Assembly: GCA_964188305.1 (NCBI GenBank)
Contig: OZ076889.1
Strand: one strand, 5' to 3'
Length of the DNA: 64,000 nucleotides
Source of the DNA: Podarcis bocagei
Taxonomy: Eukaryota
Below the pieces are notes generated by a model. The model saw only the letters and a list, made by a program, of their open reading frames with translations. It had not been told where the DNA came from and searched no databases. This document shows positions 1 to 64,000 of this stretch, in pieces (position 1 is the first letter of the stretch; each line of letters begins with the position of its first letter). The position numbers and the translations under genes were made by a program.

Positions 1-564
1 TGCCTTTGGCATAAAGAAGGTCTTATCTTTCCAATTCAAGAGATACTGGAAGAAAGGAATAATAAAATTCAAACACTAAAACTTCACAGTCCTCTTTGAA
101 GCAGTTTGGCTGGAACGTCGAACCACTGGTTGCACCATAGGAGAATGAAAGGGGGGAGAGTTAAATGCAATGAATTATGGTTAAGAAGGCCATAGCTTTA
201 TTTGATCATATGTAAAAATAAAAAGAGGTACTCTATGTGGTCATTTCAGGTCAAATAACCAACCCCCTGTAGCTGGGGGTCTCCGTAAAAAAGAAAGGGG
301 AAATGCCACATTTTCAAACAGCATGATTTAAAAAGGCAGCTTTTGAGTTCATTACAACTCTGAAACTGGGAACACTTGTAGGTTTTCATTCCAAGCAAAA
401 GTATAAGAAAACAAGAAAGGAGTTTCCTTTCTTACAAACTCCTGTGAGCTGCCCTGAGTGGCATTTAGAGAATAACACGGAGTGTTTAAAAAAAATTATC
501 TGTCTGGGAAGACTGTAAGGAATTCCTATTGTAAGGAAGATTCTGACAGTAAGTGCTATTTGAC

Positions 565-699
565 AGAGGAACAGACTCCCATCAGAGGAGGTGGGTGGCC
601 ATTGGTCATGTGTGATCTAGTTGATATTCCTGCATTGCAAGGGTTTACACTAGATGACCTTGGCATCCCTTCCAACTCAACAATCCTATGATTCTATGA
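565..699 (+). mobile_element. CR1 3' end fragment
   Basis: ttcctgcattgcaagggtt...ctagatgacc...cccttccaactc...cctatgattctatga, same 3' UTR as the other CR1 copies. Confidence 0.8.
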
Positions 700-999
700 A
701 ATCCATAAACCAGTGTGATAAATTGGATTGGGTATCAAATCCCTTTTACTGTTCAAGGCAGTCCATATACCCGTGGTGGAGCTGACAGACAGTGTAAATA
801 AGCTGTGTTGTGCCATCCCTCAATAGCGGGTGGATGAATAGGGGTGAGCGCTCCATCTCCCACACTTTGGGGGCCCCATACCTGGTGCCAGCAACCACAG
901 TTGATGAAGAGTAAGTTGGGGAAAGAGTCTGCAGAAACAACAAAAATTTTACTGGAGATGGTATCAGAGGCATATAGTCAATGCAGAGGCATAATGGGC

Positions 1000-1225
1000 T
1001 GGTAAGATCTCACTTCAGTCAGCAATTGGGCTGCAGCATTCTGCACTAACTGCAGTTTCTGTTACCAATTGCAAGGGAAGACTTACCTAGAGTGCATCAC
1101 AGTTACCCATGCTTGGACTACTTTGGTCAAGCTATCCTGGTTTAGGAATGGTTGCAGCTGTCATACTAACGGAAGCTGGTTCCTAGTCACCAAGGTCACC
1201 TGGGCCTCCAGTGATAAGGCTGGAA
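1000..1225 (-). mobile_element. Old L2 RT fragment
   Basis: Reverse complement resembles the decayed L2 motif region (L.TV..ALVT / QLVQNAAA). Confidence 0.5.
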
Positions 1226-2194
1226 GAGCAGACACACATGCATAGGATCAAGTTTTCCATAATAATAATACCCAAGAGGCAAGTGACTGAGGCAAGTGAC
1301 TGAATGTGTGTGTCTCTCCTCAGATGTGTGCAGGTCACACCTCTTTTAAAAAACAGATTAAAGGCAATTTAAAAGAGAAGAAAAGAAAATGATGACAGTA
1401 AAAAAAAAAGTTCACAAAACCTAATTGCTCATTTTGCCCTGGATAAATTAAAAATTCCTGTGACCTCTTCTGGGGTGGGTTTCAGAAAATAAGGTAAGGT
1501 GTTTTCAACAATTTTTTATCTGTCTGGAATTTCCAAACCATGAAGCCTTTGAAGCTGCAGCCAGCAGACTGCAGTCAGTTGTAGTCAACCGTTTATCAGA
1601 AAGACTCATAAGTACATTGCTGCCTTTTGAGTCGAAACTTTTCAAGTAACAGAGACAACATGTGGCATAGTTTATTGGTATAAAACTCTAAAGTGTGATA
1701 CATTCTTTGGTACATTTTGTCTTGCAACCTAGACCCCAAATACATTACAAGCATATATGAATATGTTTGCACGAAGAAATCCTTGTAGGTATTATTATTA
1801 CTATTATTACCAGTTTTATATTAGGCAGCACAGATTAGGACAGACAGCTGACAGGACAGAAACATAATTATACAGTTTCCATCATTCGCTAAAGACTTGC
1901 TTCTTTACCCTGGCCTTTGATTTTTGTGAGACCACCTCCACTGTCTGATGTAAATTCTTCGGTTTGTTTCAAATCTTTTTATGGGATTTTAATATTGTAA
2001 CCTGCTCTGGGGCCTTGGTGTAAGAAATCTGTTAAATAAACAAACAACCTGATCATTAAGATCTTTCCATCCAGTTCCATCAAAAACCACTAACCTTGAA
2101 TGACACCTTCCCTTTATTACACACCTTGGGCCCCTCGAGACATTCTTTTTATTCTGCATTCACAGTGATTTGTTCTCACAATGGTATTGGGGTG

Positions 2195-2333
2195 GTTAAA
2201 TGAAAGGGACCCTGAGGGTCATCTAGTCCAACCCCATGCAGTGCAGATGGTCATCCAAAGAAACCTCCAAAGGACAGTCTACCCCCTCTTGTGAGAGTCT
2301 GTTCTACTGTTGAACAACCCTTACTGTCAGAAA
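2195..2333 (-). mobile_element. CR1 3' fragment
   Basis: gggtcatctagtccaacccc...gttctactgttgaacaacccttactgtcagaaa is the reverse of the CR1 3' end. Confidence 0.7.
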
Positions 2334-3703
2334 ACATACATTTAAACTTTAAAGCACATTATTTCCCCCAAAGAGTCCTGGGAGTTGAAGGGTGCTGGGA
2401 ATTGCAGCTTTGTGAGGAGTGAACTACAGTTCCCAGAATCCGGAGGGGGTGGCATAATGTGTTGGAAATGTATGGTGTATACGCAGCCCTGGTCAGTGAA
2501 GCATAACTTTGTTTGGCTTTGATGGCAGAAACTCTTCTTCACAAAGACCAGGCCTTGGTTGAAGGAAATGATGTTCATTTCTAGGTAGAAAGAATTGGAG
2601 TTAAGTCAGGTTGTGTGTTCTAATATAAACTTAGCCCTCACCAAACAACTGTCGGGAACTGGATCACAACAGTTCACAAAGCTCCTGACCCCTTTCTGAA
2701 AAGGCTTGGCAGATTTAAATCAATGTCAGTCCAAAAACCATCCACATGAAGGGGTCCTATTATCAGACCAATCACCACCTCCTAATTATGGGGAAAGAGG
2801 CAAGGAGTTCAATGCGTGCGTTTTCTTTCCGATTGGATTTTGGCGGAAGGTTGCCTTTCGCATTGTTCAGAAACATTTTGGGCATAAAATAAAAGAAGGG
2901 GACTAAACCAGGAAATGATTCATAACCTCCTTAACCCCCAGTTGTATAAAGAGACACTTTTCTGACAGCTGCTTAGAAGTACACAACATCTTAGGACAGG
3001 CATTTAACTTGCAGGCCACTGTGAAGCTTTGGGTTTTGACAGGAGCTAAATAGCTTAAGGTTACAAGTTGTGCTGCAGTTTTTCCCTTTGTGTAATCCTT
3101 TAAGGCCATGTTTTCCCCAAGTACACCAGCTGTGTGTCTCATTTTCCATCATGTTCCTCTAGACTCTTAAGAGCTCGTATGGTTTACAAGGTACTGTATG
3201 AGAATATAGTAGAGGGACCTGGGTTCAAATTCCAAGGAAACCATGCAGGTTACTAGGTAACCTGACTCTGTTGCTTTCTTTGAGTCTAATCTACTTTTCA
3301 GGCTTATTGTGAGGACAAAGTGGTGAGAGGAAACCATGTAGACTGACCTGAGATAGGCACAGGATAATAATGTAATAAATGGTTTCCTTCCAGAAATATT
3401 TCTGTTTGCACAGCCTACATCATCACATGGCATGCATGAATAAAACCTGGATTTGTGCTATTGCACCTAATTCACAAGGAAAGAAACAAATTGGCCCAAA
3501 GAGACAAATGGATGTACAACGATAAGGTCCTCCACTGAACATTACGTCAACCACTAAATCACACTGGCTATAGGCCTGTAAGAATGAAAGCCTAAGCACA
3601 TTAATGATGGTAGGGAACATAGGAAGCTGTGTTATACTGAGTCAGATCATAGCTCCATGGAGCTCAGTATTTTCTATATTCAGTGGTAGTGGCTTTTCAG
3701 GGT

Positions 3704-4268
3704 TCATAGAATTGGAGAGTTGGAAGGGACCCCAAGGGTTAACTAGTCCAACTCCATTCAATGCAGGACTCTCAACTAAAGCATCCATGACAGTTGGCAT
3801 TGAAACTCTGCTTAAAAACCTCTAAGGAAGGAGAGTCCACAACCTCCCAAGAGAATTTGTTCCACTGTTGAACAGCTCTTAGTCAGAGCCATAAGGTACA
3901 CATCTCCTTTCTTGTAACATAAAGCCATTGGTTCGAGTCCCATGCTCCAGAGCAGGAGAAAACAAGCTTGCTCCATCTCCCATGTGACAGCCCTTGAGAT
4001 ATTTGAAGGTGGCTATCACATCTCCTCTCAGTCTCCTTTTTTCAAGGCTAAACATACCCAGCTCCTTCAACCATTCTTCATAAGGCTTAGTTTCTAGTCT
4101 CTTGATTTTCTTGGTTGCCCTCCTCTGCAAATATTCCAGCTTGTCAATAACCTTTTTAATTTGTGGTGCACAGAACTGGACACAGTATTCCAGGTGTGGC
4201 CTGACCAAGGCAGAATAGAGTTTTACTATTACTTCCCTTGATCAGGACATTATACTTCTGTTGATGCA
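3704..4268 (-). mobile_element. CR1 LINE 3' fragment
   Basis: [14 protein letters not shown]...[10 protein letters not shown] on the minus strand, with the CR1 3' UTR and tail at about 3704. Confidence 0.92.
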
Positions 4269-4733
4269 TTGAGGGATGGCAGGGCCTATTTACACTGTCA
4301 ATGTCCTATCTTGGGCTGCAGCTCCTTGGGTTGCAGGCATCTTTCTGAACCCCACCTGAAGATGCTGAGATTGACCCTGGGATCTTCTTCTGCATGCAAA
4401 GCAGATGCTCAGTCACTGAACTGTAGTCCTTCTGCAAGGATAAATTTGGGAATATTGCACTGCAAATGTTGTTCATTATGCTTATCTTCCTTTTTTATAT
4501 ACATAAAAATGTAAGACAATGATCACGCAGTACTCAGTCAAGGATTTGTAGTGGTGTATCACAAGCTTGTGTTTGCATGAAGTCAAGGTGGGAGGATTCT
4601 TCCTGTTTGAAAGGCTGGCTGGATGAAGTAGAGAAGGAGGAGCCTTGAAGCAGTCCATCAGCAGTTTGCAGCTGGACAGCAGACTGAGTAGGCACACAGG
4701 TCACTTGGTCACAGTCTTCACTACCATGAAATA

Positions 4734-4973
4734 TACGGCACCAGACCACAAGACGCACCTAGTTTTTGGAGGAGGAAAACAAGAAAAAATATATATTCTG
4801 AATCTTAGAAGCCAGAACAGCAAGAGGGATCGCTACAGTGAAAGCAGCAATCCCTCTTGCTGTTCTGGCTTCTGGGATAGCTGCGCAGCCTGCCTTCGCT
4901 CCATAAGACGCACACACATTTCCCCTTACTTTTTAGGAGGGAAAAAGTGAGTCTTACAGAGCAAAAAATATGG
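4734..4973. mobile_element. Second copy of the 62775 MITE, inverted, one end partly deleted
   Basis: Near-identical reverse complement of 62775-63010. Confidence 0.85.
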
Positions 4974-5960
4974 TATTTCTATTTTAACTCATAGGAATGA
5001 TTTCTATTCCTAGTTAATTTATAGGAATGAGTTATATACTTGCACCTATACATATAAATTAGCAGATGCAAATCTGTGTCGGCTTTATTTTTTCTTTTCT
5101 CCTTTTCTGTGACACATAAGTGGGCACCCTTAAAGTTCCGGAGGGTTCATTCACCCCACCCCTTCTCTCTTGCACACATTTCCACGAAATTTCACAGGTC
5201 CTCACTTGCAGTCTCTGATTTGAAAATGAAATGAGGCCCCAGAGCAAAATTCAAACATGCCTTGCTATTTGTAGGATGATACGTCATGTTTCCATCTATT
5301 TTTGCTCTTGTTTTCTCCTATCCCCCCTTTTCTGCAGTCAGACCACCAAGGTGGTGCGAAGAGCCAGCAACTCTCTGTGAGTTTCTACTTCATGTTCTGC
5401 TCTGCTTAGCCTTTTGAAAGGGGTCTCAATACAGGGCCTTGTTGATACCTCCACTGGTGCCGCTGTTGATACAGGGGATCATTAGGAACAGTTTAGCCTG
5501 AACAAAAGACTTTTTGTTTCCATTGTCCTCCTTGCAATTTGATGTCTTAACTGAAAAAATCATCTTAATTGTCCAACAATATATATTTGCCTACGGGGTT
5601 CAGAAAACGATAAAGGGGGGTGGGGGTGGGGATCTTCCCACTGACTGCTGAAAAGTGGGGTAATTTATGCTGGAGAGCTCTGCCATATAGGGAATAGAGT
5701 TTTAATGTATATCATGCTAAAAATCAATTTGAGCTTTGCAGTCAGGATTATACGTTGCGGTTGTGCATTATTATCGTTATTAATAATCCCTCACATAAAA
5801 AGCTCCTTGCATGAAGTAAATTTATATGTTAAGGTAAATGTTGTGCTAAATCTTTGTCACTGATGTGTTAAGGTTTTTTAAGCTGCTGGGGCCAAATATG
5901 CCCCAGCCTAAAATGTTATATACATTTGCAGGAATGTTTTCACACAACAGTTTTCAAATA

Positions 5961-6184
5961 CAGTGGAAGCTTGGTTCTCGAACTTAATCCGTTCTGGAAG
6001 TCCGTTCGACTCCTGAAATGGTCAAAAACCAACGCGCAGGCGCCCTGGAAACAATAGCCGACAGCTGCATTGGACGTTTGGCTTCTGAAAAACGTTTGAA
6101 ATCCAGAACACTTACTTCTGGGTTTTTGGTATTGGGAGCCGATTTGTTTGTCAACTAAACTGTTCAAGAACCAAGGTTCCACTG
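5961..6184. mobile_element. Tc1/mariner MITE
   Basis: TA|cagtggaagcttggttct...agaaccaaggttccactg|TA. Confidence 0.85.
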
Positions 6185-9083
6185 TATGGGTCTGGCATAG
6201 CACACTCCAGTCTTATCACCTAATTACAGTGAATTCCACAAAACTAGGCAGATCCAATGTCTGGTTTCAACATGAATTCTGAAAGAGTACAGTGGACTGC
6301 TCCTTTCTAAGCTGCACATGGAAGACGACATTTTCTAATGTGCCCATATTAACAACAACAACTCTATGCAAGTAAAAAAACCTAGTACATCAGGGAGAAA
6401 TATTCTACCTCTTCACCTCCCTTTCCTTTTGTGTGGTGCCTTTTAGATTGCAGGGACCACCTTATTTTTAATTCTGTGTGCAGCACTTAGCAAATTCTGG
6501 GCACCATTCAAGTGGTATGAAATAAATAAGTAATTAAATAAATACCGCAGTAACTGTGTGTTACTCAGCTCCTTGATAACTATGTACAGGATTGCTCCGT
6601 AGAGACATGAGTGAGATTTGCTGGTTTTTATGATTGACTAAGCAGAGGAAATGGGCAGACACATCTAGGTAATCTCTCAGTCCCTGAAAATATAGTAGAG
6701 CAACATGGTTGTGGGTGACAGGAAAAAGACTGAACTGTGGTTTTGGAAGTTTGGGGCAATTGTGTAATTAATAATGGAATACAAATTAATCAATGCTTGA
6801 TCCCTGCCAAGTAATTACACAGGATATGGAAGATTTCCCTTGCTAGTCAAAAGCACAATGATTAATTAACTTTATTCCTCCTGCACCCTGCCCACGCACT
6901 GCCTGTACAGATTGCATGCTACTTTCTATGTAGCAAATTAGTGAATCAGAATGAGCGCCAGGTTGATCCTACACATGCAGCCGAAAAAGAGAAGGGTCCT
7001 GAGGTGAAACGAATGAGCATTCCTCTTCCTGCTGCCAATGTGCAAAAACACTTTTGAATGCTCCTAGGTCCATGGCGAAAGGCAGCTCAACAGGTGAGCA
7101 GAGCCCATAGGTCAGAGGCAGGGGGCACTGACGCCTCTTCCAAGTGACCACTTGGGGCAAGGGGCTCCCTTTGCCTAATGGATGGGCTGGCCCTGAATGC
7201 TCCCACCAAATAATAAACTGTAAGAAGAGGAAAAAATAGCACACTAGTTGGAATGGTTCTCTCCAAGCTCTTTGTGCTAGTTTTCTACCTGCAGGAATTT
7301 TGTCTTTTTAACCACAGAGCATTCAAAAACATGGTTCCTCCCACATGCTGTTTGATTGGACAAGTCAATGCCCCCATTTCAGCATTATACCACCTTATTC
7401 TGCAGCTTGTGAAGCCCAAGCCTAAATCTTTCTTCCTGATGTTCTAGTTTTCTACATACTGGGAATGAGTTCTTCTATTAGGAAGAATTTGAAAAATGCA
7501 ATTCAGAATCAACCCTCTCACTCTGTGCAAAGTAGCTGAACTGTGCCCTTACCTAAACGGTTTGGAGCAAGTCACTATTTCTTGGCTTCAGTTGCTCATC
7601 CGTCTATGTTTGTGTATATGAGTGGGATGTTCCTCAACATCATTCATGCTATTAAAGGAACACATTTCAGTGATCTGCCTGTCTGTGCTTTGCACTGCAA
7701 TGAAGTTCATCTTGGGACATGTCTTGCCTAGAAATACAAAACGCTACAGAAATGTGGAAAAGTTGTAGTTTCATTTAATGCCAATTACGATTTCTACCTT
7801 TCCCCTGGTTGTGCTCTGGTGCCCAGCAGGAGCTTGACTCATAGAAATTGACCACCTTTCCCCCATTTTTTTTCTTTTTACTTGCATGCCAAGAAAAGCT
7901 TCAAGTATTATTTGTTTGTATTTATTTCAGATGTGCTACTTAAGAGAGGCACAGGAGCCTCAAAGGTGTAAAAATAAAAACAAAGATGGCAGCCCTATCT
8001 AGAGTTTCCAACATTTTTTTAAAAATCAGTCCCTGCTCCTTTAACAGCACCTTGGCATGCTGGCATTAGCACAGAAAAGTAGTAATCTCATGCTGTGACA
8101 GCTTTACTTACTGATTTCTACAGATCACTAATGGCCCCAGAGTGTGCCAGGCCAGGTTTTTTCAGGTCAGTTGGCAACCTTACCCATGGCAGATTTTCCC
8201 ACAGTACAGAGAGCTACAAGGGGATACCGTTCTGTAATGAGTTGCGGGTGTGTTATAAACCTGCTTAAAATAATTATGTCGTTACCACAAATCTCTTAAT
8301 TGTCATAGAAGACGCAAGACCCATGCAGATTATTTCCTACACGATTGAGGTTGCCAGTGAAAAAGAAACTATCTGATAACTGTAATGTAGGAACCAGCCC
8401 AGGGGTAAAAGTGGAGTTTCAGTTTCATTTGGAAAAGGACTAAGTAAGAAGAGTTGGGCGGCTTCGTATCCAAAAATATAAGAACAACAAGAGGCTTATC
8501 TGACCAAGTTGTGCAAGTTTACTTGCCTCCATAAGCCTGACATCAGGACTGCAGCCTTGGTGGTGATGACCAGGTTCCCATCAGGCATATTCCAAACATC
8601 TTCCGGTGCAAATGTCACTAATGGATCAAGGCGACTTCAGCTGCCAGGAGGCAAGGCCTGATCTCAGATGTGCTTTCAGATTAAATGGCCAAGTAGAAAA
8701 GCATTTTGAGGGTATTTGTTGCTGTTACTCCTTTGTCCTTCAAAATAACCATATCAATGTGCTTAATGCAGGTCAACAAGTCCCCTTTAGGAGCCAAATT
8801 ACCAGTAGATATTGTGTCACAGAACTGCTCTAGTCACAGAGAAAGGGAGGGCAGGGCAGGGCAGGAGTCTGATTTTGAAAGCAAAAGGGTCATGCAGGTG
8901 AGGAGTGGGGAACCCTTTCCTTGCCATAAATAATCTCGCTCTAGCCTAGCATTCCTCACCTCTACACCACCTGGGACTTAAAAGTGATGCTGGCTGACAT
9001 TGTTTTTTTAACTGCTCTCCCTTATTCTGCTTTTCTTTTTAAAACCAGATTCCCTACATCTTCCTTTGGGGAACAGCCTAGTG

Positions 9084-9309
9084 CAGGGATGTCCAACTTT
9101 CAAGAGACTGTGATCTACTCCCACTATAAAAACACTGGCAGTGATCTACCCTTTAACCAAAGTTGTTGAGCTTTTTGGGGGAGTCAGACCCAAAGTCTCC
9201 CCCCTTTTTTGGGGGGAGCAATACATTAGGATCATGGGATCAACCACAAACGACCAGGAACACCCCACGATTGACTGGTAGATCACAATGCACCTGTTGG
9301 ATATCCCTG
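9084..9309. mobile_element. hAT MITE
   Basis: TIRs cagggatgtccaac / gttggatatccctg; perfect TSD gcctagtg at 9076-9083 and 9310-9317. Confidence 0.9.
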
Positions 9310-11543
9310 GCCTAGTGGTTCAGCATACAGAAGGTTCAAAGTTTAATCCTCAGCATCTCCAGTTAAATGGTCAGGTAGCATTTGGTCAGGTTTGAAAGAC
9401 CTTTCCAGAGATTCTGGAGAGTTGTTGCCAGGCAATATTTTGCTTGACAGACAGATGACATGCAAGGCAACTTCTTAAATCTCTATGCAACTGGGGTGGC
9501 TCTGTGCTTAGAACACACAGAACTGCTGCCATCACATCTGGCTCATCCCTATGCATACCAAAGGAAAAAAGATTTGCAGAGCTAGTTTATAGGCCTATTT
9601 AATTGCTTCTAACAACAGCCACTCCCTGTATAGAAATGCTAGGAGCCACACCGAGGCTGGTGCAAGAACCTTGAGCCTATTCTCCAATTTTTTTTTAATT
9701 TGGTAAATTAAATTTCCTTTACATATATTAGACTGTTTGTATTTAGGTTTCGCTCCTTCAGTTATTCATACCCACTCTTTTATTTGTTTAGCCTGGGCTG
9801 CAGGCCTGTGTAGCATCCATCTCTGAGCACTGAGCTCTTCTTTAGACCGATCCTTTACATTGGCATTGGAATTTAACTTCTTTGGCACAGAGTGGGCTTG
9901 GTTGACCTCCACAGCCCCTGCCAGAAGCTTCAGAACACTGATCCATTTGTGGCGTCCTTTGATAAAGTGGGCCGGTCCCATTTTTGCCTAATCCCCAGAT
10001 CCATTTACTGCCTTTGGAGTTAATTTTGCATGCAGATGACCTTAATGAGCCTCTGGCATGTGCTTCCTCAATTTGCATGCATAGTATGCATGACAACTCA
10101 CCACATGGGGATGGGCAACTGGTTACTTTGCTTTTAGGAAGATTCTTTTTTTTGGGGGGGGGAGGGGAAGGCCCGGGCTTCTCTTCCTCAAAGTGCAACA
10201 ACAATTAAAAAAGACAGAAAGAAGTAGAAGCAAACCTCGCAAAATGTATGAAAAAAAAACAACAAGAAGAGATGAGACTCTGGAAGACACAACAGCAAAA
10301 GTTGCTGATCTTGTCATATGACCTAAGTGGAATTCTGCGGGAAAGAGGCACCCTGGGCTGGATGTTTATCTCATGGAAGAATCTGGAGAAACAGCTGCCA
10401 GCACACAGGTTGCTTCATCCTGGAGGAGAGGAGAGAGGGCCAAAAGGAAGGCAGGAAAGCAGAAAAACTGGTTTCTTTCTGCTGCTCTGGGATGAGATCA
10501 TGGATCTGTAATATTCCCAGCAAACTGTTTTTATTACATGGGAGCTTAGGAGCAAGGTGCATTTCCCACATGGGTTATTAACAAACGTGGAGGTGTTCAC
10601 GCAAGGTTGCAAACAACCTGGGAAAGTTGCAAATTAAAAATAAACAAATGTATAAACATAAGCCTTGAGGAGAGGGGTGCACAAGTAATACTTTCACAAA
10701 CCTTCTCTTGGTTATACATTAATGTGACCATTCTATATTACCTAAAAACGATTCAAAGAATACGATGTGTCAATTCTGAAAAGTTTAACAGGGCTGTTGT
10801 AAGTAATAGCTTTATAGTTGTTTTCTTTTTTAAAATCTTTCTTGAGATGTAATGCACAGTGTCTGTAACTAAAAGTATTGTGTGGTGTGGAATACTGAGT
10901 GAGACCATTGGTCAGCCTAGTTCAGTATTATCTACTTTTGGCAACTCTCCTAAGCTTTAAAACAGGGCTCCTTTTTAAATAAAAAATATTATTAAAACAA
11001 ACAAGGCTCCTTTTCTGGAGATGCCAGGGGGCAAACTTAGGATCTTCTGCCAAAAAAGCATGCAATTTACTGCAACCCCTCCCTTATTAGTACTTTTTGG
11101 GTAATAAACTATGGTTATCACACTCCCTTTCAATGGTCATACACTGCTACATGAGTGGCAGTTCAGTAGTAATATTTCCAAATGATTGGTCATGACTACG
11201 GCTGCTGACTTCTTTTTTCCTTGGATGGCTTTTGTCATACCTGCAAAACGGGCAACAAAAATGAATAGGTTAAACTCTTCACATCTGCATCTCTGTGCAG
11301 AAAAAATAAGAATTATTGTGGATTCCACACTCTCCGGCCCGCAGTTGTTAACCAGAAATTTGGAGTGGGGCAAATGGTATGTTGAACGTTGCAAGTCAAT
11401 GGAAACCAACAAGACTGAAGGCAAGTAGCCCAATGTGATTATAAAACTTAAGCCATATTGTCAACCGGTTATCAATCATTCCAGTGCATTTTGTCATTGG
11501 CATAAACTCTGGAAACAGGAACGCAGAAAGTGCCCTAGACCAG

Positions 11544-11842
11544 CAGCGGTCAGCAAACTTTTTCAGCAGGGGGCTGGTCCACTGTCCCTCAGACCTTGTG
11601 GGGGGGGCATACTATATTTTGAGGGGGAAATGAACGAATTCCTATGCCCCACAAATAACCCAGAAATGCATTTTAAATAAAAGCACACATTCTACTCATG
11701 TAAAAACACCAGGCAGACCCCACAAATAACCCGGAGATGCATTTTAAATAAAAGGGCACATTCTACTCATGTAAAAACACAACTGGATTTAGAAGGGGAT
11801 TGGGTTGGATCCGGTCCCTGGGCCTTAGTTTGCCTACCCATG
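11544..11842. mobile_element. hAT MITE, same family as 30572, with an internal ~68-bp tandem duplication
   Basis: Shared gaacgaattcctatgccccacaaataaccc...cacattctactcatgtaa; the ccacaaataaccc...catgtaaaaacac unit occurs twice. Confidence 0.82.
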
Positions 11843-13021
11843 GACCAGATCATGCACATAGCTATCAACTTTTCCCTTTTCTTGTGAGGAATCCTATTTG
11901 GAATAAGGGAATTTCCCTTAAAAAAAAGGGAAGCGTTGACAGCTATGATCATACCACTGGCTCATTTAATGTCTCCTCTCAGTGGTGGCTGGTGTCCACT
12001 GCGGCTGGTTGGGTGTAAGGCAGGAGGCCAACAGTAGGTGGAGACAGAGCCAAGGACAGGTGCAGCTATAGCAAATGACAGGCAGATCCAACTAACTCTA
12101 GTTTTGTCTCCTTCTTCTTCCCTTCTGAGTTATACAAGGGGAACACAGACTGAGGTGGGGGAAGCTGACAGCCAGTGCCACCTGCAGGACTGGTTGTACA
12201 TAGGAAGGCAGGAATTGGAGACTTTTGAGAAATGAATCCTGAAGACAAAGGGAAGAAACATACCCAAAGGGTCGGGAAACACCTGCCTTTAACCTTGTTT
12301 AAGAACAGGTGAGCCCTGCCAGCAAACCGCTTGCAGCCTAGTCATGACCTGCCAGCGAATCACAGGAGTGTTTTGGCTGGGTCACCATCACCTATAATGG
12401 CTGCAAAGGGCAATATGGAACACAAAGTGGATTTGCTTCAAAGCCTAGGACATGAGCCAACAGATGAACCCTGAATAAAGGCAAACTGTCAATGGGTGTA
12501 TCCTTGGCTTAGGGAAAACAGTATGAGAACTGCTAAATATGGGTACTGACTATGGCTATCTTTACACAATTATCTCTTGGAAGCTATTTTGGCTAGGGAG
12601 CTGTTAGCAAGCAAATCAATATTCATCAAGATCATTAAAAAGGTCAAGGCAACCGTAGTAAAAATGTTCAGTTGCTTTTGGGTAATTGTGTGGCTTTTAC
12701 ATTCTTGCCTCATCATGTTTTGTCTTCTCTTCCCATGCTGAGCAAAGATACTATAGCCAGGTTAGCTGGGAATAAAGTTAGCAGCAACTTTTATACTGTG
12801 ATGGAGGTCTATTTGCCAGCTTTTTGCTCTGGAGGGCCCCTCCAAACTGTTTTTATCTTTTTTTGCTGGGTATTCTGAAACATGTCCATGGCACAAAAGT
12901 AATACATTAGTGGAGGACTTATACTAGACCACCCATCCATCATTCTGCATTATTCATTGTTCTTCTCAGCTTTCCCCATGCTACCAATAATAATGGGGAA
13001 AATAATTGTAAAATCCCACTA

Positions 13022-13271
13022 CAGTGGTACCTCGGAAGCTAAATGGAATCCGTTCCGGAAGTCCGTTCAACTTCCAAAATGTTTGGAAAGCAAGGTATAG
13101 CTTCCAATTGGCTGTAGGAAGCTCCTGCAGCCAATCGGAAGCCATGGAAGCCCCATCCGATGTTCAAGTTCCAAAGAATGTTCGCAAACTGGAACACTCA
13201 CTTCTGGGTTTGTGGCGTTCTGGAGCCAAAACGTTTGACTTGCAAGGTGTTGGGGATCCAAGGTATGACTG
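13022..13271. mobile_element. Tc1/mariner MITE
   Basis: TA|cagtggtacctcgga...ccaaggtatgactg|TA; internal ccgttccggaagtccgttc shared with 5961. Confidence 0.82.
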
Positions 13272-13484
13272 TACTTTTGTGGTATTAAAAGTTATGGGAT
13301 TTCAACAGGAAATTATAGGATATGCACTGGTGGGAAACGAAGCTATACAACCTTCCCCAAACTTTTGCAGACATGAACAATATTGAAAATTGGATTGTGT
13401 ATGACTGCTCCAGTAGCATAATGAGCACAAATAATCATGAATACACGTAAGAAAGGTGTCTGTAGAGGCCTCTGGACTCTAGGC

Positions 13485-13719
13485 CAGGCTTGTCCAATTT
13501 CCAAGAGACTGCGATCTACTCCTACTATAAAAAAACTGGCAGTGATCTATCTGCTGGATTGACCAGTTTTTTTTTTTTTTAGGAAGTAAAAGTTGTTGAG
13601 CTTTCTTTGGGGAGGTCAAAGTTGTTTTCACGGGGGAGAGGTCCCAAGATCTACTGTGATCTACCACAGGCACCCCACAATCTACCAATATATCGCGATC
13701 TACCTGTTGGCCATCCCTG
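13485..13719. mobile_element. hAT MITE, same family as 9084
   Basis: Shared internal caagagactg.gatctactcc..ctataaaaa; TSD ctctaggc / ctctaggt. Confidence 0.85.
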
Positions 13720-15386
13720 CTCTAGGTCTTAGAATTAGATGCTTAGTCAGTGCACCAGTAGTGCAGACCTTTGGGGACAAACGTTGCTTAATAAAGTAAC
13801 GCAACTTTTTGAGGACAAAAGAATTAGGTACACCCATGATTCTATTAATCCACTTTCATAAGGGAGCTTGTTATGCCAGATAAACTTTTCAGCTTCCACC
13901 ACCTGTGACCTGATTCTGAGCTTTCAAATAGCAGCTTAAGAAGAATCTTGGAAGGTTGCGGTGAGACAAACCATGTTTTAGCCAATGAGCAAAGTCCTGC
14001 ACACAAGCTTTCTGGGAAAATAAGCAAGATATCCCACTAATGGGAAACATTAGGGAATGAGAAGATTCAAAGCTATGTTGGGGCGGTGGCGACGGGCCAC
14101 GGAATCCCATTATATAAAGAGCAGTTCTGCATAAACACAATCGGGACCAGGCTGTTAAATGACAAGCTCAACCTAATCAGTGAACAGTTTAAGCATGTTT
14201 ACATGGAAGTCTCACTGTATTCAGCGCAGTTTTAGCTAGCTTCTAGCTAGCAGTTTCTTGTGAAGTCGGTGCTACTCATGCATGCATATTCTAAGCAGTG
14301 CCCGCACAACAACATCAAAATGCTGCCCCAAATTGCTTTCCCATTCAGGCTACATACATCATATGCAGTGAAACCCTTGTCAAATTCACTGAAGTCAGGC
14401 TCCAGTTTATGGTAGAGCTGACAAGATGGTGGAGAGACTCTATGCAACTAGTTTCCCCTTCCAAAGACCAGCACTGGTGTGCAATGAAATACTTGCTCTT
14501 TTTTAAAAAAGCAACAACCTGACAAGGCTTTTCTCCAGTTTGGTCAGCTTCACCTGAGTACAGAGAAGGGAAACAGTAAAGGAAATGGCCCTGTCTCCGA
14601 AATCCTGTTGCAGAAAAGGAGGCGTAAGGGAGCCACACTTGCATCCAATAATTATGACCAAAGAGAGACTTCCATATAGGGGTTGAGAGGGAAAGTGGAA
14701 AAAGAGACACTCTCAAATGTATGGAAAAAGAGGTAGGCAGAGGATTAAAAATGCTCTTTATATAGGAAGTAGGCAGTTGGAATGTAATTGTAGCCCCACC
14801 TTCCTGCATGGTGAACTAAAACAAAGTCTGCAGATAAGCATTTCAAGAACTGCATCCATACAAACAGTGATGCTCATGGCCTCTCCAGACGTCTTTTGTA
14901 TTGTGCACTACTAATTATTTGTGCTCATTGACTGTGTTGGAGCAGTTATCCATGATCCTGCTTTCAATACTGTTTGTGCCTGCAAAAGATCTGGGGCAGT
15001 CATGCTGTTTTGCTTCAAACAGTCCATGTCCTGTCCATGTCCCTGCTGAAATCCTTTTCATGCCGCAAATGTTCTGTTGCTGTTTCCCCCCCACTTGTGT
15101 TGCACTGTGGTGTAATGGTGCCCCTTTAGACAGTAATAATCCAGTAACATTGAGGAAGCATCACTGAACAACTAATAAAGTGGGAAAATGAGTGGACGGT
15201 CCAGCATAAATCCATAAATCCACCACTGATGTACTATTATTGTGTCAATAACATTTTGTAGGATTCACCTGCTTTTTTTAAAATCACCAACTTGGAGTCA
15301 TAAGCATTTTAACAGACTCAAGTGAAATTAACCCTGGGACAGATTCTCCAACCAGCAGATAGTGCCATTCTCTCTATAGTTTAGGA

Positions 15387-15799
15387 CAGTGGTTTTCAAC
15401 CAGTGTGCCATGGGGTGTTTTGAACGATGGTCAGGGGTGCTGCAGGCAACACTAGCCTCTGTCCCTCCTTCCTTCCTTCCTTCCTTCCTTCCTTCCTTCC
15501 TTCCTTCCTTCCTTCCTTCCTTCCTCTGATGCCCTCTTGTGTCTCTGCCTCCCAAAGGCTTGCGGGGCTGTTTGTTGCAGCAGCCCTGGCTACAAGCTCC
15601 GCAGGCAAATGGTGCATCTCTCTTTAGGCAGGGGGACAGCTGAGAGACCAGGGACAGGACTCCCAAAGAGAGGGGAGAGGAGGCCTCCACAAAGGCGGGT
15701 CTTCGAAAAATGGTGAGGCTGCCAGCTCTGTAGGAAAGGGTGACATAACTGGGTTCCTGAGCCCCACAGGGGTGCCGCAAAAAAGGTTGAAAACCTCTG
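15387..15799. mobile_element. hAT-like MITE containing (TTCC)n; a partial relative lies at 61564-61725
   Basis: TIRs cagtggttttcaacc / ggttgaaaacctctg; no intact TSD; shared internal sequence with 61564. Confidence 0.75.
15466..15524. repeat. (TTCC)n microsatellite
   Basis: Read directly. Confidence 0.95.
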
Positions 15800-15864
15800 G
15801 ATGAAGAGCTGAATTCCACCTCCTGTCAATGGGGGTGAGGGCAGCTAAAATCTCTGAAAGATTC

Positions 15865-16386
15865 TTTTTTTATTTTTATTAAAGATTTTCTTGATTTACA
15901 GAAGTATGTGTAATGTCTCTCGTATTTTTCCCATGTAACATTTTTACAAATCAGTTTCATTTGTTGAGACATTAGGAAGAAAAGGGGTGGAGGGGGGGAA
16001 GATGGGTGGGGGTGGGGTGGGGTGGCGATGTTTCTATTTTCCTTAATGTATGTAGGGTTTGGTGTCAGTGTTGCTTGTGCAGGTTCTCTGCTGTTCACTT
16101 GTGTTCCTTTGGTGGTGAGAGAGGTTGGGGTTGGCCTAGGGTGTGGTTGTTTGTTTGTGATTGGCTGTGGTGGTCTTTGTTTTCGTGTGTGAGTGGGGTG
16201 GGTGGGTGTTTTGGATCAGGTTAGCCATATTGATTTGTATGCCGTTGGTGGATTATTGTCATTGTCTTGTTGGGCTGTGTATGTGATAAAGGGGAGCCAT
16301 ACCGGGGTGAAGGTGTCTTCTTCTGTTTGTCCCCATGTCAGTTTCAGTTTATTGGTTAATTTTTCTAGTAGGGCTGTTTCCCATAA
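15865..16386 (-). mobile_element. L1-clade LINE 3' end (ORF2 C-terminus, 3' UTR, poly-A)
   Basis: Minus strand WETALLEKLTNKLKL...DTFTPVWLPFITY is typical of non-mammalian L1 ORF2 ends, followed by a C/A-rich UTR and AATAAA/poly-A at about 15865-15880. Confidence 0.75.
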
Positions 16387-17008
16387 GGAAAAGTTGGCTT
16401 TTCCAGATTGTGCTCCTGCTCCAGTGCTCTCAGAGTCTATCTCTGCACCAAAGAGGAGCAATTTAAGCACCTAATATCACATGCAGAGGACCAGCAGACC
16501 CTGTTTTATGTAATCATGGCACAGCAGTTGCTTGACCTGGTGACACAACCTCTCACCCCTGTAAGCAGCGAATGGTTGTTTTTTTTTTAATGCACTGTGG
16601 CATCCCCTCAAAGCCCAAGTCAGAATCAGGTGGTGTTGCTTTTTTCCTGTGAGGCAAAGATTATATATGATAAGGCAGTTGGATCATCAGGTTTGTCTAT
16701 GCTAAAACTGAAGACAAGATACAACATGTACACGTGGGTGGGGAGGCCTGGATCAAGAACTGTTAAGATCATGCTGCAACATAAGCTAACAATGATGGTA
16801 TCAAGCTTATTTCACTATCTTATCCAACCGCAAGCTGGCTCTGCTTAAACATTTTCATGACAACTTTCCTTTCCCCTTTTCCACTGAGGAAAAGTGATCT
16901 TTGGCTGTCTTAGCCCACATACATGCTAACCTGTTTGTAGCATTAAAAAGTGTTTCTCAATATGAAATCGTTCATGCTTATCCTCAACATGCTCCTTTCA
17001 ATCTAGAG

Positions 17009-17601
17009 CAGTGGTTCCCAACCTTTTTCTGGCCATGCCCCCACCTAAGGTAAAGGGACCCCTGACCATTAGGTCCAGTCGTGACCGACTCTGGGGTTGC
17101 GGCGCTCATCTCGCTTTATTGGCCGAGGGAGCCAGCGTACAGCTTCCGGGTCATGTGGCCAGCATGACTAAGCTGCTTCTGGTGAACCAGAGCAGCACAC
17201 AGAAACGCCGTTTACCTTCCCACTGGAGTGGTACCTATTTATCTACTTGCACTTTGATGTGCTTTTGAACTGCTAGTTTGGCAGGAGCAGGGACCCAGCA
17301 ACGGGAGCTCACCCTGTCACAGGGATTCGAACCGCCGACCTTCTGATCAGCATGTCCTAGGCTCTGTGGTTTAACCCACAGAGCCACCTGCGTCCCAATG
17401 CCCCCACCTAAGCATCTCTAAAATCCTGATGCCTGCCCCCTCCCCCCATGACATATCATTCTTATTATTCAAAAAGTGAAGTCCTATTCACGCGGAGGCA
17501 GCCTAAAAGGCCATTCACTGTTAATAACTCATTCTAGAATTTCCCCCATTAAAAATAAATTTGCCCCCCGCGGGACGTGTGCCCCACATTGGGAACCACA
17601 G
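17009..17601. mobile_element. hAT MITE hosting the Sauria SINE
   Basis: TIRs cagtggttcccaa / ttgggaaccacag; perfect 8-bp TSD atctagag at 17001-17008 and 17602-17609. Confidence 0.9.
17050..17397 (-). mobile_element. Sauria SINE, full length, 15-bp TSD
   Basis: tRNA-like head (gggattcgaacc B box), Sauria core gggtcatgtggccagcatgactaagc, ACCTTT-type tail; TSD atgcccccacctaag at 17035-17049 and 17398-17412. Confidence 0.92.
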
Positions 17602-18211
17602 ATCTAGAGTGATTCTAGATCCTGCCATCCACAAGGGTGAATGTAGTTACTTGATACAACTTGAAAAGGTTACTCACACCTTTTCCTCCCTGCACGTTTC
17701 AGGTGAATGAAGAAGAAAGTGGTGACACACCCACCCACAAGATCACTGAGCAGGTGTGAATACGCCCGCCTCCCATTCTCTAGTGAACTGTCAGAGAAGC
17801 GGTCTCCTCACAAAGCCACAATTTTCAAGAGTGCCCTGGCAAGAGGGAATCATTGTTAAACTTCTCTGATAATTGTTGCTCTGTGGGGAATAGAGGTCCC
17901 CCAACAGCTGTTAGTACCCTTAACAAACTACAGTTTCCAGGATTATTTTGAGGAAGCCATGTGTGTTTAAAGTGCTATGAGACTGTTTCAAATGTATAGT
18001 GCAGACTGAGTCCTTGAAGAGTCTCTGGCAGAGTAGGCAGTGGACCAATTGTCTGACTCAATATAAGGCAGCTTCATGTGTTCACCCTGACTTGTATGCT
18101 GAACATTCTCCAGGACGTGGTGAACCACAATGACTTAGTGGGCATTGAGAAGACCAGCTGCTATGAGAAAAAGAATAGCTCACAACTGCTCCATCATGCA
18201 GTCATCACTAT

Positions 18212-19287
18212 GCTCTTCAGTCTGAGCAGGCTGAAAGCAAAGAGTAAGGTTACTGTAACTTCCGTCATAGAGCTTCAGTATGCTGAGGACAACGTAGTGT
18301 GCGCTCAGAGGATGACCTCCAAACCATCCAAAATATCTTTGCAGAAGCTTACGAAAAGCTTGGCCTATCACTCAACATCCAAAAAACCAAAGTGCTGTAC
18401 CAACAAGTACAAACTAATCCCTCCGCAGTGCCACAAATCCAACTCAATGGTGTAACGTTGGAAAATGTAGATCACTTCTCCTACCTAGGCAGTTATCTTT
18501 CCACAAGGGCCAACATTAATGCCGAAATCCAGCATCGCCTGAGCTCTGTGAGTGCGGCTTTTTCCTGATTGAAGTGCAGAGTGTTTGAGGACCGGGACAT
18601 TTGCAGAGAAAGCAAAATGCTTGTTTACAAAGCTATTGTACTACCAACCTTACTATATGCTTGTGAAACATGGACCACTTATAAACACCATCTCCAACTC
18701 CTCGAAAGATTCCATCAACGGTGTCTCCGAACATTTTTACACATCACTTGGGAAGACAGGTGAACTAATACCAGTGTACTGGAAGAAGCAAAGGTCACCA
18801 TTGTTGAAGCAATGATTCTTCAACATCAACTTCATTGGACTGGTCATGTTGTGTGGATGCCTGATTATTGTCTTCCAAAGCAACTACTCTATTTTGAACT
18901 TACAAATGGAAAGCGTAATGCTGGTGGTCAACAAAAGAGGTTTAAAGACTGTCTCAAGGCAAATCTAAAAAAATGTAGCATAAACACTGATAACTGGGAA
19001 ACACTGGCCTGCGAGTGTTCCAGTTGGAGAACAGCCTTTACCAAAGGAGTCATGGGCTTTGAAGACACTCAAACGCAGGTCGCAAGGGAGAAACATGCTA
19101 GGAGAAAGGCACGCTTGGCAAATCCACACTGTGATCAACTCCTGCCCGGAAACCAATGTCCCCATTGTGGAAGGACGTGTGGATCCAGAATTGGCCTCTA
19201 CAGTCACTTATGGACTCACTGCTAAAACTGTGTTTATGAAAGGCAATCTTACTCGGCTACGAGTGATCGCCAAAGAAAGAAGAAGAA
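18212..19287 (+). mobile_element. RTE-clade LINE (non-BovB), 5'-truncated and degenerate
   Basis: LFSLSRLKAKSKV...LQYAED...GLSLNIQKTKVL...FSYLGS...LLYACETWT...GGQQKRFKD...CPHCGRTCGSRIGLYSHL (C-terminal Zn motif); several stops and frameshifts; (GAA)n tail. Confidence 0.9.
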
Positions 19288-20339
19288 TGTAAAAACAAGT
19301 GTGTGAATCATCCTTTTTTTTCTAGCTCCAACAAAGGCTGTAGTCAAAGATTTTCTGAAAATCTCAGTGATTACTATCAAACTGATATTGGCTGGACAAA
19401 TAAAGAAATAATATAGCAAAATTATTTCTGGACTGCAGATGGGATATTGTGTGCTTGACTATTCCTCCATGGGAATGGGGAAGAAATAATCAAAGGTTAA
19501 AAACAAACACACACTAGAAGCCATCTTCTTGACTTCTAAATTTCTGTTTTCGGGTATTATTTTAAAAGTGGAGGAGAATTCAGTCATGTAATTCCCCACG
19601 CAACAGCAGTCTAATGGAAGTATAGTTACCTGGACTTCCTGTTATCTGCTACTGATGGGCTGGGTTTTTATTTTTTCTTATCTATAATCTGAACTTTGTT
19701 TGGCTTTCTTCTTTATTTGGTAACTGGTTTTTAACATTTTGTATGAATTGCTGTGAATCTTTCAAATTGATGTGCACTGTATTGTGAAGGAAAAATGACC
19801 CCCCCCAAAGAGGAAACGTGGAGGTGCCCTGCAAAGTAGGGGGGGAGTTCAATAATGATAGGTTCAAATATTTTAAGACAAGTCCTTTGCACTGGGCCCT
19901 AGATTTCCTAGCCACCCTTTCTTAAACATGAAAAAAGTTTTTGAAAACAACAACTTTGCATTCAAGGCAGTGATCATGCTGCAAAGTGCGAGCCACTCAC
20001 CGTCTTAATTTGCTCAGAGATCTAAATTTGCATCCATTCATACACATTAGCATTTGCAAAGTCTATGCAAATCTGCATCATGAGCCTGTTCCGAGAGTCC
20101 TTTTAAAGACCTAGCAACGCCCTTACTTACGTAGTACTGTAGCATAAAGCTGCGGCGATTGAAAGGAAGCAGTATCGAGCTTTATTTTGTTTTTACCTGC
20201 TTGCTGTGCTTGTTTTAAACTGCGCAGCTCCTTGCTAAGCCCTATACATGGAGAACAGTATACCAGAAGTACAGTTTCCACTTCACAATCCCTCCCCCCA
20301 AAAAGGTGGTTAGAAGCTACACTTTAGAAATAAACGCTG

Positions 20340-21730
20340 GGGTTTCATTCCCCCGTCCCAGAACTTTGGCGGGGCGTTGCTGTTGCCGGAACTGCAACAA
20401 CTTCACTCCGAGCCGCAGCCGCTCGCTTTGGGGCTCGTACGCCCACGTGAGATCCTACCTGGGGGAGCGAGCCCCGTCGAGCAAAGGGGGGGGGCTCGCT
20501 CCCGCAGAAACGCGCCGCGTGCCTGCGTAAAACAAGTGCCTCGCTTTCCCGGTGCCAGATGTGGAAGGCCGATGCGCACGCCGCGTGCGTAAAAACCTTT
20601 ATTTCCTAACCTAACCCCACCCCCAGGGTCCGAGCGTTGTTGGGGGACACAGAGCCTGGATCGGCGGGGGAAGCAAGCGGCGGACCCACGCAGCCGGCGA
20701 GGCTGGCTTTTCCTGTGGCTTGACTTGGGACACTTCTCCCAGTTGGGCGAGGGAGTGCAACGCGCCGAGCTCCGCCCCTTTGCGCGAACTCCCGCTGCCG
20801 CCTGCTCGGCTAAGCCGCCGCTCAGAAGCCTTGCGCTTGGTGGCGAGGCGGGCGGGCGAGCGAGCGAGCGAGCGAGCACATCCCCGAGGGAAGCGGCCAG
20901 GTCGGAGCCCGGGGTCGCCGGGCCGCTCTCCTGCCCTCTCTCCGCGTATGGCTCTCGGCAAGTAAGCGCGCTCGCTCCTCCCTCCTTCCCGGGATCGCCC
21001 GGGCTATCATGCGCGCCTCTCGGTGGGCTCTCCAGGACAGCTCGCCGGCCAAGTGATCGGTCCCTCCGCGGCGCGCTCGGCTGCCCCTTCCTTTTTAATG
21101 CGCGGCTCTTTCGGCCGGCCGCCTCTCCCGCCGCCGCTGCCCAGCCCGCCGGCTCCCTGGCTCTGCCCCCTGTGACGGAGATGCGCGCGGCGGGGTGGTT
21201 CAAGCGGCGGGCGGCGGAGGCGGCTGCCGCCCGGCTGCTGGTGTGGCTCCTCTTGGGCGCCTGGGCTGTGGAGCTGCGCTGCGCCCTGGCCGACTTCACG
21301 CTGGAGAACGAGGTGCACTCGAGCTTCATCCACCGGAGGCTCCGCAGCCAGGAGCGCCGGGAGATGCAGCGGGAGATCCTCTCCATCCTGGGCTTGCCCC
21401 ACCGGCCGAGGCCCCATCTGCACGGCAAGCACAACTCGGCGCCCATGTTCATGCTGGACCTCTACAATGCCATGTCGGTGGAGGAGGAGGGCGCCGGAGC
21501 CAGCGACGGCGGAGAGGGCTACTCGTACCCTTACAAGCCCATCTTCAGCACCCAGGGGCCGCCCCTGGCCAGCCTGCAGGACAGCAACTTCCTCACCGAG
21601 GCCGACATGGTCATGAGCTTCGTCAACATGGGTGAGTCGCTTGGCTGGCAGGGAGAGGGAGAAGGGGCTTGGGGAACACTTGGGAGATGGAAGGACACTT
21701 CCTCGTGTGGCCTCCGGGAAGCCAGGAGGA
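20340..21730. promoter_or_regulatory. CpG island covering the BMP7 promoter, 5' UTR and exon 1
   Basis: Sharp rise in GC and CpG density against a CpG-depleted background; GC boxes (gggcgg/ccgccc) and a (GCGA)n run near 20857-20878. TSS not determinable from sequence. Confidence 0.88.
21181..21631 (+). CDS. BMP7: Bone morphogenetic protein 7, coding exon 1 (signal peptide plus N-terminal prodomain; 150 codons + 1 nt, phase-1 intron)
   Basis: Translation contains ...LRCALA|[61 protein letters not shown]...[37 protein letters not shown], matching the BMP7 prodomain (more specifically than BMP5/6/8). It ends at G|GTGAGT (donor at 21632), the position where vertebrate BMP7 exon 1 ends. ATG context ggagATGc. 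Confidence 0.96.
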
Positions 21731-24700
21731 ACCCGTGGGATGGTGAGGCCAAGTGGCTGGCACTGGCAATGCAAGGGCATAGCAGCCCAGGCCTGGCATC
21801 CTGGGCAGTTCCTGTGGCATCCATGAACCACCCTGTAGGGCCTGTTTGGGCAGACACCTGCAGCAGGCAAGAGCCATTTCCCCCAATGCCGCCCCCAATA
21901 GTGGTACTCCAGGGCATTGTGGGAAATTGCAGTGACCCAGCGGGATGGCCCCCCATGAGAGGACATCTCTTCAGACATGGAGCTAATCTTTTTTAAAAAA
22001 ACAACAACCCCGCTTGAACTGACCTGGAACTATTTATTACTATCTCTTCAGTGTTTGTCCTGGCTTAAGATTCTGCCTCTTCACCCAGAAGTATTAGACT
22101 GGGCTTTAAAAATATTAACGCTCCACTGAAGCACCTTTTGAGGAACCCTCTAGTTACACGTATGAGACAGCTGTTAAAGGAAGGGTTTAGTGCAGCACTT
22201 CTGAAGTGTTTTGATCTCCACCCCCAAAAAAGTTTATTTTAATTTCTGGGATTCCCCCATCCTTGCACCAACCATCAGGACAGCAATCCTTGGTGTGCCA
22301 TTCTTGTGTGCCTGCAGCCTGCTTGGGGTTCTTACCCAACACTGGCATTTGGAAAGGCGGTGGTGTTTGAAAAGTAGATTTATGATGCCTCTCAAATCTG
22401 CAAGCAGGGAAACATAACAAATTAGTGAGTCTTTGCTAATTGGGCTGGATGATGGAGCAAGTGGAGGAACTGCTATCCTCACAAATCCAATGTGAATCAG
22501 TTATGATCCCCTTCTAAGGGACATTCACCCTACCAGTGTGTCTAGAATACTGAGAGAAGGATGGGTCCCTCCTCAGGATCCTGTCCCTCCTTATAACTTT
22601 CTATCCCTCCTAGGGCTAGGTGATCCATACTCAACAAGGGTGGTGGTGTCCCACATTGTGAGAGCCATTAATTTAACATGTAACCTGTCAGTGCCGAGTG
22701 ATCTTCAGATATGTGCTTTTGCTTATTACTGAGTGTTTCTAGGATAGCCACCTGAAATACTTTTCCAAGGCCAAAGGTTTGGGCCACCAGCTGTCTTCAG
22801 CCCTTTCCCTGCAAAGAGAGCACTCATAGATTCACTTTAAGGCTGCAATCGTATGCACACTAACTTGGGAGTGAGTGGTGCTTGAATGCATAGGACCAAG
22901 ATGCATGGCAAACCATGGCATATTCAAAAGGTAGATTAACCACTGAGTAGCAAATAGAGCCCTTTGGGTTCCATGCTTGCAACAGCCAACGTGGATTGCA
23001 AGCATCAACTGAAACCTTCACCAATGAGGATGGATTTTTAAAAGATGAGGAAATTGCATCATTTTACTGTGTACAAGTGCTTAGAGCCTGGAGGTTACAG
23101 AATCTTGTGTGTGGGCCCCTAATTATACTTTAATGTACATGTTTTGGTACCCAGTTCACAGTAGGGGTGGGGTACTTATCTAGCTCTTTAAAAATCAAGT
23201 AAAACAGGGAGGGGTATGGTGCTGCTATGGGGTAATTTAACCTAGAATAAAGACCTTTGTGACTAATTTAGGATTGTGAGAATAATTCCATATGCATGTG
23301 CTGAAAGAGTAATCATTTCTTTTCTTTTACTATGGAAGTACTGTATGGACAAAGTGTTCTTATGGAAAACAGCTCTGTATCAAGAAGTCTTCAGAACTAG
23401 CTATAAAAAGGTGGTTCTCAGTTGTAGTTGCAACTGTGATGATTGATTATGTGGTGTTGTTAATTGTCGATTAATTAATCTCAATTAGTGTCATCTTGTA
23501 AATGCACTTGGGAGCTGGCTCAGAGACATTTGCTGTGGCGACTTAGAACTCCTTGCTTCGCCTCCCAATCTTGTTTTGTTGTCTTTGCTGCTGCCTGAAC
23601 AGGAATGCCATGATGTCCATCTTTATTTCTTCGCTTTAGCAGTGTTTGTCTGCATTTTGCCGTGAGGGTAGTTCAGACTTGGGAACCTGAACTGCAGCAG
23701 GCCACAGACTGCAACGTGTAACAGATGAAGGGGCTTAAACCACCTTTGAATAACTGCAACATTGCTGGTGCTGCTGTAAATGGAGAAGTACTGGTGGGAA
23801 AGGAGACACACACAGGCAGTATTTAAGCTTCTCCAAAGAGCCAGTTTTTGTGGGATTGCTTGTGGGGTTTCAGTTCTTTTTCAGGCTGCAGCCCCCAAAC
23901 CCTTTACTTTAGAGGGATCCTATTTAGACCAGTGGGAGAACTCTGCAGTAAGTGGGTTGTGATCTTAATGACCCCAAGAAACGTTCTCTAGTAAATCCTC
24001 ATTTGCTGCTCTTTCTAATGAGCTAGCCTGGGTTGCCAGCCCGTGCTCTTTTGGTGAGCACATGTGGATGGGTTTATGCAAATTAAATGGAAGTTGTCAC
24101 TTTTCGGCTTGCGGTTGGCTGAGCCTTTTTAATGGGATGTGGTCCTCCAATGGGGATTTCTCTTTGTGTGCTATGGGTCAGAATAAACTGGCTGGATTTG
24201 AGTAGAACACTCTCAGGGGCAAGCTGTCTATTTAAAATATATAATTATAGGCACCAGTTTTGCTGTATCTGTTTTTAGCCTGTGTCACATGCATCTGTGA
24301 AACCACCGCATGTACAGATTGCAACTCTGTGAATCCAGACCAAATCCAAACAGAAGTTCAGAACAGCCAAGAGCTTTAAACGCAGCCCCAGGCTCCCCCC
24401 ACTGCCCTCTACTCTGCAGCTCACATTTTAAACAAGAAGGGACTCCCTGGGAATTGGAAGGGACACACCCTTTGAATATGAAATGATAATCTGACTCATG
24501 TTTGTTGTTGTGTTTATGCGCTCTTTTGCTTAAGATTTCATGATTGTCCAAATGACCACAAAGTAAGACTGTTGATGATAAAATGATGGTTTTGGAAGAG
24601 TCTTGTGAATAGTCTGCTGGGAGATAAAAGGCTAAAGAGGTGCCACTTCTAAGTAGACCTGGGTTGGGGGTGTCAAATCGCCACCCCCAGGCCTCTTCAG

Positions 24701-26064
24701 GACTTTTCTGAGGTCATACCTCTTATCTCCAGGCCAGATCCTTCAGTAACCCTGCTCTGTATTGCCTAGGTAGAATGTTTCCTTTAACTGCGATGATGCT
24801 GGCTTGGATCAATGGCAGCAAGATGGGTGTGGGTGTATGCACTATACAAAAGTTAGAGGCATGCCCACTTTTGCCTCTGGTCCTGCTCATCACTTGAATG
24901 TGGCCCCCAGAAGGTTGTCTATGATAGTATGTGGCTCTTGGGCTGACAAGGGTTCTGCACCTCTGCTTTAGACATTGTCGCTGAACCCGTATGGAACTCC
25001 ATTGTTGGGAATCCTTTGTAAAACTTGGGTCTGGTAAGGAAAAACCCCATACTGAGCTGAGCGTCTGAACCAAGATTATTCTTCTCTGTACAGAAATCAA
25101 GTATGCTAGTAAAAGAGAATTGCCAGGAGCTTGCCATTTTATGTATGTCATCATTTGTACACTGGGTGATATACATCTGATCTTTGTAATCATTCCACCC
25201 CCTCTTTGATGCAGAAAGATCATGGCAACTGGGTGCACGCACACTGGCGACCATGTGAACCTGCACGCAGTTGTTTATAAACGTGTGTGTGTGTGTAGAT
25301 ACATGCGCATAAACCCAGAGAGAGCCAAAATGTTCAGGCACACTTTCTAAATCCAGGAAAACCAGGACGAACTTATAAACAGTGAAACTCAATTCATAGA
25401 ATCATAGGATAGCTCAGTCTGCAGAGCATGAGACTTTAATCTCAAACCAATCCTGTGCAAGCTTTCTCTGAACTAAAACACTTCTGTGTTCAGAGGAAAG
25501 TGGTCCCACATAAGTGAGCAAAGGATTGCAAGACTTAGAGCTGCTTTGCATATACACATCCGTCCCTTGGTGGCTGCAGCAGCGTCAAGCAAGGACTTGT
25601 TTGTGTCATTGTTGAACACCACAGATAGAACTGTAGTATTTTGTTCAATCAATTCCTTGCTTTTCCATGGAACTGCTCAGCTGTATCAGATGGTGAGCAA
25701 TCAAGAGATGCAAATGAATGAATGAAATAGCTCACATTTTCCATTGTTTATCTCAGGGGTGGGGAACCTCTTTCAGCCCAAGAGGCACATTCCATCCTGG
25801 GCAGCCTTTCAGGGGCCACATACAAGTGGTGGGCGTGGCCAGAGGTAAAGTGGGCATAACAACAGGTGTGACTCTTACCTTTGTAATGGTAGGCTATTTT
25901 CCAGCATGCGAAAGTCAGAGATTTCTGCATGCACATACACCGCTCCCCGCCCCTCAATTCTCGGTCTTACACCTAGGCAAGTAGAGGCATTACTGCAGTT
26001 CAAGTATATATCCCATCCTAGGAGAGTCACTTGAGGAGGTTTCAGGGCAGCAACAGTGTGGTGT

Positions 26065-26201
26065 GAATTGTAGAGTTGGAATAGCCCATGAGCATCATCT
26101 AGTCCATCTCTCTGCAATGCAGGAGTCTTTTGCCCAACACTGGGCTCAAACCCACGACCCTGAGATTTAAGAGTCTCATGCTCTACTGACTGAGCTATCC
26201 C
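26065..26201 (-). mobile_element. tRNA-Lys/CR1-tail SINE
   Basis: Reverse-complement copy of 33029-33171. Confidence 0.8.
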
Positions 26202-26299
26202 AGCAGTTAAGTGTGCAGCTTGAGGAGAGGGGATCTTAGATAAAGGTTATATAAAAATAAGAACATAAGGAGAGCCTTGCTGGATCAATCCCTTTCCCA

Positions 26300-26520
26300 A
26301 TAACCTTTAACGTGAAATTTGTTATTTTACTGCCCATTCACACAGTTTGGAAATACCATTTTGGAGCTCATTGCAATCCACCTTTCTTTTAAACTACTTT
26401 GAATAAATTTGTATCAACAGCAAACTTTGCTACCTCTCTGCTCACCCCTTAACTCTAGATCATTTATGAACAAGTTAAAAAGCACAGGTCCTAATACCAG
26501 TCCTGGGGGGGGGGGGGTGA
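26300..26520 (-). mobile_element. Old CR1 RT fragment
   Basis: Reverse complement resembles the QGSVLGP-LFNLFINDL-KFA(D)DT region. Confidence 0.65.
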
Positions 26521-26910
26521 GTTCACTTTCCAAATCTCTCCAGCAGTAGAAGTAGATAAACACAGGTGGCAGTTCCAGAGAAACAGCATGCATTATTGGT
26601 TTCCTAAAAAGCTAGCTGACTTTCCACAAATGTCTTAGAATCCTCATCCATTATCTCTATGTAAGCAAAAGCTACAGGAGTCTTGTGTTACAGTTTGAAA
26701 TATTTTAACAAACCATTTCATTTGAGAGCTTTAAGCAATATCACAAAAATAGTAGCCCAGAGAAAAGTGTAAAGCTTCATTTGAAATGCTGAACAGAAAG
26801 CTCTTCTTTGTCAGGTCCTGTTTAGGAAGAAATCACAGCTTACATAAAAGCAGACAACATGCTTCTACACTGTGCAGGTTGATGGGTTGAAGTTAAGATA
26901 ATTGCATGTA

Positions 26911-27218
26911 CAGTGGTACCTTGAGTTAAGAACTTAATTCGTTCCCGAGGTCAGTTCTTAACCTGAAACTATTCTTAACCTGACGTACCACTTTAGCTAA
27001 TGGGGCCTCCTGCTGCTGCCGTGCCGCCGGAGCACGATTTCTGTTCTCATCCTGAAGCAAAGTTCTTAACCCGAGGTACTATTTCTGGGTTAGCGGAGTC
27101 TGTAACCTGAAGCTTCTGTAACCTGAAGCGTATGTAACCCGAGGTACCACTGTAGTTAAATATTATTATAACCTGAAGCGTCTGTAGCCTGAAGCATATG
27201 TAACCCGAGGTACCACTG
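26911..27218. mobile_element. Tc1/mariner-superfamily (pogo/Tigger-like) MITE with a duplicated right end
   Basis: TA|cagtggtacc...gaggtaccactg|TA ends at 27152; a second right terminus ends at 27218. Confidence 0.88.
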
Positions 27219-30200
27219 TATTATATTGGGTCCAAACCCAACCCCTTCTTGGGCCAGCACATGCAATCAACTGGGTTTCTGTGCCCCTCCTTGAGCTGCT
27301 TAAGGTTCGATGAAGGGGCTGAGCACCTTTGTGTTGGAAAAAAAAAATCCCTGCACATAGAAAAATACCATATCAGGGAGAAGGCAGTTTGCTTTATGGC
27401 AGAGCACCCAGTCGCTCCCCTGCTGCCTGCTGATTGTAGAGACCAGTTTAATGCTATACTGCAGGAAATGCTCTTCAAGAAATCATGGTGCTGTTATAGT
27501 TCTATTGTGTTTACCTTCTGTTAGCATGGTCTGTCATTAGTAAGATGATAGGCAAGATCCAATCGTTTTAACATAGACAGGTGGAACTATTAGCAACAAG
27601 GCACTTCTGAGAGTTTTGTCTGTATGGTTTTGTTCCCCTGTCAACAGTGCATGCCAGGACGAGTTTAAGAAAGGACATAGATCCATAATAGCTTTCTTCA
27701 TCCTTGTGCACACCTTTCATCCCATTGTAGTCTCAGTTCTTTCATCTCCATGGGACAAAGGCCAGCTTGTTTATAGACTTCTTAATGAATTAGACTACTT
27801 GCTAGCCAGCCTATATAGCGAAGCACAGCACCTGCTTTCAGACATACAGATTTCTATTGACAGTGAAAATTAGAAGATCTTTTGTGAGGTGGTGTCCCCC
27901 CCCTTTAAACTGAAGGGTTTCTATAGCGATCTTTTAAAATTGCAGCCTGTATTAAACTGTGTGCCTTGGTTTTGTAAGAGATACTCTTGTGGGCATTGTA
28001 TTTCCCAGGTAGGGTTTTGTTACATACGTCAAACTAGCGCAGCAAGTGCCATAATGCCAGAATGTGCATTGCAGCAGAGAAGTGTCATAGCACTATGGAA
28101 GCCTTTGCAGCTCCTTTTCCTTTTTTCAAGTAAGTTAAGTACAGAACATAAATAAAATAAACGCAGCCCTCAATAATTGCAACATATTGGTACCCCTTTG
28201 CATGTCTGGTCATCGGGAGAAGGAGTTTTTAAAGGAGGTGCTAGGTGGGCAAGCTTTGCAAGGATGGCGGAAGATCTAAAAGATTTTGCATTTGGAACAA
28301 ATGATCCTTTATGAGAAGACAGAGTGGCTTTGTAACTTGCAAGGAAGCATCGAAAGATGGAGAACCAGCAAACGACACTTATTCTTTTCTTTTTGTGCTC
28401 AATATAGTAAAGTGTAGTTGGGGAATGTGTGAGGAGCTGTGTGTCCTCCGATGCATAGACAGCCACAGAGGTGAAGCATGACTTTCCCCTCTATTGGTTA
28501 CACTGGAATTGCAGAGAGAGAAAGTGCATTGGTCATATGCTTCCTTGCAATGTGCAAAGCTACCTTGAAAACAAACTTTAGTTATTATGGAAACCACAAC
28601 AGTTTACTTGTCGTGACTCACACTGGAGAACCTGGGCTTTTAGCTTGAGGTAGGTATTGAAACTTCACTCTTAAAGAAATCCTGTCCTACTGAGTGACAG
28701 TTCCCATAATCTGCAGATCATTGTTTAGTGCGCACAATTCTCCGAACTGCCATCATAAGGGCAAAGGAAACGGGAAATACCGGTGTGCATTGATCTTTGC
28801 TATTCTTTTCCCTAATATGGCAGTTACGGATGCAAGTCTCTAGCACTAGCGTGCCAGCAAAACAGTGCAAGTTGGGTTTATGGGAGTATTGACCCTGCCT
28901 GCTCTGCCAGTAACACCAGAGCGCTGCATGGCTGCAGCAGCTAACAGCTCTTTTTCCAGCCCCTTTAAACAGATGTGGAATTGAAAAACAGCAGTGATTT
29001 GACAAACCACGCAGAAGAAGGCTTTCCAAAGGTGTGGAACCACCACTGACAAGACACTGATCCTTTAGGAGGGAGGGTACATTAACTGAAGGGGGAACGG
29101 GTTCTTTTTTCGGGCAGGGGAGTTGTTGATGTTTGAAGTTGAGATCCCACCTGTTACACTGTTTGCAGCCCTGGGCAAGTTTCCACCTTGCTGAATATTT
29201 GTAAGTCCATCAAATGCCTTTGAGAAGCTTACAAGCAGGTATGAAGTCAACAGCCCTTCCCTGTTCATGATGGAAATGTTGGCTGTTAGAGGCACCAATT
29301 GCTCTGGATTCCCGAGGGCAGCTGGGACATAGAGCAGAGGAAGCCACCTTATATTGAGTCAGACCAGAGGTCTGTCTATCTATGTATTGTTTACATGGAT
29401 TGGCAGCAGCTCTTCCCACCCTTACCTGAAGATGGCAGGGATTGAACTTGGACCTTCTGTGTGCAAAGCAGATGCCTTACCCCTGAACGGTGCTCCTTAC
29501 CCAAAGCTGATGGACGGTTAAATCAGTTTTAAGTTTGTGGTGTAATATGCTCTTAGTATGATGATTTTGGCCCTTATTCCTTCTTCCTCTCTTCTCTTGT
29601 TCCTTTTCCTTGGTTTTTCCTATCTGGCTCTCTGCTTGTTGTTGTCCCTCCTCTTTTTCACACTCGCATATGCCAGATAAAGCATATTCCAACATGCATT
29701 TGAAGTACATTACTTCCCCAAAAGAATCCTATACGTAGTTTCCCCCCTGACAGAGCTACCATTTCCAGAACTCTTTAAAAACTACAGTTCCCAGCAGCCT
29801 TTGGGGGAAGCCATGCCCTTTAAACATGCATGCAATATGCTTTAAATGTGTAGTGTGGAACTGTCCTCCCTTCCTTTCCTCTGGCTCCCTTCTTGGTGGC
29901 TGAGACCCACACTCCATTGTTGTCCTGTGCTGGGCTGAGCAGCGCTGCATCCTCAGGGATCCTTTCCTTTTCAACTGGCTCACCTTCCAGCCAGACTGCC
30001 AACACCACTGCACACTGCAGACGACTCCTTCCTGAACTCTCATCACAGTAGCTTAGCCCGAGAGAAGCTCGCCATAAGCTCCCCCACCCCACCCTGATGT
30101 TGTAGCAGCTGGGATTGGGGGATTGGAACCTAGCTCTCCCCAGACTCTAACTATTGCACCATACTGCTGCTGCTTTTCCTCAGGTGTGCCGCTTGGGAGC

Positions 30201-30571
30201 TGTGGTAAGTCTAATGGGAAGTAGGGAACTGAACACCATTACAATCACCTGTTCCTTTTGGCTTAGTTAAAAGCAGCAGGCAAGGGCTTGGCAGTTGCCC
30301 AGCCACCACCAAAGGACTCCCTCCCTCAGAATAGGGCCCCCAGGCCAACTTCCAAGATTGATGGTTTCCCCAGATCAATAAGTAAGTGAAACCCCAGTAT
30401 TCAAGGAGAGAACAATACCACCTCACCTCCCTCAGACATGCAAAATAACCTGAGGGGTGTGTGGAGATACTTGCCTTCTGCTTTAGAGGATTGCATTTGA
30501 AACATAGCCACCCCAGGGTGAAACTCATTGTCTTTCTGTTGCAAATTGAGGAAGGACCTCGCCCTTTAAAA

Positions 30572-30819
30572 CAGGGGTCAGCAACCTTTTTCAGCCGTGT
30601 GCCCCTCAGACCATGTGGTGGGCCGGACTATATTTTGGAGAGAGAAAATGAACGAATGAACGAATTCCTATGCCCCACAAATAACCCTGAGATGCATTTT
30701 AAATAAAAGGACACATTCTACTCATGTAATAACACGCTGATTCTTGGACCGTCCGCAGGCCAGATTGAGAAGACGATTGGGCCGCATCCGGCCCCCGGGC
30801 CTTAAGTTGCCTACCCCTG
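30572..30819. mobile_element. hAT MITE
   Basis: TIRs caggggtcagcaac / gttgcctacccctg; perfect TSD ctttaaaa at 30564-30571 and 30820-30827. Confidence 0.88.
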
Positions 30820-31350
30820 CTTTAAAATGAAGAATAAATCTTGGCTGCTTCTAATGAGAATCAAAAGGCAGGTGGTTGTTTCTTTGTTTTTAAATATATT
30901 TTGTTAAGGTTTTTGGATGTCAATTTAAGATGGCTTTAGAGGAGGATTAGGCTGTGAACGGCTCCTGGTCACCAGTCATGATGTATGCTATCTCCAGGAT
31001 CAGTGAGCCTTTGAATTCCACTCACTGGGGAACAACGCCTTCAGAGTGCTGTTGCTCTCAAGTCCTACTTAGCAGGGTGTCTGGTTGGCTGCTGTGGGAA
31101 TCTGGGTTGCTGGACTGGATAAGGCTCTGGCCTGGTCTAGTTCAGCATCAGGTTCTCGCAGTGCTGTGGGAAACCCGCAAACAGGACCTGAACACAGCAA
31201 CACTCTCCCCACTTGTGGCACCCAGCAACTGGGAGCGACACTCGCAATCCTTATGCCTGCCCCACACTAACTGATGGAGACTGTTTTGTGCTTGGTGACG
31301 TAAGGTGCAGGAAGGACGGGGCATAGCCAAGTAGCAAGGGAAGTGCTTTA

Positions 31351-31606
31351 GGGAGAGCCAGTGTGGTGTAGTGGTTAAGAGCGGTGGACTTGTAATCTGG
31401 TGAACTGGGTTCGATTCCCTGCTTCTCCACATGCAGCTGCTGGGTGACCTTGGGCTAGTCACACTTCTCTGAAGTCTCTCAGCCCCACTCACCTCACAGA
31501 GTGCTTGTTGTGGGGGAGGAAGGGAAAGGAGAATGTTAGCCGCTTTGAGACTCCTTAGGGTAGTGATAAAGCGGGATATCAAATCCAAACTCTTCTTCTT
31601 CTTCTT
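31351..31606 (+). mobile_element. tRNA-derived CORE-type SINE (Squam3-like)
   Basis: A box tggtgtagtggtt, B box ggttcgattcc, core gggtgaccttgggctagtcac, L2-like tail ending in (CTT)n. Confidence 0.8.
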
Positions 31607-31849
31607 AGGTAGCTCAGTGCACCTCGTTTGCATGCAACAGCCTCCTGGCATGGTCCAGCAAGAGCTGGGAGGGACTCCTGGTCTGAAATTGTAGCTAGCC
31701 ACTGGTAGTTTGTGTTGACAGTACTGATCTAGTTAGACCAATGGTTTGACTTGGTTTCCTCTGCACATTTACCCAGACTTGTGTGCACATGCCCTAGCCC
31801 CTTGCCTGTTTATAGTGGTGGTGTTAGGGAAGATACTTTGTTTGCACTT

Positions 31850-32112
31850 GTTATTTGGGCATATAAAGCCATGAATGGCTTGGGAACCAGGTAACTGAAA
31901 GAGCACATGCCCCAGTATCGGCCATCTTGGACACTACGATTGGCAGACGAGGCCTTGTTGGTAGTGATGCCACCAGGGGTTGCTTGGCTGGTGTTGACCT
32001 GTGACAGTCCCTTTCTGGTGGTGGCTCCCTTTTTGTGGAATGCCCTCGCTCTCCGGTGAGGTGTATCTTGCTTTCAGAAGCAGTTTGAAAGCTTTCCTGT
32101 TTATATGCATTT
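31850..32112 (+). mobile_element. L2 LINE 3' fragment
   Basis: tataaagcc..aatggcttggg..ccaggt..ctgaa...tttctggtggtggctccc...tggaatgccct...ttgaaagctttcctgttt resembles the L2 ORF2 end. Confidence 0.65.
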
Positions 32113-33028
32113 GATGGCTGAAGGATACTGTTCCTGACAACCCTGAGACCACGAGATGAGAGAATGCTTTTAATTGTTTTTAGAATGTCTCAATGATAAC
32201 TGTTTCTGGTGTTTTTAACTGCATTTGTTTTTAGAATGCTCCATGATTCCAGAATGGTGATACCCAAATTGGATATATTTCTGTTTCAGAGAACTGTTTC
32301 TGTATTGATTTCTCTGTGGACCTGCTACAAGTGCTTTATAGGTTTCAGAGTATTTTAAGGTACGTGCTGAGCTCATAGGAAAGTGCAGTCTGTTGGGGAC
32401 TGTTACCTCATGTGAACTCAGAAGCACCCCTTCCACCCTGATCACAGGAGATCAGGAATCCAGCTGTATTTCTGAGATGTTTGTCCATGATTTCTTATCT
32501 CATTGATAAATCCCTTCGGGATTCCTTGGAACAAGGTTTGAAAAGCACCTCTCTAGGCTACAAAGGAGTCCATGCTGCTTCTCAGCAGGGTTCTGTGTGA
32601 TGCTTGGAAACGCAGCTGGACCTTTCAGTAGTGAGAAGTGCAGATTTAACTCAAAGGTGGCCAAGTGATTTTATCTTTTACGCTTTTTATGCTCAGGCAA
32701 TGGAGCTGGAAACTGTGACTCATAAATTTGATAAATAAAAAAAATACAAGGGCATGAACTCTCTTCCAGTTGTGGTTTTGGTGATGAAGCAGGAATAAAA
32801 TCATAGGCTGGGCACATTTGCAACGCATTTCATTCTGAACATGATTTTAGCAGGCTTTGCAGTAATATTTTTTTTTCTTTTCTGCAAATTCATTTTTGTG
32901 TGAATCAAAAGTGCACCAGCATGGAAGCAGTTTCTCCCTTCCAGCGCTCAGGTAGCCCTGTGATCGACATTGGGGTGTGCTGCCTTCAGGCTAACAGGAT
33001 GTACTTTGTTATACACTGAATGTACACT

Positions 33029-33171
33029 GGGATAGCTCAGTTGGTAGACCACGGGACGCTTAATCTCAGGGTCGTGGGTTCAAGCCCCAAGTGCACAAAA
33101 CATTCCTGCATTGCAGCAGGTTGGGCTAGATGACCCCCGGGGGTCCCTTCCAGCTCTACAATTCTATGATT
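33029..33171 (+). mobile_element. tRNA-Lys-derived SINE with CR1 3' tail
   Basis: gggatagctcagttggtaga...cttaatctcagggtcgtgggttcaagcccc (tRNA-Lys CTT-like) fused to the CR1 tail ttcctgcattgcag...ttctatgatt. Confidence 0.85.
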
Positions 33172-33179
33172 TACTAGAG

Positions 33180-33317
33180 CAGCCTTTCTCAACCTGTGGG
33201 TCCCCAGATGTTGTTGAACTACAACTCTCATCACCCCTAGCTAGCAAGGCCAGAGCTCAGGGATGATGGAAGTTGTAGTCCAACAACATCTGGGGACCCA
33301 CAGGTTGATAACCGCTA
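33180..33317. mobile_element. Fold-back hAT-like MITE; relatives near 43080-43185 and 59211-59345
   Basis: Long inverted arms tcaacctgtgggtccccagatgttgtt.. / ..aacaacatctggggacccacaggttga; perfect TSD tactagag at 33172-33179 and 33318-33325. Confidence 0.88.
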
Positions 33318-36300
33318 TACTAGAGCATTGAGATCCACCAATCAAAGCCAGGTTTAAAACAGTGGCCAGAGGGTTGGGGCCAGGTACAACTTTGCCTCTG
33401 AATACAAGTTGCTGGGGATTGCCAGTATCTCTCTTAGATCTTGGCATGCAGGCTTCCCGTCTCCTTTTGGTTGGTTACCACGAGAACAGAATGCTGGACT
33501 AGATAGGTCTTTGGTCTAATCTGACAGGGCTGCTCTTACCTTCTTAAATGGTACCTTGCGTGGCTCCAATTATCTCCTGCACCCCAAGAGGCCACCCACT
33601 GAGTTAACTTGCATAGGCAAGTACAGATCTACATCTGAGTTGCTGCAGATCATAATTCCTATCACAAAACTAAAATTGGCCAGCAGGGCTGCACTAAGAC
33701 AAGGTCAAAAGCAGCTGATGAATACACCTATTTTACAGGCGAGGCACACTGAAGCCGAGAGATAAGTGGTTAGCCATCTCAGAGATTTTTCTTTTAAATA
33801 ACATTTTCCATTGTTCAACTGCTGGAAGTCAGAAATACTTGCAGATATACTGCAAGTCACTGAGTAATCTGCCAGTAGATCCTACTCTTATCTTGGGCTC
33901 ACCCCTGATCTGACTGGTCTTAGCAAGGTCATCGCAAACAGCAGAGTTGTCCCACCTGCTAGGAACAGGTTGCTGAAAATATTTGCTGGTCAGGGTGGCC
34001 GTTTTTGTGTTCTTCCCTCTTCCCTCTTGGGCTCAGTATGAGTGCGAAATGCTGTCAGCTCCAGTCACCTCGCTGACAAGTATAAAATTGTGGTTAAATG
34101 CTTGACAAAACTGAAGGAGAGAGAGAGGGAAGAGGGGGACAATTTGGAAAATTACTCATTCTTGGAAAGAGTGCACAAAAGTGACTTTTGGTTCATGTAA
34201 GCAAAGATGCTGAGGAGACCTCGAGTTTCAGTTTACTTCATACCATCTGGTGGTGTTCTCCCCCCCCCCCCCAATTTCCCCCCTGACAAGTATTTGGCAC
34301 CAGAATATGCATCCCGATGCCCCCCCTAGAATAGCAGGCTTTTAGCACTGTAGGGCATTAGCGTTTTCATTCTGAAGCAGTTTAAGGGGGGGGGGGCGGA
34401 CTTGTAGAGAATCCTCCGTTGGGACTGGCTTTGTGAAGTGAATGCAGGGGGCAGGCCTTTGCAGCTGTAACCTGGCTTGTGTTAAAAATTGGAAAGGCTG
34501 CTTTGCATTCCATCTCGCTACAGGCCTTCCTTGGTGTACAGCCAAAGGTTAATATAGATGTCGCAAAGTTTCTCCCTCCCCGCCCCAACCCCCCACTTCG
34601 GAGAGCTTCAGATATAAGAGTATGTGTACAGCTGTGTTTGTAGTAACCCTTTCATAATCACACTTCTTAAACTTGCATTTCCCGGCTTGTATAAATGAAA
34701 AGAATTTCTGAAGGGATATTTGACCTGCGTTTGAACTTATTTGATCTTCACGTATTTCCCACTTGAAACAAAGCAGATTAAATCTTGGCCCTGAGAAGGC
34801 CTGTCGAGGATCACATGATGTGGTCCATACATCAGGGTAAATACACTTTTTTTCTCTCTTTCTCCCTCGTTTTTTTAAACGTCTCTAGCTGTTTTGAGAA
34901 GCGTGTGCATTGGGTCATTTTATGCTGAGATTTAGAAACCCGCCCAAAGGCTCAAAGCAAAGCAACACCAGTGTTCCTTAGGGACCTTTAAGAATAGCTC
35001 CCACAACAGCAATCTTAATAAGGATATGCAAAAAGGCACTTCTGTGTGTGAATGTATAAAAGTGTTTGAAATTGCCTGTCAAATCGTCTCTCATTAAAAG
35101 TTTGCTAAAAAAAAAAGCTGCAAAGTTTTCTTTGAAGATGCTTGTGCTTTACAACCTATGTTCTAGAACCTTTGAGAGACTCCCTCTTCCCCTGCTCTGT
35201 CTCCCCCCCCCCCAGCATTTTAATCTGATGTATAGGCAGCACCGTCAAGCATTGAATGGACCATAGAAATTGACGTGGGACATGGCCTGGGCCGATGGGT
35301 TCGATAGCATGTGTGTCAAATAAAAATATCAGGTGGTGTGATGTTTTTCAGCAAGGTGGAAGGGTGATTATTTATAGCGATGCGAAGGATAAAGGGGAAA
35401 TGGAAAACGTATGTTCCGAAATCCAGATCTAGAGTGGTCTGTATATGTGTGTGTTGCAGGTGGGGGTCTGCATGCTTTTAGTTACGTTCCTGAAATATCT
35501 CCTTTCTCTCTAGCATTTCACATCAGGAGGCTTTGAAAACCTCTTTGGGTTGGGAAGCATTCAAACTACTTGACTTTTTTTAAAAGGGAGCTGCATATGT
35601 GCATATAGGCTTGTAATTAAAGTACCAGGACAAGTGGTTAAGTGCAGTAGGCCTCAGGAGGAATATTGCAGAGGGAGTTGTTTTCAGGCTTGCAAGCCTG
35701 CTTTAGTATATCATCGCTATGCACGAGAGATTCAGAACAGGTCCTCTAGCATGTGTATGTGATGTTGTGTATATATGATTGACAGGGGGTGTTCTATTTA
35801 GCTCTTTTTTAAAAAACAGTTTCCTAATCAGGGACAAAATCCAAAGCAAAGACTGCAATTCAGTTGCTTTCGTCTTAGGATCTCCTTCATTCTGAATATC
35901 GAAGTGTTCGGTTAACAGTTGTATTTAGGAACCTCTACCACTGAAATTAAGCATTAATTAATTAATTAATTAAGCATTAAGCATTAATGCTTATATCTGA
36001 TCTTTAGATGATGCTATAATATTTTGGTATGTTACAAGGGGTGGGGGCAGAGGACATGTAATTTATTTGTGACATATTATGTGTTCTTCGCGACACAAAC
36101 AATTTAAAAAAGTTAAGAGTGGTGGCCAACTAAGTTTTACTCAGAGTAAACCCATTGAAACCAACGGACCTAAGTTAGGGAGCAATCCTGAGCTCAGATC
36201 TGCTGGGATGAGTAACTCCAGATCTCATGGCTGAATCCTGGCTCAGCTGGGCAATGCTAACGTAAGCTCCTGCTGAGCCAAGACCAGCAGATTGTAAGAA

Positions 36301-36482
36301 TTCTGGGGGAGTGGGGAGGATAGGAGTGAAGCCGGGGGGGGGGGCGACCTTATGTTAGATCCTAAGCCTGTTCATCTTGGTCACGTGACTTGACAACCTA
36401 GCATGAGTTCTGCCAACAATGGAAGTCCGTGGGGAGGCTCTGCAGAAATCTGTAGAAATTTCAGCTCAGGCTCACCTGTAAT

Positions 36483-37344
36483 CAGGGCCGTCTTTACCCG
36501 GGGGTGCAAGGGGTGTGGGGCACCTGGGTACTGAATTCTGGGGGGCGCAAGGCACCGCCGCTGGGAGGAGCAAATGCGAAAACTGCAAAGGCAACCCTTG
36601 GGCGGTAGCGCAAGAGAATGCAATGTCGCTGTGATGGCCTGGGATTTGGAGTCGGATGCTGAACCTGAGGAATCCCAGCCTGCACAGGATTCCCCGCCTC
36701 CAGAACCAGCTGAGCCGCGGCTGGGGCCTGAGCCTGAAAGGTCCTCACCTGCGCTGGATCCTCAGGTGCAGGCATCAGCTGAGTCTGCTCTGGCTCCTGA
36801 GGTGATGGAGGACCCATTGCTTGCAGGTGCTCCACTCTCAGCCCCGTCAGAGGAAGCTGAGGTTGCCTCTGGGTCTGATAACCCTCCAGCCTCTCCTGGG
36901 CTGCAGAGGCTTAGGGCAGAGAGGCAGAGGGAACTAAGTTCCCTCAGGAGGAGTGCTCACCTCCAGGCCAGGAGAGAGCAACGTTGTTGGTTGCCAGTTC
37001 CTGCCTGAACCCTGCCTCAGCTTTTACGGACTGCCTTCATATTGCTCCTTCGACCTCGGACTGGACTTGGACCTTGCCTCTCGATCTACCCACGGGACCT
37101 GCACAGTCGCTGCTGCAGAGTCTTGACAAGACAAACCCTACCGGGTTCCCAACCCCCTTAGAAGTTTGGCCTCCACCTCGAAGGGGAAACTTGGGAGGTT
37201 GCTGCCTTTTGCTGGCGGCACTGGAGCAGGAAGGCGCTTCTCTCAGGCCTGGCGGCGGAGCGCAGCAACCTCAGGGCTACTGGTGATGGGGGGCGCTGGG
37301 TGGATCTTTGCACCCCAGCGGTGCATATGCTAAAGACAGCCCTG
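36483..37344. mobile_element. Non-autonomous hAT-like element hosting the solo LTR
   Basis: TIRs cagggccgtcttta / taaagacagccctg (13/14); degenerate 8-bp TSD cctgtaat / cctacaat. Confidence 0.78.
36630..37105. mobile_element. Solo LTR (Gypsy-like), TG...CA, 5-bp TSD
   Basis: Begins TG at 36630 and ends CA at 37105; TSD gtcgc at 36625-36629 and 37106-37110. Confidence 0.82.
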
Positions 37345-38858
37345 CCTACAATGCTTCAAAAGAGCACTCAGGATCCGCTGTAATTCATGGCAAATTGCAC
37401 ATTGCCAAAGGCAGCAGGATATCAACTGAGCATGCTCCAGCTGCAGCTCCCTTCAGTTTGTGCTTCCCGCAGTGTGGCATGCTGCCTCAAGAGCACCTTG
37501 TGCAGGGATGTTGCACTCGGGAGAGGGGCTCTGGTGAAAGGCACTTTGCTCTTGGAGCACATTGCACAGGCGCAGGGCACTCGGAGCACTTGTCAGAGAC
37601 CACACCCAGAAATGGGGAATGGACAAGGCCTTTGTGCTAACAGCTCTCTCCCAAGCTTCTCTTCCCAGCAGAAATGGCAGCAGCAGTAACTGCTGCACCC
37701 TGGCAGTTCAGCACCTCCAGCAACCACTCACGGGGAGGAGCAGCCATGGAGACAGAAAACCAGGTCAGTCTGAGAGGAGGACGCACCACCCTGACCCCAA
37801 ATGCCACTCACAACACGCCCCCATGCCCCTGGTCCCTTGCGGGATGCGGAAACTCACCAGCACCATAATACATGAGCTGTGGAATCCAGGGATCCGGCAC
37901 CATGGATGGGGTGGGAAATAGAGGGGTCAGGTGGGGGGGGGGTAGGCACCCGCAACTGTTAGCCCCCATTCTCATTCCGCTGTGTGATTGCCTTGCAGAT
38001 GCTCAGTTGCGGAAGAGGTGGCAGCACCTGCTGATGGGATCCAGGAAGGAGCGCCACAACCGCAGGCAGGCAAGGGACGCAGCAGACGCAGCTCTGCCCC
38101 TCCATCAGGGACTCTGTGCTTTGCAGGAGCCAGTTCCTGTGACTCAGCGGAAGGGGCACTGACCAACTTGCAGGCCAGAAGCCCAACACAGAGGCACCCT
38201 TCATAAATTTGGTGTGTTCCCTCCCCATGATGGGGGGGGGGGATAACCACTGTTGGCTTACGCACCAATAGCACTTGAGGACACTCCCTCAGTTCTCACC
38301 CCTGCTCCTCTCACTGTCCCTGCTGTGCCAGGCTCATAGTTCACAGGCTGCAAGTCAACAGGAGCTGCACCCACCATGGATCCCCCTCAAGCAGAGAGGC
38401 AGTGCTGCGACTGAGACCGAACCCAACTCCGCACCTTGGCAGGAGGGGGACCCCACTGTCGTGGTTTGCAAATAAAGACTGAATGTTTGCAACTGTCTGC
38501 TCTGTCTCTTGTTTATTCACATATATTGATTGCTACATTAATTGGCAGTTGCTGCCTGGGGTTTCAGACACTGCTCTTTTCCAGCCCTATCCAGAGATGC
38601 AGGACGTCGAACCTCGTCGAACCTCGGCTCTTTTGCATGTAAAACTCAGTCTTTTCTTATGTGCTATGGACCCCGCCTCCTAGGTGCTAAAGGAGAAGAT
38701 GAGGTATCTTCTTGCACAAAACCCTCTTTCTATAGCCAATGATTAATGCTTGACCCTGGGCTGTTACTCATTTTGCACAAGCTCAGTATATGGCTGGGTT
38801 AACTGTTATGCTAAATGCTCTGCAGAGTAGGGCCCTATTCAAAGAGATACCCTTTTTG

Positions 38859-39688
38859 GAAATATCAACAACCTCAGATATGCAGATGACACAACCTTGA
38901 TGGCAGAAAGTGAGGAGGAATTAAAGAACCTTTTAATGAGGGTGAAAGAGGAGAGCGCAAAATATGGTCTGAAGCTCAACATCAAAAAAACGAAGATCAA
39001 GGCCACTGGTCCCATCACCTCCTGGCAAATAGAAGGGGAAGAAATGGAGGCAGTGAGAGATTTTACTTTCTTGGGCTCCATGATCACTTTCTTGGGCTCC
39101 ATGATCACTGCAGATGGCGACAGCAGTCACGAAATTAAAAGACGCCTGCTCCTTGGGAGAAAGGCGATGGTAAACCTAGACAACATCTTAAAAAGCAGAG
39201 ACATCACCTTGCCAACAAAGGTCCGTATAGTTAAAGCCATGGTTTTCCCGGTAGTAATGTATGGAAGCAAGAGCTGGACCATAAAGAAGGCTGATCGCCG
39301 AATAATTGATGCTTTTGAATTATGGTGCTGGAGGAGACTCTTGAGAGTCCCATGGACTGCAAGAAGATCAAACGTATCCATTCTGAAGGAAATCAGCCCT
39401 GAGTGCTCACTGGAAGGACAGATCCTGAAGCTGCTGCTCCAATACTTTGGCCACCTCATGAGAAGAGAAGAGAAGACTCCCTGGAAAAGACCCTGTTGGG
39501 AAAGATTGAGGGCACAAGGAGAAGGGGACAACGGAGGACGAGATGGTTGGACAGTGTTCTCGAAGCTACAAACATGAGTCTGACCAAACTGCGGGAGGCA
39601 GTGGAAGACAGGAGTGCCTGGCGTGCTCTGGTCCATGGGGTCATGAAGAGTCGGACACGACTAAATGACTAAATAACAACAACAACAA
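38859..39688 (+). mobile_element. BovB (RTE-clade) LINE, 5'-truncated, with 10-bp TSD
   Basis: NINNLRYADDTTLMAESEEELK...GLKLNIKKTKI...IDAFELWCWRRLLRVPWTARRSN; (CAA)n tail; TSD accctttttg at 38849-38858 and 39689-39698. Confidence 0.95.
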
Positions 39689-40179
39689 ACCCTTTTTGCC
39701 TTGGTGAGTCATTCATATCATTGCTATCTTTTTAGCTGCTGCGCATGGTAAGCAGAAATCTGTAGGAAGGTAGCTGAAAAGTAAGACAAAAAAAGCCTTA
39801 TTTGCTAGAAACAATAGCAAAATCCTGTCCAGATTTCTGTTTGTGCATGCAAAGAAACCAGTATTTACACTGATGTATTTATCTAATGTTCTGGGGTTGT
39901 AACCAGCAATGTAGCACCTGGCTAATGCTCCACTAGCCAGTTGACTCTAGTGCATTTTGAATGAAGCTATATGGTCTGTTTGGAGATCTCTCTCCCTCCA
40001 CATTCCTCTTTTGTAGCCTCTCCCAGCTCAAGGCCTTGGAGGAAAAGTGACTGCTTGTGACATGTTAATGAGGTGTTAATAGCTCCAAGTGAGGTGCGAA
40101 TAGTTGCTGAAATAGTCTTAATGGCAGCTGCATGGACCTTATACTATAGGTGGGGAAGAAGAAGAAGAAAGACCAAAAG

Positions 40180-41410
40180 GTTTTTCATTTCCCAGAACAT
40201 GGAAGAAGCAACAAGGGGAGCATCTTTCTTGGACCTGGTCCTCTCTAACAGGGAGGAACTGATTGACGAAGTGGAAGTACTGGGAATCTTTGTGAGGAAG
40301 TGATAATGTTCCCTTGGGTTTCATTCTATAGAGGCAAGGGAAAGCTGAATGTAGTCGAACATGCACTCTGGAATTTAAGAAGACTGATTTCAAAAAGCTT
40401 AAGGAATTACTGGGTAATCTCAGAGACTCTGTCTATCATCTTTGAGAATTCTTGGAATACAGGTGAGGTCCATCTTCAAAAAAGGCGAAAAGAAGACCCT
40501 GGTAACTATCAGCCAGACAAGGTGGTGTTGAGACCAGGAAAGGTCATTGAGCTTATAACTAAACTGTCGGTCTGTGAGCACTTAAAAAATGATGCCTTGA
40601 TTACTAAGAACCAGCATGGGTTTCTAAGCTGCAACTACAGAAGTACAGTGTCCTGATCAAGGGAGGTAATAGTACCACTGTATTCTGCCTTGGTCAGGCC
40701 ATACCTAGAATACTGTGTCCAGTTCTGGGTGCCACAATTTAAGAAGGATATTGACAAGCTGGAACATAAAGAGGAGGGCTACCAAGATGATCAATGGTCT
40801 GGAAACTCTTGGGGAATGGTTAAGGGAATTGGGTGTGCTTAGCCTGCTAAAGAGGAGACTGAGAGGAGATGTGATTGCCATCTTCAAATATCTCAAGGGC
40901 TGTCACACGGAAGATTGAGTAAGTTTGTTTTCTCCTGTTCTGGAGGGTAGGACCCAAACCAATGGCTTCAGGTTACAAGAAAGGAGATTCCAACTTAACA
41001 TCAAGAATAACTTTCTGATGGTAAGAGTTGTTTGTCAGTGGAACAGGCTCCCTCAGAAGGTGGCGGACTCTCCTTCCTTGGAGGTGCTTAAGTAGAGGTT
41101 GGATGGCCATCTGTCATGGATGCTTTAGTTGAGATTCCTGCACTGCAGATTTGAAGAATAGCAGCTGATAGGAAGCGGAAGTTACAAATATAATGGGTAA
41201 AATATAAGTAATATAGCAGCTTTGTAAGGTAAGAAGCGAACACCATGGAAGGCTGGATGGAAAGTCGATGCGTATGAGATGTATGTTCTGACGATTGTTT
41301 AAAAGAATTTGAAAAGCTAAAAAAAATGTTGAAAAGGAGTTTCATGAACTTCAATGGGTTGGGCTAGATAACCCTCGGGGTCCCTTCCAAGTCTACAGTT
41401 CTATGATTCT
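40180..41410 (+). mobile_element. Degenerate, internally deleted CR1 LINE with an insertion in its 3' UTR
   Basis: Fragments TRGASFLDLVLSNREELI, KEDPGNYQP, KNQHGF and [17 protein letters not shown]; tail ttctatgattct at about 41400. Confidence 0.88.
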
Positions 41411-42006
41411 TTAACAGGAGGGCATGTGCCACTGCTGTTTACATGGAAGATGGCAAGGAGGAGATCCATTGCACATGCCTTTGGGGCACAGAGAGGCATT
41501 ACCAACTCATTGTTGAACATCCAAATACACTGAATAGTTGATTTTGCGAGGCAGTTGGGCAATCGGATCTGGCCAAGGGTACTTTCTAAGGGCATTCCAA
41601 AAAGTGTGAACCTGTCGACTTCGCTAGATCACCAGAAACCAGAGCTCTGGGAGCAGGAGCTGCTACAGAGACCCTCATCAAAGCCTGTGGTTTAAGAAGC
41701 CCCGAAGCAAGTCTTGCAATGTACAGCCCAAAAGGAAGGCCCCTCTTGAAACCCACAACATGTGTTCTTACGGTGCAGCCATTGCTGTTGACGAACAACA
41801 TACATTTTGACATCTCTGTGTGTGCATAAGCACACCGGCTGTCTTTGGAGAGTGTGGGCAGCTGGAGCAGGTTGCTCTTAGTCACTGCAGTGGTGAAGTG
41901 ACTGTTTTACACCAATTTGGGGAGCAGTTTTATTCCAAGACGCACAGAGGTCTAATTTGGCCGTTTTGTTCTTCTCTCCATTGTTGCTTGTTCAGCTGCT
42001 TTTAAA

Positions 42007-42021
42007 GCACGCGCGTGCGCG

Positions 42022-42077
<56 letters not shown>
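42007..42077. repeat. Compound microsatellite (CG)n(CA)n(GA)n
   Basis: Read directly. Confidence 0.95.
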
Positions 42078-44006
42078 CAACTTTCTGCCTTTTCTTAATA
42101 AAAATTGCATCCAGTTTGGGACATCTTGTGGGGGAAACGGTACAGAGTGGAGAGGTGGGGATGAATGCAACTGGAAAGATTAATTTTTTAAAACGCTTCT
42201 AACCATTAAAGCCTAGTCAGGGGCTGTTGACAGATGCCTTTTTAAACGGGACACTGTTATGCTTTAGTTTAATATATTCTGGCAGTGTCAGCGAGGTTAA
42301 GGCTAATACAGAGTTGTGCGGATCCTGTCAGGAGGAATGTGGGGATTACATTTAAAAGGGGGTGGGTGGGGTGAGCTGCGCAGCTGTGTACACTTATTAC
42401 AAAAAAGGGGGTTAAGTCCCACCGCTAGAATCAATATATTAAATTGCAAGGGCCTTTGTTTTTAATTAGTCAAAATAAAGTATGCTGTTATAGCTGTTAT
42501 GGCTTCTCTCCTTGAACCGCAGTGAGGAAATGCTAATATTTATACTGAAACTGTTAATTTGTGGCTAAAACAATAACATGTTTAGTTTTTACACAGCTCA
42601 GTGCGTCTTAATGCACAAGATGCCCAAGAGTGGCTGAGATGACAGATTGGAATCAGCTGAGTGAAGGAATAAGGCAGAGTGTTTAACAGTGGCCAGGTGG
42701 AATATTTTAGCCAGTAATGCACCACATTTGGCAATAATGGTATATCTCCCCCCGCCACCTTTCTTTTTTCCTAAACCCTTCCTGTCACACACTTGACTTA
42801 TTTCAATAATGTTCATCCGGGATTGACTTAATTGTGTCCGTTTTAGTCTTTCAAGAAACAAACGAAGGGATCGCTTTAGAAATAAATTTTTAAAAATCCA
42901 TTCTATGGGACTTCTAATGAGTAACACATACACACAAGAGACTGCATCCCTCTAAGTTTTACTCAGAGTAGACCAATTGAAATGAATGGACTGATTTAGT
43001 CACATCCATTCATTTCAATGGGTTTTCACTGAGTGTTCCTAAACCCAGGATCAGGATGCGGGAACTGATTCTTTAATGCAAGGGTGGAGTGCCGCAGATG
43101 TTTTTGGCTCCCAGCAAGGATGGCCAGTAGTTGAGGATGAGTTGCAGCCCATCAACATCTGAAGGGCCACATGTTCCCCCTCCTGGCTTCGGTGTTGCTT
43201 TATAGTCTGCAAACTCATTAAAAGTTAGGTAAGCACCTGTCTGGAAGAGCAAGCACCATTGCTCATTAGCGGCAGAACGAAAACTGACCTTGACTTTAGT
43301 TACACAAGCATAAATCCTGCATTATTCTAATTGAACCATATTTTCAGCCAATACAACTGGAGTAGGCTACAGCCAAGATCCTCACAAGGAAAAGGCTAGC
43401 ATGTGGTGGCTTGTTGTTATGGTTGGCCTCGGATTAAATACCCAGTGAAAGAGTGCAACCTTGGGCATTATTTTGAAATTCAGGTTGAGTGAGATGGCAA
43501 TGAGAGTGGACCATTTCACTTCATCATGTTCTTAGGTGTCTAGAGCAAAGGAGAGATGTTTTATGTTTGTGCATAATTTGGTGTTACGGTAGTAGTTTTC
43601 CTGTTCACTTCTGGGACCTCTTTTGTTTATTGATTCATGTTTGGTCTGCTGCATCCCCTGTGCCACCTCCTGTACTGTCCCAGTTTGGCCCCAACCTTCT
43701 GGAGCAGTTTTTTGGCGTGTGCAGGGATCTAAATGGGGAAATGGGCAAAAGTCGCCTGCCATTCCGCCGGCAGGAGCAAAGTCTTGATCCAAGCCGTAGT
43801 AGCTATGTGTTGCATTGAGATACATTATGTACCTTTGAAAATTGTAAGTACGAAAATCAGTGTGTTAAGGAATGGTTGACGGTCATTAGTTTCGGAATGG
43901 TAAATTTAGGGATGATGTACGACTATTCTCTCTACGTTGGTCTGACAAAATAGTTCTTAGGTATTTTAACATGCCGATGTGCCTGTAGTTTTTAAAAGAA
44001 GAATTA

Positions 44007-44232
44007 CAGTGGTACCTCGGGTTAAGAACTTAATTCGTTCTGGAGGTCCATTCTTAACCTGAAACTGTTCTTAACTTGAGGTACCACTTTAGCTAATGGG
44101 GCCTCCTGCTTCTGCCGCGCCGCCGTCCTGCGATTTCTGTTCTCATCCTGAAGCAAAGTTCTTAACCCGAGGTACTATTTCTGGGTTAGTGGAGTCTGTA
44201 ACCTGAAGCGTCTGTAACCCGAGGTACCACTG
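44007..44232. mobile_element. Tc1/mariner MITE, same family as 26911
   Basis: Perfect TIR cagtggtacctcgggtta / taacccgaggtaccactg, flanked by TA. Confidence 0.92.
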
Positions 44233-44554
44233 TATGTGCAATATTTTCTTGACTTACTTGTTTATTTTTAAATAAAAATGCATGTTATATATATTTACCA
44301 ATGTGCGCGAGGCACGTGCAGCCTAAGTAGTTCACGATGCTTGCTAAAATGAAGCTCAGCTATCACTCAGAACTCTAATTGTTAGTTCTTAAAGAGGAGG
44401 GCTTTTCCAGCTGGCATAGCCCTTTCCCCTGGGGCAGAGTGGAATAATTGTCTTTGCAGCTGCCCCAGGGAAGTCAGCTATAAATGCAGCATGAAATCAG
44501 TCCTGTTGCCGAATCCCCAGAACATATATTAGTGCAATCCCTCTTTCATAATGG

Positions 44555-44747
44555 CATAGGAACAAAGGAAGCGGCCTTCCACTGATTCAGACTGTTTCTC
44601 TGTCTTGTTCATTATTGTCAGAACTGACTGGCAGCAGCTCTCTGGGGGTTTAGGCAAAGGTCTTCCCTGGCTCTACCTAGAGGTACTGGGGATTGAACTG
44701 GGATCTTCTGTATGCAGAGCAGATGCTCTACCCCTGAGCTATGGCCC
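44555..44747 (-). mobile_element. tRNA-Ala-like SINE; related decayed copies near 3611-3700 plus 4330-4430, 9315-9480, 11015-11075, 18010-18082, 29330-29490, 38575-38670 and 45945-46000
   Basis: Minus strand gggccatagctcaggggtagagcatctgctctgcatacagaagatcccagttcaatcccc head and a ...ttcctatg tail. Confidence 0.7.
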
Positions 44748-45440
44748 TTCACTCTGCAGTCTCCACTGGCCTTTGGTCTGTGCTGAAGTGCCACGGCTAC
44801 CTGGGGAAAGGAGGGTGAGCTTCCATCAGCATAGAAGGGCCTGGCCTGGATGAGAGCCAGGAAGAAGTAACTCTAATATGATCTTCCAGTTAGAACTTCT
44901 TCATCACTGAAGCTTTCCGCTCCATCTGGGGAAAAGACCAGAAGTCCTTAAATGCTTTGGGTTAGGGGGCTTCAGGGTCTGGTTGTAGGTAGTTCTGAGC
45001 TCTTGTAGTTCTCTTCTTATAACCACAAATCCCTATTATGGAGTCCAACACAAATTAGAGCCCCACATTCTCCTTTTGGCCTTTGGTACCTTCTTGCTAA
45101 GTGGAGCAAAACCTCCAAACAATGGCTTATCTAGTCGCTCAGAACAATTATGGTCTGCAGTACTCCTTAGGACTGGGACATTTCATAATGTTGCTTCAAA
45201 TGCCTAGGGAACATGGGAAGGTTGCTTATACCAGGTCCATCTTATTCTAGTATTGCCTAGCATTGGGGTGGGAAGAAGGTAGATTGGGAATTTAGAGTAG
45301 ATCTTTGGGTGATTTGCTGTAGGTTGGCTGGACTTTTGGTTTCCAGTTGTTGAACAATAGAACAACAAAGTAGACTTCTGAAACAAAGAAAGCTGTGGCA
45401 GGAGTGGGAGGTGTGGAGTTTTCTGCTCAAAGACTAGGAG

Positions 45441-45705
45441 TCATGGAATCATAGAGTTTGAAGGAACCCCGAGAGTCATCTAGTCCAATCTCCTGCAAAG
45501 CAGGAATCCCAACTAAAGCATCCATGGCAGATGGCTGCCCAACCTCTGCTTCAAAACCTCCAAGGAAGGAGAGCCGACCACCTTTCTTGGGAGTCCATTC
45601 CACTGTTGAACAGCTCTTATCATCATAAAGTTCTTCCTGTTAAGTTGGAATCTCCTTCCTTGTAACTTGAAGCCATTGGTTCAAGTCCTACCTTCTAGAG
45701 CAGGA
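45441..45705 (-). mobile_element. CR1 3' fragment
   Basis: Reverse complement of the CR1 3' UTR and ORF2 end; closely resembles 3704-3960. Confidence 0.85.
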
Positions 45706-48404
45706 CCTCAGTTCTAGGGCCAGAAACAAATTATATGACAGAGCCATGTGCTCCAAAGTAGCCCGCACCAGTTCTGTATCTGGCTCCTGAGCCACTGTTT
45801 TTCACTTGGGTCTGGTTGTTGGCTTTTGAGGTTCTAGCAGAAACCAAAGTAGATTCTGTAATCCTGAAATCTCTCTCCCACCCACTAGGCTAGCAGCTGC
45901 TGTCCAAAGTCTCAGGCAGAACCTTACTGTCTGAAATAGCTCTTACTGGAGATGCCCAGGATTGAGTTCAGGACTTATAAAAGAATATGTTCTACCACTG
46001 ATCCTTAGTCTTCTCTATGAAAACTTCCCCATGCCTAGAAATGTTAGCATGTCAGGCAGAAAGCTAGACATGTTTCCCATAACACTCTAGCTTTCCAGAG
46101 GCAGTGTTGTTGTTGTTTTAATATGGAGATTCCCCACAACTATAGATTGCTGCCCCGCAAGGTCTCTGAACATGTAGATCAGGTCTGCGTGCTCTAAGCT
46201 CCAAGTTCCAGTGTAATTGCCTTATTGTTTTGGAACCAAGATGTTTATAATCTGGTTCCTGTGCAAACATGCTGAATGTGTGTTAATGTGTTTCAAAACC
46301 AGACCCCCTCAGCAAAATCTCTGCTTTTCATTAATTGACATCAGTAGCACATGGTACAGTATTTCAAAGTGCCGGCCAAATCTGAGCTGTGTTTCTAATT
46401 TCCTTACTTTCCTGTGTTTGGAATGCCAATGTTAATTTGTTCCCATGGAAGAGCGAGCGCTGCCAACCATCGCTTTAAGTAAATGGCTTTGCAGCGCAGG
46501 GCTGCCAACACTAAATGATACTTGGGGGAGATTCCTTGGCCGAGCTTGCCAGATTTTGTACCCGGTGCTGGGAGTGCAAAGCAAGGATAGGGTGTTTACA
46601 ATATTGGTTACAAGTCTTTGCTTTGAAAGATTTAGTACAGCATGCTTTCAATTTTAATGAATAATCATAATAATGTAAAGGGTCGGATTAGCTCATTTAA
46701 CGAAGGACAAATGCAAAAGATTTACTGTTTGCACACGTTCCAGGCTGCATCCGAAGGCAGTGAAACCAATGGACTGATCCCTCCCCACAGTTACTTGCAA
46801 CCTGATTTCAGTGGCGCTGTCTGCAAAGGAAGGGTGTTTGGGGCTTCCACCTTAAAAGGAAATGACTACCCACAAAAATCAAGTCATTATTATTTTAATT
46901 CATGTTTTACATCTATACACTTCCAAGAGCTTTGAGGTGCTTGATTTTACTTGCTGTGGTATGCTAACAGGTTCTCTCTGAAGTCACCCTCAGGCATGTA
47001 TGCAGATCTTTCTTCCCTCCCTCTCCCCACAGTTATCAGGCAGGTGACCCTGTACATTTACTCAGATGTCAGATGAAGTCATTAATGTGTGGACCCCCTC
47101 CCCTGAAGTTTATATGTAAATCTGCTATTAGGACCATTCTAATTATGTAGGGAATAGTGTCAGTTCCTTCTTAGAGTCATTTTCCTACTAGACTTTTTTC
47201 TGCCTCCTGTGATCCTTTTACTTTTTGTTGTGACTTTTAACTATTATTGCTTTCCCCCCTTTATGGCCCTTTGAACCACAAGGGGCCCCAGAGTGTAGTC
47301 TGAAGACACATTAGACCACCAACTTGCTGAAGCCAAGCAGGTCTCATTCTTATCAATACCTGAATGAAAGACCACCTGGGAAACTCCACTGTTTTGCTCC
47401 TTGTGTTCCACGATGGAAGAAAAGTGGGGTATAAACTTTTGAAAAGTTAACTCTCATTTATCTCACAGAGAGGGCATGTCCACTCTATGGACTGGTTTAA
47501 CCATCATTACCTATACCTGGAACAGAAGCTAGAGATCTCTGAGAGTCAGTGTAGACATTGTTGCAGCCAGCTCCTTCTCCTCCTTCTATCAACCTTCACC
47601 AGTACATTTCAGGAAGGTTCACAACTCTAAATAATTGCTTATTTATAGTTGCTGGGGCAACCCAGTCAGATGGGCGGGGTACAAATAACAGTATTATTAC
47701 TATCATTTCAGTGGTTTACTCATGTAAAGATTGGGCATTACAAGAACATCTCAGACTCCCTCCTTCTCCTCTGACAGAGCTGCAAGGTGGAGTCTGGAAG
47801 CTTCCACTTTTGATAAACCATAGCGTGCACAATGGTGCCCAGGCTGGGACAGACTGTGTTAAGGTTGACCAGTGATTGTTGGAAACAAGCTAACTGTAGT
47901 CCATAGTTTATGAAACTATCTTGTTTTGATTAGCCAAAGTTAAGGGTTCAAACAACAGTTGATCAAATGGAAGCAGGAACGTCCGATCTCCTCATAGCCA
48001 TGTCCAAAGAGGAGGGGAGGAGTGGGAGTGCCTAGCCTTGGTAGAGGCTAGATTCATTCTCATAACACAAAATTCTAAACCATGGTTATGTCCAGGCACA
48101 CCTGTTTGTAGCATCTGAAGTGAGATGCTATTTCTGTGCATCTTGGGAGTTTTCCTAACCAATGCGTAAGAACTACACCTTGAGATGTTTCATAGATGTG
48201 TTGCTGCTGTGATCCTCTGAGGGAGTTCTCATGTATATATAACTGACAAACAGGAAACCTTTCAAAATGCAACATTGACATTGACCCCTACAGAGAATTC
48301 TCCGCATCTCCACCAAACTACAATTATTCCAATTGTCGGGGGGAAGCCACTATTAAAAGTTGGATGAAACTGATTGGAGTTTTGTAGTGCAGATATACAT
48401 GTTT

Positions 48405-48790
48405 TTAAAAAGGTAAAGGACCTCTGACAGTTAAGTCCAGTTGCAGACGACTCCGGGGTTGCGGCGCTCATCTCGCTTTACAGGCCAAGGGAGCTGGCGT
48501 TTGTCCACAGACAGTTTTTCCGGGTCATGTGGCCAGCATGACTAAGCCGCTTCTGGTGCAATGGAACACCGAAACCAGAGCAGCGCACAGAAATGCCGTT
48601 AACCTTCCCGCCTGAGCAGTACCTATTTATCTACTCGCACTTTTTTGGGTGTGCTTTTGAAGTGCTAGGTTGCCAGGAGCTGGGACTGAGCAATGGGAGC
48701 TCACCCCGTTGTGGGGATTCGAACCGGCGACCTTCTGATTGGGAAGCCCAAGAGGCTCAGTGGTTTAGACCACAACGCCACCCGCATCCC
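48405..48790 (-). mobile_element. Sauria SINE, full length, 12-bp TSD
   Basis: Same core as 17050; TSD atatacatgttt at 48393-48404 and 48791-48802. Confidence 0.92.
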
Positions 48791-49073
48791 ATATACATGT
48801 TTACTTATAGGCAAATCTCACTGCGTCCCGGCACCCATTATCTCTGATCAGGTGGGGCTGATAGGCGTTGCATTTCAACAACATCTGCAGAGCCCCAGAG
48901 GTTGGCTGCTCTTGCCCTAGTAACTGTGTTTATGATGACTGTGCTAAGCAACACTTGAAGGATGCTGTAAGGTACAGATGGCCAAGCTTTGCCATGACAT
49001 AAGGTAAAAGAAAATAAGGAAATTGTAGAAGCTCGTGGTTAGTTTTCGTTGTGTGCGCTATCTCTCTTTTAAA

Positions 49074-49242
49074 NNNNNNNNNNNNNNNNNNNNNNNNNNN
49101 NNNNNNNNNNNNNNNNNNNNNNNNNNNNNNNNNNNNNNNNNNNNNNNNNNNNNNNNNNNNNNNNNNNNNNNNNNNNNNNNNNNNNNNNNNNNNNNNNNNN
49201 NNNNNNNNNNNNNNNNNNNNNNNNNNNNNNNNNNNNNNNNNN
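49074..49242. other. Assembly gap (169 N)
   Basis: Run of N counted directly. Confidence 0.99.
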
Positions 49243-49420
49243 ATCCCAGATAGAAGGAGTGTACCGTTCTTCGGTCAAGGGTATACGATAGCTGCGCTCC
49301 CCTGCTAGAACCTCCAAACAAGCTCAAGGTCCATTTGTAGGAGAACGTAGGGTAGTCAAGCTTCCAAGACTCCAGACACATCCAAGTAAGGCGCTGCATG
49401 TGGCAGTTTGCCATTCTTTT
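49243..49420 (+). ncRNA. RN7SK: 7SK snRNA copy, 3' half (5' half presumably in the N gap); probably a retrocopy
   Basis: tcttcggtcaagggtatacgatagctgcgctcccctgctagaacctccaaacaagctcaaggtccatttgtaggagaacgtagggtagtcaagcttccaagactccagacacatcc...ggcgctgcatgtggcagtttgccattctttt matches the 3' half of vertebrate 7SK, including the 3' hairpin and oligo-U end. An A-rich tract follows. Confidence 0.92.
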
Positions 49421-50012
49421 AAAAGAAAAATAAATAAATAAATAAAGATTCAGAGCATTTTGATTTGATGCATCTCCTTAAATGCTTGAAATGCAGCTTG
49501 ACATAAGCAGGGCAACTTCACCCACTCCAGCCCTTCTCTCGAGGAGGCTTTTCAGAGCACAAGCTGCCTTCGGTTTCATGCGGCTAATGACACCAAATGG
49601 TTTTGAATCTCCTGTTTTATTGGAACAGGTGTAGCGCCTGCCATCTGCGCCAATGCCTTCCTTGGCCGGCAAGCAGAGCACTGTTTTGGTTCAATGGATT
49701 TAAAAGTCTCCTGAGAGCAAAGCAGCGAAAGAATGCAGAAAGCGTCTGGCAAAGGAAAAGCACTTTAAGTAATGAGCTTTGTCACTCAAGGCTTCTAGTA
49801 AATTGCCTTCAAATATTTCCAAACTATTTTTGGGGTGGAGGTGGGGGGTGGCAGAGTTGGGGACTGGAGACGTGGAAGGGAAGAAAAGAGAGAGAAATGC
49901 CTGCAGAGTTTTAAGTTTCTGTTGCTCTATGAAATCTTCTTTATCTTCTTGCAGTAGCTTCCAAGTGAGTTTGTTGGCCGGTTGATTTCAACCTTATGCT
50001 GCGTCCGTCAGC

Positions 50013-50023
50013 TGTGTGTGTGT

Positions 50024-50057
<34 letters not shown>
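50013..50057. repeat. (TG)n microsatellite
   Basis: Read directly. Confidence 0.95.
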
Positions 50058-50059
<2 letters not shown>

Positions 50060-51639
50060 GAGGAGATACTTTTAATACTTTGATAAGAATATAAAGCTGT
50101 TGCCGTGTTTCGGTGATGGGAATTCTGCTGATAAGAATAGGAGAAAGACCAAAACAAGATTCTTCAGAGCAGTTTAAAAAAAAAAAGGAAAAAGGAAAAG
50201 GTAATTTTGCAACTCTAACAGACAAAGATCATGCTGAGTCTGCGGTTAGAGAAACCACCAGCACCCTTCATCGTGTCCGACCTGGCAGGGTTGAGTCAAT
50301 CTGTCTGGAACACTCTTAACAGCTAAAGGGCCTGAGGGGTGGGAATGGATCTTTCTCCTTTAGTGCACAACCTTGTAGTATCAAGTCTGTTTGACTTGGG
50401 AAGCTAAGCTGGCTTTCTGGAATGGAAAATCCTCTTAGTTTTATTATGACAGGAAACTCTTAAAAACCTTTAAAGCACTGTCCGCTCCTCCCCTCCCCCC
50501 AAGTTGGCACGCCTTTACTTGGAAAGCTTTAATGAGAGAACAACCCTCAAATAGATAGCTTTATATAATTATGCAGGTGCTCATTAAAAAATGTCTTGTT
50601 TCTCCCTCTGCCCAGCTGGTTTCCTTTCTCTTTGTCCCACTGGAGACTTTTATCCAATCATGTATACAGTAGCAACACTTGTAGAGCTGAGGTTGAAGAT
50701 GCTGAAAAGCAATAAAGAGAAGTCCCTGAATGATCCTTCAACCCCCTCCCCCTGCTTTTTCCTTTGCCTCTTATTTTCACCTTGCAGTCTGAGTAGGCAA
50801 TACTTCTATCTGTGTGTCGTATGAGTCAGAAAAAAAGGAACATTGTGTCTCCACTGGGGCAGAGATAGGATGGCCTTTCTTGTCCGGCGAGTTCGTAATT
50901 ATGTGATTCGGAATGTAAATTGTATGGATGTATTACGAACTCAGGCCTGGATTCCCACAGAAATTCTCCTCCAGCTTGGAATGTAAAGCGAGGTTCTGTA
51001 CATAAACTTCTGGTAAGTTACTAAATGTGCATTTACAGATTGTTATTATTAGTGCATTTCAAGGTAGAAAATAACACCTCTGGGAATTTAGGCTCAGTTT
51101 GTAATGCCTCCAAATTCTAGGGTTTCCATGTCGCAAACCAGAGATCTGTCTGGTGCAGCTCAGAGTGTCTTTTAAGATTTCCTGATGTATCAAGAGTTGG
51201 AGTGGGTGTACTCTCTCCTGTCTGTTCCTTGCCCAGTCCAGACATTTCTTCCCTTGCTCATATCCCAATTTGCCTGCTGTAACAAGCCGGACTCAAGGTG
51301 TGGCACACTGCAAACGGAGAGGTGAATTGATGACAAGGTCAGAAGGAAGAGCTGGCTGAGATAAAATACTAAGGGTTCAGGGCAGATATTTTGGCTGCAC
51401 CCAGGCTGCTCAAACCATTGTACCCAACAGTGGCCTTTATACTTGCAGATTTGTCAATTGCCATGCAGATTTCCCATGTTAATTCCACATATCTCTCTAC
51501 CTTCTGGTTTACTTTGATCATTTTCTTGTGATAGGGAACATAGAAAGAAAATGCCCTTGGCCACGGACAGTTGAACTATAGCAATGAAAACAATAGGTTG
51601 CATATCTCACCTGTTTTCCAATTAAAAGGGTGGGCTACT

Positions 51640-51915
51640 TTCCCAGGTTGATGAGACCCATTTGCCCCTCTACAGCATGTGCAGAAACCGCCTTCTTGAC
51701 TCTTGGACCCACTGTTGGTCTTGTCCATTCAACCCACTGGAGTCTGTCTATTTGCATGCAGGGAAAGCCACTAACTCACAGAGGGTTTGAGACCCATTGG
51801 CTGCCCTCACCCGGTTTAGTCTGCTAGTCAAAGCCGTTTTCTGGGGTGTGGCTGCTGTTGCATGCTGGCAGCTTCCAGGAGCCACAGCTGAGAGCTGAGT
51901 GCAGGGCGGGAACAA
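51640..51915 (-). mobile_element. Probable RTE-type 5' UTR fragment
   Basis: gagggtttgagacccattggctgccctcacccggtttag resembles 5' regions of vertebrate RTE elements (from memory only). Confidence 0.4.
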
Positions 51916-52095
51916 AAGTGCCCATACATATTTTGGATGAACAATAATATGTTAGGTTTTTTTTATTTTGCTCTTTGAATGGTCATTGCTGAAGTTCTAC
52001 GAGAAGTCAAAAGTCACAATTTTCTACTGGATAATAGAAATTGGTAGTCTGGGATGGCGTTATGCCTTGAGACATTTGTGTGGAAGGCAATTAAT

Positions 52096-52124
52096 AAATA
52101 ATAATGATGATGATGATGATGATG

Positions 52125-52183
<59 letters not shown>
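52096..52183. repeat. (GAT)n(AAT)n compound trinucleotide microsatellite
   Basis: Read directly. Confidence 0.95.
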
Positions 52184-52184
<1 letters not shown>

Positions 52185-53625
52185 TTGCATCCTTAAAAAC
52201 TGTGTGTGTTTGTATGGGGGTGAAGAGAGAAGCCCCTGCCTCTCAATATGTTTAAAATTAACTCTGGTTATTGTTTTTATATATATATATCTATATATAA
52301 GCACCATATTCACAAAAAATAGACCTCAGAGAATTTTATTCTTGCACATTTTCATTTTATTTTAAAGTATGGAGCAGTTTTAAACTACAAAGTTATAAGC
52401 CCAGAGGGAAGCTTTGAGGGTTAAAATATATATTTTGCCCATCACTTTTTCTGACCCCAGTGTGGCCCTATAAATATTTGCATGGGAGTTTAAGTTCCTC
52501 TTTTTGATTATGAGTTGGGGGAGCAGGCGGGGTTGTTTCAGAAGGGTGACTGGGGTTATTTTAAAGTGGAAAAATGTAACTTTAGTTCCATGATCTGTTA
52601 AGTACATGGAGTAATAAATGTTTATTTGAGGCTGGGAGAACCTAAGCTAGTAGTGGTTGGCTGTTTCCTTTTGGAGGAAACTATAAATTCACCCACTTGT
52701 GTTTTAACTACATTACCACTGGGGCCCCTAATTACCCTCATGCATATAATAAGCTGCAGTGGAGGGGAACTTGGATTTTTTTTATAAAAAATTTATTTAG
52801 CATCGTTCTGTAACTAACCTAGAGCACTAGACGAGAATCTTATTTCACCAGTAATTCTTAAATGTCTTGGTTATTGCAGGCCACTGTGGTGGTTTGCTAG
52901 TATATGGACCACCAAAACTGTTGCCTTTTCACCTGAAGAACGGAATAAAAAACTGCTGAATCAGATCAAGGGCCCATCTCATCTAACATTTTGTCCCACG
53001 AGCAGGAAATGAGGACAACAGCTTCCTCCTACTGTTGTTCCTCAGAAACTGGTATTCAGGGTGTTCTGGGAGTGTCATGCCTGGTAGCCTTTGGTAGCTT
53101 TGTCTTCCATGAGTTTACCCTAACCCCCTTTTAAAATGATAATTTTCTTTTCTCTCTCCTGAATCTTCCACCATTCAGTTCCACTGAATGACCCTGGGTT
53201 CTAATATTACGACAGAAGGAGGAAAATGGCTGTCTGTCCGCTCGCTTCACACGCATGCATAATTTTACACACCTCTATCAGATACCTCCTTTTCTTCGTT
53301 TTATCCAGAGCTTTTCCTCATGGGGGAGTTGCCCAAGCCCCTTCATTTTGGTTGCTTTTCCCCCCTACCCCCCCCAGCTTTAGGGGGATACTTTCTGAGG
53401 TGTGGTCAACAGGCTTTTATTCCATGTAGCGTTAAGTAACTTCCCCGTCGGTGTAAGGATTTCCTCTTGCAGAACAGGACTCCTCCTGTGCAGCTTGTAT
53501 CCTCCCCACATTTGCTTGGGAGAACCCCCAGAAGAGATTTAGGGGGCACTTGGGGAGAGGAGAGAGGGGAAACTCCCATTGCACCAGTGGAAATCTTTGT
53601 GGTGATGGGACAGTTACTTAGCACT

Positions 53626-53973
53626 ACAAAAGGGGCCTTCTGCTGATCAGAAGGTCGGCGGTTCGAATCCCCACGATGGAGTGAGCTCCCGTCGCTCTGT
53701 CCCAGCTCCTACAACCTAGCAGTACAAAAGCATGCCAGCATGAGTAGATAAATAGGTACTGCTGTGGTGGGAAGGTAAACAGCATTTCCATGTGCTCTGG
53801 TTTCCATCAAGGTGTTCCATTGTGCCAGAAGCGGTTTAGTCATGCTGGCCACATGACCCGGAAAGCTGTCTGTGGACAAACGTCGACTCCCTCAGCCTGA
53901 AAGCGAGATGAGCGCCACAACCCACTAGTCACCTTTGCCTGGACTTAACCATCCCAGGGTCCTTTATCTTACC
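53626..53973 (+). mobile_element. Sauria SINE, 5' end shortened, 12-bp TSD
   Basis: ggttcgaatcc B box and gtcatgctggccacatgacccgg core; TSD ttacttagcact at 53614-53625 and 53974-53985. Confidence 0.9.
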
Positions 53974-54202
53974 TTACTTAGCACTCTGTTGGATACAAGC
54001 CAATATTCCATGTGTGGTACAATGTAGAGTTGTAGAGGGGTCTTGTAGTTATTTCTGCTATCCCTTTCCTAATGATCCCTAGCATTGAATTCAGGTCTTT
54101 TCATCTTTCATATGGGAGGCTGGTGGTTCTGGGGCTCCATTTATCTATACAGCTGCCAGATGATGTTGGGCAAAAACTCCCATCTAGTTACCAGACAGGA
54201 GA

Positions 54203-54400
54203 TTCTGACTAAACACCAGGAAGAGCTTTCTGACACCAAGAGATGTTCGACAGTGGAACAGACTCCCACAAGAGGTGGTGGACTCTCCTCCTTCAGAGGT
54301 TGGGTGGCCATCTGTCACGTATGATTTCGTTGAGATTCCTGCATTGGAGGGGTTTGGACTAGATAACCCCCGGGATCTGTTCCAACTCTGCAATTGTATG
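54203..54400 (+). mobile_element. CR1 3' fragment
   Basis: gagattc...aggaagagctttctgac...cagtggaacagactccc...gagattcctgcattggaggggtttggactagat. Confidence 0.8.
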
Positions 54401-54491
54401 ATCCTTCTTGACCCTTTGTTGGGCTGGTTGGAGTGGCTGGGAGCTGCGGTCCAAAATATTTGAAGGCCACCAAATTGTGGAAGGTGTGTGT

Positions 54492-55528
54492 AAAGGGTGC
54501 TCATCAATGGTTCCTCTTCATCCTGGAGAAGAGTGACTAGTGGGGTGCCACAGGGTTCTGTCTTGGGCCCGGTCTTATTTAACATCTTTATCAATGACTT
54601 GGATGATGGACTCAAGGGCATCCTGATCAAATTTGCAGATGACACCAAACTGGGAGGGGTGGCTAACACCCCAGAGGACAGGATCACACTTCAAAACGAC
54701 CTTGACAGATTAGAGAACTGGGCAAAAACAAACAAAATGAATTTTAACAGGGAGAAATGTAAAGTATTGCACTTGGGCAAAAAAAATGAGAGGCACAAAT
54801 ACAAGATGGGTGACACCTGGCTTGAGAGCAGTACATGTGAAAAGGATCTAGGAGTCTTGGTTGACCACAAACTTGACATGAGCCAACAGTGTGACGCGGC
54901 AGCTAAAAAAGCCAATGCAATTCTGGGCTGCATCAATAGGAGTATAGCATCTAGATCAAGGGAAGTAATAGTGCCACTGTATTCTGCTCTGGTCAGACCA
55001 CACCTGGAGTACTGTGTCCAGTTCTGGGCACCACAATTCAAGAAGGACACTGACAAACTGGAACGTGTCCAGAGGAGGGCAACCAAAATGGTCAAAGGCC
55101 TGGAAACGATGCCTTATGAGGAACGGCTAAGGGAGCTGGGCATGTTTAGCCTGGAGAAGAGGAGGTTAAGGGGTGATATGATAGCCATGTTCAAATATAT
55201 AAAAGGATGTCACATAGAGGAGGGAGAAAGGTTGTTTTCTGCTGCTCCAGAGAAGCGGACACGGAGCAATGGATCCAAACTACAAGAAAGAAGATTCCAC
55301 CTAAACATTAGGAAGAACTTCCTGACAGTAAGAGCTGTTCGACAGTGGAATTTGCTGCCAAGGAGTGTGGTGGAGTCTCCTACTTTGGAGGTCTTTAAGC
55401 AGAGGCTTGACAACCATATGTCAGGAGTGCTCTGATGGTGTTTCCTGCTTGGCAGGGGGTTGGACTCGATGGCCCTTGTGGTCTCTTCCAACTCTGTGAT
55501 TCTATGATTCTATGATTCTATGATTCTA
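54492..55528 (+). mobile_element. CR1 LINE, 5'-truncated, young (uninterrupted 312-codon RT C-terminal frame)
   Basis: [11 protein letters not shown]...FINDLD...KFADDTKL...[15 protein letters not shown]...RLRGDMI; 3' UTR ends in (ATTCTATG)n octamer repeats. Confidence 0.96.
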
Positions 55529-55561
55529 AATGATAATTAAAAATGCAGATAGTAGGGAATA

Positions 55562-55774
55562 CAGTGGACGCTTGGGTTGCGAATGTGATCCGTGCGGGAT
55601 GCATGTTCGCAACCTGCAGTGTTTGCAACCCGCGTCTGCGCATGTGCAGGTTGCGATTCGGCTCATGCGCAACTGCCGAAACCTGGAAGTAACCCGTTCC
55701 GGTACTTCTGGGTTTCGGAGGTCCGCAACCCGAAAAAACACAACCTGAAGCGTCTGTAACCCGAAGTATGACTG
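55562..55774. mobile_element. Tc1/mariner MITE
   Basis: TA|cagtggacgcttgggtt...aacccgaagtatgactg|TA; right end resembles the 26911/44007 family. Confidence 0.78.
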
Positions 55775-55788
55775 TAAGAAGTTTCAGT

Positions 55789-56508
55789 TACAGATAGGTA
55801 GCCGTGTTGGTCTGCCATAGTCAAAATAAAAAAATTCCTTCCAGTAGCACCTTAAAGACCAACTAAGTTAGTTCTTGGTATGAGCTTTCGTGTGCATGCA
55901 CACTTCTTCAGATACACTGAAACAGAAGTTGCCAGATCCTTCTATATAGTGAGAAGGTGGGGAGGGGTATTACTCAGAAGGGTGGTGGGAATGGGAGATT
56001 GGCAGATGAGCCTGTTGACGACTCTTAACGACTGCAATAGGTCTTACAGGAAAAGGCAAGGGGTGAGAAGGTGAGAAATGGCTTAGTATAATGAGATAAG
56101 AATCCAATGTCTTTGTTCAGACCAGGTCTCTCCATGGTTTTAAGTTTGGTAATGAGTTGCAATTCAGCAGCTTCTCTTTCCAGTCTATTTCTGAAATTCC
56201 TTTGTAGTAAAACAGCTACTTTGAGATCTTGTATAGAATGTCCTGGGAGATTGAAGTGTTCTCCTACTGGTTTCTCTGTTTTGTGATTCTTGATATCAGA
56301 TTTATGTCCGTTTATTCTTTGGCGTAAGGTTTGGCCTGTTTGTCCAATATAGAGAGCTGAAGGACACTGTTGGCATTTGATGGCATACACAATGTTAGAC
56401 GATGAGCAATTAAATAGTCCCGAGATGGTATGTGTGATGCTGTTGGGGCCAGTAATGGTGTTGTCCGGGTGTATGTGGCAGCAAAGTTGGCATCTGGGTT
56501 TATTGCAG
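55789..56508 (-). mobile_element. Penelope-like retroelement, 5'-truncated, with GIY-YIG endonuclease C-terminus and 3' pLTR region
   Basis: Minus strand reads CNKPRCQLCCHIHPDNTITGP...FNCSSSNIVYAIKCQQCPSALYIGQTGQTLRQRINGHKSDI...VGEHFNLPGHS...REAAE...LKTMERPGLNKD, a PLE-type GIY-YIG domain. A hammerhead motif lies downstream. Confidence 0.92.
55878..55915 (-). ncRNA. Minimal type I hammerhead ribozyme within the Penelope-like element
   Basis: Minus strand GUAU-CUGAAGA-A-GUGUGCAUGCACAC-GAAA-GC-UC-AUAC: stem I GUAU/AUAC, core CUGANGA and GAAA, palindromic stem II, stem III reduced to self-complementary AGCU, UC cleavage site. Confidence 0.82.
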
Positions 56509-58083
56509 CCTTTCTATACCAGCCTTTGTGTTTCATCTCTCCCTACCTGAGTCTTGCCATTTTATCCTGAGCACGGATTCTAATTGCACGCCTCCCAGAC
56601 GCTTTTGGATTCGGATGAGAGAGTCAAATTGCGCATGACGCAAGAGACCTGTGATTAGCCTCCTTGGGTGTGTTTGTTGCACTCAAATACATTCATAGAG
56701 GGTTCTGAATTCATGGGAAGAGCATGTGTGCAAGTTATTCTCTGTTCTTTTTTACCAGTCAAAATCACTCTCCTACCTGCAAAAGGAAAAAGACACAGGC
56801 TCCACATCCCCCCCCCCCTTGGAGGGGGGAAGAAAGCAGCTGGAGAATAATTTATTCTGATTAGAAAAACAGTTCTAATTCCCTTGGGCTTCAGTAGATT
56901 CACAGACCTCTGTTGGCGCAGTTGAGGGGTGTTGGGTAATCCTCTTCCCTCCTCAGCTGCTCTTCCTTTTATGCCATGTCTTTTAGATTGTAAGCCTTCA
57001 GGCGCAGGGACTCTTTTGTTTCAGTTGGTTGTGCATTAGCATTAGGCCTTTTTTTGGCTGAAGAGTGGATGAAAGCTGTTCCAAGTAAATAACTGGGAGA
57101 TTAATCATGAGTTTCTCACATCACATATAGTTTGAAGCTGCAAAGACAGAAAAATACTATGAACTTGAGAAATAACAACAGAGCAGGTGTTTCAGAGGTT
57201 GACAGGGAAAAGGCATGGGAATTATATTAAGAAACTTTTGCGGGATAAAGAGCTTTGTTTTCCCAAGACAACCATCTAGTCAACAGCAATCTAGTCAACA
57301 TTCCAGCGATAGCAATAAGCCATTAGAAGATTCCATCACCTAATCTCTTTCCTTTAAGTGTTGCCAGTTGATGGATGTATGGGTTCTATATGCTTGTGCT
57401 TTTGAAGGACTTTTATTCTGAACTCAAGATGTGGATCTTATGGTATTAAGGGAAACAGAACAATCCTTTATTTAGCTGCACCTGCACCTTAATGCCTAAT
57501 GAGTTTAGTTTGATGGAATCCAGACCTCAGGAAGGATTATAAATTCTCATTTGATTTCATTTACTTCTGAAATACCTTAAACCAGCTGTACCAGCCTGCA
57601 ATCCAGTTAGCTCTTCAAGACTTTTTCTTCTTCTTTTTTTGCAAAGGCCTGTGAGCCTGTTGCATTTGTAACTTTAACTTTCTAATGCGCACACAGTAAT
57701 AAAGAACAGGAGGCAGGTTTGAGAAGGGGAGGGGGAATCTACTGGAAAGATAAATTTCAACTTGCATGAATTTGAAAACAATCACCTTAAGAGCAAAAGT
57801 CTGCCTGCCCTCCCCCATCATATTAAGCATGAAAGGAAGCATTTGACAAAAAAATAAAGGAACACACCGTCAGACTTGTTCCAAGCCTTTGAAAAATTAG
57901 AGGAAGTGAATTTTTATGGGTGACGTTTGAATTGCCTTTGAGCTTCTCTCACATGGTTCATGTGCATGAATTTCTGGCGGTTCTTAATGTGGAAGAGGGA
58001 CTTTTCTTGAGTGTTGATCAGTTTCCTGACCATTCTATGTTTTAATTTTGTACTTCAAACCAGTTGAAGCAAACTCACTCAAA

Positions 58084-58241
58084 TAGGGTTACCATATTTC
58101 CAAAAGTAAAATTAATGACACCCGCAAATTTGTTGAGCTTTTGGGGAAAAACTCTCCCCCCCCAATAGTGATTTTTTAACGCCATTTTTACACCCGAAAA
58201 CCAGGACATTTCGGGATTTTTCCTGATGTATGGCAAGCCTA
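58084..58241. mobile_element. hAT MITE
   Basis: TIRs tagggttaccata / tatggcaagccta; perfect TSD cactcaaa at 58076-58083 and 58242-58249. Confidence 0.85.
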
Positions 58242-58323
58242 CACTCAAAAACCACCAACAACACAGCTCTCCTTTTAAGGCTGTAATCTTTTATGCACTA
58301 ACAGGTTAGTTTCTTTTGCAGTG

Positions 58324-58519
58324 GTCACATCCATACTATACATTTAAAGCACACTTATGACACATTGACTGTCATGGCCTTCCCCAGAGAACCCTGATAA
58401 TCGTATCTGACCCTCACAAATCTACAGTGCCTGGAACCTTCAATAAAATGCAGTTCCCAGATTCTTTGGGAAAAGCCATGTTATTTAAATGTGCTTTAAA
58501 TGTTTGGTGTGGATGTGAC
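58324..58519. mobile_element. Palindromic MITE; relatives near 2335-2485, 17870-18000 and 29690-29860
   Basis: Terminal IR gtcacatcca / tggatgtgac, with catttaaagcaca / tgtgctttaaatg and a shared aactacagttcccag-like core. Confidence 0.7.
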
Positions 58520-61500
58520 TAGTGTTGCTGCTGCTGCTGTTGTTTAAAAGAAAGGAAGGGCAAAGGGGGACACAGATTTACAGAAAACAGGCATATGCTA
58601 ATTGGTGCAAATTTAGGAATAATTTGTATAATTTAAATGAAAATATCATAGGTCTCACTTTATTATTATTCTTTATTATTATTATTATTTAGTGGGGAGT
58701 ACTGTGACCAGGTCTATTGTCAAGATGTTGATGGGCATTTTCATGGCCCCTAGTCTTCAACGTTAGGTTTTATAAATATCTTTAAACCAGACTTGGACAG
58801 GACACAGCCCTTCAAAGAGGGGACTTTCCTCTGTAATGTAGGAGTCAAGGCCACCCAACATGGTTAAACAGGGAGTAAGTTCCATTGGATTTCTTCTGAG
58901 TAGGGATGCATAGGATTCAGTTGAACATATCCTGTTAAAATGCTTGATGGCCCCAGCTGTACTTTATATATCCCCATCTTCTCTTTCTGACCAAAATGAC
59001 ACATTAGATATAGTTTTGTATAGCAAAGTTGCATAAAACGAAGCACTGAACAGGTATGTACACAGCTGCATCTCTTGACAGTCTTCATTTTCCACCCGTA
59101 GCATTGGCATGGCAAAGGAGCCCCATCTCTTGTGAGAGCTGGCAACCTCAAGACCAATTTGTTCTTCCCCATCTGTATCACATTGGTTCTGTTAGGCAGT
59201 GGTGTTTTCTAGTGTTCTTCAACCTTGCCTTCCCAGATATTATTGAACTACAACTCCCATCATCCCTGACCATTGGCTAAGCTGGCTGGGGCTGATGGGA
59301 ACTGGTGTCCAACAACATCTGGGAGCCCAAGGTTAAAGGACACTGCTTTAGATTCAATTGCGTTGCTGCTTCTGAAGGACAGTAGCACAATGCAGCAACA
59401 ACAAATTTAAAGAAATTTAAGTCCACATGACAACCCCAGGAGGAACAAAACCATTAAATGACACCACATAACCACAAAGACAACAAACTAACTTTGGAAA
59501 CTCCCCCCCCCCCTAAAACTGAACCCTTACAGACATGGCTAAATATGGCTTAAGGGAAATAGCAAATTCCCTCAAACACAGCACCAACGACGACAAGCGG
59601 AAAATGAGCAAAAATTATTCCACACGCCAAAATCTACACCCCAAGGCACTTAAGTCTCTCTCACACACACACTGCATGCATACACACAGAAACAAGATTG
59701 TGGTTACCTCTTCCAGATTAATATAATGCTTAAACTTCTCCAATGTGGGCAGCAACTGCCAACAATCCTCCAGTCTATCATTGAAAAGCTTCATTTGTTC
59801 CCCTGAAACGCCTTGCAGTAAAACCCTTTCAGGCAGTCTTGACTCTTTCTACAATTAAAAGGCCTTTCCTAACCTCCAGTTAAAAAAAGCATTTCTAGAA
59901 CTCATGATATTCCTTTATCATCGTTTTCCTCTTCGCTTGTCTGATTGCTGTTTTGTTTCTGTCTTAAAATGAAGTGCTTAAACCTGGAGGAGACATTTTC
60001 TTTGCTGCAGGATGCCACTCAGTGCAGCTTGGCCAAACCAACAACCTGGAGCTGGGTATGCGTGGTTCCATCTTCAGTTGTGCTTGCAATTCTTTTCAGT
60101 TTGCTTTATCTGCCCTAACATCTAGCATCTGATGCCTTCCTCTTATTCATACGAATGTCATCCAACTCAAACTTTTAATAGAGGTTCTGACTTTCTGAGT
60201 AACAGATGGAATAGCAGGATGTGGTCCTTTCCAACCTTATGCAATCTCATCACTTCCTGTAGCTTCAGGAAGGTTCTTAGTTCCTGGGTGATGGAACAAG
60301 GTCCTTCTGGGTGTAAGCTTGGAAAGGCATGTCTTCCATGGCTACCTCAAGCTCGCACAGACTAATTTTCTGGAGTTGGATTCCGTCTGAGACGAACACG
60401 CGACAGCTTGAGAGATAATTAAATGCATCTTCCCTGAGCTCCGACTTCTTGGTGTCTCCACAATGGTACCATTGTTCATGGCACACATGTTGACATTAAA
60501 GTGTTTAATCTTGTACTACAGTATTCAGGTTCTCCCTCCCCCCTCAACATCTGTATATGATAAGAAATGGTTTGTATTAAGAGGATTTGTTGACAAAGTA
60601 ATAGCTAATGCTTATACATGTGTAGATGGAAAATGTCTTCCCCCCATTCCATTCAGCAGGAGGGACGTTCCTTTACTTCCAGTCTGGCTGCAGATGTGAT
60701 ATGCCACATTGCTATTAGAGATTTTTTTAAGAGAAGTCAATTTGTGATGGAAGGAAAAGGAAAGTCTCGGCTCTGTTTCAGGACAGATGATTTGGTTTTC
60801 AACAGCATTATTGTGATGAAAACTTACGCCGTAGGGAGTGGGTCCGGAGCTAGCTTTACACTTGTGAAAAGTGCTTTTGCTTGAATTTTGCACTTGATTT
60901 TCACTGATACGCCCTATATTTACTGCAGTCCTCTGCACATACTGTTCTGGAAGGTCCGCCATCCTACAGCAACAGTTTTTCCGGGGGTGGGGGAGGGAGC
61001 TGCAGCTATTCAGGGGATTGGCAGAAATTCAGTGTCCTGCCGTGTATAAGCAAAAATAATTTCCACCAGCACAAAGCCATGATGGCTGGCGACTAGCAAT
61101 TGGCCCTTGAGGAACGTTGCTTGGTTTTGCTTGACAGTACAAGTCACATTTGCCCTAAGGACGGCAGAAATAAGGCCTGCTTCGCAAGGTAGTGTATTGT
61201 GTTTTGCACACCATGGTGCTAGTGGGATGCCAGTGATGATACTTGAGGAAGGCTGTGTTTTCAAAGCAGGCACGTGGGCTGCAGCAGTGAACCAATTATC
61301 AGATTAATCTACTGGAGACTATGGACGCAGTGTGTTGATTTCCTAGCACAAATTCCCTTGCCCTCTTCCACTAGGCCCACGCCGCACTGTTGGAAGCGCA
61401 GCAGTAGAGGTCATTCTGTTTGTAACTTGAGGGTTAATTCTGTTAGTGTTAAAGTCAACTAGCCAAGGAGGAAGGGTGGATTGAGGTGTTGCTCAGCAAC

Positions 61501-62235
61501 CCGGCAGAGTGGCATGATCTTCATGGCTCTGTCATTCTGAGGATGTTTCTCATCTGTATATTCCAGTGGTTTTCAGCCAGTGTGCTGTGGCACCCTGGGT
61601 TGCCTTGAATGATGGTCAGGGGTCCCGAGGGCAACACTAGCCCCTTTCCTGCTCTGATGCCCTCTTGCGTCTCTGCCTCCCAAAGGCTTGCACAGCTGTT
61701 CGTTGCAGCAGGCCTGGCTACTCTGGGGCTGGTCAGTGGGTGCTGGTTGCCAGGAGCTGAGGTGACCTTGGAGTAAGCAACCAACAACTCTTGGTTTGTG
61801 GCAACTGGCTAAAATGTTTTAAAATGTTTCTAATTTTGGTTCCTCTGTTTTGTTTTTGTTGGGATGGGGTTGGTTAAATGTTTAGTTTGGGGTTGGTGGT
61901 TATTTTAATTTGGGTATAACTGTAAACTGTTCGCTATTGTTGTTACTGATTTATTGGTTGGCTTGTTGCTTGTATAGGATATTTTGTTTTTAAATTTTTG
62001 ATGTTTTGTTGCCTTGATTCAGAGAAAAAGAGGGTAATTCTTACTCCCATGCATTCTGAAAACAATCCTTTTAGGATGTCACATGCTTCTCCACTTTTAA
62101 TTCGGGGAGGAAAATTTGGGAAAACGTTGGCCTACATATTACCACTCCTAGCTGTGTCTGTGCAAATAAATGTTATCCTTCTGCGCATCACCGTCTGCCT
62201 TCCTCTCCTTCATTTGAGGTGCCATCTTCCATTAG

Positions 62236-62370
62236 ATGAGACTCTTAATCTCAGGGTCATGGGTGAAAGCCCTACGCTGGGCAAAAGATTCCTGCATTGC
62301 AGGGGGTTGGACTAGATGACCCTTGTGGTCCCTTCCAACTCTACAGTTCTATGATTCTGTTATTCTATGA
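62236..62370 (+). mobile_element. tRNA-Lys/CR1-tail SINE, 5'-truncated
   Basis: actcttaatctcagggtcatgggt...ttcctgcattgcagggggttggactagatgacc...ttctatgattct. Confidence 0.82.
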
Positions 62371-62774
62371 CACAGAGAGGTATCATCATACCAGGAAAGA
62401 TGCAACACCAGCCCCTTTCACCCTGAAGAAATGGGTTTGTGTGTGAAGAGCAGAACCATACTGACTAGTGACATCCCATTATGTGATGCTCTGACCACGG
62501 CCATGATCTTCGCCAGTTTGGCTGTTTGTGTGCAGGGTCTTCCACACCGTTGAAAACCCTGATTGCTCAAGGTTTCCAGTTGCATGGATGCCACCCCCAC
62601 TCCCGATGTGGATATCTGTACATGTGTAGGAGCCCCTTTATGAGATCAACTGAACACACAGACATCAGATGTGTGGTCAAAAGGGGACACTTGACTTTGG
62701 TGACAGGAATAGAAGGCGCACATCTCCATGCAGTCTGAGTCCCTTCATGAATTGATGTGGTGAACATTGAATTA

Positions 62775-63033
62775 CCATATTATTTGCTCTATAAGACTCA
62801 CTTTTTCCCTCCTAAAAAGTAAGGGGAAATGTGTGTGCGTCTTATGGAGCAAATGCAGGCTGCGCAGCTATCCCAGAAGCCAGAACAGCAAGAGGGATTG
62901 CTGCTTTCACTGCACAGCGATCCCTCTTGCTGTTCTGGCTTCTGGGATTCAGAATATTTTTTTTCTTGTTTTCCTCCTCCAAAAACTAGGTGCGTCTTGT
63001 GGTCTGGTGCATCTTATAGAGCGAAAAATACGG
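62775..63033. mobile_element. Tc1/mariner (pogo-like) MITE with an internal 29-bp hairpin
   Basis: TA|ccatattatttgctctataaga...tcttatagagcgaaaaatacgg|TA. Confidence 0.85.
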
Positions 63034-64000
63034 TACATTTATGCTGGAGAAGACAATGCATGGTGTTTGTGCGTGTAATACCTCATTTTGTCCTTTAGAC
63101 TCTACTTTCCCTTTGCTTATCTTTTAGTTTCGGGAATTCCAGAACTCAAGGTTTAGGAGATGGGGTGGGAACAGAGAGATTAAAAGTCATTCGCAAATCC
63201 CTTATGGTGTTTTGGGGGGGGAAGGAAAGAAGCTGAGAGGCATTGAAATGCGTGTGCACACTCAAAATTGTATGCACATTCCTGTTGGCCTGTTTCCTTC
63301 TCTCTCCAGCGCACTACCATTTTAAGTGGAAGGAAAGAAATGCTTTGCCCTCTTTCTCTTTGGGTCTTCTTACTGGTGTTGGGAGGAGAAGCCCACATTT
63401 CGTTATATTTATTTGCTACAAATATGCCTACCCCGTCTTTTCAACATAAAGAGAATTGCTGGAGGTGGCTTAACAATACGGCAATAACCATGAGAAAGAG
63501 AATTCGTCAGAATGCAAAACTCTAGCACGCCATAAAAAAGGATGCCCCAAAGAAATGAGCTGCTGGGAATACAAAGATAGCACTAACCTTATCTCCAAGT
63601 AGCATAGGAAACACTCCAATAAAATATGCCAGGTGACAGGCCAGTGGGCAAAGAGTTTGGTTATCGCCACCAGTGGAATGCCATCAAAAGAGTTTGGGAA
63701 GGCAAACCTCCCTAGGGAGGAGATACCAAATCCAGGTGTCCAGCCATTAAAAATCTCTTTTTTGGCTCCCCACCAGGGGCACTTCTTACATCAGTGAGTC
63801 ACAGAGAAGAGCCTCACTTGTAGACCTTACTGCCTTGGGACAGGCTTGCTGTGGAGCAATCTGTCCTTCAAATCCAAGACAATACATTTTTTCAAAAGGA
63901 ATAGATCTTTTCATCCTCTTATCTTACATTTTGAATGCTTAGAATATTTACACTGTGGAACTATTACAGTAAGATCATTTTAAAACACACACTGACCTCT

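What the first reader, a model, noticed from the sequence alone, without database searches (positions are those of the whole stretch)
49064..49446. Near-intact 7SK snRNA copy inside BMP7 intron 1, with its 5' half hidden in a gap
Seen: 178 nt matching the 3' half of 7SK, in sense orientation, start exactly at the end of a 169-N gap and finish with the 3' hairpin, TTTT and an A-rich tract. Known: the missing 5' part of 7SK is about 154 nt (human sequence, from memory), and 7SK is the Pol III RNA that sequesters P-TEFb via HEXIM/LARP7. Inference: the gap fits the full 5' half plus about 15 nt. The left flank ends ...ctttt|aaa, like an L1-endonuclease TTTT/AA site, so aaa plus about 15 N could be a TSD of aaaagaaaaataaataa. 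That favours a young, full-length LINE-made retrocopy; I see no clear PSE upstream. If it is transcribed within BMP7 pre-mRNA, it would place 7SK protein-binding hairpins on a nascent developmental transcript.
Basis: partly seen in the sequence, partly recalled or inferred. Interest (0 to 1): 0.72.

Follow-up and report, generated by a model that had tools for sequence, protein, structure and literature searches.

The report
7SK RNA retrocopy in BMP7 intron
A dead-on-arrival copy of the small nuclear RNA 7SK was pasted by a retrotransposon enzyme into the first intron of a lizard BMP7 gene; this is an ordinary, well-known kind of RNA pseudogene, probably recent, and nothing suggests it does anything.

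Summary
Rfam's 7SK model matches 49263-49419 (+) at 140 bits (E 8e-37), covering model positions 172-331 of 331. By eye, 7SK-like letters run on to the gap edge at 49243.

The copy ends in four T and is followed directly by the longest A-rich tract in the window (49421-49446). It lies sense to BMP7, 27.6 kb downstream of exon 1.

It is not a 7SK gene:
- No PSE or octamer lies in the roughly 400 visible bases upstream.
- The chicken and mammalian gene sits between GSTA3 and ICK, not in BMP7.
- The copy has two deletions against conserved model positions and one broken pair in the 3' hairpin.

The best reading is a LINE-1-type retropseudogene. Contig lengths in public runs of close relatives, laid on the right flank only, fit an empty site in two sister taxa. 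They also fit a branch at exactly 49442|49443 in a run of the nearest organism. This is arithmetic, not letters seen.

The scan's earlier notes report other snRNA retrocopies in this genome. Ordinary; low interest.

The parts
21181..21631 (+). BMP7 exon 1 coding part (start codon to GTGAGT donor); sets the gene's strand and shows the 7SK copy is intronic and in sense
   Evidence: Pfam TGFb_propeptide E 4e-32; translation; sequence with donor
48410..48791 (.). tRNA-derived SINE copy in the left flank, right edge about 48791; used as a landmark for the contig arithmetic
   Evidence: two other copies in the window at 77-81% identity; alignment shows similarity ending at about 48791
49067..49073 (+). 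TTTT then AAA at the end of the left flank: possible L1-endonuclease target (TT/AAAA type) and first three letters of the left target-site duplication
   Evidence: sequence; inference only, because the junction itself is in the gap
49074..49242 (.). assembly gap, 169 N, length estimated; may hold the rest of the left duplication and up to about 151 nt of the 7SK 5' part. Not read, not filled
49243..49262 (+). 20 letters that look like 7SK around nt 150-171, outside the covariance-model alignment
   Evidence: sequence; resemblance judged from memory of human 7SK, not tested
49263..49419 (+). 7SK 3' half: linker, SL3, linker, SL4. One-base deletion between 49288 and 49289, two-base deletion between 49322 and 49323, A-A mismatch 49389/49413
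   Evidence: Rfam RF00100, 140.2 bits, model 172-331
49417..49420 (+). four T: the Pol III terminator / U-tail of the template RNA, kept in the copy
   Evidence: sequence; last model positions
49421..49443 (+). A-rich tail of the retrocopy (A runs broken by one G and by TAAA units)
   Evidence: right limit inferred from the X1 contig end
49444..49458 (+). proposed right copy of the target-site duplication (starts AAAG ATTCAG...); length unknown, about 7-20 nt
   Evidence: inference from the match of 49443-49446 to 49070-49073 and the X1 contig ending at 49443

Best explanation
This is a processed (retro)pseudogene of 7SK snRNA. A 7SK transcript with its full U-tail was reverse-transcribed at a nick made by a LINE-1-type endonuclease at a TTTT/AAAG site in BMP7 intron 1. 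The A-rich tail came either from an early template switch from the LINE RNA's own A-rich tail or from an oligoadenylated 7SK molecule. Because 7SK uses a type 3 Pol III promoter that lies wholly upstream of the gene, the copy arrived without a promoter and is silent, except as part of the BMP7 intron, which is spliced out. Shown here: 7SK identity of the 3' half, the tail, no promoter motifs in the visible flank, the intronic sense position, and a single-copy right flank. Inferred: the LINE-1 mechanism, the duplication starting at 49444, full length (about 0.55), and a recent, lineage-restricted insertion (about 0.6).
For: (1) The 7SK model hit scores 140 bits and ends at the last model position with four T. 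(2) The window's longest A-rich tract starts at the very next base. (3) There is no PSE consensus within 3 mismatches and no octamer between 48.7 and 49.07 kb. At the estimated gap length the TATA and PSE positions (-31..-25 and -67..-46 in chicken, PMC2235858) would fall in visible sequence, and that sequence shows neither. (4) The functional 7SK gene of chicken and mammals lies between GSTA3 and ICK, and chicken has only one promoter-bearing copy beside several pseudogenes (PMC2235858); this locus is BMP7. (5) There are two deletions against conserved model positions and a broken SL4 pair. (6) The left flank ends in TTTT/AAA, and the four letters 49070-49073 equal 49443-49446. (7) Reads laid on the right flank only: the X1 contig ends at 49443. 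In this data set contigs end at the last base shared before a branch, as checked on the heterozygous SNPs 50946-51014, so 49443 is exactly where a filled and an empty allele would part. The X3 and X7 contigs run 319 and 326 letters left of 49455. On an empty site that puts their ends 28 and 35 nt inside the SINE whose edge is at 48791. Unique contigs run the same distance (29-35 nt) into the high-copy repeat at 51666. (8) All 6 CpGs of the 7SK part are kept in a CpG-poor region, which fits a young copy. (9) The right flank is single copy (table 2), so this is not a 7SK-LINE chimera with a long LINE part. (10) snRNA pseudogenes followed by poly(A), flanked by duplications and L1-like cleavage sites, are described together with the two models for their tails (PMC4476161). 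7SK pseudogenes made by L1 are known (PMC5322556; bioRxiv 10.1101/2025.02.02.635956).
Against: The left junction, the left duplication and the whole 5' part are hidden in the gap, so the hallmark pair of duplications is not seen. The presence/absence evidence is contig-length arithmetic; the overhanging letters were not shown, and the tool skipped 49421-49454 as repeat. An impure tail (one G, TAAA units) is unusual for a very recent insertion unless it was copied from a LINE tail. In Anolis, no U6 pseudogene of the poly(A) class was found (PMC4476161), so this structure may be uncommon in lizards.
Confidence: 0.8

Rival explanations
1. It is a 5'-truncated retrocopy, or the scaffold is misjoined. 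The gap then holds little or no further 7SK sequence, or the left and right contigs are not true neighbours.
For: The gap length is only an estimate (program's note). LINE-made copies are often 5'-truncated. Nothing shows any 7SK letter left of 49243. No duplicated target is visible in the left flank beyond three A.
Against: The contig breaks inside 7SK-like sequence at about model position 152. A copy truncated exactly at a contig end would be a coincidence. Short RNA templates are usually copied in full. The empty-site arithmetic for X3 and X7 places their contig ends at the SINE of the left flank, which indirectly supports the two flanks being neighbours. The gap estimate fits 151 nt plus a duplication.
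Confidence: 0.15
2. It is the lizard's real, Pol III-transcribed 7SK gene, or a second active one. Its promoter would be hidden in a gap that is in truth much longer than 169 bases.
For: The 3' half is very well preserved: 140 bits, SL3 intact, all CpGs kept, four-T terminator. The X3 and X7 contigs could cross a 7SK copy without a branch if it were the only 7SK locus in the genome.
Against: There is no PSE, TATA or octamer in the visible flank. Across amniotes the true gene keeps the GSTA3-7SK-ICK position (PMC2235858). The copy has deletions against conserved model positions and a broken SL4 pair. An A-rich tail abuts the terminator. X1 shows a branch exactly at the tail boundary.
Confidence: 0.04
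3. It is a tailless-type insertion into a pre-existing A-rich site. The A-rich tract 49421-49446 would then be target DNA and not a tail.
For: The tract is impure (one G, TAAA units), as old genomic A-rich DNA often is. 7SK is not normally polyadenylated and gives many tailless pseudogenes in human (PMC5322556). The left flank ends in AAA.
Against: Tailless pseudogenes are 3'-truncated at internal single-stranded sites (PMC5322556), whereas this copy keeps its full 3' end. If the tract were target DNA, filled and empty alleles would share sequence leftward to about 49415. The X1 contig would then end there and not at 49443.
Confidence: 0.1

Closest known systems
Human and other mammalian 7SK retropseudogenes made by LINE-1
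   Same: A 7SK-derived sequence without the upstream type 3 promoter, dispersed away from the parental locus, with signs of target-primed reverse transcription (PMC5322556; 10.1101/2025.02.02.635956).
   Different: Many human copies are 3'-truncated and tailless. This one keeps the complete 3' end with its U-tail and carries an A-rich tail. The host is a lizard.
Poly(A)-extended U6/U6atac and other snRNA processed pseudogenes (Doucet et al. 2015, PMC4476161)
   Same: A full 3' end of a non-polyadenylated small RNA followed by an A tract, flanked by duplications at an L1-like cleavage site. The same two models apply: an early template switch from the L1 tail, or recruitment of an adenylated RNA.
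   Different: The template is 7SK, not U6. In Anolis that class was not found for U6 (0 of 41 analysed copies). Here the duplications are not visible.
Chicken 7SK pseudogenes on chromosomes 1, 2 and 4 (PMC2235858)
   Same: Sauropsid 7SK-like copies that lack a TATA box in their 5' flank, beside one functional gene at the conserved GSTA3-ICK locus.
   Different: Their structure (tails, duplications, age) is not described in that paper, so no closer comparison is possible.
Functional vertebrate 7SK gene (RN7SK)
   Same: The sequence and fold of SL3 and SL4 and the terminator.
   Different: No PSE, TATA or DSE seen, a different locus, private deletions, a broken SL4 pair, and an A-rich tail.

Membership tests
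7SK RNA sequence family (Rfam RF00100) | Score above the family's gathering cut-off against the covariance model | tested here: met
   140.2 bits against 35, E 8e-37, model 172-331; only the 3' half is visible
7SK RNA sequence family (Rfam RF00100) | 5' hairpin SL1 (HEXIM/Tat-binding part) | not testable with these tools
   It would lie in the 169-N gap, which was not to be filled or looked up
7SK RNA sequence family (Rfam RF00100) | 3' hairpin SL4 plus U-tail (LARP7-binding part) | tested here: met
   All pairs standard except A49389-A49413; four T at 49417-49420
Functional type 3 Pol III 7SK gene | PSE at about -67..-46 and TATA at about -31..-25 (chicken, human, bovine; PMC2235858) | tested here: not met
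   No PSE consensus within 3 mismatches in the visible flank. The letters at the expected places, given the gap estimate, show no PSE or TATA. Caveat: a much longer true gap would hide them
Functional type 3 Pol III 7SK gene | Distal element with an octamer at about -220 | tested here: not met
   The eight ATGCAAAT sites in the window lie elsewhere; none falls between 48.7 and 49.07 kb
Functional type 3 Pol III 7SK gene | Conserved amniote position between GSTA3 and ICK | tested here: not met
   The locus is 27.6 kb into BMP7 intron 1; synteny as stated in PMC2235858
LINE-1-type processed pseudogene of a small RNA | A-rich tail directly after the RNA's 3' end | tested here: met
   49421-49446, the longest A-rich tract of the window, starts one base after the four T
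LINE-1-type processed pseudogene of a small RNA | Target-site duplications on both sides | tested here: inconclusive
   The left copy would lie in the gap; only TAAA (49070-49073 equal to 49443-49446) can be matched
LINE-1-type processed pseudogene of a small RNA | Endonuclease target of the TT/AAAA type at the insertion point | tested here: inconclusive
   TTTT/AAA sits at the edge of the left flank, but the junction with the insert is not visible
LINE-1-type processed pseudogene of a small RNA | Empty orthologous site in relatives or other individuals | tested here: inconclusive
   The contig-end arithmetic fits empty sites in organisms B and E and a branch in A; the letters were not seen

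The most novel reading that the evidence does not exclude
The copy is a full-length 7SK retrocopy that is still segregating in a lacertid lizard population, which would show ongoing trans-mobilisation of 7SK by lizard L1. Because it lies in sense within BMP7 intron 1, it would place complete HEXIM- and LARP7-binding hairpins on nascent BMP7 pre-mRNA and measurably alter Pol II pausing or elongation on that gene in carriers. The probability given is for the functional part. Polymorphism alone I put at about 0.4, with interest about 0.3.
Probability: 0.02. Interest if true: 0.6.

Novelty: new member of a known kind. Interest (0 to 1): 0.15.

Why it matters
It matters little on its own. It adds one more case showing that LINE-1-type machinery in a lacertid lizard copies nuclear Pol III RNAs, here in the poly(A)-extended form that was not seen for U6 in Anolis. 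If the insertion is truly polymorphic, it is a handy presence/absence marker and a sign of current retrotransposition in trans. For annotation, it should be masked as a 7SK pseudogene, not called as the 7SK gene, and it explains why the assembly broke here. No effect on BMP7 is indicated.

Tried and rejected
True gene: rejected for lack of PSE, TATA and octamer, the wrong locus, and the tail.

A PSE-like string at 48995-49010 looked by eye somewhat like the human 7SK PSE as I remember it. It fails the published consensus at 3 mismatches or fewer. It also lies about 72 nt from the only TATA-like letters, with no 7SK start at the right distance, so I dropped it.

TTTTAAA at the flank edge as a TATA box: its position would fit a start site about 25 nt into the gap, but no PSE lies 20-40 nt upstream of it, so I dropped it.

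7SK-LINE chimera: rejected because the right flank from 49455 on is single copy in three runs.

Direct repeats of 6 nt or more between the last 60 nt of the left flank and the 80 nt after the four T: none.

Searches of the scan's notes for 7SK in this genome: none.

Run X8 gave no unique contigs on the stretch, so it gave no verdict.

No RNA holder of the right flank was listed, so expression was not tested.

The free-energy fold of the 3' half alone is not better than shuffles (z -0.36). That is uninformative for a fragment; the covariance model is the relevant test.

Rule compliance:
- The gap letters were not looked up.
- The 7SK piece was not sent to the reads tools.
- I worked beside it, from 49421 (read laying) and 49447 (look-up of sequencing runs), with 2,500 letters laid.

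Full report
**What is there**

A scan of the whole 64-kb window against Rfam gives a single hit at gathering threshold. It is 7SK RNA (RF00100) at 49263-49419 on the + strand, model positions 172-331 of 331, 140.2 bits against a cut-off of 35, E 8e-37. A more permissive scan of 48600-49900 gives the same hit and nothing in the left flank.

- The long SL3 helix is fully paired. SL4 has one non-standard pair, A49389 with A49413.
- Against the model there is a one-base deletion between 49288 and 49289, at a conserved G.
- There is also a two-base deletion in the SL3 loop, between 49322 and 49323.
- The 20 letters between the gap edge (49243) and the start of the alignment read like 7SK around nt 150-171. 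That comparison is to my memory of the human RNA, so it is a lead and not a test.
- The copy ends with four T (49417-49420). The next base starts a 26-nt A-rich tract (49421-46), the longest of 13 such tracts on this strand in 64 kb.

**Context**

The only gap in the window is 49074-49242. A CpG-rich region around 20-22 kb holds a + strand reading frame with a TGF-beta propeptide match (E 4e-32). Its text is BMP7-like (judged from memory of human BMP7). The coding part runs from the ATG at 21181 to 21631 and is followed by GTGAGT. Short motifs of the next exon were not found further on in the window. The 7SK piece is therefore 27.6 kb into intron 1 and in sense.

The left flank holds a tRNA-derived SINE at 48410-48791, with two other copies in the window. 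Earlier notes of this scan call the genome a lacertid lizard. They list other snRNA retrocopies (U1, U5/L1, U6) and young L1 in it. These are unchecked notes and I used them only as context.

**The gap**

What can be said:

- The right contig breaks inside 7SK-like sequence, so some further 7SK sequence is likely.
- 151 model positions are missing and the estimate of 169 leaves about 18, which is the size of a target-site duplication.
- The estimate is only an estimate. I put a full-length copy at about 0.55.

**Gene or retrocopy**

7SK genes have type 3 Pol III promoters that lie wholly upstream. In chicken the TATA box is at -31 to -25, the PSE at -67 to -46 and an octamer at about -220. The one functional gene sits between GSTA3 and ICK, as in mammals, while further 7SK-like copies on other chromosomes lack a TATA box (PMC2235858).

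Here no PSE consensus (up to 3 mismatches) and no octamer lie in the roughly 400 visible bases upstream of the gap. With the estimated gap length, the letters at the expected TATA and PSE places show neither. The locus is BMP7, not GSTA3-ICK. Together with the A-rich tail, the two deletions and the broken SL4 pair, this makes a real gene very unlikely (about 0.04). A copy made from the RNA cannot carry the external promoter, so it is dead on arrival.

**Mechanism**

The left flank ends in TTTT followed by AAA, which is the top-strand form of the L1 endonuclease site (TT/AAAA type). snRNA pseudogenes that keep a full 3' end and are followed by poly(A) are described in the literature. They have duplications and L1-like cleavage sites. 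Two models exist for the tail: an early template switch from the L1 RNA's tail, or recruitment of an already adenylated RNA (PMC4476161). 7SK pseudogenes made by L1 are well known in mammals (PMC5322556; 10.1101/2025.02.02.635956). In Anolis, U6 pseudogenes were chimeras or 3'-truncated, with none in the poly(A) class, so this form may be less common in lizards. The tail here is impure (one G, TAAA units). If the insertion is recent, that favours a tail copied from a LINE RNA; this is inference.

**Presence or absence in relatives**

I searched public runs with the right flank only (49447-51446). It is held by seven coded organisms: A shares 0.93 of the sampled words, B to D share 0.76-0.80, and E to G share about 0.6. 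These are taxa within roughly 0.2-1.6% of the window.

I then laid contigs of X1 (A), X3 (B), X7 (E) and X8 (F) on 49421-51920. That stretch lies beside the human-like 7SK piece and well away from the gap. The tool skipped 49421-49454 as repeat, so all alignments start at 49455, but its table of contig pieces gives how far each contig hangs over.

First I fixed the convention. Around four heterozygous SNPs in X1 (50946-51014), the flanking contigs end at 50945 and start at 51015. Contigs in this data therefore stop at the last base shared before a branch. For minus-strand records, the record's first letter sits at the right end.

- **X1.** The contig over 49455-50001 has 12 more letters on the left, so it ends at 49443. 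If the empty allele reads TTTT (to 49070) and then AAAG ATTCAG (from 49444), the filled and empty alleles share sequence leftward to exactly 49443 and differ at 49442. The observed end is the predicted branch point. A length change in the TAAA repeat would branch near 49431 instead. A chance SNP at 49442 cannot be excluded.
- **X3 and X7.** These contigs run 319 and 326 letters to the left of 49455. On an empty site they end at the equivalents of 48763 and 48756, which is 28 and 35 nt inside the SINE whose edge is at 48791. That is the same distance (29-35 nt) by which unique contigs in the same runs enter the high-copy repeat at 51666. On a filled site they would have to cross the 3' half of 7SK, including a 63-nt run identical to the family consensus, without meeting a branch from the parental gene, and then stop at no particular place inside the gap.
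- **X8.** This run gave no unique contigs.

I therefore infer, at about 0.6, that the copy is absent in B and E and that X1 carries both states. The overhanging letters were not shown, so this is arithmetic and not sequence. The same arithmetic gives indirect support that the two flanks are true neighbours.

Keeping all six CpGs in the 7SK part, in a CpG-poor region, fits a young copy. The right flank is single copy, which excludes a chimera with a long LINE part.

**Function**

No RNA run was listed as holding the flank. The copy would be transcribed only as part of the BMP7 intron. The idea that it brings 7SK-binding proteins to nascent BMP7 RNA has no support here. Intronic 7SK pseudogenes are common in mammals without a known effect. 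I give that idea about 0.02.

**Verdict**

This is an ordinary 7SK retropseudogene, a new member of a known kind, probably recent and perhaps polymorphic. Interest is low.

Noticed in passing
window 55878-55915: The scan holds a first-reader note of an intact minimal hammerhead ribozyme here (s1-340341). The Rfam scan of the whole window at gathering threshold listed only 7SK, so no hammerhead family reached its cut-off. I did not run a permissive scan on that spot.
   Followed up: partly
window 54497-55435 (+) and 38897-39577 (+): These reading frames have reverse-transcriptase (RVT_1) matches, E 2e-15 and 0.0035: LINE fragments in the same intron. The clade (L1, L2, CR1 or RTE) was not determined. 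An A-rich tract at 55823-55834 could be the tail of the first one.
   Followed up: no
window 48410-48791, 17047-17397, 53646-53970: Three copies of a tRNA-derived SINE, 77-81% alike, lie in the BMP7 upstream region and intron.
   Followed up: partly
window 51605-51920: This is a very high-copy repeat. Summed contig depth is in the thousands to over 100,000 in all four runs, against 7-26 for the unique flank, with many internal joints between copies.
   Followed up: no
window 50946-51014: Run X1 (nearest organism) carries two haplotypes differing at four sites within 70 bases, and has fixed differences from the window at 51077, 51079 and a 2-base deletion at 50856. It is therefore not the assembled individual or haplotype.
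   Followed up: no
window 20026-20072: Two octamer motifs (ATGCAAAT) in opposite orientation lie 32 bases apart, about 1.1 kb upstream of the BMP7 start codon at the edge of the CpG-rich region.
   Followed up: no
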